A stretch of 64,000 nt of DNA, from NCBI GenBank assembly GCA_965248925.1, contig CBDFLE010000005.1, forward strand, positions 2,112,001 through 2,176,000, written 5' to 3'. The stretch is from Candidatus Multivoradales bacterium. Its GTDB lineage: Bacteria; Acidobacteriota; Thermoanaerobaculia; Multivoradales; J023. The notes beneath the pieces are model-generated. The model was not told the DNA's origin. It ran no database searches and saw only the letters and a list, made by a program, of their open reading frames with translations. Made by a program: the position numbers and the translations under genes. This document shows, in pieces, positions 1-64,000 of the stretch (position 1 is the stretch's first letter; every line of letters starts with the position of its first letter).

Positions 1-1
1 G

Positions 2-304
2 CCGCGCGTGATCGACCAACTTGCGCCGCATGAGGATGGCGAAGACACGTAGGAAGTGGTGCCGGTTCTTGAGCCGCAACTTCCGGTGGCGCAACAAGAC
101 CATGAAAGCTTCGTTGACCAAGGCTCCGGTCTCGAGCGTGTGGTTGCGGTTTTCACGGCCGAGAAAGCCTCTGGCGATACGGTTGAGATCGCTTTCGAGA
201 AGTACTGCCAGTGAATCGCAGGCTTTGTGGTCACCAGCGTTCCAAGCATCCAAGAGGCTGGTGATTCGCGGTGCCGAGGCCTCTCCTGGAGCCTGCTGGA
301 TCAC
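2..304 (-). CDS. ECF-type RNA polymerase sigma factor, TIGR02999-like (3' end runs off the window)
   Basis: Absent from the ORF track. Manual minus-strand translation from GTG 304 gives VIQQAPGEASAPRITSLLDAWNAGDHKACDSLAVLLESDLNRIARGFLGRENRNHTLETGALVNEAFMVL...HFLRVFAILMRRKLVDHAR, clearly paralogous to 5255..5845. Confidence 0.9.
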   Translation of the reverse strand, partial: MIQQAPGEASAPRITSLLDAWNAGDHKACDSLAVLLESDLNRIARGFLGRENRNHTLETGALVNEAFMVLLRHRKLRLKNRHHFLRVFAILMRRKLVDHAR

Positions 305-597
305 TCTCCGCCTCTGCGTGTAGAGGAAATTGATCGGCAGCAGCCCGCGGGACCTCGAGCCGTGAGACAAGTTGTACGAGTAGGGATCTTCCGCTTCATG
401 GATAGTTCCTTTTCGGATCGCTCGGTCTACCTCCTTCTTTGGACCGGGCTGAACGCTGCCGAGTTCCAACCAGCAAGGGGGACGTGATCCACGCTAAGGC
501 AACAAGGCCCGGAGACCAAACGGCTCATTTTGGGCGCGCCAGAATGAACCATTCCCCCTCGATTCTCTGCCAGCCAGAGAAGATTCTCCGCTTTTAG

Positions 598-1167
598 TTA
601 CGGGAGGAAACGCCTCTCTCTCAAGGCGTCAAACCCACCGCTGTCCCACAAACTTTTCACCCGAACCTCATCTGCCCCGGTGGTCTGACCGGGAGTCAGC
701 CCGCGGCTGTGATTCACCTCATCGCGTGTCAAGACTTTGGAGGGGGCCCTCTGCTTGAGCCGCGTGACGAAGAGGATCCCTTTTGTATTCAGTCGGTTGA
801 AGCACTTGTTGTCGGTGAATCCACGGTCGCAGACCGTGATGCCACCTTGCGGCAGCTTCAGCGCTCTTGCCCAACCGATCTCGTGGACGTTGCCTTCGGT
901 GAGGTCGACGTACGCCGGGAGATAGCCTTCATGATCCGAGGCAACGTGAAGCTTTGAGGCGCCTTGGGTCTTCTGGTACGTTGCCCACGGAAAAATCGAC
1001 AAACTCAGGTCGATCTTCGAGGCGTACAGCGAGTACGGTTGCCGAGCGTTGAGCCACCCCAAGCTAGACCGACTGACCGGGCCACAAGCCAGATAGTAGA
1101 GCTTGTGAGTCTGAGCCAGAAAGTTAGAGCCGATGTCTCGCAGGCCAACTCGGCCGGAAAGCTGCAC
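598..1167 (-). pseudogene. IS4-family transposase remnant
   Basis: Motifs KLHVASDHEGYLP..LTEGNVHE, VCDRGF and FVTRLK are typical of IS4 DDE transposases. The ORF is short, internally deleted and truncated. Confidence 0.8.
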
Positions 1168-1322
1168 CGCTGGATCGTGACGGCAGGCGCGAGTGATGAC
1201 GCCCCGGTTTCAGATGAGCCCTAGCACCGCCACTCACTTCGGCCACCGATTGCGCTTTTCTAAGTGGCACTTGCCAACGAGCCGCCACCGAAGGCGCCTC
1301 GTCTCAAGAACGGAGTGACCCG

Positions 1323-1562
1323 ATGGACGGCTCAACCACCCACCTCAAACCCAAGGCCTACTGGCTACTAGCACTGCTAGTGGCTCTGCTAGCGGTCTTG
1401 ACCACCCTGCCGGCAGTGGCGGGCGGCGGCAACGAGGGCACCACCATCCTGCCCTTTGGACCAGGCCAGCAACTAGTTTGCCGGTCGCCCGAAGGTGTCG
1501 ACATCTTTCCTCTCAACGGCCAGTGTCCGGAGGGCACGGTGGCGGTATGCGTCCCGATCTGA
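1323..1562 (+). CDS. Small secreted Cys-containing protein (79 aa)
   Basis: GGAG RBS, hydrophobic signal peptide ending AVA, and a short mature part with 3 Cys. Confidence 0.6.
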   Translation: MDGSTTHLKPKAYWLLALLVALLAVLTTLPAVAGGGNEGTTILPFGPGQQLVCRSPEGVDIFPLNGQCPEGTVAVCVPI

Positions 1563-1891
1563 TCGCCTAGCAACGCCGGCCCGACCAACATGAGCCGGCG
1601 ACCGTGGTCGAAGAGGAAGCCAAGGAGTCGGGTTTGCCGAGGCGCCCGATTCGGCCACGGTTTTCAGCAGGCTCTAGCAGGCGCGGCACTAGCAGGCGCG
1701 ACCGTGTCGGTGCTTCAGTAGGCGGCGAGATCAACGAATCGCTGATGCTGAGCTTCTCCTCACGCGAGGATTCGGGAGGGCCTTTCGTGGATGTCGTTCG
1801 GCTGAGTGCGCTGTGAGGGTAGAATCTGGCCAGCGACCGAGCTGGATTGAATCCCAGCTCAGCACACCACCCAATCAGTAGGAGGGAAATC

Positions 1892-2095
1892 ATGTTGGGG
1901 AAAAGCTGTTGTGTGCTCTTGGCGATGGCCTTGATCCCGCTTCTCGCGGACGCCAGGGTTCTGGATGTCGATGTCCAGATCTCGGATAGCGACAACTTTC
2001 TAAGTAGATCTGCGAAGATCTTGGTGGTCACGAGTGGCGACTACAGCCCGCAGCTGATCCGCGAAAGAACTAGAGCACACTTCTCACCCGACTGA
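1892..2095 (+). CDS. Small hypothetical protein with signal peptide (possibly truncated)
   Basis: Strong AGGAGG RBS before ATG 1892; N-terminus MLGKSCCVLLAMALIPLLADA resembles a signal peptide. Confidence 0.4.
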   Translation: MLGKSCCVLLAMALIPLLADARVLDVDVQISDSDNFLSRSAKILVVTSGDYSPQLIRERTRAHFSPD

Positions 2096-2365
2096 TCAGA
2101 TTTGAATCTGAGAGCGTATTTCGGAGTCTTGGGCCGGTTTCTCCGCTGGACTTCTCGGCCCCGGTCCCTTGCCTCTGCTTGATGAGTTGTTGCGCCTTTT
2201 TTTGGTTCATCCGGGAAATGAGGAGGTCATGGTCTGGTCGGACTCGTCAGACCAGTCCATGCAAGCCCCGTCGCTGGCCCAGTGTGGCGCCATCGTCTGA
2301 CCGCCTCAAGGGTACGCTTCGCCGGCTCCGCCGCCCTTGACCCGGTCAGCCGCTGTCGCCCCTAG

Positions 2366-3862
2366 CAGCCCGTGGCAGAAGTCCGTTTCTACAAAATGTG
2401 GCCTAAATTGAGGCCAGCCGGCGCAGGTGGTCTGATCGAAGATCTTAGTGGCCAATATCCGCTCTCGTGCGGCAGAAGCCAGCTCAGCAAGCTATATACG
2501 GCGCGAAAGCCCTGTTCGAGAGCCGAAAGAAAGCCCTGAAGGGCCCGTGGAGTGCCGGCTCCATACATTTGACGAAGCAGCAGCCCAAGATTGAATCCCG
2601 CGATGTGAATCAGCAACCTTTTGCGGATGTTGTCGTGACCTCGAAGGTGGGTCCTTCTCATACCGCCAGTCTCGTAGCAATGGGCAAAGGTGCGTTCTAC
2701 TTTCTCTCCTCGACGCCGCGACAGCTCGCGGCCTCGACGACCCTTGATCCGTCGACGGTTGGCATACACCGCTTGCTTCTCCGCCTCTTTGCCGCACCAG
2801 TTGCGTCGGCCTCGATCCGGTTCCGAAATATAGGTTCGAATCTTCCCTTGACGCTGTGCCTTCATGACCGCGTTACTGTGATAGCCCTTGTCAGCCACCA
2901 GCTCTGAACGGACTTTCTCGCTCAAGTGATCGCCAGCCTCCGAATCCTCAACGACATCTTCCAGCACCGCAGCGACTTCATCCAACGTCCGCTCTAGGCT
3001 CGACGTGTCCCCTCGGTCTGCAGGTTGCACCGTCACCGCCACAACCGCACCCGTCTCCATATCCACCGCATGCTCGGCTTTGTGCGCCAGATGCGTCCGC
3101 CCATCCTTCATTCGCGTGACTTTGGCGTCGGGATCGTGGGGGTTCTTCCAGTCGCCGTTCGACGTCTTTTTGTTCTTCCTTTGGCGGTCAAAACGCGCCA
3201 GATCCGCTCGCGTCGGGGTCTCCACACCCGAAGCCTCGGCCAGGCGCGTGAGAAACTCTTCGTAGCTCTCGCCCGAGTCTCGACGCACGATGCTGCGCAT
3301 CGCCGCGTTCGCCTCGAGGGTCGTCGCATCGATGCCCAGCGTCTTTCCCCGGAGCAAGCCAGCCTTCGCCAGTACTTGCAAAGCCCAAGCAAACACCGCC
3401 TCATGGGTCTCGAGATCGATCAGGCGACGGGTCCGAGAGAGCGTCGAATGGTCCGGGGTCTGGTCCGAGAGTTCGAAGCCCAGAAAGTCGCGCAGAGTCA
3501 TCGAATCCGCAAGCCGCCATGCGATACCTCGCTCAGAGTCGATACCCTCGAAGAAGCCGATCAACAGCAACCGAAAATACACCGCGGGCGCCAGCGAAGG
3601 CCGTCCCATCCTCGTAGCGTAAAACCTCGCGCACTGCTCCTCGATAAAGCGATCGAAACCGTGCTTGTCGAGAATCTTGGACAGACGCTCGTAGAAAGGA
3701 TGTCCTGGGGACTTGGCCAGCGCCTGGGTTTCCACCCAGAGCTGCCGCTGTCTTCGTTTGCTTCGCCTGCCCATCGCCATGGTCGCTACCTCCCTCGGGT
3801 GGAAAGATTCTACCAGGGAAGATCGCCAAGACGGCCGTAATCGGGACTTTCACCACGGGCTG
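2366..3862 (-). mobile_element. IS5/IS1182-like insertion sequence with CTAG target duplication
   Basis: TIRs CAGCCCGTGGCAGAAGTCC and GGACTTTCACCACGGGCTG, flanked by CTAG at 2362-2365 and 3863-3866. Confidence 0.9.
2389..3780 (-). CDS. IS5/IS1182-family DDE transposase
   Basis: GRPSLAP..LLIGFFEGIDSERG and TPDHSTLSR (DUF772-like); IDATTLEANA, VADKGY and VERTFAH catalytic motifs. Confidence 0.92.
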   Translation of the reverse strand: MAMGRRSKRRQRQLWVETQALAKSPGHPFYERLSKILDKHGFDRFIEEQCARFYATRMGRPSLAPAVYFRLLLIGFFEGIDSERGIAWRLADSMTLRDFLGFELSDQTPDHSTLSRTRRLIDLETHEAVFAWALQVLAKAGLLRGKTLGIDATTLEANAAMRSIVRRDSGESYEEFLTRLAEASGVETPTRADLARFDRQRKNKKTSNGDWKNPHDPDAKVTRMKDGRTHLAHKAEHAVDMETGAVVAVTVQPADRGDTSSLERTLDEVAAVLEDVVEDSEAGDHLSEKVRSELVADKGYHSNAVMKAQRQGKIRTYISEPDRGRRNWCGKEAEKQAVYANRRRIKGRRGRELSRRRGEKVERTFAHCYETGGMRRTHLRGHDNIRKRLLIHIAGFNLGLLLRQMYGAGTPRALQGFLSALEQGFRAVYSLLSWLLPHESGYWPLRSSIRPPAPAGLNLGHIL

Positions 3863-4030
3863 CTAGACTTGTGGGCGACGGGGTCAAGACGATCTGGAGG
3901 CCGCCAAGCAGGGCTGGGCACAGGCACCGGATTGAGCAATTCTGTGAGCAGGAGGGCGCGCGGGATTTGAGAGTTGTCGCCATGTCGATCATCCTGGTCG
4001 TATCTCAAACCAACCCAGGGAGACCGATTC

Positions 4031-5176
4031 ATGGCGACAACCAGCTTCTTGTACCACACGCTCGGCTTGGTCGGATACGTGCAGCGCTGCACCGAGTTCG
4101 CCCACGGATGGGTTTACCACCATGTCGAACTCGCTCCCCACAAGCGCACCTGCCGAGCGTGCGGAGCGCGCTGGTACGATCTGCGTCTTGAAGGTGGCTT
4201 CGAGCGCACCTTCTTCGCCCTACCCGTGGGGTGGCGACCCCAGTTTGTGGTTCTGCATGGTCATCGCCAGCACTGTCGGCGATGTGGAGAGACCCGGCGA
4301 GAGCCGATCGCCTTCACCGAGGGCAAAGAAAGCCATTTGCGGGCCTTCGCGCGTTACGTCGTCCAGCTGTGCCAGATCGCCACCCTGCAGGCCGTCGCCG
4401 ATCTACTGGGCGTCGGCTGGGACTTGGTCAAGGAGATCCACAAGAGCCATCTCCAGAGGCGCCTGAAGCGGCGCAAGCTCTCCAAAGTTCGCTACCTCGC
4501 GGTCGACGAGTTCGCCACCCACAAGGAACACCGCTACATGACCGTGGTGCTGGATCTGGAAAGCGGACAGATCCTCCATGCTCACTCCGGAAGGGACGCC
4601 GAGGCCCTGCTGCCCTTCCTCTGGAAGCTCAAGAGTAGAGGCCTTTGTCCCCGAGCTGTGGCAATCGATATGTCCCAGGCCTACCACAAGGCAATCCGGC
4701 AGGTCTTCGGCCAGCAGGTCGACATCGTCCACGACCCCTACCATGTCGTGGCTCTTGCCAATCAGGCCATCGACGAAACCCGAAGAGAGAAGCTCAAGCC
4801 CTCCTCCCTGGAGCACCTCGCCCTTCTCATGGAGTTGAACCAGCCCCTCTACCAAGCCTATCTCCTCAAAGAGGAGCTACGATTCTTCTGGAACCTACCG
4901 AACGAAGAGGCCGGCAAGGACTTCCTCGACGCCTGGACTACCCAGGCCAAAGCCATCGACAATCCCCACTTCGCGAAGCTCGCCAATACCCTCGACAAAC
5001 ATCGCCCAGGACTGCTCAGCTACTTCCGTCACCGCATCTCAGCCGGACCCCTCGAAGGCATCAACAACAAGATCAAGGTCCTCAAGAGGAGTGCCTATGG
5101 ATTCCGAGACATGGAGTACTTCAAGCTCAGGCTCTTCTTTCTCCATGACCAGCTCACCTCTCCATTTCCCGGATGA
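4031..5176 (+). CDS. ISL3-family transposase (probable short internal deletion)
   Basis: Zn-finger CxxC pairs, LAVDEF, AIDMS, HDPYHVV, EGINNKIKVLKRSAYGFR. The region after DETRR looks shorter than usual. Confidence 0.9.
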   Translation: MATTSFLYHTLGLVGYVQRCTEFAHGWVYHHVELAPHKRTCRACGARWYDLRLEGGFERTFFALPVGWRPQFVVLHGHRQHCRRCGETRREPIAFTEGKESHLRAFARYVVQLCQIATLQAVADLLGVGWDLVKEIHKSHLQRRLKRRKLSKVRYLAVDEFATHKEHRYMTVVLDLESGQILHAHSGRDAEALLPFLWKLKSRGLCPRAVAIDMSQAYHKAIRQVFGQQVDIVHDPYHVVALANQAIDETRREKLKPSSLEHLALLMELNQPLYQAYLLKEELRFFWNLPNEEAGKDFLDAWTTQAKAIDNPHFAKLANTLDKHRPGLLSYFRHRISAGPLEGINNKIKVLKRSAYGFRDMEYFKLRLFFLHDQLTSPFPG

Positions 5177-5254
5177 CCCTCAGGCTTTCATCCGCCAATG
5201 CAGATAAGATAACGAGAACAGCTGCACCTCCTAGAACCGACCCGCGGAGACTCA

Positions 5255-5845
5255 GTGAATACGTCAGCCGACGGTCCACCAGTCGATGTCACCGAACTAT
5301 TGCTCGCCTGGCGCGCTGGTGACGGCGATGCCTTGGGTGAGCTAATGCCGCTGGTCTATGACCAACTGCACCGGGTCGCCGAACGCTTCGTGCGCGGCGA
5401 GCGTCCGGGTCACACCCTGCAAGCCACGGCGGTGATTCACGAGGCTTACTTACGGATGGTCGATCGCACCCACCCGCAGTGGAACGACCGTTTGCACTTC
5501 TTCGCCGTCGCCGCCAAGTTGATGCGGCGAGTGCTGGTGGATCACGCCCGCAGCCGGATGGCAAAGAAACGGGGCGCTGGCGCGTTGCATCTGCAGATCC
5601 GCGAGGAAGATGCCCTGACCGAAGGCGGCAAGGAGCCCGACGTGATCGACTTGGATGCGGCGCTCGAACGTCTCGCCCGCTTCGATGCACGCAAGGCTTC
5701 GGTGATTGAATTGCGCTACTTCGGCGGCCTCAGCTCGGCTGAGACGGCCCAAGTACTGGACTTCTCAGAAGCCACTATCCGTCTTGACGCTCGCTTAGCG
5801 AAGGCTTGGCTACGCAACCAGCTGGCCGAGGGATCGAGCCCTTGA
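5255..5845 (+). CDS. ECF sigma-70 factor, TIGR02999 family
   Basis: VTELLLAWRAGD..LMPLVYDQL, HTLQATAVIHEAYLR, VIELRYFGGLS..LAKAWL. Confidence 0.95.
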   Translation: MNTSADGPPVDVTELLLAWRAGDGDALGELMPLVYDQLHRVAERFVRGERPGHTLQATAVIHEAYLRMVDRTHPQWNDRLHFFAVAAKLMRRVLVDHARSRMAKKRGAGALHLQIREEDALTEGGKEPDVIDLDAALERLARFDARKASVIELRYFGGLSSAETAQVLDFSEATIRLDARLAKAWLRNQLAEGSSP

Positions 5846-8373
5846 ACAGTCAGCAGTGGCAACAGATTGAAGCGCTGTTCGCCCGCGCCATTAAACTCGA
5901 TCCGCGGCAACGCCAAGAGTTGCTCGACCAGCAGGCCGTCGACGATCCGGAGCTGTGCCGCGAAGTGGCGGCCCTGCTCGCCGCCGACGAGGCCCCCGAG
6001 GACCCATTGGCGGCCACCGTGCGCGACGCCGCTGCCGAGCTCACCGGCAGCGAGCGGCACTCATGGGTCGGCCGCCGGGTAGGCGCCTGGCGGGTGCGCC
6101 AGCGGCTCGGCGTTGGCGGCATGAGTTCGGTCTACCTGGCGGTTCGCGACGACGATCAGTTCCGCAAGCGGGCGGCATTGAAAGTGGTCAAGCACGGCAT
6201 GGACTCCGACGCCATCTTGCGCCGCTTCGATCTCGAGCGGCACATCCTGGCCAGCCTCGAGCATCCCAATATCGCCCGCCTGCTCGACGCCGGCAGCACT
6301 GAGGAGGGCCTGCCATATTTCCTCATGGAGTACGTCTATGGCCTGCCGATCGACCGCTTCTGCGACGAACATCGACTGAGCGTCCAGGAACGCCTGGAAC
6401 TCTTCCTGCCGGTGTGCGCGGCGGTCTCCTACGCTCACCAGAACCTGATCGTCCACCGCGACCTCAAGCCGACCAACATCCTGGTCACCCCGGACGGCAT
6501 ACCCAAGCTGCTCGACTTCGGCATCGCCAAACTGCTCAATCCAGAGCTGGCGGCAGAGAATCTGGACCTCACCGGCGTGACCTTACAGCCGATGACGCCG
6601 GGCTACGCCAGCCCCGAGCAGCTCGCCGGCGCGCCGGTGACCACCGCCAGCGACATCTACTCGCTCGGTGTCCTGCTGACCCTGATGCTGACCGGCCGGC
6701 GGCCTTATCGCCTGGACAGCCAACCGGCCGACTTCGAACGCCTGGTCCGCGAGACCCAGGCCGACTCGCCCAGCGCGACGCTGGCCCGGCCGCCCTCCGA
6801 GCAGCTCGGCGAGCCCAGTGTGGAGGAGATCGCCGAACTCCGCCGTAGCCAACCCAGCGCGCTGCTGCGCAGCCTTCGGGGCGATATCGACGCGATCGCC
6901 GAAACCGCCCTGCGGCAAGAGCCTCAACGCCGCTATCCCTCCGTGGATCGCTTGAGCGAAGACCTCAGGCGCTTTCTCGACGGTCGCCCGGTGTCGGTGC
7001 GGGGCAACGACTTCACCTATCGCGCCGGCCGCTTCCTGCGCCGCCACCGCTGGCCGATCGCCAGCGCCGCGCTGGCCGCCCTGGTGCTGATCGCCTCCCT
7101 CATCGCCCTGGTCGTGCAGAGCCAACGCCTGGCCAGCGAGCGCGACATCTCCAACCGTCAACGGCTGCGCGCAGAGCGCGTGTCGAGCTTCTTGATCGAT
7201 CTATTCCAAGTCACCGATCCGAGCCAAGCTCAGGGAACCACGGTCACCGCCCGCGAGCTGCTCGACCGCGGCGCGATGGGACTCTCAGAGGATCTGCACG
7301 ACGAGCCGGCGGTACAAGCCACCTTGCTGCAGACGGTCGGTCAGGTCTATCAGCAGCTCGGTCTCTACGACAGCGCCGAGCCACTGCTCGAGCGTTCGCT
7401 GAGTCTGCGCCGGCAGAGCCTCGGGGCGGAACACGAGACGGTCGCCGACAGCCTCAACCGGCTCGCCATCCTGCAAGTCTCTCGCGGCTACTACGACCGG
7501 GCCGTACCGCTGTTCCGCGAAACTCTGGAGCTGCGCCAACGGCGTTTCGGGCCTGAGCACGAGCTGATCGCGGCGAGCCTCAACAACCTGGCGCTGGCCT
7601 ATCACGATCTCGGCGAGCTGGCCGAAGCCGAGCAGCTCTACCGCCAGGCGATGGCGATGGACCAGGCCTTGTTCGGCCGCGACCACCCGGCGACGGTCAC
7701 TGACGCCGCCAACTTGGGCTTGCTGCTGCACGACCTGGGCCGCGATAGCGAAGCAGAGCAGCTGCTGGTACACGTCGTGCGCATTCGCGAAGGGGAACTC
7801 GGGCGGCGCCACCCCGATGTCGCTGAAGCACTGACTTTCCTCGGCATGGCGGTGGTCGGCCAGGGGCGCCATGGCGAAGCGGAGACCATACATCGGCGCG
7901 CCCTCGACATTCACCGAGATGTGCTGGGCAACCAGCACCCGGAGCTGGCGCGCAGCCTGCGAGCGCTGGCCGAGACGCTACTCGCCAGCGGCCGCCACGA
8001 GGCCGCCGAGACCCTCGAACGAGAAGCTCTCGAGCTGCGCCGCGGGCAGCTCGGCGAGCACCATCCGGAAGTGGCCAGCAGCCTGGCCGGCCTGGCCGCC
8101 ACCGTCGCTGATGTGCGGCCGGCCCAAGCCGAGCAGCTCTACCGCCAGGCTTACGAGCTGCAGCGCCGCACCCTGCGTCCCGGTCATTTGGAGACGGCCG
8201 CCACCACCGTCGGCCTGGGCCGGCTGCTGCTGACCCGCGGCGCGGCGGCCGAGGCCGAGCCATTGCTCGCCGAAGCGCTGGCCATCTACCGCCGTTACTT
8301 GCCGGAAAACGACCGCAGGCGCGAATCGCTCAGCGCCGACCTGGAGCGCTGCCGTCGTCAGTCGCGGCCCTGA
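5842..8373 (+). CDS. Membrane Ser/Thr protein kinase with C-terminal TPR repeats
   Basis: GxGGMSSV, ALK, HRDLKPTN and DFG motifs, one TM helix, many TPR-like repeats. The TTG start overlaps the sigma-factor stop (TTGA). Confidence 0.95.
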   Translation: MNSQQWQQIEALFARAIKLDPRQRQELLDQQAVDDPELCREVAALLAADEAPEDPLAATVRDAAAELTGSERHSWVGRRVGAWRVRQRLGVGGMSSVYLAVRDDDQFRKRAALKVVKHGMDSDAILRRFDLERHILASLEHPNIARLLDAGSTEEGLPYFLMEYVYGLPIDRFCDEHRLSVQERLELFLPVCAAVSYAHQNLIVHRDLKPTNILVTPDGIPKLLDFGIAKLLNPELAAENLDLTGVTLQPMTPGYASPEQLAGAPVTTASDIYSLGVLLTLMLTGRRPYRLDSQPADFERLVRETQADSPSATLARPPSEQLGEPSVEEIAELRRSQPSALLRSLRGDIDAIAETALRQEPQRRYPSVDRLSEDLRRFLDGRPVSVRGNDFTYRAGRFLRRHRWPIASAALAALVLIASLIALVVQSQRLASERDISNRQRLRAERVSSFLIDLFQVTDPSQAQGTTVTARELLDRGAMGLSEDLHDEPAVQATLLQTVGQVYQQLGLYDSAEPLLERSLSLRRQSLGAEHETVADSLNRLAILQVSRGYYDRAVPLFRETLELRQRRFGPEHELIAASLNNLALAYHDLGELAEAEQLYRQAMAMDQALFGRDHPATVTDAANLGLLLHDLGRDSEAEQLLVHVVRIREGELGRRHPDVAEALTFLGMAVVGQGRHGEAETIHRRALDIHRDVLGNQHPELARSLRALAETLLASGRHEAAETLEREALELRRGQLGEHHPEVASSLAGLAATVADVRPAQAEQLYRQAYELQRRTLRPGHLETAATTVGLGRLLLTRGAAAEAEPLLAEALAIYRRYLPENDRRRESLSADLERCRRQSRP

Positions 8374-8487
8374 CCCCGAGGTTTCTTATCGCCTTGGCTG
8401 GCGATTGCCGCTTTAGCTTGTCGAGCCGATCTTCGATCGGAGGTCATTTCTTTCTGGATGTAGAGAAAAATAGAAAAGGAACTCGAC

Positions 8488-11400
8488 ATGCAAATGCGTC
8501 GCACCCTCGCCGCCTCGTTGGTAATGCTGGTCACCAGCGCTCACCCCGGACTCGCCCAGGCCGAAACGGCCGCCACAGCCGAGGCCGTCAGGCCACCGAG
8601 CTTCACCTTTGGCAAGTCCCTCGACCTCGCTCTTCCCGCCGGGTCCGATCCGACACACCTGATCGTCAAGGTCGCCAAGCCGGCGGCGATACCGACGGAT
8701 CGGGCCAAGGCCGATGGCACCCTGACCACCAACGCCAGCACGCCGGCTCTGCTCGACACCCTAAGAGCGCGGGTCGGCGGAATGACCGTCATGCCTCTAT
8801 TCGACATGCCGCGGCTGGCGCTCGACATGTTGCGCCTGGAGGGGGAGCGGCGCAGCGGCAAACGGTTGGTCGATCTCTCGACCTTCTACGTCGTGCGCCT
8901 CGGCGACGCCGCCGCCGCCGCCGATGTTCTGGCGGCGTTGCTGCTCGACGACAATGTCGAGACGGTCTACGCTCGACCGAGCACCACCGGGCCGGTAGAC
9001 ATCGCCCCTCCCACTCCCTACTACGGAAGCGGACAGACCTACCGCGGCATCGGCCCGGACGGCGTCGATTTCGATAGTGCGACCAGCGCGCCGGAGAATC
9101 TGAGCGGCGCCGGAGTGACCCTCGCCGACGTGGAGCAGAATTGGAGCCTCGACCATGAAGACCTCGATCACCTGCTGGCCTCGCAGATGCCGGCGGCACC
9201 GCTGGTGCCGGTCTGCGATTGGGCGGATGCCGATTGCGACAATCCTCTCGGTCGCTGCTCGACCCGACCGACCAGCTGCACCAACCCGGCGGATGTCGAT
9301 CACGGCATGGCCGTTCTCGGTGTGCTGACTGCCAACCGTGGTTCCTACGGCGTCGACGGCTTCGCCACCGGCGCCACTATCCGAGTGGTGCCCACCAGCC
9401 GGCTGAGCAACCCGAACTGGACCGGGGTCAATGCCGTCATGACGGCGATTCTGGCGCTAGATCCCGGCGATATCATCCTGTTGGAAGCACAGATCCAGGT
9501 GGGCTTGGCAGACTTCGTCCCCTTCGAGACCTTCCCGGCAGAGTTCGCCGTCGTCGAGCAAGCGACGGCGCTGGGGATTCATGTCATCGAGCCCGCCGCC
9601 AACACGCTCCATGGCATGAATCTCGATACCGACCCGCGAGTCCTCGAGCCCGGCAGCACCGGACCGCTACCGCGCAGCCTCTTCAACCGCTATGTTCGCG
9701 ACTCCGGCTCGGTGCTGGTCGGTGGCGGCGATTCGGCCTCTTTCTTTCAGCAGCCCAACGGCAACTACCATCGCCGCTATTGCAACTCGAACTACGGCAG
9801 CCGGGTCGACACCTACGCCTGGGGACAGAACGTCACCACCGCCGGCTACGCCGGACGAATTCCGGGTGCCGGCTGCAACCTACACACCAGCAGCCCGAAC
9901 CTGAATCAAGATTACACCGCCTGTTTCAACGGCACCTCCAGTGCCGGCGCCATCGCCGCCGCCGCCGCCGCCCTGCTCGAAGAGCGCCACCAGCGAGACT
10001 ATGGACGCCCTTTCAGTCCTCGCGAATTGCGCAACCACCTGAGCCTCGGCACCCCTTCGACCGCGCCCATAATCTCCACCTGCGCCAACGTCGTCGGCAC
10101 CGTCGGCCACCAACCGGATCTCAGGTATGCCATGGACTTCCTCGATCAGGGCGGCATCATCAGCCATCTATTCGAGGCTGAGCCCGGAGTCGCCACCGGC
10201 AGCCCCGAGTATGAGTTCGGTGCCGCGATCGCCGAAGTTGGTGATCTGGACCAGGACGGCACGGTCGATCTGGCGATTGGCGCGCCGAATACCACCGTGC
10301 CGAACGGCACCGGTGGGACGATCACCGAGGCCGGCAGAGTCTACGTCTTCTCCGGCCGCTCTGGCCGGCTGCTGCTCCGCCAGGATGGCACCCAGGCTTT
10401 CGAGCACTTCGGCTCGGCGGTCGCCAAGCTGGATAGCTGGCCGGGCTTTCCTTGGGGTGGCGTGGCCATTGGCGCCTCTGGCTGGGACGACACCACCGCA
10501 TCGCTCACCGATGCCGGCGATGTTCGAACTTTCTGGTATATCCCAATTTCGACCACGCCGAGCGGCAACTCACTGCAGCCAATCCCCGGATCGGCCTACA
10601 ACGGAACGACCACCAGCGAGTTCTATGGCGAAGCGATCGCCTATCTGGCGCCGGACCGGATCTTGATCGGCGCTCCCGGCGACGTCCAGGCCTTCCCCGC
10701 TGCGGTGACGGGCAGCGCGACGGTGTTAAGAGCCACCGGCCAGGTGCTTTACAAGAGCAGCGGCACCGCGATTGGCGATGACCATGGATATGCTGTTGCC
10801 GCCGCTGGCGATCTCAACAGTGACGGGACTACCGACTGGCTGGTCGGTGCTCCGGGCGCGGTCGTTTCGAGCGTCGCCGATTCTGGAACCGTCACCGCCT
10901 TCTCCGGTGCCACCGGCACCGTGCTGTTCTCCAAGAAGGGTGATCGGGTGGTCAATCTCTCGACTCCGGCCTTGCGCTACGGTTCCGCCCTGGCGACGGT
11001 CGACTTCGATAGCGACGGCACCCCCGAGGTCGCGGTCGGGGTGCCGGGCTCGCCTCATTCCGGTCCCGGATCGACCACCGGACGGGTCGACTTGCTGGAC
11101 AAGAGCGGCAATCGCCTGGCTTGGGTCTCGGGCACCCATCCGCGCTCTTTCTTCGGCTCTTCCCTGGCCTCGGTCGGCGATTTCGACGGCGACGGCTTTG
11201 ACGATCTGGCGGTCGGCGTGCCAACCAATACCTCCGCGTTCTTCCTCGCCACTCCCGGTGGCGAGGTGGTGATCTTGCGCGGCCGCAAGCCCAACAACGA
11301 CGGCAGCTACACGCCGATCGCCCAGCGGCGCTTCTGGACCCTCGCTCCGCGCACCCAGTGGGGCTCAGCGGTGGCGGTATCAGCCGACTTGAACGGCGAC

Positions 11401-11937
11401 GGCAACCCGGAGGTCTTCGCCGCCGAGCCGTTCGGGCAAGATGGTGGGCGGGCGTTCATCTTCAGCTCCGGGCCGGCGCCCGATCCCTGGGCCAACCAGC
11501 CGCGGCTGATCGCCGACGCCGGGGTGATCGAGGTCAAAGACGTCTCGACCAACGGCCAGGCGTCCGGCTGTGACGGCCTCACCGGTGGCCTCACCTCACC
11601 CGCGGACAGCAGCTTCGTCATCGATGCCGGGCCCGCTTGGGCCGGAGAGAGTTTCGCCGTCCTCGGCATCGATGCCAACGGCGCCTTCATCGACTGGGGC
11701 CCGTTCCTGGTCAACAACATCGGCACTCTCGATGCCAATGGGCGCAGCCCGCTGATCTCACCACCGACCCTCGGTCCCTTCCCGGCCAATCAGACCTGTC
11801 CGACCTTCATCGGCGCAAGTTTCGATTTCCTTGGCGTGGCGTTCAAACTGCGGGGAGGAGTCATCACTGAATTGCAAGTCACCAATCAAACATCGGTACA
11901 GCTAATCACCGAATTCACCAACTGCACCTGCCCGTAG
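8488..11937 (+). CDS. Secreted S8 (subtilisin-like) serine peptidase with FG-GAP/integrin-alpha repeats
   Basis: Signal peptide; catalytic D (LADVE), H (DHGMAVLG), oxyanion N (EPAAN) and S (FNGTSSA); several FG-GAP and DxDxDG repeats; AAAGGA RBS. Confidence 0.9.
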   Translation: MQMRRTLAASLVMLVTSAHPGLAQAETAATAEAVRPPSFTFGKSLDLALPAGSDPTHLIVKVAKPAAIPTDRAKADGTLTTNASTPALLDTLRARVGGMTVMPLFDMPRLALDMLRLEGERRSGKRLVDLSTFYVVRLGDAAAAADVLAALLLDDNVETVYARPSTTGPVDIAPPTPYYGSGQTYRGIGPDGVDFDSATSAPENLSGAGVTLADVEQNWSLDHEDLDHLLASQMPAAPLVPVCDWADADCDNPLGRCSTRPTSCTNPADVDHGMAVLGVLTANRGSYGVDGFATGATIRVVPTSRLSNPNWTGVNAVMTAILALDPGDIILLEAQIQVGLADFVPFETFPAEFAVVEQATALGIHVIEPAANTLHGMNLDTDPRVLEPGSTGPLPRSLFNRYVRDSGSVLVGGGDSASFFQQPNGNYHRRYCNSNYGSRVDTYAWGQNVTTAGYAGRIPGAGCNLHTSSPNLNQDYTACFNGTSSAGAIAAAAAALLEERHQRDYGRPFSPRELRNHLSLGTPSTAPIISTCANVVGTVGHQPDLRYAMDFLDQGGIISHLFEAEPGVATGSPEYEFGAAIAEVGDLDQDGTVDLAIGAPNTTVPNGTGGTITEAGRVYVFSGRSGRLLLRQDGTQAFEHFGSAVAKLDSWPGFPWGGVAIGASGWDDTTASLTDAGDVRTFWYIPISTTPSGNSLQPIPGSAYNGTTTSEFYGEAIAYLAPDRILIGAPGDVQAFPAAVTGSATVLRATGQVLYKSSGTAIGDDHGYAVAAAGDLNSDGTTDWLVGAPGAVVSSVADSGTVTAFSGATGTVLFSKKGDRVVNLSTPALRYGSALATVDFDSDGTPEVAVGVPGSPHSGPGSTTGRVDLLDKSGNRLAWVSGTHPRSFFGSSLASVGDFDGDGFDDLAVGVPTNTSAFFLATPGGEVVILRGRKPNNDGSYTPIAQRRFWTLAPRTQWGSAVAVSADLNGDGNPEVFAAEPFGQDGGRAFIFSSGPAPDPWANQPRLIADAGVIEVKDVSTNGQASGCDGLTGGLTSPADSSFVIDAGPAWAGESFAVLGIDANGAFIDWGPFLVNNIGTLDANGRSPLISPPTLGPFPANQTCPTFIGASFDFLGVAFKLRGGVITELQVTNQTSVQLITEFTNCTCP

Positions 11938-11995
11938 CAATGCTCCGCGCCGTCTCCGGTACCGGCGTCAGCGCGGCTTCTCGCTAACTGGAGTT

Positions 11996-12029
11996 CAGAC
12001 CTTCGGCCAAGTCACTAGCCGAAGGTCTG
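11996..12029 (+). terminator. Hairpin, probable terminator
   Basis: 12-bp stem CAGACCTTCGGC...GCCGAAGGTCTG downstream of the S8 gene; no clear U-tract. Confidence 0.55.
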
Positions 12030-12165
12030 GCTGCGAAGCAATAAATAGCCTCATCGCAATACCAGTAGCGCGGCGACTGCCATCGCGACCCCGCTGTTCT
12101 TCTTGCCGCGGCCGACTGGGTCACCTGATCGAGTGCTAGGCTCCACCACCAACTAGGAGTGCTCG

Positions 12166-12672
12166 ATGTCGCCCAGCCCCCCTGTGCCGTTGTCCAATTC
12201 CCGTCTTGAAGAGCTTCTCGAGCCCAGCTTTAGCGGCTCGCGGCTGAACCTATTCTCGATCCGGGCGTGCTTCTTCGTTGCCTTCTTCGGCGGCGTCTTT
12301 GCCACCGCCGTTTTCGGCCTGGTCAACGCCAGCCGCATGAGTCGAGGGTGGAGGGACGGCTGGATCTATGTGCTGGCGGCGATCGTCTGGGCGGTATTTG
12401 TGGTCTGGGCCGCCTATGGCCTGACCACCGGAACCCTCCCGTCGTGGTTGCGCTTCGCCGGTTCAGGGCGCTCGCTACGCTATGCCGGACGCTTCGTAGC
12501 TTTGGCGGTTCTGGGCCTGATGTACCTGCGGCAGAAGACCTTTTTCCGCACCCAGGAACTCACCGGCGCCGACCCCGCCGATCCATGGCCGGTGGCCTTG
12601 AGCGCCTTCGCGGCGGCCTTTTTCATCACCTCCGGTTTGGCCTTGATCGGCCATCTCATGGCGGGCGCATAA
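12166..12672 (+). CDS. Hypothetical integral membrane protein
   Basis: AGGAG RBS and about 4 hydrophobic helices. Confidence 0.75.
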   Translation: MSPSPPVPLSNSRLEELLEPSFSGSRLNLFSIRACFFVAFFGGVFATAVFGLVNASRMSRGWRDGWIYVLAAIVWAVFVVWAAYGLTTGTLPSWLRFAGSGRSLRYAGRFVALAVLGLMYLRQKTFFRTQELTGADPADPWPVALSAFAAAFFITSGLALIGHLMAGA

Positions 12673-12807
12673 GGGACGGCGAATTTTGCTTAGCGGCCGC
12701 TTGCCGCTATTCGAAGAACGCCAACTCGGCGGCGTCTACGACGAAGCCGAGCGGCTCATCACCGATCAGTTCCGCAAATTCGCTAGTTCGGCGGCGCTAG
12801 GCTACCG

Positions 12808-13049
12808 CCACCACCAACGCTGTCAGCAGCCAGCCGCCCCTCACTTCGAGTTCAGCGGCTCGCCCATCTTTGGTGGTTGGAATGGGTCGTCTCTTTGCAC
12901 CAGTCGCGAACCGCAGCCTGGCCTCGGATAGCGCGTGGAAGCCTGCAACGGCGCCCATAACATCGCTGCAAGATGAACCTCCCGAACCCCAAGCCGTAAA
13001 GCCTGATAGCTGCTGAAGACCCAACCATGGAAATTCGCCGGGCGCCGCC
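12808..13049. repeat. Diverged copy of 22427..22682 (5' end and upstream region of the YfhO-like gene)
   Basis: Shared blocks CGCTGTCAGCAGCCAGCC, CGGCTCGCCCATCTTTGGTGGTTGGA, AGATGAAC and GACCCAACCATGGAA occur in the same order. Confidence 0.85.
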
Positions 13050-13098
13050 ATGAGATCCAGATCTCGCCTCGCGAACTCACTACAAAGAGAATCTCAGC

Positions 13099-15585
13099 AT
13101 GACTCACCGAGCCGAGCACCACGACCCGAGGAAAGGGATCGCCCGAGACGAAACCCAGACTTTCGCCGGCACGGGGACCCCAAGATCCACTGGACCGACC
13201 CTGCACCGTGGAAAACTCCTCGGAAGATATGTCGTTCTCTACGCTTTGGGAAGCGGTGGCATGGGCACCGTCTATGCCGCCTTCGATCCCGAGCTTGAGC
13301 GCAAAGTCGCTCTCAAAGTCCTGCGCCACGACCTCCGCCGGTCCGCAGGCGCCGCCGCCCAAGCGAAACTCCGCCGCGAAGCCCAGGCAATAGCCAAGCT
13401 CGCCCATCCCAACGTGGTGGCGGTCCACGATGTCGGCAGGGTCGAGGATCAGTTGTTTATCGCGATGGAGATCATCGAAGGCTCGACCCTGGGCCAGTGG
13501 CTAGACCGGCCAGGGGTCAATTGGCGACAGGTGATCGAGGTTTTTCTCCAGGCTGGACGGGGCCTGGCCGCCGCCCACGATCAGGGCCTGATCCATCGCG
13601 ATTTCAAGCCGAGCAACGTCATGGTCGGAGCCGACGGAAGAGTCCGCGTGCTCGACTTTGGCCTCGCCCGTGCCGCGGATTCCCCACTCCCACACCCACA
13701 GGTCGATCGCGAAGACTCGATGAGTTCCGGAACCGTGCCTGTTAGACCCTCGATACGACCCCAAATGACAACCTCCCGAGGCTTGGGAACCCCGGCCTAC
13801 GTTGCCCCTGAGCTGCTGACCGGGGCCTCCCCCGACGCAAGATCCGATCAATATAGTTTCTGCCTCTCCTTCTATGAATCACTGCACAGCGAGCTGCCGG
13901 GAGCCACCACTAGCGGCCGCAACCAGCAACCGAGAATCCCCAGATGGCTCCGTCAACTGCTTGCCCGTGGTCTCTCTCCAGACCCCGATCAGCGCTTTAA
14001 GTCGATGAGAGCCTTGCTCGCAGCGCTCGAAAAAGGCGCTCACCGGCGAGCCAGGCAGTGGCTAGTGGTGGCAGTACTGGCAACTGCCACGGTGACGTCC
14101 TTCGGCCTCTGGCGCTCCTTTCGGCCACTCAACCCGATGCTTTGCCAAGGTGCTGAACGCCGGCTAGAGGGGATTTGGGACGAGCAACGCAAGGCGGCGG
14201 GCTTGGCCGCCTTCACCGCTGTTGGCGAACCCTTCGTGATGGACACCTGGGAGCAAGTCAGCGCGACTCTGGATTCCTACACCGCCAACTGGACCCGGCA
14301 GAACGTCGAAGCCTGCGAAGCCACCCATCTACGGGGTGAGCAGAGCGAGCAGCTGCTCGATCTGCAAGTAGCCTGCCTCGATCGGCGACTGCAGGAAGTC
14401 GAGGCGGCTACTGATCTCCTCCTCGAGGCAGACGAGCAGATCGCCTACAACGCGATCAAACTTGCCAACTTACCCGGCGATCTTGGGCTCTGTTCCGACC
14501 GCGAAGCGCTGCTGGCGGATCTTCCACCGCCGCCGAATCCCGAAACCGCCAGCCGAGTCAGCGAGATTCGAGCGCTGCTCGTCGAGGCCCGGGCGCTAGA
14601 CAACGCCGGCAAATATCACCAAGCCCACTCTGTCGCCATCTCGGCGACGAAGCAGGCCGCCGATTTGCCCTACCTACCGATCCAAGGCGAGGCTTTGTTT
14701 CGCCTCAGCCAGGAGGCGGCTCGGGCCGGCCAGCGAGCACAGATGACCGATACCCTGCTCGAGGTTGCCAGAATTGCCCTCACCGCCAGCCACGACGAGC
14801 TACTGGCGCGCGCTCTGACCCACTTGATTCTGGCCAGTTGGCTGCGCGGCGAAGGAGCGGAAGCTCACCGCTGGGCCGATCTCGCGGAGGGAGCCATCGA
14901 GGGTCTGGCCCGGCCTCATGAGCTGATCAGCCAACGCTTCTTCTTCCTTGGCATGGTCGCCAACATGGAAGAGAAACCCGAGGCGGCGATCGCCTTCTTC
15001 CAGCAGTCGGCGGAGACCAATCTGAGGACCAATCCTCTCGACCACTTGGTGACGCTCAACAACCTGGGTGTCGCCCATCGCCTACTCGGTCAGCTTGACG
15101 AGGCACGGGCAAAGTATCAAGAAAGTCTGGAGGTGACCCGGCAAGCCTACGGTGCCCGACACCCGGCGCTGGCCGGTATTTATGTCAGTCTCGGCGAGCT
15201 GAGTCTGGACCAGGGAGACTTCGAGGCAGCACTGTCGTCCTACCGCGACTCCCTCACCATTAGCACCGCCGCCACCAGCGCCGCGGATCCCCACCGCTCC
15301 TTTGCCCTGATCGGGATCGGTCGAGCTCTCCTCGGTCTCGGTCGTCCTACCGCCGCCCTCGAACCGCTCGCCGAAGCTGTCCGCCTGGGCGAGGCTCAGA
15401 CCCTCGATCCCCTAACCCTGTCGATCAGTCGCTTTCAGCTGGCTCGGGCCCAATGGGATTCGGGAGCGGACCGGGGCCGCGCCAGAGGCCTCGCGGTGCA
15501 GGCAAGAAACACCCAACAAACCCTCGGCGAGCGCGCTGCCGCGGAGCTGACGGCATCAGAGACCTGGCTCGCCGAGCATCGTTGA
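13099..15585 (+). CDS. Ser/Thr protein kinase with TM helix and TPR repeats
   Basis: LGSGGMGTV, VALK, HRDFKPSN, DFG and GTPAYVAPE motifs; extracytoplasmic Cys-containing helical domain and TPRs. Confidence 0.95.
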   Translation: MTHRAEHHDPRKGIARDETQTFAGTGTPRSTGPTLHRGKLLGRYVVLYALGSGGMGTVYAAFDPELERKVALKVLRHDLRRSAGAAAQAKLRREAQAIAKLAHPNVVAVHDVGRVEDQLFIAMEIIEGSTLGQWLDRPGVNWRQVIEVFLQAGRGLAAAHDQGLIHRDFKPSNVMVGADGRVRVLDFGLARAADSPLPHPQVDREDSMSSGTVPVRPSIRPQMTTSRGLGTPAYVAPELLTGASPDARSDQYSFCLSFYESLHSELPGATTSGRNQQPRIPRWLRQLLARGLSPDPDQRFKSMRALLAALEKGAHRRARQWLVVAVLATATVTSFGLWRSFRPLNPMLCQGAERRLEGIWDEQRKAAGLAAFTAVGEPFVMDTWEQVSATLDSYTANWTRQNVEACEATHLRGEQSEQLLDLQVACLDRRLQEVEAATDLLLEADEQIAYNAIKLANLPGDLGLCSDREALLADLPPPPNPETASRVSEIRALLVEARALDNAGKYHQAHSVAISATKQAADLPYLPIQGEALFRLSQEAARAGQRAQMTDTLLEVARIALTASHDELLARALTHLILASWLRGEGAEAHRWADLAEGAIEGLARPHELISQRFFFLGMVANMEEKPEAAIAFFQQSAETNLRTNPLDHLVTLNNLGVAHRLLGQLDEARAKYQESLEVTRQAYGARHPALAGIYVSLGELSLDQGDFEAALSSYRDSLTISTAATSAADPHRSFALIGIGRALLGLGRPTAALEPLAEAVRLGEAQTLDPLTLSISRFQLARAQWDSGADRGRARGLAVQARNTQQTLGERAAAELTASETWLAEHR

Positions 15586-15649
15586 AAGAGGGAGCCAGCA
15601 GAAGCGCCGGCCCCCTTCACCGCTCAATCAGCGAGATCGAAGTGCCCGC

Positions 15650-16633
15650 TCACCAGCAGAAGTTGGACGAAGGAAGAGGCGCGAAGCAGCTCCCAGGAAA
15701 AGCAAAGGTCCAACAGTACGAAGTCTCGTTCGCGACACTTTGCGAAGTCGTCGTACTGCAATTGGCGTGGGTTGTAGTAGTCGTCGTGGTGACTCTGAAG
15801 ACCCGTCGAGTATCAAAGTAGAAATCGATCGGATAGGGAGCGAAGAATCTGCGGTCTTGAACACAGGTCGGCCCACCTATGAAGGTCTCTGAGATCAGCA
15901 CAAACGACTGAGTCGTCGTGGTCTTCGGAGTGCAAGTGGCAGGAACGCAATCATCAAGACATTGTTCGTAATCGTCATCACATGCGAGATGGCATGAGAA
16001 GGGAGGGCCTCCGCAAGCGTTGTGACAGGCAGTCTCTTCTGCCACGCATTGGTTCTCACAAGCACCCTTTGCGGCAACCGGATCAGCGATCCTGTGCTGC
16101 ACGGCGTCCGAGCTCAAGTTCGAGCTAAGGGCGTGAGGGGTAGGCATGTCCTGTTGTAACGCGGTGGTGCGCGATTCTAGCTCGGCTAAGGAAAGAGTCT
16201 CGAAGACCTCGCCATTGAGGCGTAGCACCAGCTCGACTTCACCATCGCTAGTCTTCTCCGTGCGGCGCAGCTGAGCCCGCCGAGCCGGATCGAGCGCCAG
16301 CAGCTCGACCACCGAGCCGCCGAGGTCCTGCTGCACAGGTCCCGCAGCGATCAGTGGTTTATGCTCGCGCAGCGTAATCTGCTCTAGAAACAGACTTCCG
16401 CCATCGAGAGTAGCCTCGAACTCGACGAAGTCCGCGCCGGCAACAAGCACTGTCGAAAACTGATAAAAAAGGAGCGTTCGATCGACTTCATAGGCGCCTT
16501 CGGTGACCAGGACGTCCGAACTCGCACGAAGTTTGGACAACAGCTCCTCGGTCTGGCAGCCTTCGCCAGCGGCGAACACCGGAACCGAGATCAGCAGACT
16601 GAGAGAGAGCAAGGCAAGGATGATTTTTTTCAT
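15650..16633 (-). CDS. Secreted protein with Cys-rich C-terminal region
   Basis: MKKIILALLSLSLLISVPVFA signal peptide after a GAGGA RBS; repeated CxxxC motifs. Confidence 0.85.
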   Translation of the reverse strand: MKKIILALLSLSLLISVPVFAAGEGCQTEELLSKLRASSDVLVTEGAYEVDRTLLFYQFSTVLVAGADFVEFEATLDGGSLFLEQITLREHKPLIAAGPVQQDLGGSVVELLALDPARRAQLRRTEKTSDGEVELVLRLNGEVFETLSLAELESRTTALQQDMPTPHALSSNLSSDAVQHRIADPVAAKGACENQCVAEETACHNACGGPPFSCHLACDDDYEQCLDDCVPATCTPKTTTTQSFVLISETFIGGPTCVQDRRFFAPYPIDFYFDTRRVFRVTTTTTTTHANCSTTTSQSVANETSYCWTFAFPGSCFAPLPSSNFCW

Positions 16634-16954
16634 AGTGAGGTATCCTCTGTCGATGATGAGCCGACGGCAGACCAGAGCGTCGCGGCCGGCGGAATGAACC
16701 TTTAGGACTTTGCTGTGTGATCTCTGGATCAGAACCGTATGCACGGCGCCAACCCGCATTGAAGAATTTCAGTCTCCTTTTCGAATAGTGCAGGCGGCCC
16801 TCTGATCGGCCAGCCACAGCCGATACTCGGTTCTCCCCGCGGGCTGTCGTCTCGGGTGTTTCTGTGAGCACCAATCAATATACAGTCCTCGATGTTGTCC
16901 TCGTTTGGGATGATGCCAACGACGATCGACCAGCACCCATCATTCTTTGCCAAG

Positions 16955-16971
16955 ATGCAAAGAGCTTGCCA
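16955..16971 (-). promoter_or_regulatory. Sigma54 (-24/-12) promoter
   Basis: Minus-strand TGGCAAGCTCTTTGCAT fits GG-N10-GC. It lies between the sigma54 activator and the secreted-protein gene. Confidence 0.8.
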
Positions 16972-17154
16972 CTCGAAGAAAAACCGTTGCGAGCGGGCTC
17001 TGCATAGAAATTGAGACAGCGACACAAACGAACGGTGCGCGTTTGCGACCCAACGGGTGCGAGGATCCGCTCACCCAGCACGCGGAACCGCGCGGATTGA
17101 GCACGCCCCCAGGAGGGGTCACTCGTAGCGCAACTCGGCTCTTGCCACAGCCTC

Positions 17155-18590
17155 TTAGAGAGGATGCCGCGCCAGGCGGCGGCGCAGGGCATCGCGGGAG
17201 ATTCCAAGCAAGGCAGCCGCTCGGGTCTTGTTACCACCTGTGCGCTGCATGGCTTCTTCGATGAAGAGTTTTCGATGTTTCTGAGATCTAGCTGGGTGAG
17301 GCGGCTCAGGTCAATTTCTTGAGGGTTGAACTCACCGGGCGGAGTGCTTGGCTCCGCATCTACGGCTAGCATTGACGGCGGCTCGAACGCACGGTTCGAG
17401 TCTAAGGCTTCCTCGACCAACTCTGCGCTGATCGCCTGCCCGTCGAGACAGAGATGCACCAGACGGCGGACTCCGTGCTCGAGTTCGCGGACGTTGCCCG
17501 GCCAAGGTCGGGCGGCCAGTCGTTCGAGAGCCCGGACAGTGATTCCCCGAACTGAGCGACCCGACTTTCGATTTGCCTTGACCAGGAAACTCTCGACGAG
17601 AAGCGGAATGTCCTGCCGCCGCCGGCGCAACGGCGGAATCTCCACTACTAGACCCGCCAGGCGATAGTAGAGGTCCTGGCGAAAGGCCTTTTCTCGCACC
17701 AGTCGATCGAGCTCGATGTTGGTCGAGGCAACAATCCGCACGTCCAACGACAGCGGCAGGCGCGCTCCCACCGGATCGACTTCTCTTTCCTGCAACACTC
17801 TCAGGATCTTTGCCTGGAGTGCGGTCGACATTTCGGCGATCTCGTCGAGAAAAAGAGTGCCTCCCTGCGCCTGGCGAAACTTGCCTGGCCTGGCGGCCAC
17901 CCCCGTCGCCACCCGCTCGCCGACCCCGAAGAGTTCCGACTCCAGAAGCTCAGCAGGAATCGCCGCGCAGTTGAATCCCACAAAGGGGCTGGAACGGCGG
18001 CCAGCCGAGGCATGAAGGATCCGCGCCAGGTACTCTTTGCCCACCCCGGTTTCGCCAACCAACAACACCGGCAGATCGCTGGCCGCCACTGCAAGAAGCT
18101 GCCGATAGAGGGCGATCATCGCCGCTGAACGCCCGACGACATAACCTTCTGGAAAAGCCAGGGGCGGGATCGGAGCTGGCGTCCCTGCTTTGGCCAGAGG
18201 AGTTTCCTGCGCCTCTTGAAAACGGTCGGCGGGTTGCGGGACGGCCAGGGTAACCGCTAGCGCACCGTCCTTCGAAGCGGCCTCTGTCAGCTGCAAACAC
18301 ACGGGTCCGAAGCGGATTTCGTCGTCGCTGTAGAGCTTCGTCTCGCCCACCGATATACCGTTGACGAAAGTCCCGTTCTTGCTCGCCAGATCCTCGACCC
18401 GGAGCCCGTCCTGATCCAAGAAGATCAGCGCATGACACATCGAAACACCGGCGATCGGCAGCAGAACTTCCGAACTCGCTGCGCGGCCGACCCGATTGGC
18501 ACCAGGCCGGAGCCCAAAGCGACACCTGCGGCCTTCGATCAAGCCACAGAGCGCTAGCTCCGGCGACAGACTTTTGTCCACACTCATCAT
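17155..18590 (-). CDS. FHA-domain sigma54-dependent activator (bEBP), frameshifted near 17270 before the Fis-type HTH
   Basis: FHA ([22 protein letters not shown]); AAA+ [37 protein letters not shown]. The [35 protein letters not shown] is in another frame ending at TAA 17155. Confidence 0.9.
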
Positions 18591-18748
18591 TAGCGCCTCC
18601 TCCTACCCTCGCCTACTAGTACTGCTGCCGTTGTGCTCGAAGATTCACCGCGCTTAGGGTCCCCGCCACCCACCGAGTGTCTCGGTCCGCTGCTCTGCGG
18701 CATATCGAGGCAGTTGCTACAGAAGCTTCAGCGCACCGACGCCGAGTG

Positions 18749-18854
18749 AACGACACCGAGTACCAGAGCGGTCTGACCTGCGCCCAGAACGTGGGGGCTG
18801 ATCTTGGCTTCCCGCCTGCTGTCGACGTCTGTGTCGCTAGCCAACCTTAGTCCT
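18749..18854 (+). pseudogene. Remnant copy of the 3' end of the BNR/Cys-repeat gene (25410..25514)
   Basis: Near-identical DNA, including ...GTCGCTAGCCAACCTTAGTCC. Confidence 0.9.
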
Positions 18855-18996
18855 TTATTCGGCACGGTGCCCCCTGAACAATCCCAAGGGCCAGACGACT
18901 ACCTATGAGTCCAGGTGAAGGGGCGCAAGGCTTGCGCCCGTCCTTGGACCCGAAGTGTGTGGTATTCCTAGCTAACTACGCTACTTTTGGATGCCT

Positions 18997-19217
18997 CTGC
19001 GGAACGCATCCAGCGCGAGTCTCGCCAGCGAACTCCTGTGGTGCCAAGAAAGCGAGTGAACGCGGGCTTCCAGGCGATCAAGCACAGCCGCCCAGCGACC
19101 GCCGAGAGATCGTACCTGGCCGCCTCTCTCACCTCGCGCGACGACGCCGAGCAGACTTTCCGGGAAGTGTTCCTCGACCGCCGACGAGCGGTCCCCAGCC
19201 AGCCAGAAACGGCCGCC
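18997..19217 (-). pseudogene. Remnant copy of the S24/S26 peptidase 3' part (25617..25837)
   Basis: About 90% identical by eye; encodes WLAGDRSSAVEEHFPESLLGVVAR. Confidence 0.9.
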
Positions 19218-19343
19218 TGGCCAAAGCTCGGAGCTTCCTCGAGAAAGCCTCAAGTGGCTCAGGTCCGCCCGCAATCTAGTCGTGTTCGGCGGCGCTGGCC
19301 GCGCCTACCGCGGCGTCGAGAAGTACTTGCGCGCGGCCAAGCT

Positions 19344-22300
19344 CTATTGAGTGGCGCCCTCTTCCGTCAGGCGAATCGCCGTCACCGTGACAATATCGAA
19401 GAGATTGACCGGCAGACGCCAATCGGCCCCCGGCCAGCCGCGGAGGTGAAAGCCGCCCAACAAAGTCTTACCCAGTCGTTCAACCAGATAGCCGAGGGTG
19501 TAGAAAGAAGCCCGCGCGCGCATACTCTCGACCTGCAAACCATGCTCTTCGAGCAGCACTCTCAAGCTCTTGCGAGAATAGAAAAAGAGGTGCTCCGGCA
19601 GGGTGTAGAGATGCCAACGCCGGCCCGAGATCCGTGCCAATAGGCTACCCACATCGCCGGTGGTCAGCACCAAGCGACCGCCAAGCCGCAAGACTCGAGC
19701 CGCCTCTGAGATTGCTCCTTGAGGATCGGGAAGATGCTCGATCACATCCCACAGGGTCACCACGTCGAAAGTGGCACTGGCGTAGGAGAGCTGCACGGCG
19801 CTGCTAACCACTACCTTCCCTCCCACCCGTCGCGAGGCCTCTGCCGTGGCGGCGATCGACAAGTCGACGCCGCGCGCCCGCCAGCCCAGCTCAGCCGCCT
19901 CCTGCACGGCGTAGCCATAGGCTGCACCCACATCGAGCAAGTCTGCGCCGGGTCGCGGCAGCGGCAAACGGGCTAGCCGCTGCCTGAAGGTCGAGCGAAA
20001 GGCCTCTGCCAACTTTCCGTAGTCGTCGTAACCACTGGCCGCCTTGGCGCTAGAAAAGTACGAACCATCATAAACCGCCGCCGGATCAAAATCGTCGTCT
20101 GGCTGCCAGCTGCCTAAGCCGCACTTCGGGCAGGCAAGAATGTCCACCTTCTTTTTGCGCAGGGCGACTTCCAAGGGATGGTGAGCGCACACCGCACAGG
20201 CGGCGTCAGCTACGGAGCGACGTCGGCCCCCGAGCCAAAATATGAAAATGCAGATCAACAGGCCAACAGACGACGACACCAGTCCAAGAACAACGCTCTG
20301 GGGCCGATATTCGAAACGCACTCGATGGGTCCCCGGTGACAGCTCGACGGCGCGGAAAAGACCGTTGGCGGTCAGGATCTCGGCGCGGCGGCCGTCTACC
20401 GACGCACGCCAGCCAGGAAAGTAGCTATCAGTCAGCACCAGCAAACCGCCGCCCACCGGTGCTGCGGCCTCGATCTCGACCTGTTCCGGCGAATACTCCA
20501 CGATCCGCGCCGGCTGATGGCGCCGCTGGCGCGACCGCATCTCCGGCGGCCGATCCACCAAGACCACCCGCCACGGATCGAATTGATTCCTGGCAACCCG
20601 CGACAGAGCCTCTTCCCGAGTCGCGACTTCGAATTGAGTCGCGACATAAGTTCGGGGTAGAGCGTCTTCATTAGTATAAGTCTGCAAGCTGGCGCGCGGA
20701 TGCGGCCTCGGCTTGGGACCCGGCCCGGTTCGGTCTCCCCTGATGGCCTCGGCTGGCACAACCCGAACACGGAGACCAACGCTGAAGACATCGAGCAACG
20801 TCCGGCCCTGCTTGATCGGCAGAGAGGTGAGCGGAAACCGCGGCTCAGTTCCGCTGATCAGCTGATGCACGCGGGAAATTCTGGCAGGAGCCAGGGGTTC
20901 GAGACAAGAGAGAAACTGGATCTGATCGTGAGGCACCCGGCCCATCTTCGGCATCAGTCCGGCCAAGGCCAGGCGCTGGCCGTCCAAGCTCTCCGCCAAT
21001 TGATCCATTTGCTGATCGTCGAGAAAAACATACTCACGGCTGTAAGACTGAAGCCAACCGACGGCAAGCTGCCGCAGCGAGCCGCCGGCCGGCCTGGTGG
21101 CTTGCGCCAGGTCAGCCACCAAGAAGGCCAGCAAGACGAAGGCACAGACCGTCGCCAGCTGCCGGCGGCGACGCCCCCAAACCGCCACGACGGCAGCGAT
21201 GGCAACCGCCACCAGCCAGCGCTCGAAGGCGCCCGGCTCGCCCAGCCTGACCATCGCCACGGAGATTAACAAGATTCCGACTAGCGCTGCCCAGCGCCCC
21301 CAACGCCAGCGCGCTGCGGCGAACCCGCGCGCGACTTGATCTAACCCGGCGGCCGCCAGAACAAGAGCCGCGAAGAAACTCAGCAGGCGCAAGCGCTCCG
21401 GATCGCGAAACATACCTGCTGCCGGCAGCCAACCGAAGAGCCTTGCTGCCGGACCATGATGACCTTCAGACAACAGCAAAGCCGCCGCCCCAAGGCATAA
21501 AAAGAACCACAGGCGTGCTCGGCGTGCTCCCCCCGCTAGACCTAAGATGATCAACAGCAAGGTCGCGGTACCGATGTAACCCGCTCTATTAAGGTACGAA
21601 AAAAACGGCACTCTGGGCCGCGGGTCTAGCGCATTGCGCAGCAGCCGCGCGCTGCTGAGGGGATTCCCTAGGTAATGCACCTGAGCGGAGTCGAGTTCGC
21701 TCTGGCGGGTGCTCTGACGCACCAACTCGAGAGTCGGAATCACCTGCGCACCGGCCAGCAAGCCGGCAATTCCAGCCGCCGCCGCCAAACGGCCAATGCT
21801 CGGCCAGCACGCTCGCCAACCAGCACCCTCTCGTGCCTTGGCAACCAACCGCAGCAAGGCATAGGGCACCAACAAATAGACCGTGTAAAGCACAAATTGA
21901 GGGAACCCCGCCAACACCTGCAGCGCGGCCACGATCGCTAACCCCATCACCGTGCGCCAGCTACTATTTTCAACCACCCGGTCGACGCCCAACACCAACA
22001 ACGGCAACCAGACCAGCGCTGAAAGGGATGAAGGCCACAAGCTCCGGCCGAGGGCGAAAGCAAAAACAAAGAGAATGCCACCCGCCGCCGCCGCTACCGA
22101 ACGGTAGCCCCAGGAACGTAGCAGCCAAGCGGTAAAAAGACCCGCTAGAAGAGTCTCAAGCAATACACGCAAGGCGATCGCCTCACCTGTCGGCAGTACC
22201 AAAGTGAGCCAAGTAAAGGGGTAGAAGACCCCGACTTGCAGCGTCGCCAGCAAGGGCAAGCCGCCGCAGTGATAGGGATTCCACAGCGGTAGCTCACCAG

Positions 22301-22436
22301 CTCGAAGGCGGCTCGCCGCAAGGTCGGTTACCGGCAAGTAGTAGTTCAGCAGGTCGAAAGGAAAAATGCTGCCGGTGGCGCCTGGCGGAGCATTGAATCG
22401 CCACCAGAGGAAGGTCGTCGCCGCCACCACCACCAT
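19344..22436 (-). CDS. YfhO-family (GT-C-like) membrane protein fused to a class I SAM methyltransferase
   Basis: GELPLWNPY..GLPLLA..GVFYP, many TMs, LVLTDSYFPGWRASVDG..ANGLFRAV (YfhO C-terminus); then CxxC..CxxC, LLDVGAAYG and DVIEHLPDP. Start codon uncertain. Confidence 0.88.
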   Translation of the reverse strand: MVVVAATTFLWWRFNAPPGATGSIFPFDLLNYYLPVTDLAASRLRAGELPLWNPYHCGGLPLLATLQVGVFYPFTWLTLVLPTGEAIALRVLLETLLAGLFTAWLLRSWGYRSVAAAAGGILFVFAFALGRSLWPSSLSALVWLPLLVLGVDRVVENSSWRTVMGLAIVAALQVLAGFPQFVLYTVYLLVPYALLRLVAKAREGAGWRACWPSIGRLAAAAGIAGLLAGAQVIPTLELVRQSTRQSELDSAQVHYLGNPLSSARLLRNALDPRPRVPFFSYLNRAGYIGTATLLLIILGLAGGARRARLWFFLCLGAAALLLSEGHHGPAARLFGWLPAAGMFRDPERLRLLSFFAALVLAAAGLDQVARGFAAARWRWGRWAALVGILLISVAMVRLGEPGAFERWLVAVAIAAVVAVWGRRRRQLATVCAFVLLAFLVADLAQATRPAGGSLRQLAVGWLQSYSREYVFLDDQQMDQLAESLDGQRLALAGLMPKMGRVPHDQIQFLSCLEPLAPARISRVHQLISGTEPRFPLTSLPIKQGRTLLDVFSVGLRVRVVPAEAIRGDRTGPGPKPRPHPRASLQTYTNEDALPRTYVATQFEVATREEALSRVARNQFDPWRVVLVDRPPEMRSRQRRHQPARIVEYSPEQVEIEAAAPVGGGLLVLTDSYFPGWRASVDGRRAEILTANGLFRAVELSPGTHRVRFEYRPQSVVLGLVSSSVGLLICIFIFWLGGRRRSVADAACAVCAHHPLEVALRKKKVDILACPKCGLGSWQPDDDFDPAAVYDGSYFSSAKAASGYDDYGKLAEAFRSTFRQRLARLPLPRPGADLLDVGAAYGYAVQEAAELGWRARGVDLSIAATAEASRRVGGKVVVSSAVQLSYASATFDVVTLWDVIEHLPDPQGAISEAARVLRLGGRLVLTTGDVGSLLARISGRRWHLYTLPEHLFFYSRKSLRVLLEEHGLQVESMRARASFYTLGYLVERLGKTLLGGFHLRGWPGADWRLPVNLFDIVTVTAIRLTEEGATQ

Positions 22437-22606
22437 CGCTGTCAGCAGCCAGCCACCCCTCGTTTCTAGCCCTACGGCTCGCCCATCTTTGGTGGTTGGA
22501 ATTGGTCGTCTCCTTGCAGCAGCCGCGAACCTCGATCGGGCCCAATAGCGCGCGAACTCTCGCGGCGGCTGACCATATCATCGCCGCCAGATGAACATCC
22601 TGAACC

Positions 22607-22634
22607 TGCGGGGTGCGGGGTGCGGGGTGCGGGG
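22607..22634 (+). repeat. (TGCGGGG)x4 tandem repeat
   Basis: Four perfect 7-bp units in the divergent intergenic region. Confidence 0.9.
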
Positions 22635-22805
22635 TTTGATAGCAGCTGATGACCCAACCATGGAACCCTGTCTGGCGCCGCCGGCCAAACGAGACGGGGG
22701 CGCATGCACGGAATCAATCATCTTGAGGGTTATGCTACGATAGCTTGAACTCAGCTCGGCGATCTAGCCGCTACCGCAACAGAAGTACATCCAAGGAGTT
22801 AACTC

Positions 22806-25511
22806 ATGCGGCACCTTTGTGTAATCACAGCCTCGATCTTGGTATTTTTCCTCGGCCCTGGCGCCCGCGCTCAGGATTGGCAAGAACTAGGCCCTGCACC
22901 GGCCACCAACACTACCGACAATGGCGGAGAAACCAGCAAGGTCTCGGCCCTGGTGGTCAGCCCCAGCGATTCTGATCGCTACTTCGTCGGCGGCGCCGCC
23001 GGGGGGGTTTGGCGAACCACCGATGGTGGCCAGTCCTGGAGTCCGCTGACCGACCGCTTGCCGAGTTCGGCGATTGGCGCCTTGGCCCTCGATCCTAGCA
23101 ACGAGAACATCATCTACGCTGGCTCGGGAGAGTCCAACAACCGACCCAACAGCCTCTACGGCTTAGGACTCTACAAGAGCGTCAACGGCGGCAACAGCTG
23201 GGAGGTGTTGGCGACGCAGACCTTCGCTGGCCGCACTTTCTCTCGCTTGGCGGTGTCGTCCCAGAACGGCAATCTGGTGTGGGCCGCGGTGGCACCGGCT
23301 GGCATCGACCTGCAGAGAACTGGCAGGGAGGCCATGGAGGGGGCGCGGCAGCACCCGCGACGCAACGGCAGGGTGGGTATCTTCCGTTCACGGGACGCTG
23401 GCCAGACCTGGACCGCGGTGGCTAGCGGCCTGCCACCGATCGCGGCCAGTGACGTGGTCTTGGATCCGCAGCGGAGCTCGCGCGTCTACGTTGCCTTCGG
23501 CGATGCTTATGGCGACTCGAGAAACGGCGTCTACCGTAGCACCGACGGGGGCTCGAGCTTTACTCGCGTACTGGCCCCGGAACCGGACGCCGACGGCCGT
23601 ATCTTCCTCGCCATGGCGCCATCAGACCATAACCGCCTCTACGCACTCATCGCGAGATTCGGCCAGCCCGTGCCGGGCTCTGCCAGCACCCGCGGCTTCT
23701 ACCGCTCGGACGATGGTGGCGATTCCTGGACCCAGCTCAGTCCCACTGTTGAAATACATGAAGGGCTGGGGGCCAACGTTGGTGCCATCATCGTCCATCC
23801 CACCGACCCGGACCTGCTGTTCGTGGCCGGCAATTCTCTCTTTCGGTCGCGGAATGGTGGACTTGATTTGACTAAGCTCCTGTTACCCATAGCCAACGTG
23901 CGTCGAGGCGTACACGCCCTCGCCATCGATCCGGCCGGCAATGTGTTGGTGGCCACCAACGGTGGTGTTTTTCGCTCCTCGGACCAGGGAGATAGCTGGC
24001 AGGCACGTAACAACCGGCTCGGCCTAACCCGCTTCAATGCCGGTCTTTCTGTGCATGCTTCGGATCCCAACTTGATTGTTGGTGGAACCGGGGCGGGCTC
24101 GGTGGTCTACACCGGCAATGGCCTTGAATGGCGCCGTATTATTCGCAACATCGGCGGCTATACAACTATCCATCCGAACGACCCAGGAACCATCCTGGCG
24201 CAAACTCCGGTCACCGGCAGCATCTTTCGCTTTTTCAACGGCAGGAGCCCGAGGTTTTCCGGTGAAGGCATCACAATCGCTGAGCACGCCTCCTTTCTAA
24301 GTCCCATGCTCTTGGACCCGCAAGATCCGAATCGGATTCTCTACGCCAGCCATCTGATCTACGAAACTAACGACCACGGCAATACCTGGCAGGCGATCAG
24401 TGAAGATCTCACCGGCGGCTCTCCGGCTGGTATCAGGGCCTTGGCGATAGCCCCTTCGAACTCCAACACGGTATACGCCACCACCACCGATGGCCGCCTC
24501 TTGACCAGCACCGATGGCGGTCACACCTTTCCGCCGCGCTTGGACGCGGAAGTCGGCTGGGCACTGGCGACGCGCCAGATTGCGGTAGATCCCTTGAACG
24601 ACAGGCGCGCCTACGTGGCCATTGGCCGCTTCGGTGGCGCCAGCATCCTGGCCACCACCGACCGCGGCCTGACTTGGGGAGACATCGGTCAGGGCCTGCC
24701 CAACCGACCGGTCAATGCCCTGGCGGTCCACCGTCGTGGCAGCGCGCGCTTCATCTTCGCCGGCACCGACAGCGGCGTTTGGTTGAGTTCGGACAATGGC
24801 GCCAGCTGGAGCGAATACGGCCAGCTTCCTAGATCCCCGGTGCAGGATTTGGTGGTCGATACCTTCCATGACCGCCTGCTCGCCACCACCCTTGGCCGAG
24901 GTGCCTGGAGCACCAGTCTGCCAACCGGCTCGGGAGGCGGACCCGGCCCCGGCGGTTGTCAGGAACCCTTGGGCTCGGGACGTTTTTGCTCCGCCTGTGG
25001 GCCCTGCAGCCAAGGCGAAGGCGATTGCGACAACGACGCCGAGTGTCAAACTGGTCTCAGCTGCGCCCAGAATGTCGGCGCCGACTTCGGCTTCCCACCG
25101 GCGGTAGACGTCTGTGTCGATGGCGGTGGCGGTGGCGGTGGACCCTCGACCTGCCCAGTCCCCCAGGGCAACGGTCGCTTCTGCACCGTGTGCGGGCCTT
25201 GTGGCCCGGGCGAGGGCGACTGCGACAACAACGCCGAGTGCCAGAGCGGCTTAACCTGCGCTCAGAATGTCGGCGCCGACTTCGGCTTCCCACCGGCGGT
25301 AGACGTCTGCATCGGCGACGGCGGACCCGCGGTCTGCCCGCTGCCGGCTGGCAATGGCCGCTTCTGCACCGAGTGCGGCCCTTGCGGCCAGGGTCAAGGG
25401 GATTGCGACAACGACGCCGAGTGCCAGAGCGGTCTGATCTGCGCCCAGAACGTGGGGGCTGACTTTGGCTTCCCGCCCGCGGTCGACGTCTGCGTCGCTA
25501 GCCAACCTTAG
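22806..25511 (+). CDS. Secreted BNR/Asp-box (VPS10-like) beta-propeller protein with three C-terminal Cys-rich repeats
   Basis: AAGGAG RBS, signal peptide, repeated SxDxGxTW Asp-boxes, and 3 copies of C..GRFC..CGPC..G.GDCDN.AECQ.GL.CAQNVGADFGFPPAVDVC. Confidence 0.9.
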   Translation: MRHLCVITASILVFFLGPGARAQDWQELGPAPATNTTDNGGETSKVSALVVSPSDSDRYFVGGAAGGVWRTTDGGQSWSPLTDRLPSSAIGALALDPSNENIIYAGSGESNNRPNSLYGLGLYKSVNGGNSWEVLATQTFAGRTFSRLAVSSQNGNLVWAAVAPAGIDLQRTGREAMEGARQHPRRNGRVGIFRSRDAGQTWTAVASGLPPIAASDVVLDPQRSSRVYVAFGDAYGDSRNGVYRSTDGGSSFTRVLAPEPDADGRIFLAMAPSDHNRLYALIARFGQPVPGSASTRGFYRSDDGGDSWTQLSPTVEIHEGLGANVGAIIVHPTDPDLLFVAGNSLFRSRNGGLDLTKLLLPIANVRRGVHALAIDPAGNVLVATNGGVFRSSDQGDSWQARNNRLGLTRFNAGLSVHASDPNLIVGGTGAGSVVYTGNGLEWRRIIRNIGGYTTIHPNDPGTILAQTPVTGSIFRFFNGRSPRFSGEGITIAEHASFLSPMLLDPQDPNRILYASHLIYETNDHGNTWQAISEDLTGGSPAGIRALAIAPSNSNTVYATTTDGRLLTSTDGGHTFPPRLDAEVGWALATRQIAVDPLNDRRAYVAIGRFGGASILATTDRGLTWGDIGQGLPNRPVNALAVHRRGSARFIFAGTDSGVWLSSDNGASWSEYGQLPRSPVQDLVVDTFHDRLLATTLGRGAWSTSLPTGSGGGPGPGGCQEPLGSGRFCSACGPCSQGEGDCDNDAECQTGLSCAQNVGADFGFPPAVDVCVDGGGGGGGPSTCPVPQGNGRFCTVCGPCGPGEGDCDNNAECQSGLTCAQNVGADFGFPPAVDVCIGDGGPAVCPLPAGNGRFCTECGPCGQGQGDCDNDAECQSGLICAQNVGADFGFPPAVDVCVASQP
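24957..25493 (+). repeat. Three intragenic Cys-rich repeats of about 53 aa
   Basis: Near-identical DNA units separated by Gly-Pro linkers. Confidence 0.9.
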
Positions 25512-25570
25512 TCCCTTTGGATCGCGCTCAGCCTAACCACTGAGCGCGGTCGCTCGAGCTAGCTTGGGAA

Positions 25571-26077
25571 TCAGGAAGGGGCGACCCAGGCGAGACTGCG
25601 CAACTCAAGAATTGTTCTGCGGAACGCATCCAGCACAAGTCTCGCCAGCGATCTCCCGTGGCGCCAAGTAAGCAAGTGAAGGCGGGCTTCCAGGTGATCG
25701 AGCACAGCCGCCCAGCAACCGCCGAGAGATCGTACTTGGCCGCCTCTCTCAACCCGCGCGACGACGCCGAGCAGGCTTTCCGGGAAGTGTTCCTCGACCG
25801 TCGACGAGCGGTCTCCAGCCAGCCAGACACGGCCGCCAGCTTGCCTCAAGATCCGGTGACATACCAGATCGCCAGTAGCGGTTCTAGCCAGCACGATGCT
25901 GCCGCGCCGAGCCGCGGCGGGCGGCAAGATCTCGACCCAATCGCCACCTCGAATCAGCGGTTCCATCGAACGACCGCGAACTCGCAGTCGGCCCGGCTGG
26001 TTGGCCCTGAGGGCGCGGGCCAAGAGCCGCTGGGCAAGCGCTGCCATGCTCGGGTCGGTCACGGTCAGGTCGATCAC
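25571..26077 (-). CDS. S24/S26-family peptidase
   Basis: RVRGRSMEPLIRGGD (catalytic Ser), LVCHRI and LAGD motifs. Start uncertain (GTG near 26077 or ATG near 26047). Confidence 0.8.
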   Translation of the reverse strand: MIDLTVTDPSMAALAQRLLARALRANQPGRLRVRGRSMEPLIRGGDWVEILPPAAARRGSIVLARTATGDLVCHRILRQAGGRVWLAGDRSSTVEEHFPESLLGVVARVERGGQVRSLGGCWAAVLDHLEARLHLLTWRHGRSLARLVLDAFRRTILELRSLAWVAPS

Positions 26078-26091
26078 GGTCAGGCTTGGTC

Positions 26092-29000
26092 CTACCACCG
26101 GCTGGTATCGCCCGATTCGAAACCATCGGCGAAAATCAGCTGCCTTGCTGCCCGCACCACCCACCCGAACCGCCGCACGGAGCCGTTCATCGCAAAGGTG
26201 TAGCTTCCTTCCCCTGCCACCGCGATCCGCTCACCGGTCCGCAAGTCGGTCAGCACCGAGCCGAGGAGGCGCGAGCTTGGCCCCTGCCAACCCAGCGTCA
26301 CTTGTGCCTCAGGATCTGAAGAGCGGACTTCGAAGCTCCAGGCGTCCGCCGCGGATTCGTCCTGCAGAGGATGGTAGTCGGACCCATAGTCGCCAGCATG
26401 ATTACCCCAGTTAGCATGCGGGAACACCACCGTTAGATAAGCATCTCCAAACGGAACCAGCTCTTCGAGATCGTGAGAATCGAAGCCTTGGGCACTGTCG
26501 GCCAGCTGCCCGAAAACGTTGCTGACATCCCGCAACGCTCCGGATTCGGCGGTTAGGCGGATGTACCAACCATTCGCCAAAGCCGACTTTGGGTTACCGC
26601 AAGGCAGCCCCGGCCCGCCGGCAAAAGCGGGGATGCGCAAGCTGATGCCACTCTTCACCGCCGACACCCAGAAACCGTCCCAAGGCACTGTCGTGCCTTC
26701 CATCCCCAGGGTGGTGCCGTCGAAGGTCGCATAAGAAGCGCCGGTCCATTTGTGAGCGATCCGCGACATGACGCAGCCATTGGCGGCGGCGCTCGCTGCT
26801 TGGCAAGCTCCACCCAGGTCCGCCTCGGCCAGGCTCAGCGTGTTGGCGCCATCGACCACCTGCACATCCGCCCAGCAGACGTCGTAGGGATGCGGATGGC
26901 CCACCATGTTGCAGCGACCGGCGGAGTTGCCACAGCCGGCCGGCGAATCGGCGGTGCTGGTCACCAGCGCAATGTCCGAAACCGGGCTGAAGGTCGAACC
27001 CGTGTCGACGGTCGGTGCCACCAAGTTGGTGATGATCCAATAGGCCTCGCCCACATTCAAAATATCGGTGGTGGCCATTTGAACGTAGTTCTGTGCCACC
27101 GCGTCGCGGCGGAAGACCACCCAGTTCGTGCCATAGATACCGGATAGATCGTCGCCGAAAACCTGGGCAACAGTATTCAGCCCACCTGGATTACAGGCCA
27201 GCGAGATCTGCTTCCACTGATTGGGGACTAGGTCGACGGTCTGGTTGCACTGATTGTGGATTTGGAAGCTGGCGGAATCAAGCTTCCAAGCACCACGGCC
27301 CAAGGTGCCCGCCGCAAGAACGTCGTCAGCAGAGTCGTAATCGAGATTGAAGACCGCTGCGTTGGGCAGGGCTGCCAGCCGATCCCAGAGGGTGAAGCCA
27401 CTGCCTGCCAGAGCGACAAAAACACCGGCCGTGCCGCCCACCACCAGGCCATCGCCCGCAGCGCTGGGCAGGTACTCGATCGAGCGCAAGATGCCGGGGT
27501 TGAAGGTCTGCAAATTACCCGTGATGTCGGTCCAGCTGATGTTGCCGTTGGTAGTGCGAAACACTTGGTTGGCGTCGATGACAAAAGCAGCGGCCGAACT
27601 GGCCGGATCCATCACCACCCCAGCAATATTGTCGGTGCTAGCGCCATCGGGGTCGGTGGCGCGAAACCCGGCGCCGGCGGTAGTGGAGATGACAAACTGG
27701 CCACCGACAAAGTAAAAGGCACTGGCATCGCCGATAGCACCGTAGTCCATCGGTCCACCACCATCGAGGAAGTTGATCCCGCCGCCGCTAACCAGCTGAG
27801 TTACCGTGTTGAGCCGGTCGAGGCTCTCGTAGAGGCCGTTGCCGGCGCCGAGGATAACTCGCGACGGAGTGATGGCGTTGACCTTGAGCGGGGTGATGAA
27901 CTGGGGCGCCACCGCCGGCGACCCGCCCAGCGGGGTCAAGGTTGGGAAGACGAAGCTCTGCAAGACGTTGCTGGAGTCGTAGACCACCCGCACCAGGTTG
28001 CCTAGATTCTGCGCGCTCACGTAGCGGGTCGACTGACCGACGACCGGATCGTTGGCCGCCACCGCTACATCGCCGCCGTCACCGCCGAGCAATGCCTCCC
28101 AAAGCACATTGCCGGGAGTGGTCTGAATCGTTGTCCCGTTGTCCTGATTGCCCGAGACGAGAACATTGGAGACCGTGTCGTAGGCGCTGTCGTGCTGCTC
28201 ATTGACCGGCAAGTTACCGATCACCGAAAGCCAGTCGCCGGTCGAACCATTGGGATCGCTATGCCGGTAGATCCCACCGTCGTCGGTTTGGATGAGGTCG
28301 CCGTTGGCGTCAAAGACCAGCTCTCGCGAGTCGGCGTGGGGGGCCGGATCGCTGACCGTGCGAATGGCACCGCCACAGGCCGCGCTGGCCGTGGAGCAGT
28401 TGGTGATCGGCGTCGCCTGGCTGCCCAGCGGTTGGCCGGCGTCGACCCGGAACAGGCGGCCACCAAAATTACTGGCGCCGATCGAGTTGGGGAACTGCAC
28501 TCCCGGCATGCCGTTCTCGTTGTTGGCGGGTTGTCGGTCGCCGCCGAGGAAGACCACATTGTGGTTGCTGGGATCGGCGGCGATCGACATGTGGATACCG
28601 CATTGACCGCCGGGGTGAATGCCGAAAGAAGTGCCCATCTCGGTGGTCGAAGGCAGATCGAGAGTCGTCCAGGTTGCCCCGGCGTTGCCTGAACGAAAAA
28701 GCCCGGCCAGACGACCAGCGCTGCAGATGGCGGCGAAAACGTTGGCGCCGGCACCGCCCGCCGTACCAACACTGATCTCGACCCGGCTGGGACAGGTCGG
28801 AAACAGCAGAGCGTCCATCGCCGCGTTGCTCACCTTGGTCCAAGTTGCACCGGTGTCGGTGCTGCGGTAAACAGCACCGCTGCCGCCTTGAGTGCCGGAA
28901 GTGAATAGCCGGGTGTTGTCGGTAGGGTCGCTGGCCAGATCGAAAGACAGTCCGCAGGGCAATCCGGTCACGCCCACGTTGTTCGAAATCTGGGTGAAGC

Positions 29001-29649
29001 TGGCACCGCTATCGACACTGCGCCAGATGCCCACCTCGCCGCAAGTGAAGGCGTCAGCGTTTGCCACCGCAACGACGATGACGTTGCCGCGGGCGGCGAC
29101 GCCGGTGTTGTTGCGGCCGGCAATAGCGCTCAGTTCCGTCCAGGTTGTACCATCATCGGTGCTGCGCAGCAGACCGCTGCGGGGCCCGCCGAGGCTGGCC
29201 AAAGAGCTGGTACGCCCAATACCCGCCACCAAAGTATTGAAGCTCGGGTCGGTGGGGTCGAGCGCCAACGCGGCGATCGACAGCGAAGTCTGAGCATCGG
29301 TCAGCCGAATCCAACTCGGATTGGCGGCGCTGGCGTCGTCGCTGCGGAAGACCCCACCATTGACCGCGCCGATCCAAACCACATCCGCGTTGGTCGGGTG
29401 AGCCACCACCGCTTCAATAGCACCGCTAATCGGTTGGTTGGGGATGTTCTCCGGCTGCCCGAAGTGAGCCGGACCCGGACCCTGGGGGATCCAAGCGCCA
29501 CCCACCACTTTTGCAACTGGAGGCCGAGCCGGCGCCAACTCCCCCTACTGGGCCGACACCGGAGTGCCCGCTCCGACAACCAGCAGCAGGACCAGCGCGG
29601 CAGACCCAAGCAGTCGCAAGCCTGACAATCTTCGAATCTTCGGCTTCAT
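26092..29649 (-). CDS. Large secreted BNR-propeller protein with C-terminal IFADGFESGD motif; in-frame TAG at 29545-29547
   Basis: ATG 29649 gives signal peptide MKPKIRRLSGLRLLGSAALVLLLVVGAGTPVSAQ, then TAG, then the 1148-aa ORF in the same frame. Asp-boxes; ends LIFADGFESGDTSRW. Confidence 0.85.
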
Positions 29650-29659
29650 TTTGCCGCCT

Positions 29660-30766
29660 TCATGGAGGGAACGCTCCTCTGAAGGAAGGGTCGCGCAGCG
29701 GCCGCCTCCAGATCATCAGGCCACTGTCGAGACGGACCGCGCGTACTTGGCGCGGTTCTTCGATCAAGCCATCGCCAACCCGGCGGCCATAGGTGGGCTG
29801 GAGGTGGATCAGCCGCGCGCCATCGACCCGGAACCAGGCCTGTGAGCGATGGCTGCGGACCTGCCCCAGGCGCTCGCCGGTGTCGAGGGAGAACACTGAC
29901 CAGCCGTACTCCCGCCATTCGCCGGGCGCGTCCCTTTCGCTGACGATCAAGTGGCGACCATCGGCCGAGCGTTGTTCCAGGAGATAAGGGCCGGCGAAAA
30001 GTTCGACATCGACCAGGCTCTGGCCACTGAGATCCCAGCGCTTGAGCACCAACCGCCCATCAACCACCCGGGTCGCGGCATAGACTTCGCCGGTCATCGC
30101 GGGCGCTGTGGACACTTCCCCCCGTCCAACCCACTGCTGAATTGCTGGCGGCAACGTTGCCGCCAACTGCAAAGTCGTGGGATCCACGGCAACGGCGCGG
30201 CCGGCGAGCAGGTCCAGACGAAAGGCGCCCACTTGCAGCTGTCCGAGTTCCTCACCAGGTTGCGGTGCGATGCCCTTGGCATAACGCCGGAGATGGTCCC
30301 ACAGCAAGTAAGGCACGTCTCGCGATACTTCCACCCGCGCAGTGAAAACCGTACTCATACCTTCGTCGACGGCCACCACGACCCCCGCCGGGAGTTGCAG
30401 TGAAAGCGACTGCCGCCACTCTCCGTCGCCAGCATCGAAGAGCACTACCTCGAGAACGCCGTCAGCCCCGGTCGGCAGCCCCTGAGCGAACAGCAGATCT
30501 TGATGCAGCGCCAGCGGTTTGGCGGCTAGGCGAGTGGTCCACAGAGTTTCGCCGGATGACGCCAGCAACGCGTCGATGCCGCCTTCCGGGTTCATTATGT
30601 AAGCCGAGTGCCCCTCGGAATCAACAACCACGCCTGGGCGTAGACTGGCTGCGTCGACACTTCTAAGCGGCGTTTCGGCCGTCTGGGTGTAGGGCAACGC
30701 GGCGGCCAAGAGCGGCAGAAAAAAGCCACCAAGCAGCCAAAAAGAACGAACTCTAGTCATGTTCAA
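29660..30766 (-). CDS. Hypothetical secreted protein (PQQ-like beta-propeller)
   Basis: Signal peptide; DAL..SGETLW-type repeats; first gene of the leftward operon. Confidence 0.75.
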   Translation of the reverse strand: MNMTRVRSFWLLGGFFLPLLAAALPYTQTAETPLRSVDAASLRPGVVVDSEGHSAYIMNPEGGIDALLASSGETLWTTRLAAKPLALHQDLLFAQGLPTGADGVLEVVLFDAGDGEWRQSLSLQLPAGVVVAVDEGMSTVFTARVEVSRDVPYLLWDHLRRYAKGIAPQPGEELGQLQVGAFRLDLLAGRAVAVDPTTLQLAATLPPAIQQWVGRGEVSTAPAMTGEVYAATRVVDGRLVLKRWDLSGQSLVDVELFAGPYLLEQRSADGRHLIVSERDAPGEWREYGWSVFSLDTGERLGQVRSHRSQAWFRVDGARLIHLQPTYGRRVGDGLIEEPRQVRAVRLDSGLMIWRRPLRDPSFRGAFPP

Positions 30767-30943
30767 TTGAGTATCTACTCCAGAAAACAGGCACTTAGAA
30801 GGCGATAGATCATAAGCGAGGGTACCTCAGTCCCGTTTTGGCAGCTAGCCCAAAATCCTTGGACTTGACATCGGCTATCATGGCCTCCCCGGCGGGATTT
30901 CGACTGGCCGCGCGGTAGCCGGCGACGAATCGAGGAGATCACG

Positions 30944-31156
30944 ATGTCGAGAAGGGAAACAGATAGGCAGCTGGGATCGCCGGAGGTCTCGGGCGAAGCC
31001 GCTGCTGCCGCATCAGAGAGCGAAACAGCGCGCAGAGCCTATTCGAAGCCGGTGCTCGCCCGCCGAGGCCAAATCCAGCCATCGTTACAGTTCGGCAGTC
31101 CACCGCCGCCGCCATCCCCCAGAGATCGCCCGCGCCTATTGGGCCGCTGGGAGTGA
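30944..31156 (+). CDS. Putative RiPP precursor peptide (YxxPxL leader, poly-Pro core)
   Basis: GAGGAG RBS; RRAYSKPVLARRG leader motif; C-terminus GSPPPPPSPRDRPRLLGRWE; lies directly upstream of a PqqD gene. Confidence 0.75.
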   Translation: MSRRETDRQLGSPEVSGEAAAAASESETARRAYSKPVLARRGQIQPSLQFGSPPPPPSPRDRPRLLGRWE

Positions 31157-31203
31157 CCGGCCAGCATCCTGGCTGTGCCGCCCAGGAGCGGCCGCGGTTG
31201 AGC

Positions 31204-31470
31204 ATGACTCAACGGATCCGCCGGTCGCCCGCGACCGTGGCGCAGAGTCTGCGCGGAGAGTGCTTGGTGCTCGATCTCGGCACCGGCTTCTACTTCACTC
31301 TCGGCGAGATAGGCGGCTTCATCTGGGAACAGCTCGGAGACCAACCGGATCTCGCGGCCATCGTCCAGCAAATCACCAGCCGCTTCGCCATCGATGCCGC
31401 CACGGCGGAGACTGATCTGCTGGAGTTTGTCGAGCAGCTGCTCGACCAGCAGCTGCTGGAGTTGGAGTGA
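31204..31470 (+). CDS. PqqD-family protein (RiPP recognition element)
   Basis: 88 aa; ECLVLDLGTGFYFTLGEIGGFIWEQL..IVQQI..F.ID..TAETDLLEFVEQL. Confidence 0.92.
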   Translation: MTQRIRRSPATVAQSLRGECLVLDLGTGFYFTLGEIGGFIWEQLGDQPDLAAIVQQITSRFAIDAATAETDLLEFVEQLLDQQLLELE

Positions 31471-31516
31471 CTTCCCTTTCTCAGTCGAGCAAACCCTGGC
31501 TCGGCTGAGCTGAGGA

Positions 31517-32380
31517 GTGGCGTTGCGACTAACCATTGGCGAGGATCTGGTCTTTCAGTTCGCAGAACTGCCGAGTGGCTTGCAAGATCGAATCGCCGAG
31601 CGATTCCGCCACTACCTACAGCGACCGGCAGTGTCCTCGCCATCTCCGCTACTCATTTCCACCGCCTTGCCCCCCGCAAACCCATCGGCACCCGAGTCGC
31701 TAGTTGCTTTGCGGCCACCCCTGAGGGTGCAGCGCCAGGGGCGAATCTTGCTCTACCAAGTGCGGGGGGTGACGGGTTGGTGTGATCCGCAAACTGGCCG
31801 CGGCGGCATCCACGTTGGCGCGGCGGAACCCTCGGCCCTCGACAGTTTTGCCGCCATGGCGATCCCTTCGATGCTCTTCGAGCTGGCCGCGAATCGGGGA
31901 TGGTTGGGCGTCCACGCGGCAGCGATAGTGATGAATGGCCGCGGTATTCTCTTGCCCGGCCCCAGTGGAGCTGGTAAATCCACTTTGTTCGAACTCGCCC
32001 GTACGAACGGGTTAGGGGTCCTGTCCGATGACTTGACTTGGCTCCAAGATCAACCAGACGGCCCTTTCCGTCTGTGGGCCGGACCGGCCGCCGGTTCGCC
32101 GACGCAAGTTCTGCCGACTGCGGATGGAGTGCCCCTGGCGGCGATCGTATGCCCGACGATCACCGGCCGCCAAGCAAGCCGACTCGTCGCTCTATCCCTG
32201 CCCCAGCTGTTGGAGGTTCTGCTGCCGCAGTGCAGCTTTCTCGCCCTTGGTTCCGAGGCCGGCGACCGCTTCGGACGACTGATTCGGGCAGCGGATTCAG
32301 CGACGGCCTACCGCCTCGAAGCCGGCGGCGACCGCAGCGAGACAATAAGGATCTTGGGTCGGCTTTTCTCCCCTTGCTGA
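31517..32380 (+). CDS. HPr kinase-related P-loop protein
   Basis: VHAAAIV..GRGILLPGPSGAGKSTL..VLSDD signature; GAGGAG upstream. Confidence 0.85.
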   Translation: MALRLTIGEDLVFQFAELPSGLQDRIAERFRHYLQRPAVSSPSPLLISTALPPANPSAPESLVALRPPLRVQRQGRILLYQVRGVTGWCDPQTGRGGIHVGAAEPSALDSFAAMAIPSMLFELAANRGWLGVHAAAIVMNGRGILLPGPSGAGKSTLFELARTNGLGVLSDDLTWLQDQPDGPFRLWAGPAAGSPTQVLPTADGVPLAAIVCPTITGRQASRLVALSLPQLLEVLLPQCSFLALGSEAGDRFGRLIRAADSATAYRLEAGGDRSETIRILGRLFSPC

Positions 32381-32409
32381 GGCCGCCGCCGGTCACTTTC
32401 CTCGGCACC

Positions 32410-33099
32410 CTACGGCAGCTCGAATCGATAGCCCACATCGCGAATCGTCTGGATCAGACAAGGCTGCCGCGGGTCCGCTTCGATCTTGCTTCTCAAGGTG
32501 GTAACGCAGCGATCAACACTGCGGGAGCCAACCAGGATGTCGCGTCCCCACACCGAGCGCATGATCTGGTCGCGGGTCAGGGCTCGCCCGGCCTGGCGCA
32601 CGAATAGCTCCAACAAGCGAAACTCCTTCGGCGACAAGGCCAATTCTCGGCCTTGCTTGAGCAGCCGATGGGAGCGCAGATCTAGCTCACAATCGCCAAA
32701 AGAGAAGGTTTCCGGCGCTAGCGCAGAAGCTCTTCGCCGACGCAGAAAAGCCGCCGAGCGGGCTAGCAATTCGCGCACACTAAATGGCTTGGTCAGATAG
32801 TCGTCGGCACCGAGATTGAGACCGCGCACGATGTCCTCTTCCTGACCCTTGGCGGTGAGCATGATGATCGGCATGTCGAGCTCGGCGGCGCGGATCTGCT
32901 GGCAGATCTCGAATCCGTTCAACTTGGGCAGCATAATGTCGAGAATTATCAGCTCGCTATCGTCAGCTAGCGCCGCCTCCAGACCCGCTTCGCCATCCCT
33001 AGCAGTCCGCACCTGGTAGCCCCGCAACTCGAAATTGTCCTTCAGGCCACGCAGCAGCGTCGGGTCGTCTTCGATGATCAATACCGACTCGTTGGGCAT
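32410..33099 (-). CDS. OmpR/PhoB-family response regulator
   Basis: IIEDD, LDIMLP, GADDYLTKPF and winged-helix TIRDVGYRF. Confidence 0.95.
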   Translation of the reverse strand: MPNESVLIIEDDPTLLRGLKDNFELRGYQVRTARDGEAGLEAALADDSELIILDIMLPKLNGFEICQQIRAAELDMPIIMLTAKGQEEDIVRGLNLGADDYLTKPFSVRELLARSAAFLRRRRASALAPETFSFGDCELDLRSHRLLKQGRELALSPKEFRLLELFVRQAGRALTRDQIMRSVWGRDILVGSRSVDRCVTTLRSKIEADPRQPCLIQTIRDVGYRFELP

Positions 33100-33105
33100 C
33101 TAGGA

Positions 33106-35097
33106 TCACTCCGTAGGGATCTCGGGCTCGCCAGGTGCCGCTGGCAAACAGACGGTGAAGGTGCTGCCCTCCCCTGGACGGCTGTCAACCGACACCGAGC
33201 CGCCGTGGGCCTGGACGATGAATTGGACGATGCTCAGCCCCAGGCCACAGCCGCTCTCAGGGCGGGAAAGGCTCTGGTCGACCTGGTAGAAACGGTCGAA
33301 GATTTTACCAGCGACGCGGCCCGACAGCCCGATGCCATGATCGCGCACCGCGAAGCACACCTCCCCGCCGTCACGATAGGTGCGTAAGACGATGTGGCGC
33401 TCGTCACCGGAGTATTTGTAGGCATTGTCGAGCAGGTTGAGGAGCACCGCGACCAAGGCATCCTGGTCGGCGATCAGGGCCGGCAAGCCAGGCTCGACCT
33501 GCACTTCGAAGTGACAGCCCGCGGCGCTGAATCGATCCGCGACCAACTCGCCAGCAGCCACGACCACCGCATCGGGCAAGATCCGCTGCCGATCGAAGTT
33601 TTGGCGCCCTTGTTCCATCCGCGAGAAGGTCAAGAAGTTGTCCACCAACCGCGACAAGCGGAGGTTCTCTTTAGCGATCAATTGCAAGTACTCGCGAACC
33701 CGCTGACCATCCTCGATCCCGCCATCCTCGAAACCACTGTCTAGCAAAGTGTCGACCAGCAGAAGCATCGACGCCAAGGGAGTCTTCAGCTCGTGGGAGA
33801 CGGTCGCTAGCAGATCGTTTTTCAGTCGAGTGAGCCGCAGTTGCCGCGAGATAGTACGGACCATCAGCGCGGCGACCATCAGCACCACCGCGACCACCAG
33901 GGCCGCGGTCAGCCGGTAGGCCCTAATCCGCTCCTTGGCCGCCACCGCGAAGAGGGTCTGATCTTCAGGAAGCAGCACCAGCTGCCAATCCTGGAGAAAG
34001 CCACCGGCAGGAAGCGACACCAGAAACACCTCCTCAGCCACCGCGCCAGGGGGGAGAAGCTCGACCTGGGTCCCCTCCGGCAGCCGCTGGCGACTGATCA
34101 GAGATTCTAGATCCTCGATCAGCTGCTGTTGGCTGTACAACCCCACCACCCGGCCGCTGGGAGCGGCGAGGTGCCAGACCTCCGGCAACCCACTGGGCTG
34201 TAGCGAGGTGGTCGGCGGGGTGGGTGGGTCGGAGTCAAGGTAGCGCTGGGCTAGCTCTTCGGCCTGCAGGGTGTCGAATACCGAGGCTTGCTCCGCAAGC
34301 GGGCCAGAGAGTTTCATCAGCTGCCGCATCAGAAAGAGACGCTGCACGGCGGGCAGGCCGGGATCTTCATAGTTGTCTAGACGGTCACCCAGGACCTTCG
34401 CCACCTGCTGGAATTTCGCGCTCGTTGGGTCACCGATCAACTCCAGCGCCCGTAGCTGGGCACTCGGCGCAATCAGGCGACCCTGAGAATCGACGGCAGC
34501 CCGGTATTCTGCGCCACCCAGTACAACGTTAAGTATGGAAATCGCCGCGGGCGTCTGCTGCGCTTGGACCAGACACCGGGCCTGGGCCAGAAGCGCTCGC
34601 GCGGCGAGATTCTGATCCGTCGCCCTCTCGGCGATCAGGGCATAACGCGCCGCCGCCGCCGCGCTCTGCCCTGAGTGCTCCAATCGTTCAGCTCGACGCC
34701 AGCTACGACTCGGTAAATTGAACTCGGGCTGAGAACTCCCCGCTGGTGCCGGATAGGCGGGGCGTCCAGACGGGTCCAAGACCACGACACTGTCCGCCAA
34801 GCCACCGCGCACCCGCGCGGCGAAGAGGCGCGAACCCGGAACCTCCTGATTCCGCCAATCCAGCTCTGCCAATCGGGCTTGCCAGTAGAGCTGCAATTCC
34901 TGCCGCAAGCCGACGAGCTGAGCCTGGTACACGTCGCTCAGCTTCTGACGCACCGCAAGCTGCTCGTTGCGCATCGCCTGGTTCATGAACCACAGCCCGC
35001 CCGCCGTGGGCAAGAGCACCACGGCGAGCAGCAACAACAAGACGGGCCACGACTCGGTGTCGTGACCCCGCCTGCGAAATGGCCGCCTGAGCTTCAT
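33106..35097 (-). CDS. Sensor histidine kinase
   Basis: Two TMs; VSHELKTPL, NLLDNAYKYS, DHGIG and GCGLGLSIV. Confidence 0.95.
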   Translation of the reverse strand: MKLRRPFRRRGHDTESWPVLLLLLAVVLLPTAGGLWFMNQAMRNEQLAVRQKLSDVYQAQLVGLRQELQLYWQARLAELDWRNQEVPGSRLFAARVRGGLADSVVVLDPSGRPAYPAPAGSSQPEFNLPSRSWRRAERLEHSGQSAAAAARYALIAERATDQNLAARALLAQARCLVQAQQTPAAISILNVVLGGAEYRAAVDSQGRLIAPSAQLRALELIGDPTSAKFQQVAKVLGDRLDNYEDPGLPAVQRLFLMRQLMKLSGPLAEQASVFDTLQAEELAQRYLDSDPPTPPTTSLQPSGLPEVWHLAAPSGRVVGLYSQQQLIEDLESLISRQRLPEGTQVELLPPGAVAEEVFLVSLPAGGFLQDWQLVLLPEDQTLFAVAAKERIRAYRLTAALVVAVVLMVAALMVRTISRQLRLTRLKNDLLATVSHELKTPLASMLLLVDTLLDSGFEDGGIEDGQRVREYLQLIAKENLRLSRLVDNFLTFSRMEQGRQNFDRQRILPDAVVVAAGELVADRFSAAGCHFEVQVEPGLPALIADQDALVAVLLNLLDNAYKYSGDERHIVLRTYRDGGEVCFAVRDHGIGLSGRVAGKIFDRFYQVDQSLSRPESGCGLGLSIVQFIVQAHGGSVSVDSRPGEGSTFTVCLPAAPGEPEIPTE

Positions 35098-35106
35098 CGC
35101 CGGGCT

Positions 35107-36555
35107 CTACTCCTTTGCGATGCCTTCGACCACCGAGTCAAAGGCAGCCTGAAGCCCGGCGAATTTCTCCAACGGTGTACGGAAGATGAACTCGAGCCGT
35201 ACCTTCTCGACAAAGGTGTAGAGGCGGTACTGGACCCAGGGATTGCCGTCGCGCTCGAAATCGCCGACAAAGCTGATCAGGGGACGGCCGTCGATGGTTC
35301 GCTCGCTCCAACTGTCCTGGCGCACCTGATAGCCCTCGAAGCGCCGCTCGGCTCCGGCGAGTTCCCGCTTGGCATTCTCTAGTAGTCCGGGGCAGCGGCC
35401 ATGGGGACAGCGATCCACCTCCAGGGAGTTGAGCCCCGCGCCAGCGGCATCCAACAGCCGCACCGCGGTGCTATTGCTCTTGTCTGGCCGCGGCATTTCA
35501 TGCGACCACCAACCCTCCGGCAAGGTGACGGAGAAGCCAAAGTCCGTTAGGTCGAGGGTGACCGGCGCTCCCGGCTCAATGCGGTCGATCTTGGCCAACT
35601 CGATGATCGCTCCCCCACCCACTATCTTCAACGGATAGCGCTCGGCGGAGGTCGAAATCCACACCGTTTGGCCGGTGTCGATCTGCACCTTGAAACACTC
35701 GAACTCACCCGCCGGCACGGTGCAGGTCTCCTCACCGAGGACCTCTATTTCGGCCTCGATGATTTCTGGCGCCCAAGTGGGCAGGAAGCTGATCTTGACC
35801 TTGTAACCGGCTGCCAGCGGCAGTAGCCGCATCAGGTGTAACGACTGCTCGTTGTCATAGACCTGCACGTCGCCGTCCACATGGGTGTCGGCCGCGCCGC
35901 CCCTAACCTCCACGCCGTCGACGCCATAGGTTGCCTCGGCATTGCCGAGAACCCCATGCCGAAACGTACTGCTGATCGGCTGTTGAGAATGACGATGTAC
36001 CAGAATGCGACTGACGCCATGGTTACTAGCGGCGGTGACGGCGAACTTGCGCTGCTCCAACAGCCAGGCAGCGATCCCCTCGACCACCGTCGACTGCGCC
36101 CCCAGGTGTAGGGAGCCAATCACCTTGCCAGTGGTTAGGCTGATTTGGTAGTCGAGCGACTCACCATCCTGCCAAGGAACCAGACCCAAAGCGAGAGCTG
36201 GTTGGACCGTCGCCAGCCGCTCGCGGGCCTGGGCGACTAGCTGCTGCTGCTCCGGAAACTCTCGGATCAAGTTGTCGAGAGCCGCTCGGGCTGCAGCGTC
36301 GTTGCCCCTTTTCAGGTGGCAGATGCCGAGGCGAAACTGCGCCTGGGCCACATGCGGACGATTGGCCTCAGCATTCTCTACGACGCGGGAGTAGATCTCG
36401 ATAGCGGCGTCCAGGTCGCCGACCGTCTCTTCAGTGTAGAGACCCCGCTCCAGCAGCTCGGCAGCAGACTCCGCCGCCGCCGGTAGAGCGATTCCCAGGG
36501 TGAGGACCACCGCGAGCAGGAGCCGAGCAGAATTCGAAATGCGTATTGTGTTCAT
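35107..36555 (-). CDS. Secreted TPR / DUF3108-like protein
   Basis: GGAGG RBS, signal peptide, N-terminal TPR, ETCTVPAGEFECFKV motif. Confidence 0.8.
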   Translation of the reverse strand: MNTIRISNSARLLLAVVLTLGIALPAAAESAAELLERGLYTEETVGDLDAAIEIYSRVVENAEANRPHVAQAQFRLGICHLKRGNDAAARAALDNLIREFPEQQQLVAQARERLATVQPALALGLVPWQDGESLDYQISLTTGKVIGSLHLGAQSTVVEGIAAWLLEQRKFAVTAASNHGVSRILVHRHSQQPISSTFRHGVLGNAEATYGVDGVEVRGGAADTHVDGDVQVYDNEQSLHLMRLLPLAAGYKVKISFLPTWAPEIIEAEIEVLGEETCTVPAGEFECFKVQIDTGQTVWISTSAERYPLKIVGGGAIIELAKIDRIEPGAPVTLDLTDFGFSVTLPEGWWSHEMPRPDKSNSTAVRLLDAAGAGLNSLEVDRCPHGRCPGLLENAKRELAGAERRFEGYQVRQDSWSERTIDGRPLISFVGDFERDGNPWVQYRLYTFVEKVRLEFIFRTPLEKFAGLQAAFDSVVEGIAKE

Positions 36556-36610
36556 GACGTTACCTCCGTCTTCGTTGGTTTATCTAACCAAGGAGACGAT
36601 ACGCAGCGCA

Positions 36611-36628
36611 TGTTACCGACTTGTGACC
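36611..36628 (-). promoter_or_regulatory. OmpR/PhoB-type direct-repeat box (probable autoregulation)
   Basis: Minus-strand GGTCACA-N4-GGTAACA with 11-bp period, followed by a TATCGT -10-like element, upstream of the TPR-HK-RR operon. Confidence 0.55.
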
Positions 36629-36977
36629 GGCAGATCCTCTTCTTGTCCAATCGCGGGTTGCAGAGTCCCAATGGCGGCAGACTTCGCCCCGAGTTGCCGC
36701 ATCAGATTGCCCAATAGGTCACCGGTTGCGACAAGAACTGGTCGTTTCGATCAGAGAAGCGCCGCGGTGCCTGCAGACGGCGAGCGAACTCGGCGGCCTG
36801 CGGCCGGATATACTGCGATTTACTCATGACACTGAGGAATATTACTCAATACTCTGAGTAATTCCCAAGTCCACGGGCTAAATCCTCGCCCCACCACCCA
36901 TCGCCACCGGCGAGTTCTTTCCGGGTGCCGAAGGCCCTTACCGATTGGGGTCGCCTGGGGCTGGTCAGCAGCTGAGG

Positions 36978-37379
36978 CTATTCATGCAGGGAGAAGCCGT
37001 TGGCGGACGCTAGCGCAGTGTCGAAGGTGACCGTTTCCGCGCACCCTGCCCCGACGTTCTGCCGGCCGATCAGGTAGTCGGCGAAGCCAGCGCGGCCTTC
37101 TCGATAGTCAACCAGCGCCAGACGCACCAGATCTCGGCTCTGAAACTCGAAGAGCGGTACTTCAAGCAACCTCTCGATGGCAGCAGCGACAGCGTGACGG
37201 TCGAAGCGATAGATGCGGCCACTCAGGGTTCATGCTAGCTCGTAGAGGACCACCATACTGACGTAGAGGCGCCACCCTCCCCTTTCGGCCTGCTCGAGGA
37301 ACTCCTGGGCTCTCGGGCTCGGGACAGGATCATCGGCGGTGAGGAAACGCAATAAGACGTTGGTATCGAGGCCGATCAC
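36978..37379 (-). pseudogene. vapC: VapC/PIN toxin with internal TGA at 37230-37232
   Basis: VIGLDTNVLLRFLTADD...VVLYELA*TLSG...AGFADYLIG..TVTFD in a single frame. Confidence 0.85.
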
Positions 37380-37645
37380 GATCGCTGGCCACGAATCCGC
37401 TCATCGTCAGCCGCGAGGTCCTCGCTCAGCGCATCGTCGAGCTGCCCCAGGACGACCGCTTCGCTACTGTCCGGGGTCAAGAAACTGTAGAGGTTTCGCA
37501 CTCTCCGACCGACGGGGCGCAGGACGACAGACCCACTGTCAGCAGCAATGAACTCGATCCGATCGCCCCACCCTAGGCCGAGCCGATCTCGCACCGATTT
37601 CGGCAGCGTAATCTGGCCTTTGCTGGTGAGCGTCGCAGTGGGCAT
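37376..37645 (-). CDS. AbrB/MazE/SpoVT-family antitoxin
   Basis: ATLTSKGQITLPKSVRDRLGL..GDRIEF; overlaps the PIN gene start (GTGA). Confidence 0.9.
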   Translation of the reverse strand: MPTATLTSKGQITLPKSVRDRLGLGWGDRIEFIAADSGSVVLRPVGRRVRNLYSFLTPDSSEAVVLGQLDDALSEDLAADDERIRGQRS

Positions 37646-37760
37646 GATAGCTCCCGGATCAAGGTAGGTTTCTTTCTTGAGGTAAGGCTAGCACTAGTGG
37701 GGCCGAGTTGAGAATCAAGAGCAGACTCTGGACAGTCTTGCCTGCCAACTTGTTCGCACC

Positions 37761-38174
37761 CTAGAACTTGGTCAGCACGGGATTAACGGCCAGCAGGCCA
37801 GAAGCCGCGATGAACTCGAAGTCCCGATCCTTGAACAGCAAGCTGAAACCGTTCTCGGCAGCCAAGACAGCGATCAGGCAGTCGATGGTCGAGCGAATGG
37901 TGATTCCCTTAGCGCGCAGCTGGCGGTAGAGGTCCGCGGCAACGAGATAGCTGGAAGGTTCACTGGGGCGCAAGTAGATCAAGCTCAGCAGACTGAAGCG
38001 AATCTCGGCAAAACTGGTGGGCCGGGTCAGTCCTTGCAGTACTTCCGCCAGCACCACTCCACAAATGGCAACCTCCTCTTCATCGGCCAACAACTCCGCC
38101 AAGGTCTCCACCTGTGGCGATGGATAGCCGTTGAAGAAATCCACCCAGACCGAGGTGTCGACCAGCACTCTCAA
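37761..38174 (-). CDS. vapC: VapC/PIN-domain toxin
   Basis: VLVDTSVWVDFF, EVLQG, TIRSTIDCLIA, DRDF. Confidence 0.92.
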   Translation of the reverse strand: MRVLVDTSVWVDFFNGYPSPQVETLAELLADEEEVAICGVVLAEVLQGLTRPTSFAEIRFSLLSLIYLRPSEPSSYLVAADLYRQLRAKGITIRSTIDCLIAVLAAENGFSLLFKDRDFEFIAASGLLAVNPVLTKF

Positions 38175-38389
38175 CTGGCAGGCCGTCCGGCAAGTCGGCG
38201 AAGCTCCTCCAGATCGCCTTCCCAAGGTGCCCTCCCCCGGAAGCCGAGCAGCTTCTTAGCTTGCTTGCGCCGCCCAAAGTCGCGCAATGCGAGGTTGATC
38301 ACCTCGGTCTTGTTGAGACCGTGGGCATGCTGCATCGCCAAGGCCAAGGCCTCGGCGTCGAGATTGAGGGTCGTCCGAGCGGCTTTCAT
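38171..38389 (-). CDS. vapB: VapB antitoxin
   Basis: RTTLNLD..KTEVINLAL..WEGDLEELR; GGAGG RBS. Confidence 0.88.
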   Translation of the reverse strand: MKAARTTLNLDAEALALAMQHAHGLNKTEVINLALRDFGRRKQAKKLLGFRGRAPWEGDLEELRRLAGRPAS

Positions 38390-38464
38390 TGATCTGTATC
38401 CTCCATGCAGACGATACCTCGTATGGAGCAGGTCGTCAATTCAGTACCTGACCTTGTAGGCCGA

Positions 38465-39667
38465 CTAGAAGAACCAGGCCAGTCGCAGAGTCAGAAAATC
38501 ATCGTTCTGGATCGCGAAAAGAGGATCGTCAGCGTCGGCACCGCTGAAGACCCGCGCCTCGACGGCGAAGGTCCAGCCGTCGGCGAGGCGCCTCTCTCCC
38601 TCGGCAAAGTAGGCGCTGCCGCCTCCCTCGCGGTCAACTACTACCCCCGCCAGCAGGGAGCTGTCGTGGATGTCGTTCAACGCCCAGCGAGCGCCGACGA
38701 AGATGTCGTCGTCAAAAAAGGTCACCGGCGCCGAGGAATCACGACCGTCGACCAACAGCTCGACCAACACCCCCAGATCGCTAGCGCCGCTGCCAAGCTG
38801 GTAGAAGGTGTACTCAAGACCCGCCACCGCAGCAGCGAAGGTCTTGCCCTGCCCTTGACGGCCGATCGCTTCGAGCTTCCACAGCCAGGCGTTGTGGGTG
38901 TACTGCAAATCGACCCCCACTTGCTGAACCAGATCGTAGAAAGGCAGCAGAGCGCGCCCTTCAATCGTCGACAGCAAGCGTGGCTCGCGACCGGTGCCGC
39001 GGAAATAGTAGGCGCCAAAATCCCAATCGCCAAGGTAATGCGAATAGCGCAGGGCCAGGTCGAGATGCCCATCCTCGGCACTCGACTCGTAGAGCGGCCG
39101 ATCGCTGTCGACCGCCAAGGGTGGCCGCAGTCGCCCTTCCTCGCCGGCAAAGGTGCGCTCGCGAAAGGCCGGCATGACGAACAGGCTCAATGTTCCCCAG
39201 TCTCGCTGAGTACTCAGCCGCACCATCGGCTGGCCCAGCTTGTCTTCGCCATCGACCTCTTCCACCGCATCGGTCTGATTGATCACGTCCACCAAGTGGA
39301 GGGACTCGGTGACTCCCCAAAAAACCTTGTCAATCCCTACTGTCAGCTCCCAAGAATCGGCGATGTAGAGCCAATATGCCTCGCGCAGGTCGAAGTGGGT
39401 GCGCTCGTCGTCGTTGCCGTCGAGGCGTAGAAAAGGAATGAAGCTCAGCTTGTGGCGTCCTTCCTCAGAGGTGTAGCGCCACTCTGGTTGCAGGGTCAAC
39501 GAGGGCTGGGTTGACTCACTGTCTTGCCCGGCAAAGACCGGATCGGCGGCAAAGACGCGCAGTTCCAGGGCTGCCGAACCGGACCAGCGTAGTTCACCTG
39601 ACCCAGCCGACGACACAGAGGTAGAGGCCAGCAACAGGGCGGCAACCACCTTCCCTGGGCGATGCAT
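38465..39667 (-). CDS. Putative outer-membrane beta-barrel protein
   Basis: Signal peptide, amphipathic strands, C-terminal Phe, VFWG..HLVDVINQ motif; lies downstream of the LolA-like gene. Confidence 0.8.
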   Translation of the reverse strand: MHRPGKVVAALLLASTSVSSAGSGELRWSGSAALELRVFAADPVFAGQDSESTQPSLTLQPEWRYTSEEGRHKLSFIPFLRLDGNDDERTHFDLREAYWLYIADSWELTVGIDKVFWGVTESLHLVDVINQTDAVEEVDGEDKLGQPMVRLSTQRDWGTLSLFVMPAFRERTFAGEEGRLRPPLAVDSDRPLYESSAEDGHLDLALRYSHYLGDWDFGAYYFRGTGREPRLLSTIEGRALLPFYDLVQQVGVDLQYTHNAWLWKLEAIGRQGQGKTFAAAVAGLEYTFYQLGSGASDLGVLVELLVDGRDSSAPVTFFDDDIFVGARWALNDIHDSSLLAGVVVDREGGGSAYFAEGERRLADGWTFAVEARVFSGADADDPLFAIQNDDFLTLRLAWFF

Positions 39668-39681
39668 GCTCGTATTCCTCT

Positions 39682-40512
39682 TCAGCGGATCCGCCGCAAG
39701 ACGCCTTGGGTAAAGTCCTTATTCTCGAGGCCGACGGAAAACTGGTAATCGGAATAGACCAGATCTGTGCTCTTGCCGCTTTTGTGATTGACCATGTGCA
39801 AGGTGTGGGCTCGCCAATAGCTTTCTCGATGCAGCCGATAATCCTCCAGAGTCAGAGTCTTTAGCAGATCACCTCGCCGGTCGTAGAATTCCACTTGACG
39901 AATCTGAAAACACTGCTGATCGACCCAAGCGATCTGCCGGGTGTAGCCCGAATGCTCATAGCGCGGCAGGCGTTCGATCACGTCGCAAGTGAGCGACGCG
40001 CAGGGTTCGCTGCGCAAGTATTTGTAGGTGAACTTGTTGAGCTCGAGGGAGGTGAAATCTTCGAAAGCGAACTCACTGCCAACGAAAGGCCCCGACTTGT
40101 TGGCCGAGGAGATCCGTTTCACCCGCTTCAACGCCGGTAGGTAGAGCCACTGGTCGTCCGGCTCGAGAATCTTGGCATGGGACAGCAGTGCGGTGCCGGA
40201 GATATCTGCCGGGCTGGTGAAAATCGTCAGACTCTTGTCGCCGACATCTTCGGCCGCTACTTCCAGGGTCTTGATCGACAACGAGCGGGTGCTCTCGGCG
40301 CCGGCGGCGTTGCGCAAAACCATCTTCAAGTCGACACTGGTATCACCGAAACCGCGATCGCTGCGATCGCTGCGCGCGGCGATCGCAAAGCCCTTCTCCG
40401 CCGCCGTCTGGCCGGCTGCCATAGCCGGCAGGATTAGCAACAGGGCCACAGGAATGAACGCCACGGGCGCAGAAACAAATTCAGCTAGCTTTGGCCAGTG
40501 CAATATCTTCAT
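39682..40512 (-). CDS. Outer-membrane lipoprotein-sorting (LolA-like) protein
   Basis: DDQWLYLPALKRVKRISSANKSGPFVGSEFAFED signature. Confidence 0.9.
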   Translation of the reverse strand: MKILHWPKLAEFVSAPVAFIPVALLLILPAMAAGQTAAEKGFAIAARSDRSDRGFGDTSVDLKMVLRNAAGAESTRSLSIKTLEVAAEDVGDKSLTIFTSPADISGTALLSHAKILEPDDQWLYLPALKRVKRISSANKSGPFVGSEFAFEDFTSLELNKFTYKYLRSEPCASLTCDVIERLPRYEHSGYTRQIAWVDQQCFQIRQVEFYDRRGDLLKTLTLEDYRLHRESYWRAHTLHMVNHKSGKSTDLVYSDYQFSVGLENKDFTQGVLRRIR

Positions 40513-42832
40513 CGACAAGTCCTTTCGCGTCGTCTTCTTGGCGGTGCCCGAGCATGAGGATCGCCGGTACCAGTAGAAAGTCAACCGCCAGTGCGGCGAG
40601 AATGGTGAGAGCAGTGAGCAGCCCCATCTCCGAATTGATCCGAAAGGTCGAGGCGGCAAGCACGGCGAAACCGACCGAGAGCACCACCGTGGTGATGACT
40701 ATCGGTTTGCCGACGGTGGCAAAGGCGTAGTGAATTGCTTGCGGTATCGGCAGCCCTTTCTCGCGCCGAGCGCGCCGGTATTTGGTCAAGAAATGAACCG
40801 TATCGTCAACCACGATGCCCAGCGAGGTGCTGGTCACGGTAGCCGCCGCCATTCCGACCTGGCCTACAAATATAGCCCAAAAGCCAAAAGCCATGAGGAT
40901 CGGCACTGCATTCGATACCAGGCTTAGGGCCGCCAATCCGCGGCTGCGCAAGGCCAGCAACATGATACCTCCGATCAGCAACACGGCAAGGACGTTGCCG
41001 CGCAGCATGCTCTGGATATTGCGCTTCGAGATGTGGGAGAACATAACCACCGGACCGGTGCCCTTGGCCTGCATGGTCGGCGGCACCTGGTCCACCAGCC
41101 ACTGCTCCGCGCGGTCGACGAAGGCGCGGGTGTCGACCGTCGACAGATCCGCCAAGGTCACCGTGACTCGGGTCGCCGACTTGTCGAGGCTGATGCGGTC
41201 GTTCAGATCGAGACCGTAAGGCAGGGACAACTCGTAGAGCAGTAGATACTGCGCCGCCAATCTTGAATCTCCAGGCAGACGGTACCAAGACGGGTCGTCG
41301 CCGTGCAGGTTCTTGTTGAGCCGGCGGACGATATCGGCGTAGCTGAAAACATGGCGCACTTCCGGCTGCTCGCGCAACCACTCGGCAAAGGCCGAGAGAT
41401 GGCGCAGATATCGCGGCTCACTGATGCCCTCCGGCTGACCTGAAGGCAAAGGGAAGTCGACCACGTAGACGCCGCTCAGATTCTCGACCACGAACTCGGT
41501 GTCGTTGCGGAAGTCCGTTCGGCGATCAAAGTACTTGGTCCACTCGTCGTTGAGCTCGATGGTCGGCACCAGCGCTAACAGCACGAGCGACAAGACCCCC
41601 ATGAAAATCAGCATCGGCCGATGGCGAGTCGTTACCCAACGGCCCAGGCGCTCCAGCCAGGTATCGAGCCCAGAGGGGCGCGCCACCCGAGTCATCTTCA
41701 TCGGCAACAGGCATACCAGAGCCGGTAGCAGGGTCATCGACAGTAGCCAAGCAGAACCGATGCCGAAAGCTGTGATATTGCCCAGGTGCCAAAAAGGAGG
41801 CGTGTCCGAGAAATTCAAGGTCAGGAAGCCGACGATGGTGGTCAGACTGGTGATCGAGACCGCCATGAAGTTGATCCGGAAGCTCTCCCGCAACGCAGAG
41901 ATCTTCTCCAGCCCCGAGCGTTGGAGAGTCCGCATCGAAAGCAGGATATGCACACTGTCGGCGATCGCCAGAGTGAGAATGATGGTCGGAGCCATCAACG
42001 AAAGGGGGCTGAGTCTGATGCCTACCCAGCCAGCAAAACCGAGCGCGGCCAGGGTTGAGAATGCAATCACCACCAGCGTTGCCAGCGTGCCCCCTATCGA
42101 ACGCAGAGTGATCAACATCCCCAGGATCAAGACCAGATACATGAAAGGCACCAGGGTCATGGCGTCGTTTTGGCCCGATTCGGCAAACGCATTGTTGAGC
42201 ATCGTGACGCCGGAAATCGCCACCTGCAAACGCGGATAGTCCGCCTCCAGATCGGCCGCGATCTGGCGCGCGGCGGCGGCGGCGGCGGGTACCTCTGAGA
42301 GGCTCAACTGCGGGAACTGCAAGGTCACGTTGACCCCGGTGGTGCGCCCATCGAGAGACACCAACTTGCCCCGCAACAGCGGCTCGGCAAACACCACCTC
42401 GCGCCGCGCGGCGAGCTCTTCCGACGACATCATCGCCGCGTCGCGAATCAGATCCTCCACCGTCAAGTCATCGCCATCCGCCCAACTGTGTTGAAAGTTG
42501 GTCAGCGAATCGACCCGCGAGGTAAACGGGATCTGCCAAGACTCGGTGGTCAGTCGCTCAATCGCCGATGCCACCTCGGGGGTGAAGACATCGCCTTCCT
42601 CGGGTCGCAGGGCGAACAAGATGTTGTCGGTCTTGGTGTAGGTGTCCTGCAGCGCCTCGAAGGCCGCCAGTTCCGGATTGCCTTCACTGAAAAAGTCCTT
42701 GTAGTTGTTCGACATCTCGAGCAAACGGACGCCGCTACCAACAGCCAGCACCCCGGCTATCGCTACCCCGATCACCCACCAAGGGCGCCGGGCGATGAAG
42801 TCAAATAGGCGCAGCGTCAATCGATCGGTCAT
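40481..42832 (-). CDS. MMPL/RND-superfamily transporter permease
   Basis: Two repeats with LAIADSVH and LGIVVDDTVH; about 12 TMs. Confidence 0.92.
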   Translation of the reverse strand: MTDRLTLRLFDFIARRPWWVIGVAIAGVLAVGSGVRLLEMSNNYKDFFSEGNPELAAFEALQDTYTKTDNILFALRPEEGDVFTPEVASAIERLTTESWQIPFTSRVDSLTNFQHSWADGDDLTVEDLIRDAAMMSSEELAARREVVFAEPLLRGKLVSLDGRTTGVNVTLQFPQLSLSEVPAAAAAARQIAADLEADYPRLQVAISGVTMLNNAFAESGQNDAMTLVPFMYLVLILGMLITLRSIGGTLATLVVIAFSTLAALGFAGWVGIRLSPLSLMAPTIILTLAIADSVHILLSMRTLQRSGLEKISALRESFRINFMAVSITSLTTIVGFLTLNFSDTPPFWHLGNITAFGIGSAWLLSMTLLPALVCLLPMKMTRVARPSGLDTWLERLGRWVTTRHRPMLIFMGVLSLVLLALVPTIELNDEWTKYFDRRTDFRNDTEFVVENLSGVYVVDFPLPSGQPEGISEPRYLRHLSAFAEWLREQPEVRHVFSYADIVRRLNKNLHGDDPSWYRLPGDSRLAAQYLLLYELSLPYGLDLNDRISLDKSATRVTVTLADLSTVDTRAFVDRAEQWLVDQVPPTMQAKGTGPVVMFSHISKRNIQSMLRGNVLAVLLIGGIMLLALRSRGLAALSLVSNAVPILMAFGFWAIFVGQVGMAAATVTSTSLGIVVDDTVHFLTKYRRARREKGLPIPQAIHYAFATVGKPIVITTVVLSVGFAVLAASTFRINSEMGLLTALTILAALAVDFLLVPAILMLGHRQEDDAKGLVDEDIALAKAS

Positions 42833-42987
42833 ACTTCAGACTCCCACAAGGCGTTCCTGGCGGCTGACATTGGTGACCTGTAGCAGAGGTTCCATCGAGC
42901 CTCTGCGTGGCCGCGACGCCCAATGAACACAACTGATTGCTCCAGCGCTGGGTCGGGTTCGAATCTTCGGACTCTCAGCATGACTCG

Positions 42988-43016
42988 AATATGACCATTC
43001 TGAAATCTGCGGTCAA
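42988..43016 (-). promoter_or_regulatory. Sigma70-type promoter overlapped by a TGACC..GGTCA inverted repeat
   Basis: Minus-strand TTGACC-N17-CATATT upstream of the MMPL operon. Confidence 0.5.
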
Positions 43017-43179
43017 GCCTCTACCCGCTGGGATGAATCGCGGAATGGCTGAAACCCAAGCCCGCGGTCAGCGTAGGGGCGGTAGAACCGATCTACTGCT
43101 GAGCTGCCGCCCTTCCTGCCACGGAGCCGGCAAGCTAACCGCAACAGCAGCGGCAGCGTCTAATCGGTGAAAGGACCCA

Positions 43180-45606
43180 ATGACGATGACAAAAAACTGG
43201 ACCCGAGACGTTCGCCATGCCCTCCGCGCCCTGCTTCGCAATCCCAGCTTCGCCCTGGTGGCGATCGGCACCTTGGGGCTCGCCATCGGCGCCAACGCTG
43301 GGATCTTCTGCGTTGTCCAGACGGTGCTGCTCGATCCACTGCCGTTCGCCAACACCGACCGTCTGGTGTATATCGCCGCTTCGGCGCCGGGCTCCGACTT
43401 CCCCGAGGAATTCCCGGCGGCGGCAGAGTTCTTCGTCCAGTACCAGGAGCAGAGCAATCTGCTGCAAGACATCTCGACCTACAACTCCTTCACCAGCACC
43501 CTGCGGGCCGAGGATCGGATCGAGAGGATCAGGATGTCCTCGCCCACCTCGACACTGTTCAGCACCCTCGGGGTGACCCCGATCCACGGCCGCATGCCGA
43601 TGGCCGAAGACGGCGATGAAGTAGTGGTGATCAGCCACGCGCTGTGGACCTCTTGGTTCGCCTCCGACCCCGAGGTCATCGGTCGGAGCTACTACGTGTC
43701 GGGGCAACAGCGCACCGTGATCGGCATCATGGGGCCCAAATTCTGGTTCCCGACCGACGACACCTTGCTGTGGTTTCCGCGGGTCATTCGCCCCGAGGAA
43801 ATCCGCCCTGGCCGCTTTGGCCAGCCTTTGGTGGCCCGTCTGGCGCCGGGCGCCACAGCGGAAGCGTTGGCCACCGAACTGCAAGGCCTCGCCCTCCGCC
43901 TGCCAGAGCGATTTGGTAGCTCGGCTTCCTATGACCGGGTGATCGAACAACACCGCCCGGTGGTGCGATCGCTCAATGAGCAGCTTCTCGGCTCGATCTC
44001 CGGCCCGCTGTGGATCTTGCTCGGTTCGATGGCTATCGTCTTGATGATCGCCTGCGCCAGCGTCGCCAACCTATTCATGGTCCGCGCCGAGCGCCGGCTA
44101 CCTGACTTGGCCGTGCGCCGCGCCTTGGGCGCCGATCGTGGGCGCTTGATTTTCTCCATGTTGACCGAAGCGGCGGTCGTCGCCGGTCTGGCGGGGACAC
44201 TGGCAGTCGCCCTCGCCTGGGCCGGGGTACCGCTGCTGCTGAGCGCCGCGCCGGCTAACCTGCCGCGCCTCGGCGAGGTCGCGATCAGGCCCGGTACGCT
44301 GCTCTTCACCTTTTTACTCTGCGCCTACTGCGCTCTGGTCTGCGGCCTGGTGCCGGCCATCCGTTTCTCGGCACCGAGCCTGATGCAGCTGCGCCAGGGA
44401 GGGCGCGGCTCGATGCGGCGCCGCTGGGGACGCAACGGCCTGGTGATCGCCCAGACCGCGCTGGCCCTGGTGCTGTTGATCGGTTCGGCCCTGCTGCTGC
44501 GAAGTTTCGACAAGTTGCGCCATGTCGATCCCGGTTACGACACCAAAGACATCTTCACCTTCCAGATCGCTCCCGACAGCGAAGAACTCCACGACGCCCC
44601 GACTTTCGCCCGCTTCCATTTGTCGTTCATGGATCGGGTGGCGGCGTTGCCAGGGATCGAGCGAGTGGGCATCGTCGAGAATGTGCCGTTGAACGAAGGT
44701 CTCTCCACCCACCGTTTCCGCACCCCGGACGGTAGTAGAGAAGAAGGCACCGGCACCCTGCTGAGTTACACCTGGGCGGCGGGAGAGTATTTTCGCAGCA
44801 TGGGCATCGACGTCCTGAGCGGTCGAGCCTTCACCCGCGCCGACCATGAGACCGAGTTCGGCAACATAATGATCAGCCGCTCAGCGGCCGCCCTGTTGTG
44901 GCCTGGCGAAGATCCGGTGGGCAAGCGTCTCCAGCCGGAGAGTTTAGAGCAGTGGGAGACCGTGGTCGGAGTAGTCGAAGACGTTCTGCAATACGGCTTT
45001 CGCCAAGCAGCAGAGCCGATGCTCTACTTCTCATTGGTCGGTCAGGATCCGGAGAATCGGCGCACCCTCTCCTCCCCCGCCTATGTCGTCAAGACCCCGC
45101 GGGCCGAACAGATCGCCCCCGAGATCCGCGCCCTGGTGCGCGAACTCGCCCCCTCCGCTCCGATGTACCGCATGTACACCATGGAGGGCCTGGCCGCCGA
45201 GTCGATGCTACAGCTCTCCTTCGCCACCCTGACCATCGGCTTGGCCTCAGTGCTGGCCTTGATCCTCGGCATCGTCGGGCTCTACGGCGTCCTCTCCTAT
45301 GCCGTCGCCGAACGCACCCGCGAGATCGGCCTGCGCATGGCGCTGGGAGCAGCGGCCAGCCGCGTACAGCGAATGATCGTGCAACAGGGAGCGCGAGTGC
45401 TGGTGATTGGCATCGCCATTGGCAGCGTCATCGCCTTCGTCGCCACCAGAGCCCTGGGCAGCTTACTCTTTGACGTCGAAGCCTTCGATTTCGGCACCTA
45501 CCTGGGGGTCTCTGCGCTGATGCTGGTGGTCGGCCTGGCGGCAAGCTACCTGCCGGCCCGGCGAGCGTCGAAAGTCGATCCGATCGTCTCGCTGCGGGCG
45601 GATTGA
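43180..45606 (+). CDS. ABC transporter permease, ADOP (duplicated MacB/FtsX) family
   Basis: DVRHALRALLRNPSF..LGLAIGANAGIF, ERTREIGLRMALGA, PARRASKVDPIVSLRAD. Confidence 0.93.
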   Translation: MTMTKNWTRDVRHALRALLRNPSFALVAIGTLGLAIGANAGIFCVVQTVLLDPLPFANTDRLVYIAASAPGSDFPEEFPAAAEFFVQYQEQSNLLQDISTYNSFTSTLRAEDRIERIRMSSPTSTLFSTLGVTPIHGRMPMAEDGDEVVVISHALWTSWFASDPEVIGRSYYVSGQQRTVIGIMGPKFWFPTDDTLLWFPRVIRPEEIRPGRFGQPLVARLAPGATAEALATELQGLALRLPERFGSSASYDRVIEQHRPVVRSLNEQLLGSISGPLWILLGSMAIVLMIACASVANLFMVRAERRLPDLAVRRALGADRGRLIFSMLTEAAVVAGLAGTLAVALAWAGVPLLLSAAPANLPRLGEVAIRPGTLLFTFLLCAYCALVCGLVPAIRFSAPSLMQLRQGGRGSMRRRWGRNGLVIAQTALALVLLIGSALLLRSFDKLRHVDPGYDTKDIFTFQIAPDSEELHDAPTFARFHLSFMDRVAALPGIERVGIVENVPLNEGLSTHRFRTPDGSREEGTGTLLSYTWAAGEYFRSMGIDVLSGRAFTRADHETEFGNIMISRSAAALLWPGEDPVGKRLQPESLEQWETVVGVVEDVLQYGFRQAAEPMLYFSLVGQDPENRRTLSSPAYVVKTPRAEQIAPEIRALVRELAPSAPMYRMYTMEGLAAESMLQLSFATLTIGLASVLALILGIVGLYGVLSYAVAERTREIGLRMALGAAASRVQRMIVQQGARVLVIGIAIGSVIAFVATRALGSLLFDVEAFDFGTYLGVSALMLVVGLAASYLPARRASKVDPIVSLRAD

Positions 45607-45751
45607 GATCTGCCAAGTGGACTGGATTCTGCGGCCCAAAGGGATAGCCCCCACGGCGATCGATAGAGTCCGAGAAGTCCCGCGAAATCGCCTGCGCCGA
45701 GGCGATGAAGGTCGCCGGGAAGAAAATTTCGCTTGCCTTCGCCAACCATAG

Positions 45752-46258
45752 CTACCCGCTGGATCGTTCCGGGGCCACGCACTCGTTTGCCAGACGCACC
45801 GCGCGGCTGACGAAACTCTCGATACCGGGCGGCAGATCGTTGGGTTCAAACCAGCGAGCTGAGAGGATCTCCCGCCCCAGGTCCAGCTCGCCGCCAGCGA
45901 GGCGGGCGTTGAAAACCACGGTGAGGTGGGAAGGGCGGATCTCGCGGCTGATCAACACCACCGCTCCCAGCTGGCACTTTAAGCCGGTCTCTTCTTCGAG
46001 TTCGCGCACGGCAGCTTGCCCCGGCGTTTCCCCACGACGCAACCAACCTCCCGGCAAACCCCACGGGTTCGGGTTATGGAAGACGTGCTCGAGAAGCAAG
46101 ACGCGGCCCTCCTCATCGAACATCACCACCAGCGCCCCCAGCCGGTGGCGCGGCACCACCAGCGCAGCCGCCAGGGCGAGCAATGACGGCATCGGCGGTC
46201 GTGCTATCCACCGGGCGAGACGCTGCTTGGTGGTTGAAGAAAGCTGAAACAAAGTCAT
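45752..46258 (-). CDS. NUDIX hydrolase
   Basis: Nudix box GGWLRRGETPGQAAVRELEEETGL; ATGA overlap with the GT4 gene. Confidence 0.9.
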   Translation of the reverse strand: MTLFQLSSTTKQRLARWIARPPMPSLLALAAALVVPRHRLGALVVMFDEEGRVLLLEHVFHNPNPWGLPGGWLRRGETPGQAAVRELEEETGLKCQLGAVVLISREIRPSHLTVVFNARLAGGELDLGREILSARWFEPNDLPPGIESFVSRAVRLANECVAPERSSG

Positions 46259-47400
46259 GGAGTCCGCGGAAGGTGGCTCGGCAGCGCCTCTTGATAAATC
46301 GCTCGCCAACGGGCCACGGAGGCCGCCAACGAGCAGGCACGACCACGCTGTTCGGCTGCCGAACGGACGGCCCGTGGATCCTCGCACAGCGCGGCGAGAA
46401 CCGCAGCCGCCAGTCCATCCGCGTCGCCAGGAGCCGCCAAATGGGGGCTGAACTCAGCCATCTGACCCACTTGTGTTCCAGCCACTGGGCAGCCGCAAGC
46501 GGCGGCTTCGAGAATCACCATGCACTGGCTCTCGAAGCGCGAGCTGACCAACAACAATCTCGCTCGGCGGTAAAATGCCGGTAGCCGCTCATGGCTCAGC
46601 GCGCCGTGAAAACGCACCCGACCGCCACAGCCAAGCAAGGCGGCGAGTTCTTCGAGGGTAGCTCGGCACTCCCCCTCCCCCACCAAGTGAAGAACCGCCC
46701 CGGGATGCACTGCGAGCACTGCGGGCAGGGCCTCGAGCAGCGTCCGGTGGTCTTTGACGGCGATCAGCGAGCCCACCGCTAGCAGTGCCGGATCTCCCTC
46801 CAAGGGTGGCTCAGAGGATTCTGGCCGAGTGTTGAAGAGTTCTATATCGATGCCGAGCGGAGCCTGGCGCAGACGCTCACTGGCCACTAGCGAGGCCATC
46901 GACGCAGCGAGCTGCCGCGAACCGACGGTGACTCGCGCCGCGCCGCCCAAAGCCCGCCGAGCAAGCCAACGATTGACTCTGCTGAGTTGGCCGCCGTAAC
47001 CGATCTCGGGCAACCCAACCAACTCACCACCCATCACCGAGGCCACCACCGGCACCCCTAGGCGGCGCCCACTCCACGCCGCCAGCGCACCGGGCTCATG
47101 GATCCACAGGGCATGCAGGATATCGAACGGGCGATGCCGCGCCGCACGCCGCAAACGCCGGTCGGCGGCCGCCAGCAGCGGCAGCCGCGCCAAACCGCGA
47201 TCCTCGGCTCCACCACTGGGGTGTACTTCGGCGCCAGCAACCCTGTAGGGCTGGCGATGGTGGGGATAGCGCAGCGGAAAAACCCGTACCGAATCATGGC
47301 GGGCCAGTTCGCGCACCAGGCCAAGGAGGGCCGGGATACACCAATCATCCTCAGCAGCGCTGAAACCGGGTACCACCAGGCCGATTTCGAGCCGCTTCAC
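46255..47400 (-). CDS. Glycosyltransferase family 4
   Basis: VGSLIAVKD and SSRFESQCMVILEAAACG. Confidence 0.92.
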   Translation of the reverse strand: MKRLEIGLVVPGFSAAEDDWCIPALLGLVRELARHDSVRVFPLRYPHHRQPYRVAGAEVHPSGGAEDRGLARLPLLAAADRRLRRAARHRPFDILHALWIHEPGALAAWSGRRLGVPVVASVMGGELVGLPEIGYGGQLSRVNRWLARRALGGAARVTVGSRQLAASMASLVASERLRQAPLGIDIELFNTRPESSEPPLEGDPALLAVGSLIAVKDHRTLLEALPAVLAVHPGAVLHLVGEGECRATLEELAALLGCGGRVRFHGALSHERLPAFYRRARLLLVSSRFESQCMVILEAAACGCPVAGTQVGQMAEFSPHLAAPGDADGLAAAVLAALCEDPRAVRSAAEQRGRACSLAASVARWRAIYQEALPSHLPRTP

Positions 47401-48143
47401 CGGTCATCCCGCCACAACCGCCAGCGCAGTGCCAGCAGCTCACCCAGGGCCCGGCCGACCACCGCGCCACGGGCGCCGGTGGGCTGGCCTGCTAGTCGCG
47501 GATGATGCCGCACCGGCAACTCGCGGATCAGCAGGCCGGCACTCCTCGCTCGCACAAGCCACTCGGCTGAAAACGTGGCGCCAGCCGCCTGGATCCGTGG
47601 CTCGATGGCGGCGAAAGCCTGGCGGTGGATGAGCTTGAAGGCGCAGTTGACATCGCTGGCAGCAACTCCGAAAAGCAGCCTGATCAACAGCGACCAAGTC
47701 TTGCCGAGCAACACCCGAGCAAGCCGATCGGAACGCGGCGCGCGGCGGCCGATGACCATGTCGGCCCAGTCGGCGGCGCTCAAGAAAGCCGGCAGGGCTT
47801 CGAGGTCGAACTGGCCATCGCTGTCCATCGACAGCAACAACCGGTGCCGACCGGCGCGTAAGGCGGTCAGGCAAGCGGCACCGTAGCCGCGGTTTTCCGG
47901 GTGTCTCTCGACTCGCAAGCAGGGATGCCTGTGGATCAACTCGGCCAACACCTCGGCAGTGTTGTCGCTAGAGCCATCGTCAACGACCACGATCTCGAAC
48001 GGTTCGATCACCGCCGCCGCTTGCCGCACCAAAGTGTCGATCAGCCGTGGCAGATTGCCGGCTTCGTTGTAGGCCGGCAAGCAGACCGACAGGCCACCAG
48101 CAGCAGCAGTCAAGGTACTCGGCTCTGAGTGGTCGCTGCCCAC
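47397..48143 (-). CDS. Glycosyltransferase family 2 (polyprenol-phosphate glycosyltransferase-like)
   Basis: LPAYNE, VVDDGSSD, NRGYG, MDSDGQ, DVNCAFK. Confidence 0.92.
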   Translation of the reverse strand: MGSDHSEPSTLTAAAGGLSVCLPAYNEAGNLPRLIDTLVRQAAAVIEPFEIVVVDDGSSDNTAEVLAELIHRHPCLRVERHPENRGYGAACLTALRAGRHRLLLSMDSDGQFDLEALPAFLSAADWADMVIGRRAPRSDRLARVLLGKTWSLLIRLLFGVAASDVNCAFKLIHRQAFAAIEPRIQAAGATFSAEWLVRARSAGLLIRELPVRHHPRLAGQPTGARGAVVGRALGELLALRWRLWRDDR

Positions 48144-48148
48144 GGTGT

Positions 48149-49831
48149 CTATTCCGGAAAGCTCAGCGAGTTCACTGGCCGAGCGAGGCCAGCGGGATAC
48201 CCGTTTGCCATTTCGCCAGGCAGCGGGCAGGGAGTTTCAGGTTGAGCGGCGGCGACAGGGCTGGTCGAACTACAGATCTCGAAGTGGCCATAGGTGGAGT
48301 CATCAATCTCGGCGATGAGCCTGAAATCGTGGCGCTGCAACCAGACGGCGAGATGTTCCCTCCGAACCTGATCGTGGGCCAACATACGGCGGATCTGGCG
48401 GTCGATCACCAGGGTCGTCGGGGCGACCTCGTCCACTGCCGCGGCAAAGTTCAGCGGCGGCTGATAGTAGCGGGGATGGCTCTTCACCACCGGCACTACC
48501 CAACTGCGGACGTTGAATTCTTGGAGACCCAGCCAGTAGTCGTGCAAGAGCAGCACCGGGCCGCTATCGGCGGGCAGCTGGCGGCGTAGCTCAGCCGCCA
48601 GCTGCGGCCAGGGGGTGGTATTGGCAGCAGCGCGGTGCAGGCCCGCCACTTGGCTCCCTCCTTCGAGCACCACGGCGAGCGCCGCTGCGATCAAAAAGAG
48701 GCGCCGCCCGCGCTGCCCATTGCGCCACAAGTGCATCACCAGGCTGGCCACCATCAAGGCAACTAGCGGCAAGAAGGCGATGATGTAGTTGATCAATTTG
48801 AGCCAGATCAGCAAGGCGTAGAGGGTGACAAAAACCAAGGTCGGCAAAAGCAACAGCAGAGCGGCACGGTGGCTCTCGCTGCTAGCTGGCAGCGAACCGC
48901 GCCACGCCCTACGGCCAAAGGCGAGGAGACTCGCCGGGATAGCCACCAAGGCCAGCCAGAAACCGGGGCGCAATACCCAACCCCAACCCGCGGCACCGAG
49001 GCCCTGACCATAGCGGTGACGCTCACGCAGCAGATTGTCCAAATACCAGCGCGGATCGAAGAGTTGGAAACGCGGTCCGTAGTCCCGCACTTGCCCCGAC
49101 CATTCCTGCACTCCGCCGAAGACGTAGCCCAAGTAGCCTAGGCACGGCAGAGCAAAGCCAACAGCTAAAGCGGCCAAGACCCGCCAGCCCCGACGTTCTA
49201 CCAGCGCCACCCAACCCAATCCGAGGAGCCAAAAAGCGCCGTAAACATGGCCTAGCGTGGCCAGACCGGCCAGGAGGCCGGCGAGGGTAAATAGCCAACT
49301 GTGCCCGCTATCGTCCGCCCGCAAATAGGCTAGCAACGCCAGCAGGCCCAGCACCGGCACCAGCATGTCGTAGCGGGCGATGCGCGCCAGATCGATCAAC
49401 GGGATACCACTGAGCAAGTAAGGGGTGGTGAGGGTGAGGCGTAGGGTCAGCAACAAAGAGACAGCAACGATTGCCGTCGACGCGTCGAGCAAACGGCGAC
49501 CCAGAGAGTAGGTCAACAGCAGCACAGCGAGGCCGAGAAGCACGGTCTCAAAGCGCGCCTGGAAGAGACCGAGACCGCCGATCTTGAAGCTCGCCGCCAG
49601 CAACAGCGGATGCAGCGGCATGAAACCGTAGTAGCGTCGCTCCATGCCGTGCCAGCCGGCGAAGAGGTCGGAGCCGAACACCCCTTCCTCGGCCAGCTTC
49701 CAGCCCGTGGAGGCTTGCCAAGGTTCGTCCGGATAGACCCGCGGCACGGTGTCGAGATGGGGCAGAGAGACCGCCAGATAGGCCAGCAGCAGGCAGGCGA
49801 GCAGCGCTCGATGAATATGCGGTGTTCTCAA
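48149..49831 (-). CDS. ArnT/GT39-like (GT-C) membrane glycosyltransferase
   Basis: N-terminal PDE motif after TM1, many TMs, ARIARYD. Confidence 0.85.
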   Translation of the reverse strand: MRTPHIHRALLACLLLAYLAVSLPHLDTVPRVYPDEPWQASTGWKLAEEGVFGSDLFAGWHGMERRYYGFMPLHPLLLAASFKIGGLGLFQARFETVLLGLAVLLLTYSLGRRLLDASTAIVAVSLLLTLRLTLTTPYLLSGIPLIDLARIARYDMLVPVLGLLALLAYLRADDSGHSWLFTLAGLLAGLATLGHVYGAFWLLGLGWVALVERRGWRVLAALAVGFALPCLGYLGYVFGGVQEWSGQVRDYGPRFQLFDPRWYLDNLLRERHRYGQGLGAAGWGWVLRPGFWLALVAIPASLLAFGRRAWRGSLPASSESHRAALLLLLPTLVFVTLYALLIWLKLINYIIAFLPLVALMVASLVMHLWRNGQRGRRLFLIAAALAVVLEGGSQVAGLHRAAANTTPWPQLAAELRRQLPADSGPVLLLHDYWLGLQEFNVRSWVVPVVKSHPRYYQPPLNFAAAVDEVAPTTLVIDRQIRRMLAHDQVRREHLAVWLQRHDFRLIAEIDDSTYGHFEICSSTSPVAAAQPETPCPLPGEMANGYPAGLARPVNSLSFPE

Positions 49832-49925
49832 ATGCCCTGTTCCGGCTCTTGCAGTTCACCCCGGCGGTCTGCGGCGACCGTTGGTGCGGCGAATGGAGGA
49901 AGTCTGACCGACGACCAGACTAGCG

Positions 49926-50855
49926 TCAACCGGTGGCTTTGCGGTTGGTGGCCAGCCAGCGGCGCCGCTGAGTGGCGCCCAGCAAGTAGGCCAGGGGATC
50001 GCTCCAGGCATCGTAGCGCAGACTGCGAAACGGACTCGCTGGCGAGCTGGAGCAATCCAAGTGCAGGTCACAGTAGCGCTCGACGCTGAGCTCGAAGAAC
50101 TCCTCCACCAGGCGACCCAGCCGATGTTGACGGGCAGCATACCGGCGCATTCGTAGACAGCGTTGCAAGCTGCCGAGCTGCGACGGATAAGCCGCGAAAG
50201 CCTGGCGAATAACCTCTTCCACCTCCTCGATCGGCAGCGCTCGGTTGGCCACCAGCGGCGTCAACGGTACCTGCACCGGATAAATCCGCAGCTGCTCGAC
50301 CCTCGATTCCCTCTCGCCAAGAGCCACCGCCAGGGCACTCGCCACGGCCAGATGCTCGGGGTGAAAATCCACCCAGCCGGGAGCGTAGAGTAGGTTTGGA
50401 CGGAAATCATCCAACAGCTCGCCAAGACGCTCTACCAGTGTTCCATGGCGCCAGTCGCCCTCCGGAAAGCCCAACCAAAGGAACTTCACATCCAGGCGAT
50501 GGGCAGCTTCCTCGGCCTCGAGACGGCGGTGCCGGGCGGTCTCGTCAGCATCGAGCCCGAGCGCCCGCGAGCGCCGCCCGTCGGTAACCCAAGCCACCGT
50601 CACCTCATCACCAGCACGACGGTGAAGGGTGATCGCACCGGCGCAGCCAGCTACCTCGTCGTCGGGATGGGGGGCTAGGATCAAGACTCTTCGTCCGCCG
50701 CCGAGCGCCGGGGCCGGGGTCGGGCCAGACCTGGAACCAAGACCGAATATCGTCGCCCAGACACCGGTGAAAGCCTCATTAATCGCCCGCCGCAGGCGCC
50801 TCAGCTGCCGGCGTCTAGGGTCGGATTCCATGCGCTCGAGTCGCTCAGATGACAT
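49926..50855 (-). CDS. PIG-L/LmbE-family deacetylase
   Basis: APHPDDE, VTDG and HPEH motifs. Confidence 0.92.
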   Translation of the reverse strand: MSSERLERMESDPRRRQLRRLRRAINEAFTGVWATIFGLGSRSGPTPAPALGGGRRVLILAPHPDDEVAGCAGAITLHRRAGDEVTVAWVTDGRRSRALGLDADETARHRRLEAEEAAHRLDVKFLWLGFPEGDWRHGTLVERLGELLDDFRPNLLYAPGWVDFHPEHLAVASALAVALGERESRVEQLRIYPVQVPLTPLVANRALPIEEVEEVIRQAFAAYPSQLGSLQRCLRMRRYAARQHRLGRLVEEFFELSVERYCDLHLDCSSSPASPFRSLRYDAWSDPLAYLLGATQRRRWLATNRKATG

Positions 50856-51912
50856 CGAAGTCGCCACCCGCCAACTGCCAGGCCTCGGGGCGGCGCAGAG
50901 CAGTGAGCGGCAAATCCTCGGTCAAGGGTACACACTCGACACTGAAGCTACCCCGCCGAAACCAAAAGCCGGCGCGATGCAGAGCGCGATCGAAGGGGGC
51001 GCCCGGCACCGCCAGAGCACCCACAAACTCGGCGCCCTGAGCGCTGAGCAAGGCCACCGCGCGGTCGATCAACAAGCCAACACTCGCCGGCTCGTGGCGA
51101 CTGCCGTGCACCTCCGCTATCCAGCCCAGCCGGCGACCATCGGGCAGCTCTTCGAGACGCAGAGCGGCAAATCCGACCGGCTCGGCAGCAGCTCCATTCG
51201 CTCGTTCGGCCAGCAGCAATCGATAGCGGTCTTGGGGCGACTCCAGATAGCGCCAGCCGATGCGTGCCGCGTCGCGGACGATAGAGAAACGACTCTCGCT
51301 ACGGGTTCGCTGCCACAGACGATCAATCTCTTCGCCCGCGGAGGTGATTTCTCGCACCACCAAACCAGCTGCCGGTGTGGACGTCGTCAAGCGGCTGAGT
51401 AGGCGACCGGCTAGGCGACGACGGCCTAACCAAGGCAGCCGCCAGCGGCGAGCGAGCAAGGCTTCAGGACGTAAGGGCCGGAAACGCCAACCGAGGGTGA
51501 AGAGCTGCTCCCAGCCCAGGGCTCTGGTGCGCGAACCCCACTGCTGGTTGGGCAGACCGAGCACCAAGGAGACGCCAGCGTCGCGCCAAGCCTGGTAGGC
51601 CCGGTGGCCAACCGCGGTCAGCAGGCCACGGCGACGCTGCTCCGGGTCAGCCATGGTGTCGACCGAGATCATCGCTTCGACCTCGCGCCCGTCGAGGTGA
51701 AAGCGGCAGGGAATACCAGCGTATTGGAAGACTGGCCGGTCGTCGTCGTCTACCGCCAACCACACGTTGTCGGTCGGAGCGTGACGCCGGTCGAGCTTCC
51801 ACTTCCACACCGCCTCCGACATCGGTTGGCCAAAAGCACGGCCAAATAGGTCGACCAGAGGAGCAACGTCGGCCGGTCGAACAGGCCGCAAACGAGGGAG
51901 AAGAGCACTCAA
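50845..51912 (-). CDS. GNAT-family N-acetyltransferase
   Basis: SVDTMADPEQRRRGL, LGLPN, WRY; TTG start overlaps the upstream stop. Confidence 0.85.
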   Translation of the reverse strand: MSALLPRLRPVRPADVAPLVDLFGRAFGQPMSEAVWKWKLDRRHAPTDNVWLAVDDDDRPVFQYAGIPCRFHLDGREVEAMISVDTMADPEQRRRGLLTAVGHRAYQAWRDAGVSLVLGLPNQQWGSRTRALGWEQLFTLGWRFRPLRPEALLARRWRLPWLGRRRLAGRLLSRLTTSTPAAGLVVREITSAGEEIDRLWQRTRSESRFSIVRDAARIGWRYLESPQDRYRLLLAERANGAAAEPVGFAALRLEELPDGRRLGWIAEVHGSRHEPASVGLLIDRAVALLSAQGAEFVGALAVPGAPFDRALHRAGFWFRRGSFSVECVPLTEDLPLTALRRPEAWQLAGGDFDVI

Positions 51913-52781
51913 GACGGCGCCCGCCAGAAGCCGTGGCAAAAGTAGGGGGTCGATCGGCGCAACAGGGTGCTCAGATTGCGCAGCCACAAGCGCCGATACG
52001 GGCGCAGCACAAGGCCCGCTTGGCGGAAGCGCCGACGATCCCCGCGATCGAGATAGCCGCGGGCCGGCCGCAAGAAGAGCTCTCCCCCCTGCTGGTCGCG
52101 GAAACGCTGCTGTAGCGCGGCCACATCGCCGCGCCGACGGCGACTATCACCAAAGATCTGCAAGCCGAGCACCAGCAGCAAACCCCCCGGCTCGACCTTG
52201 TGCTGCAAGGCGGTCAGATGCGCCAGCGGATCGGGGAAGAAAGCCAAGCCATGGTTGACCACTACCACCTCGAAACGCCCATCGATCAATGACAGATCCG
52301 CCAGATCAAGTTGCACCGCCGGCCAATCGGTACTGTAGAAACGGCGCGCGCCGAGACCGTCATACCTATCATCGAAACACTCCGCGGCCAGCGGGTGGTG
52401 CCCGGCCAAGGCCAGTTGATGACTCAGCCAGCCATTGGCCGCGCCGACGTCGAGCACCCGCACGCCACCGTCAGCGCCAGCGCCGCCGAAGCACCGAGAA
52501 ATAGCCCGCAGCACCAGAGCTACGTCATCCTGGCGCAGACGCCATTCAAAATTTTTCGCCACCGCCTGCCCCCCCGGCAATGCTTCGAAGGCCCCTTCGT
52601 CGAGCAGGCGCAGCGCCGCCTGGCCGCGGAAGTCGCACAACTTGTCGGCCAGCTCCGCCAAGCGCTGAGCAAAAGCCGGTTCGAGCAAACGAACCAGGCC
52701 CTCTTCGACCTCGAAGTGATGACCGGCAGCACACCGCTGTTGAGCGAGAGGTTGACGGCAGATGGCACAGAGCAGCTTCAC
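51909..52781 (-). CDS. Class I SAM-dependent methyltransferase
   Basis: N-terminal CxxC..C..H zinc motif; VLDVGAANGW. Confidence 0.88.
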   Translation of the reverse strand: MKLLCAICRQPLAQQRCAAGHHFEVEEGLVRLLEPAFAQRLAELADKLCDFRGQAALRLLDEGAFEALPGGQAVAKNFEWRLRQDDVALVLRAISRCFGGAGADGGVRVLDVGAANGWLSHQLALAGHHPLAAECFDDRYDGLGARRFYSTDWPAVQLDLADLSLIDGRFEVVVVNHGLAFFPDPLAHLTALQHKVEPGGLLLVLGLQIFGDSRRRRGDVAALQQRFRDQQGGELFLRPARGYLDRGDRRRFRQAGLVLRPYRRLWLRNLSTLLRRSTPYFCHGFWRAPS

Positions 52782-52935
52782 CGCTGCAATCTAACCTACC
52801 GACCGCCTATTGGACATAGCCCAGCGTCCGCAAGCGTTCAACCGTTTCCGGCCTGCGGCGAGCGTCTTCCCTGGCGGTATTGCCGGACGCCGGCTGGGGG
52901 TGCCAATAGGCGACGGTAGCCGCCGCCGGTTTACT

Positions 52936-54156
52936 TCAATCACCCTTCTCGACCCCTACCTGGCATGCCAAATCGCGCCCCGCCAGACCGCGGTAAGCCA
53001 ACAACCCGGCCCACTGCACCAAGGCTGTCGCGACCAGCGCGCCGAGTAATCCGAAGGTTGGCAGCAAGAGCAAGTTGAGCAGCAAGTTGAGCAGCGCGCC
53101 AACCGCGTTGACCGTCACCACCGTAGTCTGGCGACCGGCCTTGAACAGAGCATAAATGGTCGGCAAGTAGAAGTAGACTGGTGGCACTGTGCAAGCCGCC
53201 GCCAGCCACACCGACGGCGGCAGGCGGAAATCGAAGAAACCGGTCAACAGCCAACGGCAAGCGGCAATGGCCGGTGGGGTTAGCAGCAGACCGACGACAA
53301 ACAGCCGCCCTGCGATCTTTGATAGAGTGCGGTCCGACGCCCGATACAACGCCGGCACGAAAGGCGCTAAGGCCAAAGCGGCGAAGCTCTGCAAGTAGAG
53401 CAACACATTGCTCAACACCTGATAGCCACCGAGTTCGGCCGCTGGAAGGTAGGCGGCAACGCAGTAAAGGTCGATTCTCGATTGCAACAAGCCGCTCAAT
53501 CCGAGTAGAAAAAAAGGCAATGAGCGGCGCCAGATCACTGGCTCGAAGCGCGCCGCGAAAGGCTGCAGAGCACGGAGTCGTAGGCGCCACCCCAGGAGCA
53601 AGACTTTGCCCAGGTGGACCGCTGCGAACCAACCCAACAGCCCCACGACTGTCGGCGGCTCTGGGTTGCTGAGCACCGCCGCCAGCAGCACCGCCAGGCC
53701 GAACAGGTCGAGGGCGGCAGCAAAGCCGAACGCCCGCCGCCGGATCACCAACGGATCGAAGCTCTGATAGAGCACCAAACCGGCGCAGAAAAGGCTCGCC
53801 GCAACCGCGGCAGCTGGCGACGGCGCCAACAGCCACAGAGCCCAGAAGGCCAGCGGTAGCAGTGTCGAGCGGGTGAGCAGACTGCTCTGCCAGATAGCTG
53901 CCAAGGCGCCAGGTCGCCGGGCCAGTTCGCGCAGCACGTCGTCACGGTTGCCCCAGCCGATGATATGCGCCGCCAAATGCACCACCAGCTGAATGGCCAC
54001 AAACCTCCCCCACAGCTCCAGCGACCCCCGTTGGGTTACCGCCGCCGCGGTCAGCGGATAGAGCATCGGCACTAGCAGCTTCTGTACTGAATGCGTGGCC
54101 ACTACTCGCAGACGGCGACCGGTGGCAGCCCTGGGCCTGTCTTGACCGCGGCTCAT
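52936..54156 (-). CDS. Polysaccharide flippase (Wzx/MATE-like)
   Basis: About 12 TMs; SRIDLY..LGGY; NLLLNLLLLPTFGLLGA. Confidence 0.8.
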   Translation of the reverse strand: MSRGQDRPRAATGRRLRVVATHSVQKLLVPMLYPLTAAAVTQRGSLELWGRFVAIQLVVHLAAHIIGWGNRDDVLRELARRPGALAAIWQSSLLTRSTLLPLAFWALWLLAPSPAAAVAASLFCAGLVLYQSFDPLVIRRRAFGFAAALDLFGLAVLLAAVLSNPEPPTVVGLLGWFAAVHLGKVLLLGWRLRLRALQPFAARFEPVIWRRSLPFFLLGLSGLLQSRIDLYCVAAYLPAAELGGYQVLSNVLLYLQSFAALALAPFVPALYRASDRTLSKIAGRLFVVGLLLTPPAIAACRWLLTGFFDFRLPPSVWLAAACTVPPVYFYLPTIYALFKAGRQTTVVTVNAVGALLNLLLNLLLLPTFGLLGALVATALVQWAGLLAYRGLAGRDLACQVGVEKGD

Positions 54157-55376
54157 GGCGAGTTCGGCAGATTCAGCAGGGCGCGCTGTTCGAGAAAGTT
54201 CAGCACCGCCGCAGAGGCCAGCGAGTGGCCGGCGGCGGTCCAGTGGATATCGACCGAGAAGTACAGCGGCCTCTCAGGTCCTGACGGCGAGTCGATGGCG
54301 GCGCGAAAAATTGGGCTCAGATCGAGACAATCGAGATCGGCGACGGCGCAGAGTTCACGCAGCGGCCGCACCAGACGGTCGAGGTCATGCTCCGGCGGCA
54401 GGTCCGCGGCGACGCGGTAGAGTTCACCGTAGACCTGCTCCTTGGCCGGCACGATCACCACCGCAAAACGACCTCCGGCAGCTTCGACCCGAGCACGGGT
54501 TTGCAAGATAGCCTGGCGAGCCAGCGGCCAGCCGAACTGCAACATGCGGTCTTGAACCTGCGGATCGCAGATATCGTGATCACGGCAGAAAACCTGGCCA
54601 TGCGGCTGCGCCGCTGACCGCACGAGCTCCTCGGTATAAGCGCAAGCGCCGCGACTGGCCAGCCACAGCTCGTAACTCAGTGACAGCCGGCGCAGTAGCC
54701 GGTGCGGTCCGCTGGTGCATCGTGGCGGCCGAGCGGCTTGCGGCACCGCCGCCGCCGGATCGGCCCAGGCAGCAAACCGCAGATTCTCTTTGAGGTCGTT
54801 CTGAAAAAATGTCCACAGCACCAGCGGCGCAGCCAGCGGACGACCATAGTGCTGATAGATCAAAGCCTCTTGCAGCGAACTGGCACCGACCTGCGAGAGG
54901 TTGACGAACGACCGTCCACTGCTCTGTTCCATGACCTCGACCCAACCCTCTCGGCGCTCGACGCCGACCGCGAAAGCGAACGAATCGCCCAACACGACGG
55001 CAAAGGGCGTGCCCAGCGGCCGCTGATCGCGAAAACCAGCCCCGCCAAGGCCCAGGCCGCTCGACCGGATCGGCCACCGTGGGTACTCGGGATGGCCATG
55101 CAAGACGGTGTCGAGGCCGGCAATCAGCCGCTCGCGTAGCAGCGGATCGTCCCGCCACAGCCGCCGATACTCAGCCATGAATCGGGGCAAACCGTGCCAG
55201 CGCACAATGCCCGGTTTGTCCCAAGCCTGCGCCATCACCGGCGGCGGCAGCAGACCGGGCAACAGGCGCAGGATCAATTCCACCAGCAGCAGACCGAGCG
55301 CCAGACCAAGAATGACCAACGCGCCGCGCATCGGCAGCGAAGTGACAGAACGTTGGTTAACTGGCTCTGGATTCAT
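54153..55376 (-). CDS. SGNH/AlgX-like O-acyltransferase or hydrolase
   Basis: LGDSF, FFQND and DIHWTAAGH; N-terminal TM. Confidence 0.85.
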   Translation of the reverse strand: MNPEPVNQRSVTSLPMRGALVILGLALGLLLVELILRLLPGLLPPPVMAQAWDKPGIVRWHGLPRFMAEYRRLWRDDPLLRERLIAGLDTVLHGHPEYPRWPIRSSGLGLGGAGFRDQRPLGTPFAVVLGDSFAFAVGVERREGWVEVMEQSSGRSFVNLSQVGASSLQEALIYQHYGRPLAAPLVLWTFFQNDLKENLRFAAWADPAAAVPQAARPPRCTSGPHRLLRRLSLSYELWLASRGACAYTEELVRSAAQPHGQVFCRDHDICDPQVQDRMLQFGWPLARQAILQTRARVEAAGGRFAVVIVPAKEQVYGELYRVAADLPPEHDLDRLVRPLRELCAVADLDCLDLSPIFRAAIDSPSGPERPLYFSVDIHWTAAGHSLASAAVLNFLEQRALLNLPNSP

Positions 55377-55573
55377 GGAGCAACTTATACCTGCGGAGTT
55401 GGGAAGAGCCGTGCCGGAGCAGATGTGATTGGCACCTCCGCCGGCTCGCAGGCCAAGCCGGCACCAAAAAAACAGACAAGACACACTGTCCGGCAGAAAA
55501 CTCTCGGGTCAGCCCGCAACCCACCATCTTTCGTCATTGCCGCCATCCGGTCGAAGAACCAATGGCCAACCGC

Positions 55574-56281
55574 TCAGCAGCGAGCGTGCTTGCGCTTCTT
55601 GCCCAGCCGCCCCATGCCAACCACCTTGGCGATCATCTGGGTGGCCAGCGGCACTTTGCAGGCGGTGCCACCCATGTCGACTTGCACCTTTCCCACCGCC
55701 TCAGCCGCCGTACTTGCCCTGCCGCTAAGCGCCTCGACATAACAACCAACGGCGATGACGAAACCGTTCATGGTGTAGCGCACTCGATTGGGAGCCTGGG
55801 GCAACTCACCCTCAATCCGCCGCAGCAAGCCGTCCAAAGCATCGAGATCGAGGTCCTCGTCAGGCCGGATCGAAACCCAGCCAGCCAGGGTCGCCCAACC
55901 GATGCAAGCGACGTGGGCAACCGCGGATTCGATCCAGCGCAGCCCCGCCGACCAGCCATGGGGCCCTTCGGCGGCCAGACCCGCCAGCGCGTACTCGCCC
56001 ACCATGTAGAACTCAGTGGCCACAGCCCAGCGGTCGAGGTCCACGGCGCTCATCGCCTGGGCATCGGCCGCCAGAGCGGCCAAGTACATAGCATCCACAT
56101 TGCCGGTGGCGAACAACTCGGCAACCACCGCCTGCTCCTTCTTCAGTGGCCGCAGCAGCTTCTTCATGTCTCCCACTTTGACCCCGAAATAGGGCTCCTG
56201 GGCACCGTGCTTGCCATAGATCTTGCGCGTCTGAGGGTTGCCCATCTCTTCCAACTGGGTCATGACTTCTTGGCGGTCCAT
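55574..56281 (-). CDS. DNA alkylation repair protein (AlkD-like)
   Basis: FGVKVGDMK, GNVDAMYLA, NRVRYTMN, GKVQVDMGGTACKVP; GGGAG RBS. Confidence 0.9.
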   Translation of the reverse strand: MDRQEVMTQLEEMGNPQTRKIYGKHGAQEPYFGVKVGDMKKLLRPLKKEQAVVAELFATGNVDAMYLAALAADAQAMSAVDLDRWAVATEFYMVGEYALAGLAAEGPHGWSAGLRWIESAVAHVACIGWATLAGWVSIRPDEDLDLDALDGLLRRIEGELPQAPNRVRYTMNGFVIAVGCYVEALSGRASTAAEAVGKVQVDMGGTACKVPLATQMIAKVVGMGRLGKKRKHARC

Positions 56282-56607
56282 TGCTGCTCTCCCGTTGAGT
56301 CGTGCTGCCTCATGAATGGAAGCCGATCCTATCAACTGCAAAGCAGTCCCCAGACTGAGGAGAGCTTCCCGGGGAGACACCACTGCTCGACCCTGGTCCC
56401 GCCGAGCCAACCGGCGGCGGACATCATTCCCAGCATAGTTGTCCAAGAGCGCCTCACCAACCTCATCAGTTCTGAGAATGCCTCCTTCTCAGAACTGAAT
56501 TTGAGTGTTGAAAATCTGCTCCAAGTGGGCGCAGCTGCTAGAGATTCAATAGCCGGCATGCTGCCGGTTGCAACAAGATCGTGATAAACCGCAAACGAAG
56601 AGGAAGC

Positions 56608-58106
56608 ATGATGCAAAACAGCTCCAGGATTCTATCGATTCTCGCCCTTCTCGCAGCTCTCTCCTGCTAGTCACCCCGGCTTTCGCCCAGGTAGTTGAGA
56701 CACCGGGTGAACAAGTGCCTGGCTTCTTCGACACTGCAGGAGTAGCGAAAGACCAGGCAGCCCAGAGTCTGTGGCTGCTTGAGCAAGAGAGCGGTGCCAA
56801 GCCCGAGGGCATCTCGGTTCAACCCTCCAAAGAGAGGCTGCTAACTCTGAAGAACGCACCTGCCGACCAAGGCCGGCTGCTAGTCGGGCTCAATCTCACG
56901 GTCGGCGCCAAGGTCGCCTTCCAGGCCGACGGCAAGGTGGTGGGTAGTCTCGGCGCGCTGCGAAAAAGCCGCAACAACATCTCCTGGTTTACCACCGTGC
57001 GTTCGCCGGATGCCTCGGCGATGCGTCTACATCTGACTAACATGCGGCTGCCAGTGGGCGTCGAACTCTACCTCTACAGCCGCCGCGGCGAGGCTTTCGG
57101 CCCCACACCGGCGCCGATATCCAAGGCGAGGGCGAGCTGTGGACGAACACCATTCGCCGTTGGCAGCAGCGCTTTTATCTGTTCTGGCGGCTTGGTCAAC
57201 GACGCCAACACCTCGACCACGGTGCCTTATTTCCTGACCGCCAACCACTGCATCAGTCGCCAATCTTCGGCCAACAGCATTGAGGCATTCTTCCAATTCA
57301 ACACTAGCTGTGGCGGTTCCTGCCCCAGCGCCAGCAGCTCGCTACCGCGGATGCTTGGCTCAACACTGTTGGTCAGCAGCGCCAACAGCGATTTCTGTCT
57401 GTTGCAACTCAACGGCAGCGTCCCGGGTGGCCCAAGTCTGCTCGGCTGGACCACCACGGCAGTGGCTAATAGCAACAGTACGGATCTATTCCGCATCAGC
57501 CATCCCAAGGGCGCCCCACAGGCCTACTCGCGGCAAGACGTGAGCACCACGGCCGGCACCTGCGGCAGCATTCCGCGAGGTAACTTTATTTACAGCCGTA
57601 ACAGCTTTGGCGCCACCGAAGGCGGTTCGAGCGGCTCGCCGGTACTCAACAGCGGCGGCCAGATCGTCGGCCAGCTGTTCGGCGCCTGCGGCACCAACAC
57701 CAGAAATGTATGTGATTCGAGTTCCAACGCCACCGTAGATGACGCCTTTGCAGTCACTTTCTCTAGCATCTCGCAGTTCATCAACAACCCCGGTAACACC
57801 AGCTGTCATTCGGGTGCGAACGGCAGCGCGAGCTTCTGCCGCTCCGGTTGTAAATGCGAGGACGGCGAAGGCGATTGTGACAGCAACAGTGAATGCGTGC
57901 CAGGCACCACTTGCCTCAGCAATGTCGGTCCGAACTATGGCTTCGCCAGCTGGGTTGACGTCTGCGAAACTAGCGGCGGAGGCGGTGGCGGCCCCAACTC
58001 ATGTGTCGGCAACTGCGGCGGCCAGGCCTCCGGTGGCTGCTGGTGTGACTCGGCCTGCGCCGGCTTCGGTGACTGCTGCGGCGATAAACTCTCGGTCTGC
58101 GGCTGA
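56608..58106 (+). pseudogene. Lysyl-endopeptidase-like (trypsin S1) secreted protease with Cys-rich and somatomedin-B-like tails; frameshifted and internally deleted
   Basis: TANHC, SDF and GGSSGSP triad. The signal peptide from ATG 56608 is out of frame at a CT repeat near 56659. The segment TGADIQGEGELWTNT is in another frame near 57105-57150. Confidence 0.8.
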
Positions 58107-58172
58107 TCCTGGAAAGCTAGTCTTGGCTACCTAGGCCGATTGGCCCGATCCGCCAGCCGCGGGTCGGGCCTC

Positions 58173-58655
58173 CTAGCCAGAGATCCGTGTGACGACACTG
58201 AGGTCGAATTCCATCAGCGGCAGTGTCCGACCGGGGATGCTCCCCGAGGGGGTCGAACCTACCCGCTGCGCGCCGCGGCTGAGGTAGAACGGTTCGGCAC
58301 CCGGGTCGCTGTGAATCTGCAGCAGGCGAAAGCCTCGGTCGCTCGCCCGCGCACAGCAATGGTCCCAAAGCTCACTGCCAAGTCCGCCGCCAATCTGCTC
58401 AGGATCGACGAAGAGATGGCCGAGTTCGACCCGCGAAGCTGACTGCTCCTCCAACGAGTAGAAGCCCAACGGCTGGGGCCCCAAGGTGAGCACAAAGACC
58501 TCGTGCAACCCCAGATACTCAGCATCGATCGTCAGCTCTCCTCGGCAAGCGTCCATGAACTCTGCCGAGTAGCCCCAATATGCCTTGGAGCGGAGGGCAA
58601 GAGCGGTCAATGCTTCGCAATCGCTCTCTTTCACGACTCTAATAGCAGCATCCAT
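58173..58655 (-). CDS. GNAT-family N-acetyltransferase
   Basis: SKAYWGY, LFVDPEQIGGGLG, SDPGAEPFY..GA. Confidence 0.9.
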   Translation of the reverse strand: MDAAIRVVKESDCEALTALALRSKAYWGYSAEFMDACRGELTIDAEYLGLHEVFVLTLGPQPLGFYSLEEQSASRVELGHLFVDPEQIGGGLGSELWDHCCARASDRGFRLLQIHSDPGAEPFYLSRGAQRVGSTPSGSIPGRTLPLMEFDLSVVTRISG

Positions 58656-58816
58656 GGCCGCGAAAATACCACGCTCCAGAGGTCCAAGAACCACTTGCGA
58701 TGCAAGCCAAAGCCGCAATTGCACTGGGATAGCGAAACCCAACTGTGACTGGCCAAAACCTGATCTGGCTTGAGCTGCACCCAGATTCTAAGCGAATGAG
58801 AGCGACAAAACGGCAA

Positions 58817-58853
58817 CGGGGCTTCGGTCGATCCCAGCACAACCGAAGCCCCG
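58817..58853 (-). terminator. Rho-independent terminator-like hairpin
   Basis: 12-bp stem CGGGGCTTCGGT...ACCGAAGCCCCG just after the vWA gene stop, followed by T-containing sequence on the minus strand. Confidence 0.65.
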
Positions 58854-58881
58854 CATTTGACGTGCTCACGAGTCGCTGAGC

Positions 58882-61680
58882 TTACGGCGCCGGCGTATCC
58901 TCCTCGGGCTCGAAGTCGAAACGCTTGAGCACCAGGGTCGGAATATCCGCCGCGGTCAGTTCGGCTCGGGTCAAGCCTTCGACCGTGACAGGGTTTTCGA
59001 AGAAGATGCGTACTTCGTTTCCTAGCCCCTGCCAGTGGTTGTCGAGTTGTAGGTGCACCGGCTCGGACCAGGTCACCCCGGCGATGTTGTTGCTCGTGAT
59101 CAGCCCCCCCTTCTGAATGGACATTCCTTGCGCGCTGATCCCCTCGAGATTTTCTATCATCACGAAACCCGTCGGCCAGTCTCCGTCCACGGCAGTGACG
59201 ATCCCGGCCTGCACGCTGGACGCGACCACCTCGCCGTCGAGCAGGACCAGGATCTCTCGGACGCCCGGCGCCCCTTCCGGGTAGACCAGAACCTCACCCT
59301 GGGCAAGGGTGGCCATGGCGTTGGCCGCCTCTACCAACTCGCCTGCGGCGATGCCGCTGACCCCAAAGCGGACGGAGGCACCTTCGGCCAGGGGCACGCC
59401 GAGGCTGAAGTCCTGGAGCGAAATCCCGACCTCGCTGGCGGGTCCGAAAGTGGCCGCCACGCCGTCTTTACCGCTGCTTCCGATGTCCGACACGATGAAG
59501 ACGTTGCCGGAACGCGTCAGGGCGGCGCCACCCAGCGGGTCGAAGTCCACCGGGCCGAAGAAGCAGTCCGGTATGGTCAGACACTTGACGATCGAGCAGC
59601 ACTGGGCAAAGGTCGCGTCATGGGTGCTGAGTCGGAAGCACGCCTCTTCCCTCGGCTTCGCCGCCGGTCCGCTGAGCCCGACGGTGATGGAACCGGTCTC
59701 GTCGCCGCCGAAAAGGGTGTCGCCCAGGAGCAGGACGTTGGGATCGATCACCAACTCGGACGGTGAGATCGGGGTCAGGTGGTCCGCTGGCGATACCGGC
59801 GCCAAGAGCAGGTAGTCCACCGGAACCGTGGTGAGGTTCTCGAGGTCGAAGGTGTAGTGCCATGGCGGGCCGATGTTGGAAAACGGTGGCCCGAAGCATC
59901 TGGGCTCGCGATCCACCCTGAGCTGGGCGCAGTCGCACTCGGGAACCTCGAGCTCCACCTCTTTGGCGCAACACTGGGCGAGGGTTGCATCGTGAAGAGT
60001 GATCCGGAAGTCGAGGACCGTGCCGGGAGTGGCGCCTGTGATCTTGACCGTGACCCGCCGGGGCTGGTTGGTCTTGATCGGCGGCGTGAACGTCAAGTGC
60101 TGCGGCTCGATGGTCACGCCGGCCGGGAGATCGACGAAGAAGAGGTGCTGCACGTCTTCCGCTGCCCGATTGCGGACAATGAAGGTCCATTCGAAGCTGC
60201 CGGTGAAGCCGCCCTCGTCGGCGTTGCAGAGGTGACTGAGCGTGACCAGATCGAAGCACTTGGGACACTTGAGGTTCACCGGCAGGCCCATGCCGAGGCC
60301 GCCGTTCGAGGCCGCGTCGACGAAACTAAGCCCGAGGTTACCGCCGTCGAAGGTTTCGTCGCCGGCGAAGGTGACGGTGAAACATGCCTCATCGCCAGGA
60401 CCCACGTCCTCCCGGATCGGCGGATCGGTGGTGACGGTGAGCCCGGGAAGCTCCGGGTCCGGCACCAGGGCGATATCGATGGGGGTGGTAAGACTGGTCT
60501 CCACGGCCTGGACGATGGCATTCCTGATGCCGTTCGAGCCGGCGCCGAGGTCAAAGACCAACGGCTCACCGTCCGCGTCCAGCGCGCCGGTCAAGCGGGC
60601 GAGGGCCGAGAGGAAGACGGATTCGTCGTTACTCGGCCCAGGATCGGACGAGGGTGCGGCGTTGGTGCCGAGGCCGATCACCCGGATGCCGAGGTCGTTC
60701 AGTGCCTGCACCGTCTCCGGCACGGTCGCGGCACCGCGTGGTGCCTCCGCGCCGAGCACGGTGTTGTTGGCCTGACTCTCGGCATCGCTGACGAAGCCGA
60801 ATCTTTTACCGCAATTGAAAGTCGAGGAAGGGACAGTAGCTCCAGTGCCCGTGATGAAATCGGGGATGTCGGCACCGGCCGCGAAAGGGGCAACTGAACA
60901 GGCGTCGGTAGCGAGAATCACCAGCCGCAAGCAGCTTTCCGGCCGCCAGCCGACGCCACCCAACTCGCCGATCTTCGGGACGTCGCTGGTGTAGCTCGCG
61001 AAGCTCGGTACGTCACCGCTCGGTCCGGGCGTCTGCCAGGTTGCCGGGATGCCGGCGGCACCGGAATCGAGAAGGCTGGTGTTGGCGTCGGGGTTGCCAT
61101 TGAACCCGGTGCCGGTCGCAATCTGAAAAAGAGCTTCGATCGCGGACTCGGGGCCGTCCCCGCCAAAACCGGGTGCAGTTCCCGCGTCGGAGAGAGCTGC
61201 CGTGAGGGCCAGTAAGTTTCTTGTGAGTGCTTGGTTGAGGATGAAGGGCCGATCCTCCTCGAATGCGGAGGGACTGCCGAAGGCTCGCCCAGGCCCCCCG
61301 TACTCTTCGAATCTACCGACGCCGAAAGTGAAGTCCACACATGGTGAACCGGAAGTGAGGTCAGCAACGATACTGCCGAATATTTCACCGGCCGTTACCA
61401 CCTTGTCTTCAAAGCTACCGGTATCGTCGAAGAGCAGGAAAATGTCTGCTGAATTGCAAGTGCTGGCCTCGGGCAAAATGATACACAAGTCCTCCACCGT
61501 ATCCGAGCCGCCGCCGCACGCGGTACTCGGGTCGATGGTAATCGAGCCTGGGGAAACGGTCTGCGCGCCGAGCGCGGTAGCGACCAAGAGCGATGCTGCG
61601 ATAGCTACCGCCCATAGGGCTAGCGCCCTCCGAGGGTGACCGGTCAACCGGTCGTTCAAATACCATTGGGCTGTGCGCAT
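58882..61680 (-). CDS. Secreted vWA (integrin-beta-like MIDAS) domain protein with Cys-paired repeats
   Basis: AAGGAG RBS and signal peptide; DIFLLFDDTGSF, GGDGPES..EAL and VILATDA; two copies of FRxxxHDATxAQCC. Confidence 0.8.
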   Translation of the reverse strand: MRTAQWYLNDRLTGHPRRALALWAVAIAASLLVATALGAQTVSPGSITIDPSTACGGGSDTVEDLCIILPEASTCNSADIFLLFDDTGSFEDKVVTAGEIFGSIVADLTSGSPCVDFTFGVGRFEEYGGPGRAFGSPSAFEEDRPFILNQALTRNLLALTAALSDAGTAPGFGGDGPESAIEALFQIATGTGFNGNPDANTSLLDSGAAGIPATWQTPGPSGDVPSFASYTSDVPKIGELGGVGWRPESCLRLVILATDACSVAPFAAGADIPDFITGTGATVPSSTFNCGKRFGFVSDAESQANNTVLGAEAPRGAATVPETVQALNDLGIRVIGLGTNAAPSSDPGPSNDESVFLSALARLTGALDADGEPLVFDLGAGSNGIRNAIVQAVETSLTTPIDIALVPDPELPGLTVTTDPPIREDVGPGDEACFTVTFAGDETFDGGNLGLSFVDAASNGGLGMGLPVNLKCPKCFDLVTLSHLCNADEGGFTGSFEWTFIVRNRAAEDVQHLFFVDLPAGVTIEPQHLTFTPPIKTNQPRRVTVKITGATPGTVLDFRITLHDATLAQCCAKEVELEVPECDCAQLRVDREPRCFGPPFSNIGPPWHYTFDLENLTTVPVDYLLLAPVSPADHLTPISPSELVIDPNVLLLGDTLFGGDETGSITVGLSGPAAKPREEACFRLSTHDATFAQCCSIVKCLTIPDCFFGPVDFDPLGGAALTRSGNVFIVSDIGSSGKDGVAATFGPASEVGISLQDFSLGVPLAEGASVRFGVSGIAAGELVEAANAMATLAQGEVLVYPEGAPGVREILVLLDGEVVASSVQAGIVTAVDGDWPTGFVMIENLEGISAQGMSIQKGGLITSNNIAGVTWSEPVHLQLDNHWQGLGNEVRIFFENPVTVEGLTRAELTAADIPTLVLKRFDFEPEEDTPAP

Positions 61681-61859
61681 TCATGTTCTCCTTGATATGA
61701 ACAGAGAAATTTACGAGCTGGCAAACAACTTCGAATGACAGCTTTCCACTCGAGGTCTTCCTCGTTCCTCCCAACGTGCGGCCTGGCCTCAGCGCTGGCG
61801 GCGGGAGAAAGCCTCATTCCGGTCTCGACGGGCTCCAAGTGTTGGCCGGTAGCTCTTTG

Positions 61860-62714
61860 GTAAGACCGGCCTCAACTAAAGGACGCGCAAAAAGCTTCTC
61901 GGAAGGCTAATAAAAATCACTGCGCGTCTGAACTGCCGACATGGGTTGGCACCGGCTCCGACCCACAGGATCGGACTGGGGACCGATACTCTTTCGCGAG
62001 GGGGTTCCGGGGGTCGCCAAGCGGCCGGATCTGTTGCATGGTGATTCCTCAAGAGGAGGAACCGCTATGGAACAACGAATCGCGAGCTTTCGTCATCAGG
62101 TCGAGGTCTACTTTGGCTGCCGCCCAGGCCGCGGATGTCGGTATCCGGCTTCCCTTCGGGCAGAAGCCGTGGATCTGGCTTTGGAAGCGCAGTCCAACGG
62201 CGATCGGTTGGGCCGGGCGGCCACTGCTTTGGGAGTCGGTGTGGACACGCTCCACCGCTGGATCGAGGCAGCGCCGCCGATGCCCATTCAGCTGCGGGCG
62301 GTCGAAGTCGTAGAGGCCGAAGCAGCAGCAATCATCAATCGAAGCCATCGAGAGGGCTTGGTCCTGGTGACTGTCGCTGGCCACCGCGTGGAGGGGCTGG
62401 CTCTGGCCGACGTGGCATTGCTGCTGGAAGCGCTCGGATGATCGGCTCGACCCGCCGGGTCAGCCTCTACGCCTTCGGTGCGCCTGCCGACCTCCGCAAG
62501 GGGTTCGACGGTCTCCCGGGTCTGGTGACCGGCGAGCTTGACCAAGACCCTCTCTCAGGCGATCTGTTCCTATTCGTCAATCGGGCGCAAACCCTCGCGA
62601 AGGTTCTGGTCTGGGACGGTACCGGGCTCTGTGTCTACAGCAAGCGGCTCGAGCAGGGGCGGTTTGCCTGTCTGTGGCGCGAACGGGAAGAGGACCGGCT
62701 GCGGCTGACTATGA
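61860..62714 (+). mobile_element. IS66-family element, left part, interrupted by IS1380
   Basis: Begins with GTAAG (IS66-type end) and is followed by tnpA and tnpB. Confidence 0.75.
62067..62441 (+). CDS. tnpA: IS66 accessory protein TnpA (HTH)
   Basis: RYPASLRAEAV..AATALGV..TLHRW; GAGGAGG RBS; ATGA overlap with tnpB. Confidence 0.8.
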   Translation: MEQRIASFRHQVEVYFGCRPGRGCRYPASLRAEAVDLALEAQSNGDRLGRAATALGVGVDTLHRWIEAAPPMPIQLRAVEVVEAEAAAIINRSHREGLVLVTVAGHRVEGLALADVALLLEALG

Positions 62715-62719
62715 CCTAG
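62438..62719 (+). pseudogene. tnpB: IS66 TnpB, C-terminally truncated
   Basis: DLRKGFDGL..DPLSGDLFLFVNR..KVLVWDGTGLC..KRLEQGRF; the stop codon is supplied by the IS1380 end. Confidence 0.88.
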
Positions 62720-64000
62720 ATTGAGCGGTTTAAACCACAATAATCCCCCACCTGCTGTGCTAAACTGCTGTGCTAAACTGCTGACATTGAAACCGTTAGC
62801 AGTAATTGTCGAAGTGACTCGCCACAACCCAACAGGTGGGAGATCAAGATGAAGTCTATCACGGCCCCGAAGAGCCTGCACGCCATCACCAAGATTGAGG
62901 TAACCCCCGATTCTCTGACTGGCCGAGCAGGGCTGAACCTTTTCGTGCAATACCTGGACAGCATTTGTATCCAACCGCTTCTGCAGCATCTATTCGGCCG
63001 ACTGCGCAAGAGCAGCAAGGGTCTGCCGATCGTCGACATCTCCAACAGGTTTTCCTCTTCTTGCTCGATGGAACGAGTCGTCACCTCAACTACTTCGATG
63101 CGCTGAAGAAGGATCCGGCCTACGCCAGCATCGTCGAATGCCACCAGCATCAGTTGCTGTCTTCCCACTCTGTAAAGCGGTTCTTCAAAGCCTTCTCACT
63201 CCCTGTCATTCACTTCTTTCGCAAGCTTCTGCGCGAGCTGTTTGTGTGGCGGCTGCGCCTTGCAGCACCTGACGTCGTTGTCCTGGGCCTCGATTCGATG
63301 GTCATGGACAACGATGATGCTATCAAGCGGCATGGGGTCCAGCCCACCTACAAGAAAGTCAAGGGGTTCCAGCCTCTCCAGCTGACTTGGCGGCGATTCA
63401 TCATCGATGCGGTCTTCCGTCGAGGTGACCGGCACTGCAACTACGGCAACGACGCCGTCAAGATGATTCGCCAAGCGGTATCCGCCATCCGTACTCACCT
63501 CCAGGCCGATGTGCCGATTATGCTGCGCATGGACAGTGGATTTTTCGACCAGGCGATCTTCGTCGCCTGTGAAGAACTGAAGATCGGATACGTCTGCGGA
63601 GGAAAGCTGTACCAGGGAATTCGTGACCGGGCCCAGGAACTCCCAGAAGAGGAATGGAAGCTCCTCGCCCGAGAGCCCCAGCAGTGGCGCTTCTTCGAAT
63701 TCGAGGATCAACGCGGGACTTGGAGCCAGACTCGAAGGGCGATCTTCTGCCAGCCGCTCTACAAGGATCGCCAGCGACTCCTGGCGTTCGCCCGGCCGGA
63801 CACGGTGATCTATACCAACCTGGGGCGAGGACAACACATTGACGGGTTGCTGCGCGAGGCGGGGTACGCGAACCGCGTGGATGCAGCCAAGGTGATCGGC
63901 TTTTACCACCGACGTGGAGCGGATGAGCTGGTTCATCGCGAGCTGAAAGACTTCGCCAGCGAGCGGTTGCCTTTCCTGCGTTTTGGCCCCAACATGGCGT
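62715..64000 (+). mobile_element. IS1380-family element (runs off the window)
   Basis: Left end CCTAGATT resembles the ISEcp1 left inverted repeat. Confidence 0.8.
62849..64000 (+). pseudogene. IS1380-family transposase, frameshifted near 63045, 3' partial
   Basis: LTGRAGL in one frame, then QVFLFLLDGTSRHLNYFD..LGLDSMVMDNDD..PTYKKVKGFQPL..LRMDSGFFD..YHRRGADELVHRELKDF in another. Confidence 0.85.

Follow-up and report, generated by a model that had tools for sequence, protein, structure and literature searches.

A probable acidobacterial version of the linear (poly)phosphorylated peptide cassette with a short Gly-Ser-polyproline core

Linear (poly)phosphorylated peptides (LPPs) were described in May 2026 by Popov et al. 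(Nat Commun; PMC13381572) for the gene cluster lppA-K-B-S-D-N of Paenibacillus alginolyticus DSM5050. According to that publication, the precursor carries the motif YxxPxVLxHQxIxFETxxS, LppK places phosphates on Ser3 of the LppA core, and cleavage by LppS (S29/H68/D93) requires LppB. The authors call these systems restricted to Bacillota; ten of the 199 SpI homologs in their supplementary table are acidobacterial, all of the Ser type and none of them analysed by the authors. The other closely related systems are the phosphorylated lasso peptide clusters, i.e. the Bsf cluster of Bradymonas sediminis (PMC10368454) and those of the paeninodin type (PMC13381572). In the Bsf report, phosphorylation of Ser3 by BsfK is aided by B1, lasso leaders show the spacing Tyr(-17)/Pro(-14)/Leu(-12), and Ile(-2) occurs in Bsf-type precursors.

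Here we analysed a stretch of 64,000 nucleotides from contig CBDFLE010000005.1 (contig C5) of Candidatus Multivoradales bacterium (Acidobacteriota), referred to as the window. A sequence-only reading had noted in it a 70 amino acid ORF with a ribosome binding site and a YSKPVL motif, followed by genes for a PqqD and an HPr-kinase-like protein, and had proposed an undescribed, RRE-served system making a linear, Ser-phosphorylated, Pro-rich peptide. The gene order was confirmed by ORF analysis, Pfam and profile searches, and given the lasso-type leader, the kinase and the lack of a cyclase the proposed product is, as judged from the sequences, still the most likely one. The system can no longer be called undescribed, since a precursor, an RRE, an HprK-type kinase and a signal-peptidase-like protease without a cyclase make up the architecture and enzyme logic published for LPP (PMC13381572). 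In our view the locus is likely to represent the LPP-like RiPP cassette in a version belonging to Acidobacteriota.

The candidate precursor gene (LppA-like; 30944..31156, plus strand) was delimited by its ORF, its ribosome binding site and a family alignment. It starts with an ATG, and inspection of the sequence revealed GAGGAG 7 nt upstream, a good ribosome binding site. The peptide consists of a variable N-terminus, the leader motif Y33-S-K-P36-V-L ... G42-Q-I44-Q-P-S-L, the conserved core G51-S52-P5 and a non-conserved tail, SPRDRPRLLGRWE; its C-terminus reads GSPPPPPSPRDRPRLLGRWE. The pattern RRPYxKPxxxxxGxIxPSLLGSPPPPP is common to at least 21 small proteins including the 70 amino acid peptide. 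The alignment of these 21 comprises the window sequence, four other genomic copies and 18 database proteins, two of which overlap those copies, the other 16 being metagenomic. Because the motif is shared with these four further genomic copies and 18 database proteins, the small ORF is a real gene, far beyond chance. Tyr, Pro(+3), Gly(+9) and three Pro are invariant throughout the alignment, and P46, L48, G51, S52, P55 and P56 are conserved in at least 90% of the members. The codons of the Pro run differ synonymously among the five DNA copies. Counted from the Tyr, the Gly of the GS pair is found at position 18 in 15 precursors and at position 19 in five, and GS is absent in the remaining one; the Ser of the window precursor lies at position 20 instead of 19, which counts against the LPP-like reading. 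Seven of the 21 precursors terminate at GSPPPPP, GSPPPPPP or GSPPPVP. The Pro/Arg-rich tail, which had prompted the idea of a PrAMP-like peptide, is accordingly not conserved, and that idea is not supported.

Matches of the precursor HMM were obtained in exactly four of 24 genomes of the family (G000, G010, G017 and G021), and a sample of 401 Acidobacteriota genomes added just three weak ones (E 3e-4 to 5e-4). Two JGI metagenome loci returned by a scan with the precursor alignment were judged to be false, as no precursor-like ORF or cassette genes were seen there on inspection. An Rfam search of positions 30500..32500 gave no match. A scan for promoters came back empty, and sites resembling terminators were no more frequent than chance predicts.

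Runs of at least five Pro near a stop codon are known to stall ribosomes, as established for EF-P-dependent translation. The small ORF has such a run, it stops directly after it in the seven members mentioned above, and in four of five genomes an enzyme gene lies directly downstream, so that the ORF could be a cis-acting stalling leader controlling the downstream genes instead of a RiPP precursor. We regard this as highly unlikely, because in G010 the ORF is located on a different contig from the enzyme genes and is followed by none of them, because, apart from the Pro run, its conservation is strongest in a lasso/LPP-type RRE-binding motif at fixed spacing, and because it co-occurs across genomes with the RRE and the kinase.

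The RRE gene (31153..31470, plus strand, with GTG 31153 or ATG 31204 as start) encodes a discrete PqqD-type protein (LppB/B1-like) that matches Pfam PqqD with 64.8 bits (cut-off 23.4, E 9.3e-18). Its best NCBIfam match is lasso_PqqD_Bac with 58.4 bits, under the cut-off of 80. In a PDB search with the window RRE alone, PbaB1 (9x90, 1.4e-9), TbiB1 (2.7e-9) and TfuB1 (2.7e-3) were matched, and LppB (9x8z) was not matched at E <= 0.01; a profile of 46 PqqD proteins matched TbiB1, PbaB1, TfuB1 and LppB, the latter in fourth place with 7.7e-13. By sequence, the window RRE would thus seem closer to lasso B1 proteins than to LppB, which counts against the LPP-like reading; the cassette may share its descent with the Bacillota systems or have a parallel origin in lasso systems. 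RRE orthologs are present in four of five cassette genomes. None was found in G021, a genome that is 90% complete, which counts against the LPP-like reading.

The complex of RRE and leader, whose modelling had been suggested before, was predicted from the PqqD alignment together with precursor residues 21-62. The prediction scored 0.52, above the best control with 0.02, and was graded as weak support, the runs agreeing in at least 96% of the contacts and the partner reaching a pLDDT of at least 59. Among solved complexes, the mark applied is attained by 116 out of 157, among mismatches by 2 out of 215, with scores up to 0.60 being those of 18 of the 157 solved complexes and of both mismatches. 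As RRE-leader complexes of lasso and LPP systems have been solved, the pass may reflect likeness to them.

The third gene on the plus strand (31517..32380) probably encodes the precursor kinase, an HprK-type, LppK-like protein assigned by conserved motif, profile search and predicted fold; the database gene call comprises 285 amino acids, implying a start at TTG 31523. All P-loop/HprK matches of this ORF in Pfam and NCBIfam are below threshold. A profile of 36 kinase relatives, on the other hand, placed HprK/P structures at the top of its PDB matches (1jb1, E 1.4e-5), and the motif H133-G148-G151-G153-K154-S155-D171-D172 is conserved in these 36 sequences. It comprises the complete catalytic motif known from the kinases of lasso precursors, with a spacing identical to that given for BsfK (PMC10368454). 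The AlphaFold model has a PEPCK-like fold (pLDDT 93.5). Besides the window's own protein 46 relatives were collected, the nearest of which are full length and 57-62% identical; the relatives bear the precomputed family PF27840. Among the 24 genomes searched, kinase matches at E 1.5e-47 or better are confined to G000, G010, G017 and G021, the same four genomes as for the precursor.

The sequence-only reading had described a locus without a protease. A candidate leader peptidase of the S24/S26 (signal-peptidase-like) fold, similar to LppS, is in fact encoded 5 kb upstream of the precursor gene on the minus strand (25571..26077), where it was detected by tblastn with orthologs from other loci and by Pfam (Peptidase_S24, 36.4 bits, cut-off 23.3). 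Orthologs occur in five of five cassette genomes. In three other genomes the peptidase gene follows directly 3' of the precursor gene, and synteny with the PqqD gene is seen in L062, G017 and G010. Ser27, His64 and Asp79, numbered from ATG 26047 in an open frame that extends to 26164, all fall into invariant columns; C63-H64-R65 and D79 are invariant in the alignment, CHR being present in 54 of 63 relatives. A match of the peptidase profile to the catalytic domain of LexA brings the nucleophiles into register. Forty-nine of the 63 relatives contain the nucleophile motif G-x-[C/S]-M-x-P, with Cys in 39, Ser in nine and Asn in one, so that the window enzyme has a Ser where most relatives have a Cys. 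On inspection, neither a signal peptide nor a membrane segment was seen in its sequence.

Fold and motif order are shared with signal peptidases I of the ER/archaeal type (SipW/Sec11 type, clan SF, S26B) and with LexA-type S24 enzymes, namely a G-x-S-M-x-P nucleophile, a general base about 37 residues further on and a GD box. SipW/Sec11-type signal peptidases have His in place of Lys. The same replacement is found in the window peptidase and, by its description, in LppS (PMC13381572). The family is set apart from signal peptidases I and LexA-type S24 enzymes by the missing membrane anchor, the Cys nucleophile in 39 of the 49 scorable relatives and the invariant C-H-R, and it scores under every cut-off of the NCBIfam signal-peptidase models.

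Like the published LPP cluster, the window cassette combines a YxxP-leader precursor, a discrete PqqD RRE and an HprK-type kinase with the lack of a macrolactam cyclase. Further common traits are a soluble leader peptidase, in the window a candidate, that resembles signal peptidases but has His for Lys, and a canonical lasso cluster in the same genome. Y1, P4, hydrophobic 6, I12 and S19 of the LPP precursor motif match in 15 of the 21 precursors. The core Ser of most members lies 18 residues after the Tyr and would thus occupy the position of the phosphorylated Ser3 of LppA; the window Ser is one residue further away. There are also differences. The window cassette belongs to Acidobacteriota and not to Bacillota, the motif parts VLxHQ and FET are replaced by xxxG and PSL, and the leader ends with PSLL instead of FET. 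The conserved core is 7-8 residues long (GSPPPPP) as opposed to 45 amino acids in LppA. Cys is the peptidase nucleophile in most relatives, although not in the window, as against Ser in LppS. The MsbA-like exporter (LppD) and the NTP transferase (LppN) of the conserved LPP gene set are missing from the window, and the genomic linkage is to a secreted-protein module rather than to capsule loci.

The phosphorylated lasso clusters, as represented in the two reports cited above (PMC10368454, PMC13381572), share the Tyr(-17)/Pro(-14)/hydrophobic(-12) spacing with our family, in which YxxPx-hydrophobic plus the 17-residue spacing is found in 15 of 21 precursors. Further likenesses to the Bsf type (PMC10368454) are a hydrophobic residue instead of Thr near the presumed cleavage site, with Leu or Met at -2 in our family, and the kinase signature H..G..G.GKS..DD at identical spacing. 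In contrast to those clusters, the cassette has neither a cyclase nor a B2 cysteine protease, its leader peptidase is of another fold, and the window core has no ring-forming Asp/Glu. Counted from the Gly of GS, Asp/Glu at positions 7-9 is found in only one of 20 cores (L062), and the window core has none there, its Asp being at position 11; both this and the missing Thr at -2 agree with the previous reading.

A complete lasso cluster resides on contig C6 of the same genome, comprising B1, B2, C and a precursor with YRAPEL...TQ|G...E7D8, whose leader is similar to that of the window peptide. One reading is therefore that the window peptide is a lasso precursor which these B2/C enzymes process in trans. 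This is the least probable of the readings considered here, as the near-complete lack of a ring acceptor and the residue at -2 argue against it and the cassette occurs with a peptidase of its own.

As had been claimed before, no lasso cyclase, B2 protein, radical SAM enzyme or PF14907 nucleotidyltransferase is encoded among the window ORFs of at least 200 amino acids between 8 and 48 kb. The same holds for an MsbA-like exporter, which counts against the LPP-like reading. Genome-wide, PF00733 and PF13471 were matched on contig C6 only, so that the search for lasso partners, which the previous reading had called for, yielded the cluster described above and nothing on contig C5. The genome's sole PF14907 gene is also on contig C6, again counting against the LPP-like reading; PF14907 was found in the G017 locus. 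In five related loci, scans detected neither cyclase and B2 (PF00733, PF13471) nor an ABC exporter. The idea that homologous loci always carry a cyclase or a radical SAM enzyme does not hold, since no cyclase was found at six loci with the precursor or its close enzymes. A radical SAM gene, unrelated-looking and 4 kb away, was seen at one of them, L062.

The order precursor-S24-PqqD-kinase forms a single operon in L062. G017 has precursor-S24 and then convergent kinase-PqqD, G021 has precursor-S24, and contig C14 of G010 carries PqqD-kinase and S24. Compared with L062 and G017, an inversion splits the window cassette into a plus-strand unit of precursor, RRE and kinase and a divergent minus-strand unit of secreted protein and peptidase. 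This split, the missing exporter and nucleotidyltransferase, a pseudogene fragment of an S24-like gene 6.5 kb away (78% identity, two TAG) and an in-frame TAG that cuts the signal peptide off from the rest of the neighbouring large protein would fit a decaying island, whose enzymes and small ORF go back to a working cluster of the LPP-like or lasso-like kind but no longer yield a product. We hold this to be improbable: none of the four core ORFs is disrupted, each retains every family-invariant residue, the ribosome binding site of the precursor is good, and the nearest kinase relatives are full length at the identities given above.

The large protein in question is of the BNR/Sortilin type (26092..29538, minus strand; Pfam Sortilin-Vps10). 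Between it and a signal-peptide ORF starting at ATG 29649 lies the TAG (29545..29547), which counts against the LPP-like reading, as the island may have decayed in part. Reassignment of TAG was considered and rejected, as 501 of the genome's 1672 long open frames end in TAG, which is an ordinary stop here. The last ~390 amino acids of the protein (26095..27294) are a conserved module that adjoins every copy of the cassette, being next to the precursor or the enzymes at all six loci examined. It is single-copy in the window's genome and present in six of the 24 family genomes, which include all four cassette genomes as well as G004 and G014. Seven copies aligned with a mean identity of 51%. ESM Atlas scores were below 0.9, AlphaFold produced a model of low quality (pLDDT 53.7), and structure comparison with VIA-align gave just generic beta-sandwich matches (Z <= 5.8). 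The strict linkage to this module suggests a cell-surface or extracellular context of the peptide.

The same linkage could mean that the enzymes serve the large secreted protein, or another one, and that the Pro-rich peptide is a regulator, decoy or cofactor. An acidobacterial radical-SAM cluster (locus L107, G017 contig C131) directly shows a giant secreted protein beside a related trio of PqqD, HprK-like protein and S24/S26 peptidase. This explanation, too, appears rather unlikely to us, because the large protein is secreted and the peptidase sequence shows on inspection neither a signal peptide nor a membrane segment, because the module occurs in G004 and G014 where neither the precursor nor a close kinase was found, and because the RRE-binding motif, which was scored on the precursor alone, is carried by the precursor.

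Returning to the LPP-like reading, the PqqD RRE would bind the YxKPx(L) leader motif of the 70 amino acid precursor, as expected from homology and from the weakly supported prediction. The HprK-type kinase would then phosphorylate the RRE-bound precursor, possibly several times, with the invariant core Ser (G-S-P5) as its target. The soluble S24/S26-fold peptidase, with a putative catalytic set of Ser27/His64/Asp79 in the window and Cys/His/Asp in most relatives, may cut off the leader one to three residues before this Ser. The product would most likely be a linear Ser-phosphorylated Pro-rich peptide, presumably a short x-G-pSer-Pro5 with an additional non-conserved tail in the window's genome; we infer both phosphorylation and cleavage site.

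A second, distant lineage with LPP logic would imply a wider spread of the cyclase-free relatives of phosphorylated lasso peptides than has been reported. The nearly invariant, almost minimal core GSPPPPP offers a far simpler substrate for dissecting kinase and peptidase, the Ser-to-Cys change of the nucleophile in a signal-peptidase-fold enzyme would be of interest to protease enzymologists, and the linkage to the secreted-protein module provides a testable handle on function that is absent in the Bacillota systems. A more far-reaching and doubtful version is that the cassette was derived from lasso clusters independently of Bacillota LPP, recruiting a Cys/His/Asp enzyme of the signal peptidase fold and making an eight-residue (poly)phospho-Ser-pentaproline peptide that acts with the secreted-protein module. 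The peptide would in that case be among the smallest RiPPs known and could serve e.g. as a ligand of the module or as a polyproline-II handle at the surface. Literature searches found nothing on an acidobacterial polyproline variant of the cyclase-free RRE/kinase/S24 cassette.

Locus L107 also resembles the window in its precursor with an AYEKPQL leader and in the FADGFESGD motif of the adjoining giant protein. It differs in that it encodes a radical SAM/SPASM enzyme and that its core is rich in Cys, as opposed to a Pro-only core and no Radical_SAM match among the ORFs scanned in the window; its peptidase is of the Ser type. SynChlorMet-type NCBIfam models matched the window weakly (ScmC 25 bits against a cut-off of 125, ScmD 26 against 100). 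Between the genes of the large protein and the precursor, a BamB/PQQ-like beta-propeller protein is encoded on the minus strand (29660..30766; weak Pfam PQQ_2 match, E 0.0067), which is a possible accessory of the cassette. A stronger PQQ_2 protein is encoded near the G010 precursor (L057:9278-10816, 1.3e-36).

All four genes of the cassette, encoding a precursor peptide, a PqqD-type RRE, an HprK-type kinase and an S24/S26-fold peptidase, are present in the window. The precursor ORF (30944..31156, plus strand, 70 aa) starts with ATG, is preceded by GAGGAG 7 nt upstream, contains the motif YSKPVL and ends with GSPPPPPSPRDRPRLLGRWE, as claimed in the sequence-only reading. It is overlapped or abutted by the PqqD gene (31153..31470, plus strand; Pfam PqqD 64.8 bits, cut-off 23.4), and the kinase ORF of 287 aa follows (31517..32380, plus strand). 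For the latter, curated libraries gave only weak matches restricted to the P-loop (HprK_rel_A at 4.6e-7, HprK_rel_B, ScmC and Hpr_kinase_C, all far under their cut-offs). A convergent two-component pair lies downstream of the kinase ORF; a BamB-like gene and the gene of a 1148-aa BNR/Sortilin protein are located upstream of the precursor on the minus strand. The run of precursor, PqqD and kinase is therefore real as originally described, but the description was incomplete, as the S24-like peptidase gene (25571..26077, minus strand; Pfam Peptidase_S24 36.4 bits) directly after the gene of the 1148-aa protein had been overlooked. It was located by tblastn of the peptidases from the four other loci against the window's genome. 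With this ortholog on the minus strand, the cassette consists of two divergent units, of which the locus as first described is one. A fragment at 18972..19220 (minus strand), 78% identical to peptidase residues 70-152 and interrupted by two internal TAG stops, is a pseudogene copy of the peptidase; it lies 6.5 kb from the intact gene, and a YfhO-like membrane protein with a fused methyltransferase is encoded upstream of it. Convergent with the peptidase gene is the gene of a second Sortilin/BNR protein (22806..25511, plus strand, 901 aa), whose C-terminal end consists of three near-identical Cys-rich repeats (...GNGRFC..CGPC..GEGDCDNDAECQ.GL.CAQNVGADFGFPPAVDVC...).

Relatives of the kinase were searched and their loci inspected for a small ORF. 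The same ORF turned up there, as the check on kinase homologs proposed in the sequence-only reading had envisaged. Copies starting with ATG behind a purine-rich stretch are found in three further genomes of the window's family, namely G017 (locus L025, 3923..4090), G021 (contig C26, locus L058, 1450..1623) and G010 (contig C460, locus L057, 8420..8608), and in an Acanthopleuribacteraceae MAG (locus L062, 6014..6175). In the MAG, precursor, S24-like peptidase, PqqD and kinase follow each other in a single direction; in G017, a kinase-PqqD pair converges on precursor and peptidase; in G021, the peptidase comes next after the precursor; and on contig C14 of G010, PqqD and kinase face the peptidase. 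The peptidases of these four loci all pass the Pfam Peptidase_S24 threshold.

Among the 24 family genomes, the precursor profile matches exactly the window's genome, G010, G017 and G021, and the same four contain a kinase match with an E value of 1.5e-47 or better, the remaining kinase-like matches being at 6e-12 or worse. Peptidase orthologs are present in all five cassette genomes and PqqD orthologs in four of them; none was found in G021, a genome that is 90% complete. The distribution of the cassette is patchy: the window's genome gave the only strong precursor-profile score among 401 sampled Acidobacteriota genomes, and one of 11 genomes from the order of the MAG contains the precursor. 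Several database proteins related to kinase and peptidase come from contigs of equal size (12234, 48463, 7806, 14025, 5596, 19411, 8171, 9214 and 6604), as do precursors and peptidases (2253, 1091, 6604 and 4406165), which suggests that several of these proteins are encoded together on common contigs.

The profile of the five precursors matched 18 proteins out of 5.8 billion, two of which are the MAG and G017 copies. Alignment of 21 sequences gives the consensus RRPYxKPxxxxxGxIxPSLLGSPPPPP with a free N-terminus. Residues past the Pro run are variable or absent, and seven of the 21 end in GSPPPPP, GSPPPPPP or GSPPPVP. The window's Arg-rich tail, which had been taken as a hint of an antimicrobial-peptide-like product, is therefore no feature of the family. 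The five DNA copies differ in their synonymous codons for the Pro run, arguing for selection on the peptide. If the small ORF were instead a polyproline stalling leader, this would account neither for the conservation of the RRE motif nor for the G010 precursor copy, which is unlinked. Directly upstream of this unlinked copy, and divergent from it, lies a sulfotransferase gene (L057, 7290..8213; Sulfotransfer_3 6.4e-32), possibly encoding an extra tailoring enzyme.

The leader has the architecture of lasso leaders: counting from Tyr as residue 1, it has Pro at 4, a hydrophobic residue at 6 and Gly at 10. The GS motif begins at position 18 in 15 of the 21 precursors and at 19 in five, including the window's. 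An in-silico test of the predicted RRE-leader complex lent weak support. Maturation of the precursor in trans by lasso enzymes was also considered. The window's genome does contain a lasso cyclase, the search for which had been proposed earlier, within a canonical cluster on contig C6 (L074, 782000-794000) together with B1, B2 and a 60-aa precursor. This precursor (...YRAPELVEWGAITEITQ/GPMGGIED...), with Thr at -2 and Glu7/Asp8, gives an example of a genuine lasso substrate from this genome. In the family studied here, however, Asp or Glu occurs at core positions 7-9 in only one of 20 Pro-rich cores, in agreement with the initial observation for the window, and the missing acidic ring residue excludes this route for most members. 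The L074 cluster also encodes a 442-aa protein with a C-terminal PqqD domain and an HprK-like protein with the P-loop GNAGGKT.

The kinase has 46 relatives, not counting the protein of the window itself. Its best solved relatives by profile are HprK/P (1jb1, 1.4e-5), and the confident AlphaFold model (pLDDT 93.5) structurally matches PEP carboxykinases. PEP carboxykinases and HprK/P belong to one fold class. In an alignment of 36 sequences, H133, K154, D171 and D172 are invariant, with G148 and G151 almost invariant; the spacing H-15-G-3-G-2-G-K-S-16-D-D is identical to that of the lasso-precursor kinase motif H148-G163-G166-G168-K169-S170-D186-D187 given in PMC10368454. Most kinase relatives (P0019-P0065) carry the precomputed Pfam accession PF27840, under which a newer Pfam release may already define the family. 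The best NCBIfam model for the window's RRE is the lasso PqqD chaperone (58 bits, under the cut-off), on which the canonical lasso B1 of this genome reaches a similar 54 bits; among solved structures the window's RRE matches PbaB1 (1.4e-9) and TbiB1 (2.7e-9). When the peptidase profile is aligned to the LexA catalytic domain, the nucleophiles coincide; an invariant Cys-His-Arg stands where the general-base Lys would be, followed by an Asp in LAGD. In 63 relatives, the nucleophile of the G-x-[C/S]-M-x-P motif is Cys in 39, Ser in nine and Asn in one, the other 14 being gene calls that start past the motif; 54 of the 63 have CHR. The window's peptidase is of the Ser form, and inspection of its sequence revealed no evident signal peptide or membrane segment. 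As the four core genes are intact and retain their invariant residues, it is unlikely that the cassette is a decayed remnant.

A cyclase-free set of precursor, RRE, HprK and peptidase has already been published for the linear polyphosphorylated peptides (LPP) of Bacillota (Popov et al., Nat Commun 2026, PMC13381572), so that the system is not undescribed as had been supposed. According to that paper, LPP precursors contain the motif YxxPxVLxHQxIxFETxxS and are processed by the HprK kinase LppK, the RRE LppB and the archaeal-type signal-peptidase-like LppS (S29, H68, D93), with an MsbA-like exporter and an NTP transferase completing the set. LppK adds up to four phosphates to core Ser3, and LppS cuts after Thr(-1), requiring LppB and using unphosphorylated precursor poorly. 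Counted from Tyr, phosphorylation in this motif falls on the Ser at position 19, which the invariant Ser also occupies in 15 of our 21 precursors, and Ile12 is common to both. By analogy with these systems, the window's cassette in all likelihood works like an LPP system.

There are also differences. The conserved core comprises 7-8 residues as compared to 45 in LppA, and among the window's ORFs of at least 200 aa between 8 and 48 kb there is neither the exporter nor a PF14907 nucleotidyltransferase, the absence of which had been noted before; the G017 locus does contain PF14907. The window's RRE does not match LppB (9x8z) at E <= 0.01, yet it matches lasso B1 proteins, so that a parallel origin from lasso machinery would be as open as shared descent with the Bacillota LPP. 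The authors restrict LPP and paeninodins to Bacillota (PMC13381572). Their supplementary table contains 199 SpI homologs, ten of them from Acidobacteriota in minor network clusters; for these ten, the RRE is listed as "other" in five, a precursor was determined in none, and the nucleophile is always Ser. The Cys-type peptidase subfamily and the GSPPPPP precursors are absent from those ten rows. Keyword searches of the literature on cyclase-free precursor/RRE/kinase systems gave nothing on this variant. We class the cassette as LPP-like, a variant kept separate from the Bacillota family itself.

Alternatively, the enzymes may serve the neighbouring large secreted protein. At the C-terminal end of the 1148-aa protein, ~390 aa make up a module whose seven copies have a mean identity of 51% and share four invariant Cys, behind differing N-terminal parts (BNR/Sortilin, TIG+GEVED, or none recognised). 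It is single-copy in the window's genome, occurs in six of the 24 family genomes (the four with the cassette, G004 and G014) and adjoins the precursor or the enzymes at all six loci examined. A search for its fold or function gave no assignment. This linkage is the main reason for keeping open both a service of the enzymes to the large protein and a role of the cassette product at the cell surface. In the window, an in-frame TAG (29545..29547, minus strand) parts a typical signal peptide (ATG 29649, 34 codons) from the BNR/Sortilin body, whose start was called at TTG 29538. TAG serves as a regular stop codon in this genome, where it closes 501 of 1672 long open frames. This leaves three readings: the gene has recently become a pseudogene, translation re-initiates so that the product lacks the signal peptide, or the sequence is in error here.

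The motif F-A-D-[GS]-F-E-S-G-[DN]-x-x-x-W was observed at 26095..26140 in the window, at 3810..3859 in L025 and at 14..3682 in L107, a second G017 locus. Two large secreted proteins carry it at their extreme C-terminal end, and two others contain it internally, before a C25 domain or tail. L107 (contig C131, 3000-14000) is a radical-SAM cluster that shares the accessory trio of PqqD, HprK-like protein and S24-like peptidase, the latter of the Ser/His form and best matched in NCBIfam by archaeal signal peptidase I; besides the radical SAM enzyme, it encodes a C25 protein of 1222 aa and a small ORF whose leader reads AYEKPQL and whose end is rich in Cys. A further unusual neighbourhood with a kinase-like gene is found on contig C6 of the window's genome (L073, 700000-716000), where an Asn-synthase-like gene is succeeded by a 116-aa family-less ORF, the gene of a C25 peptidase (1392 aa, containing GEVED and a P-domain) and that of an HprK-like P-loop protein.
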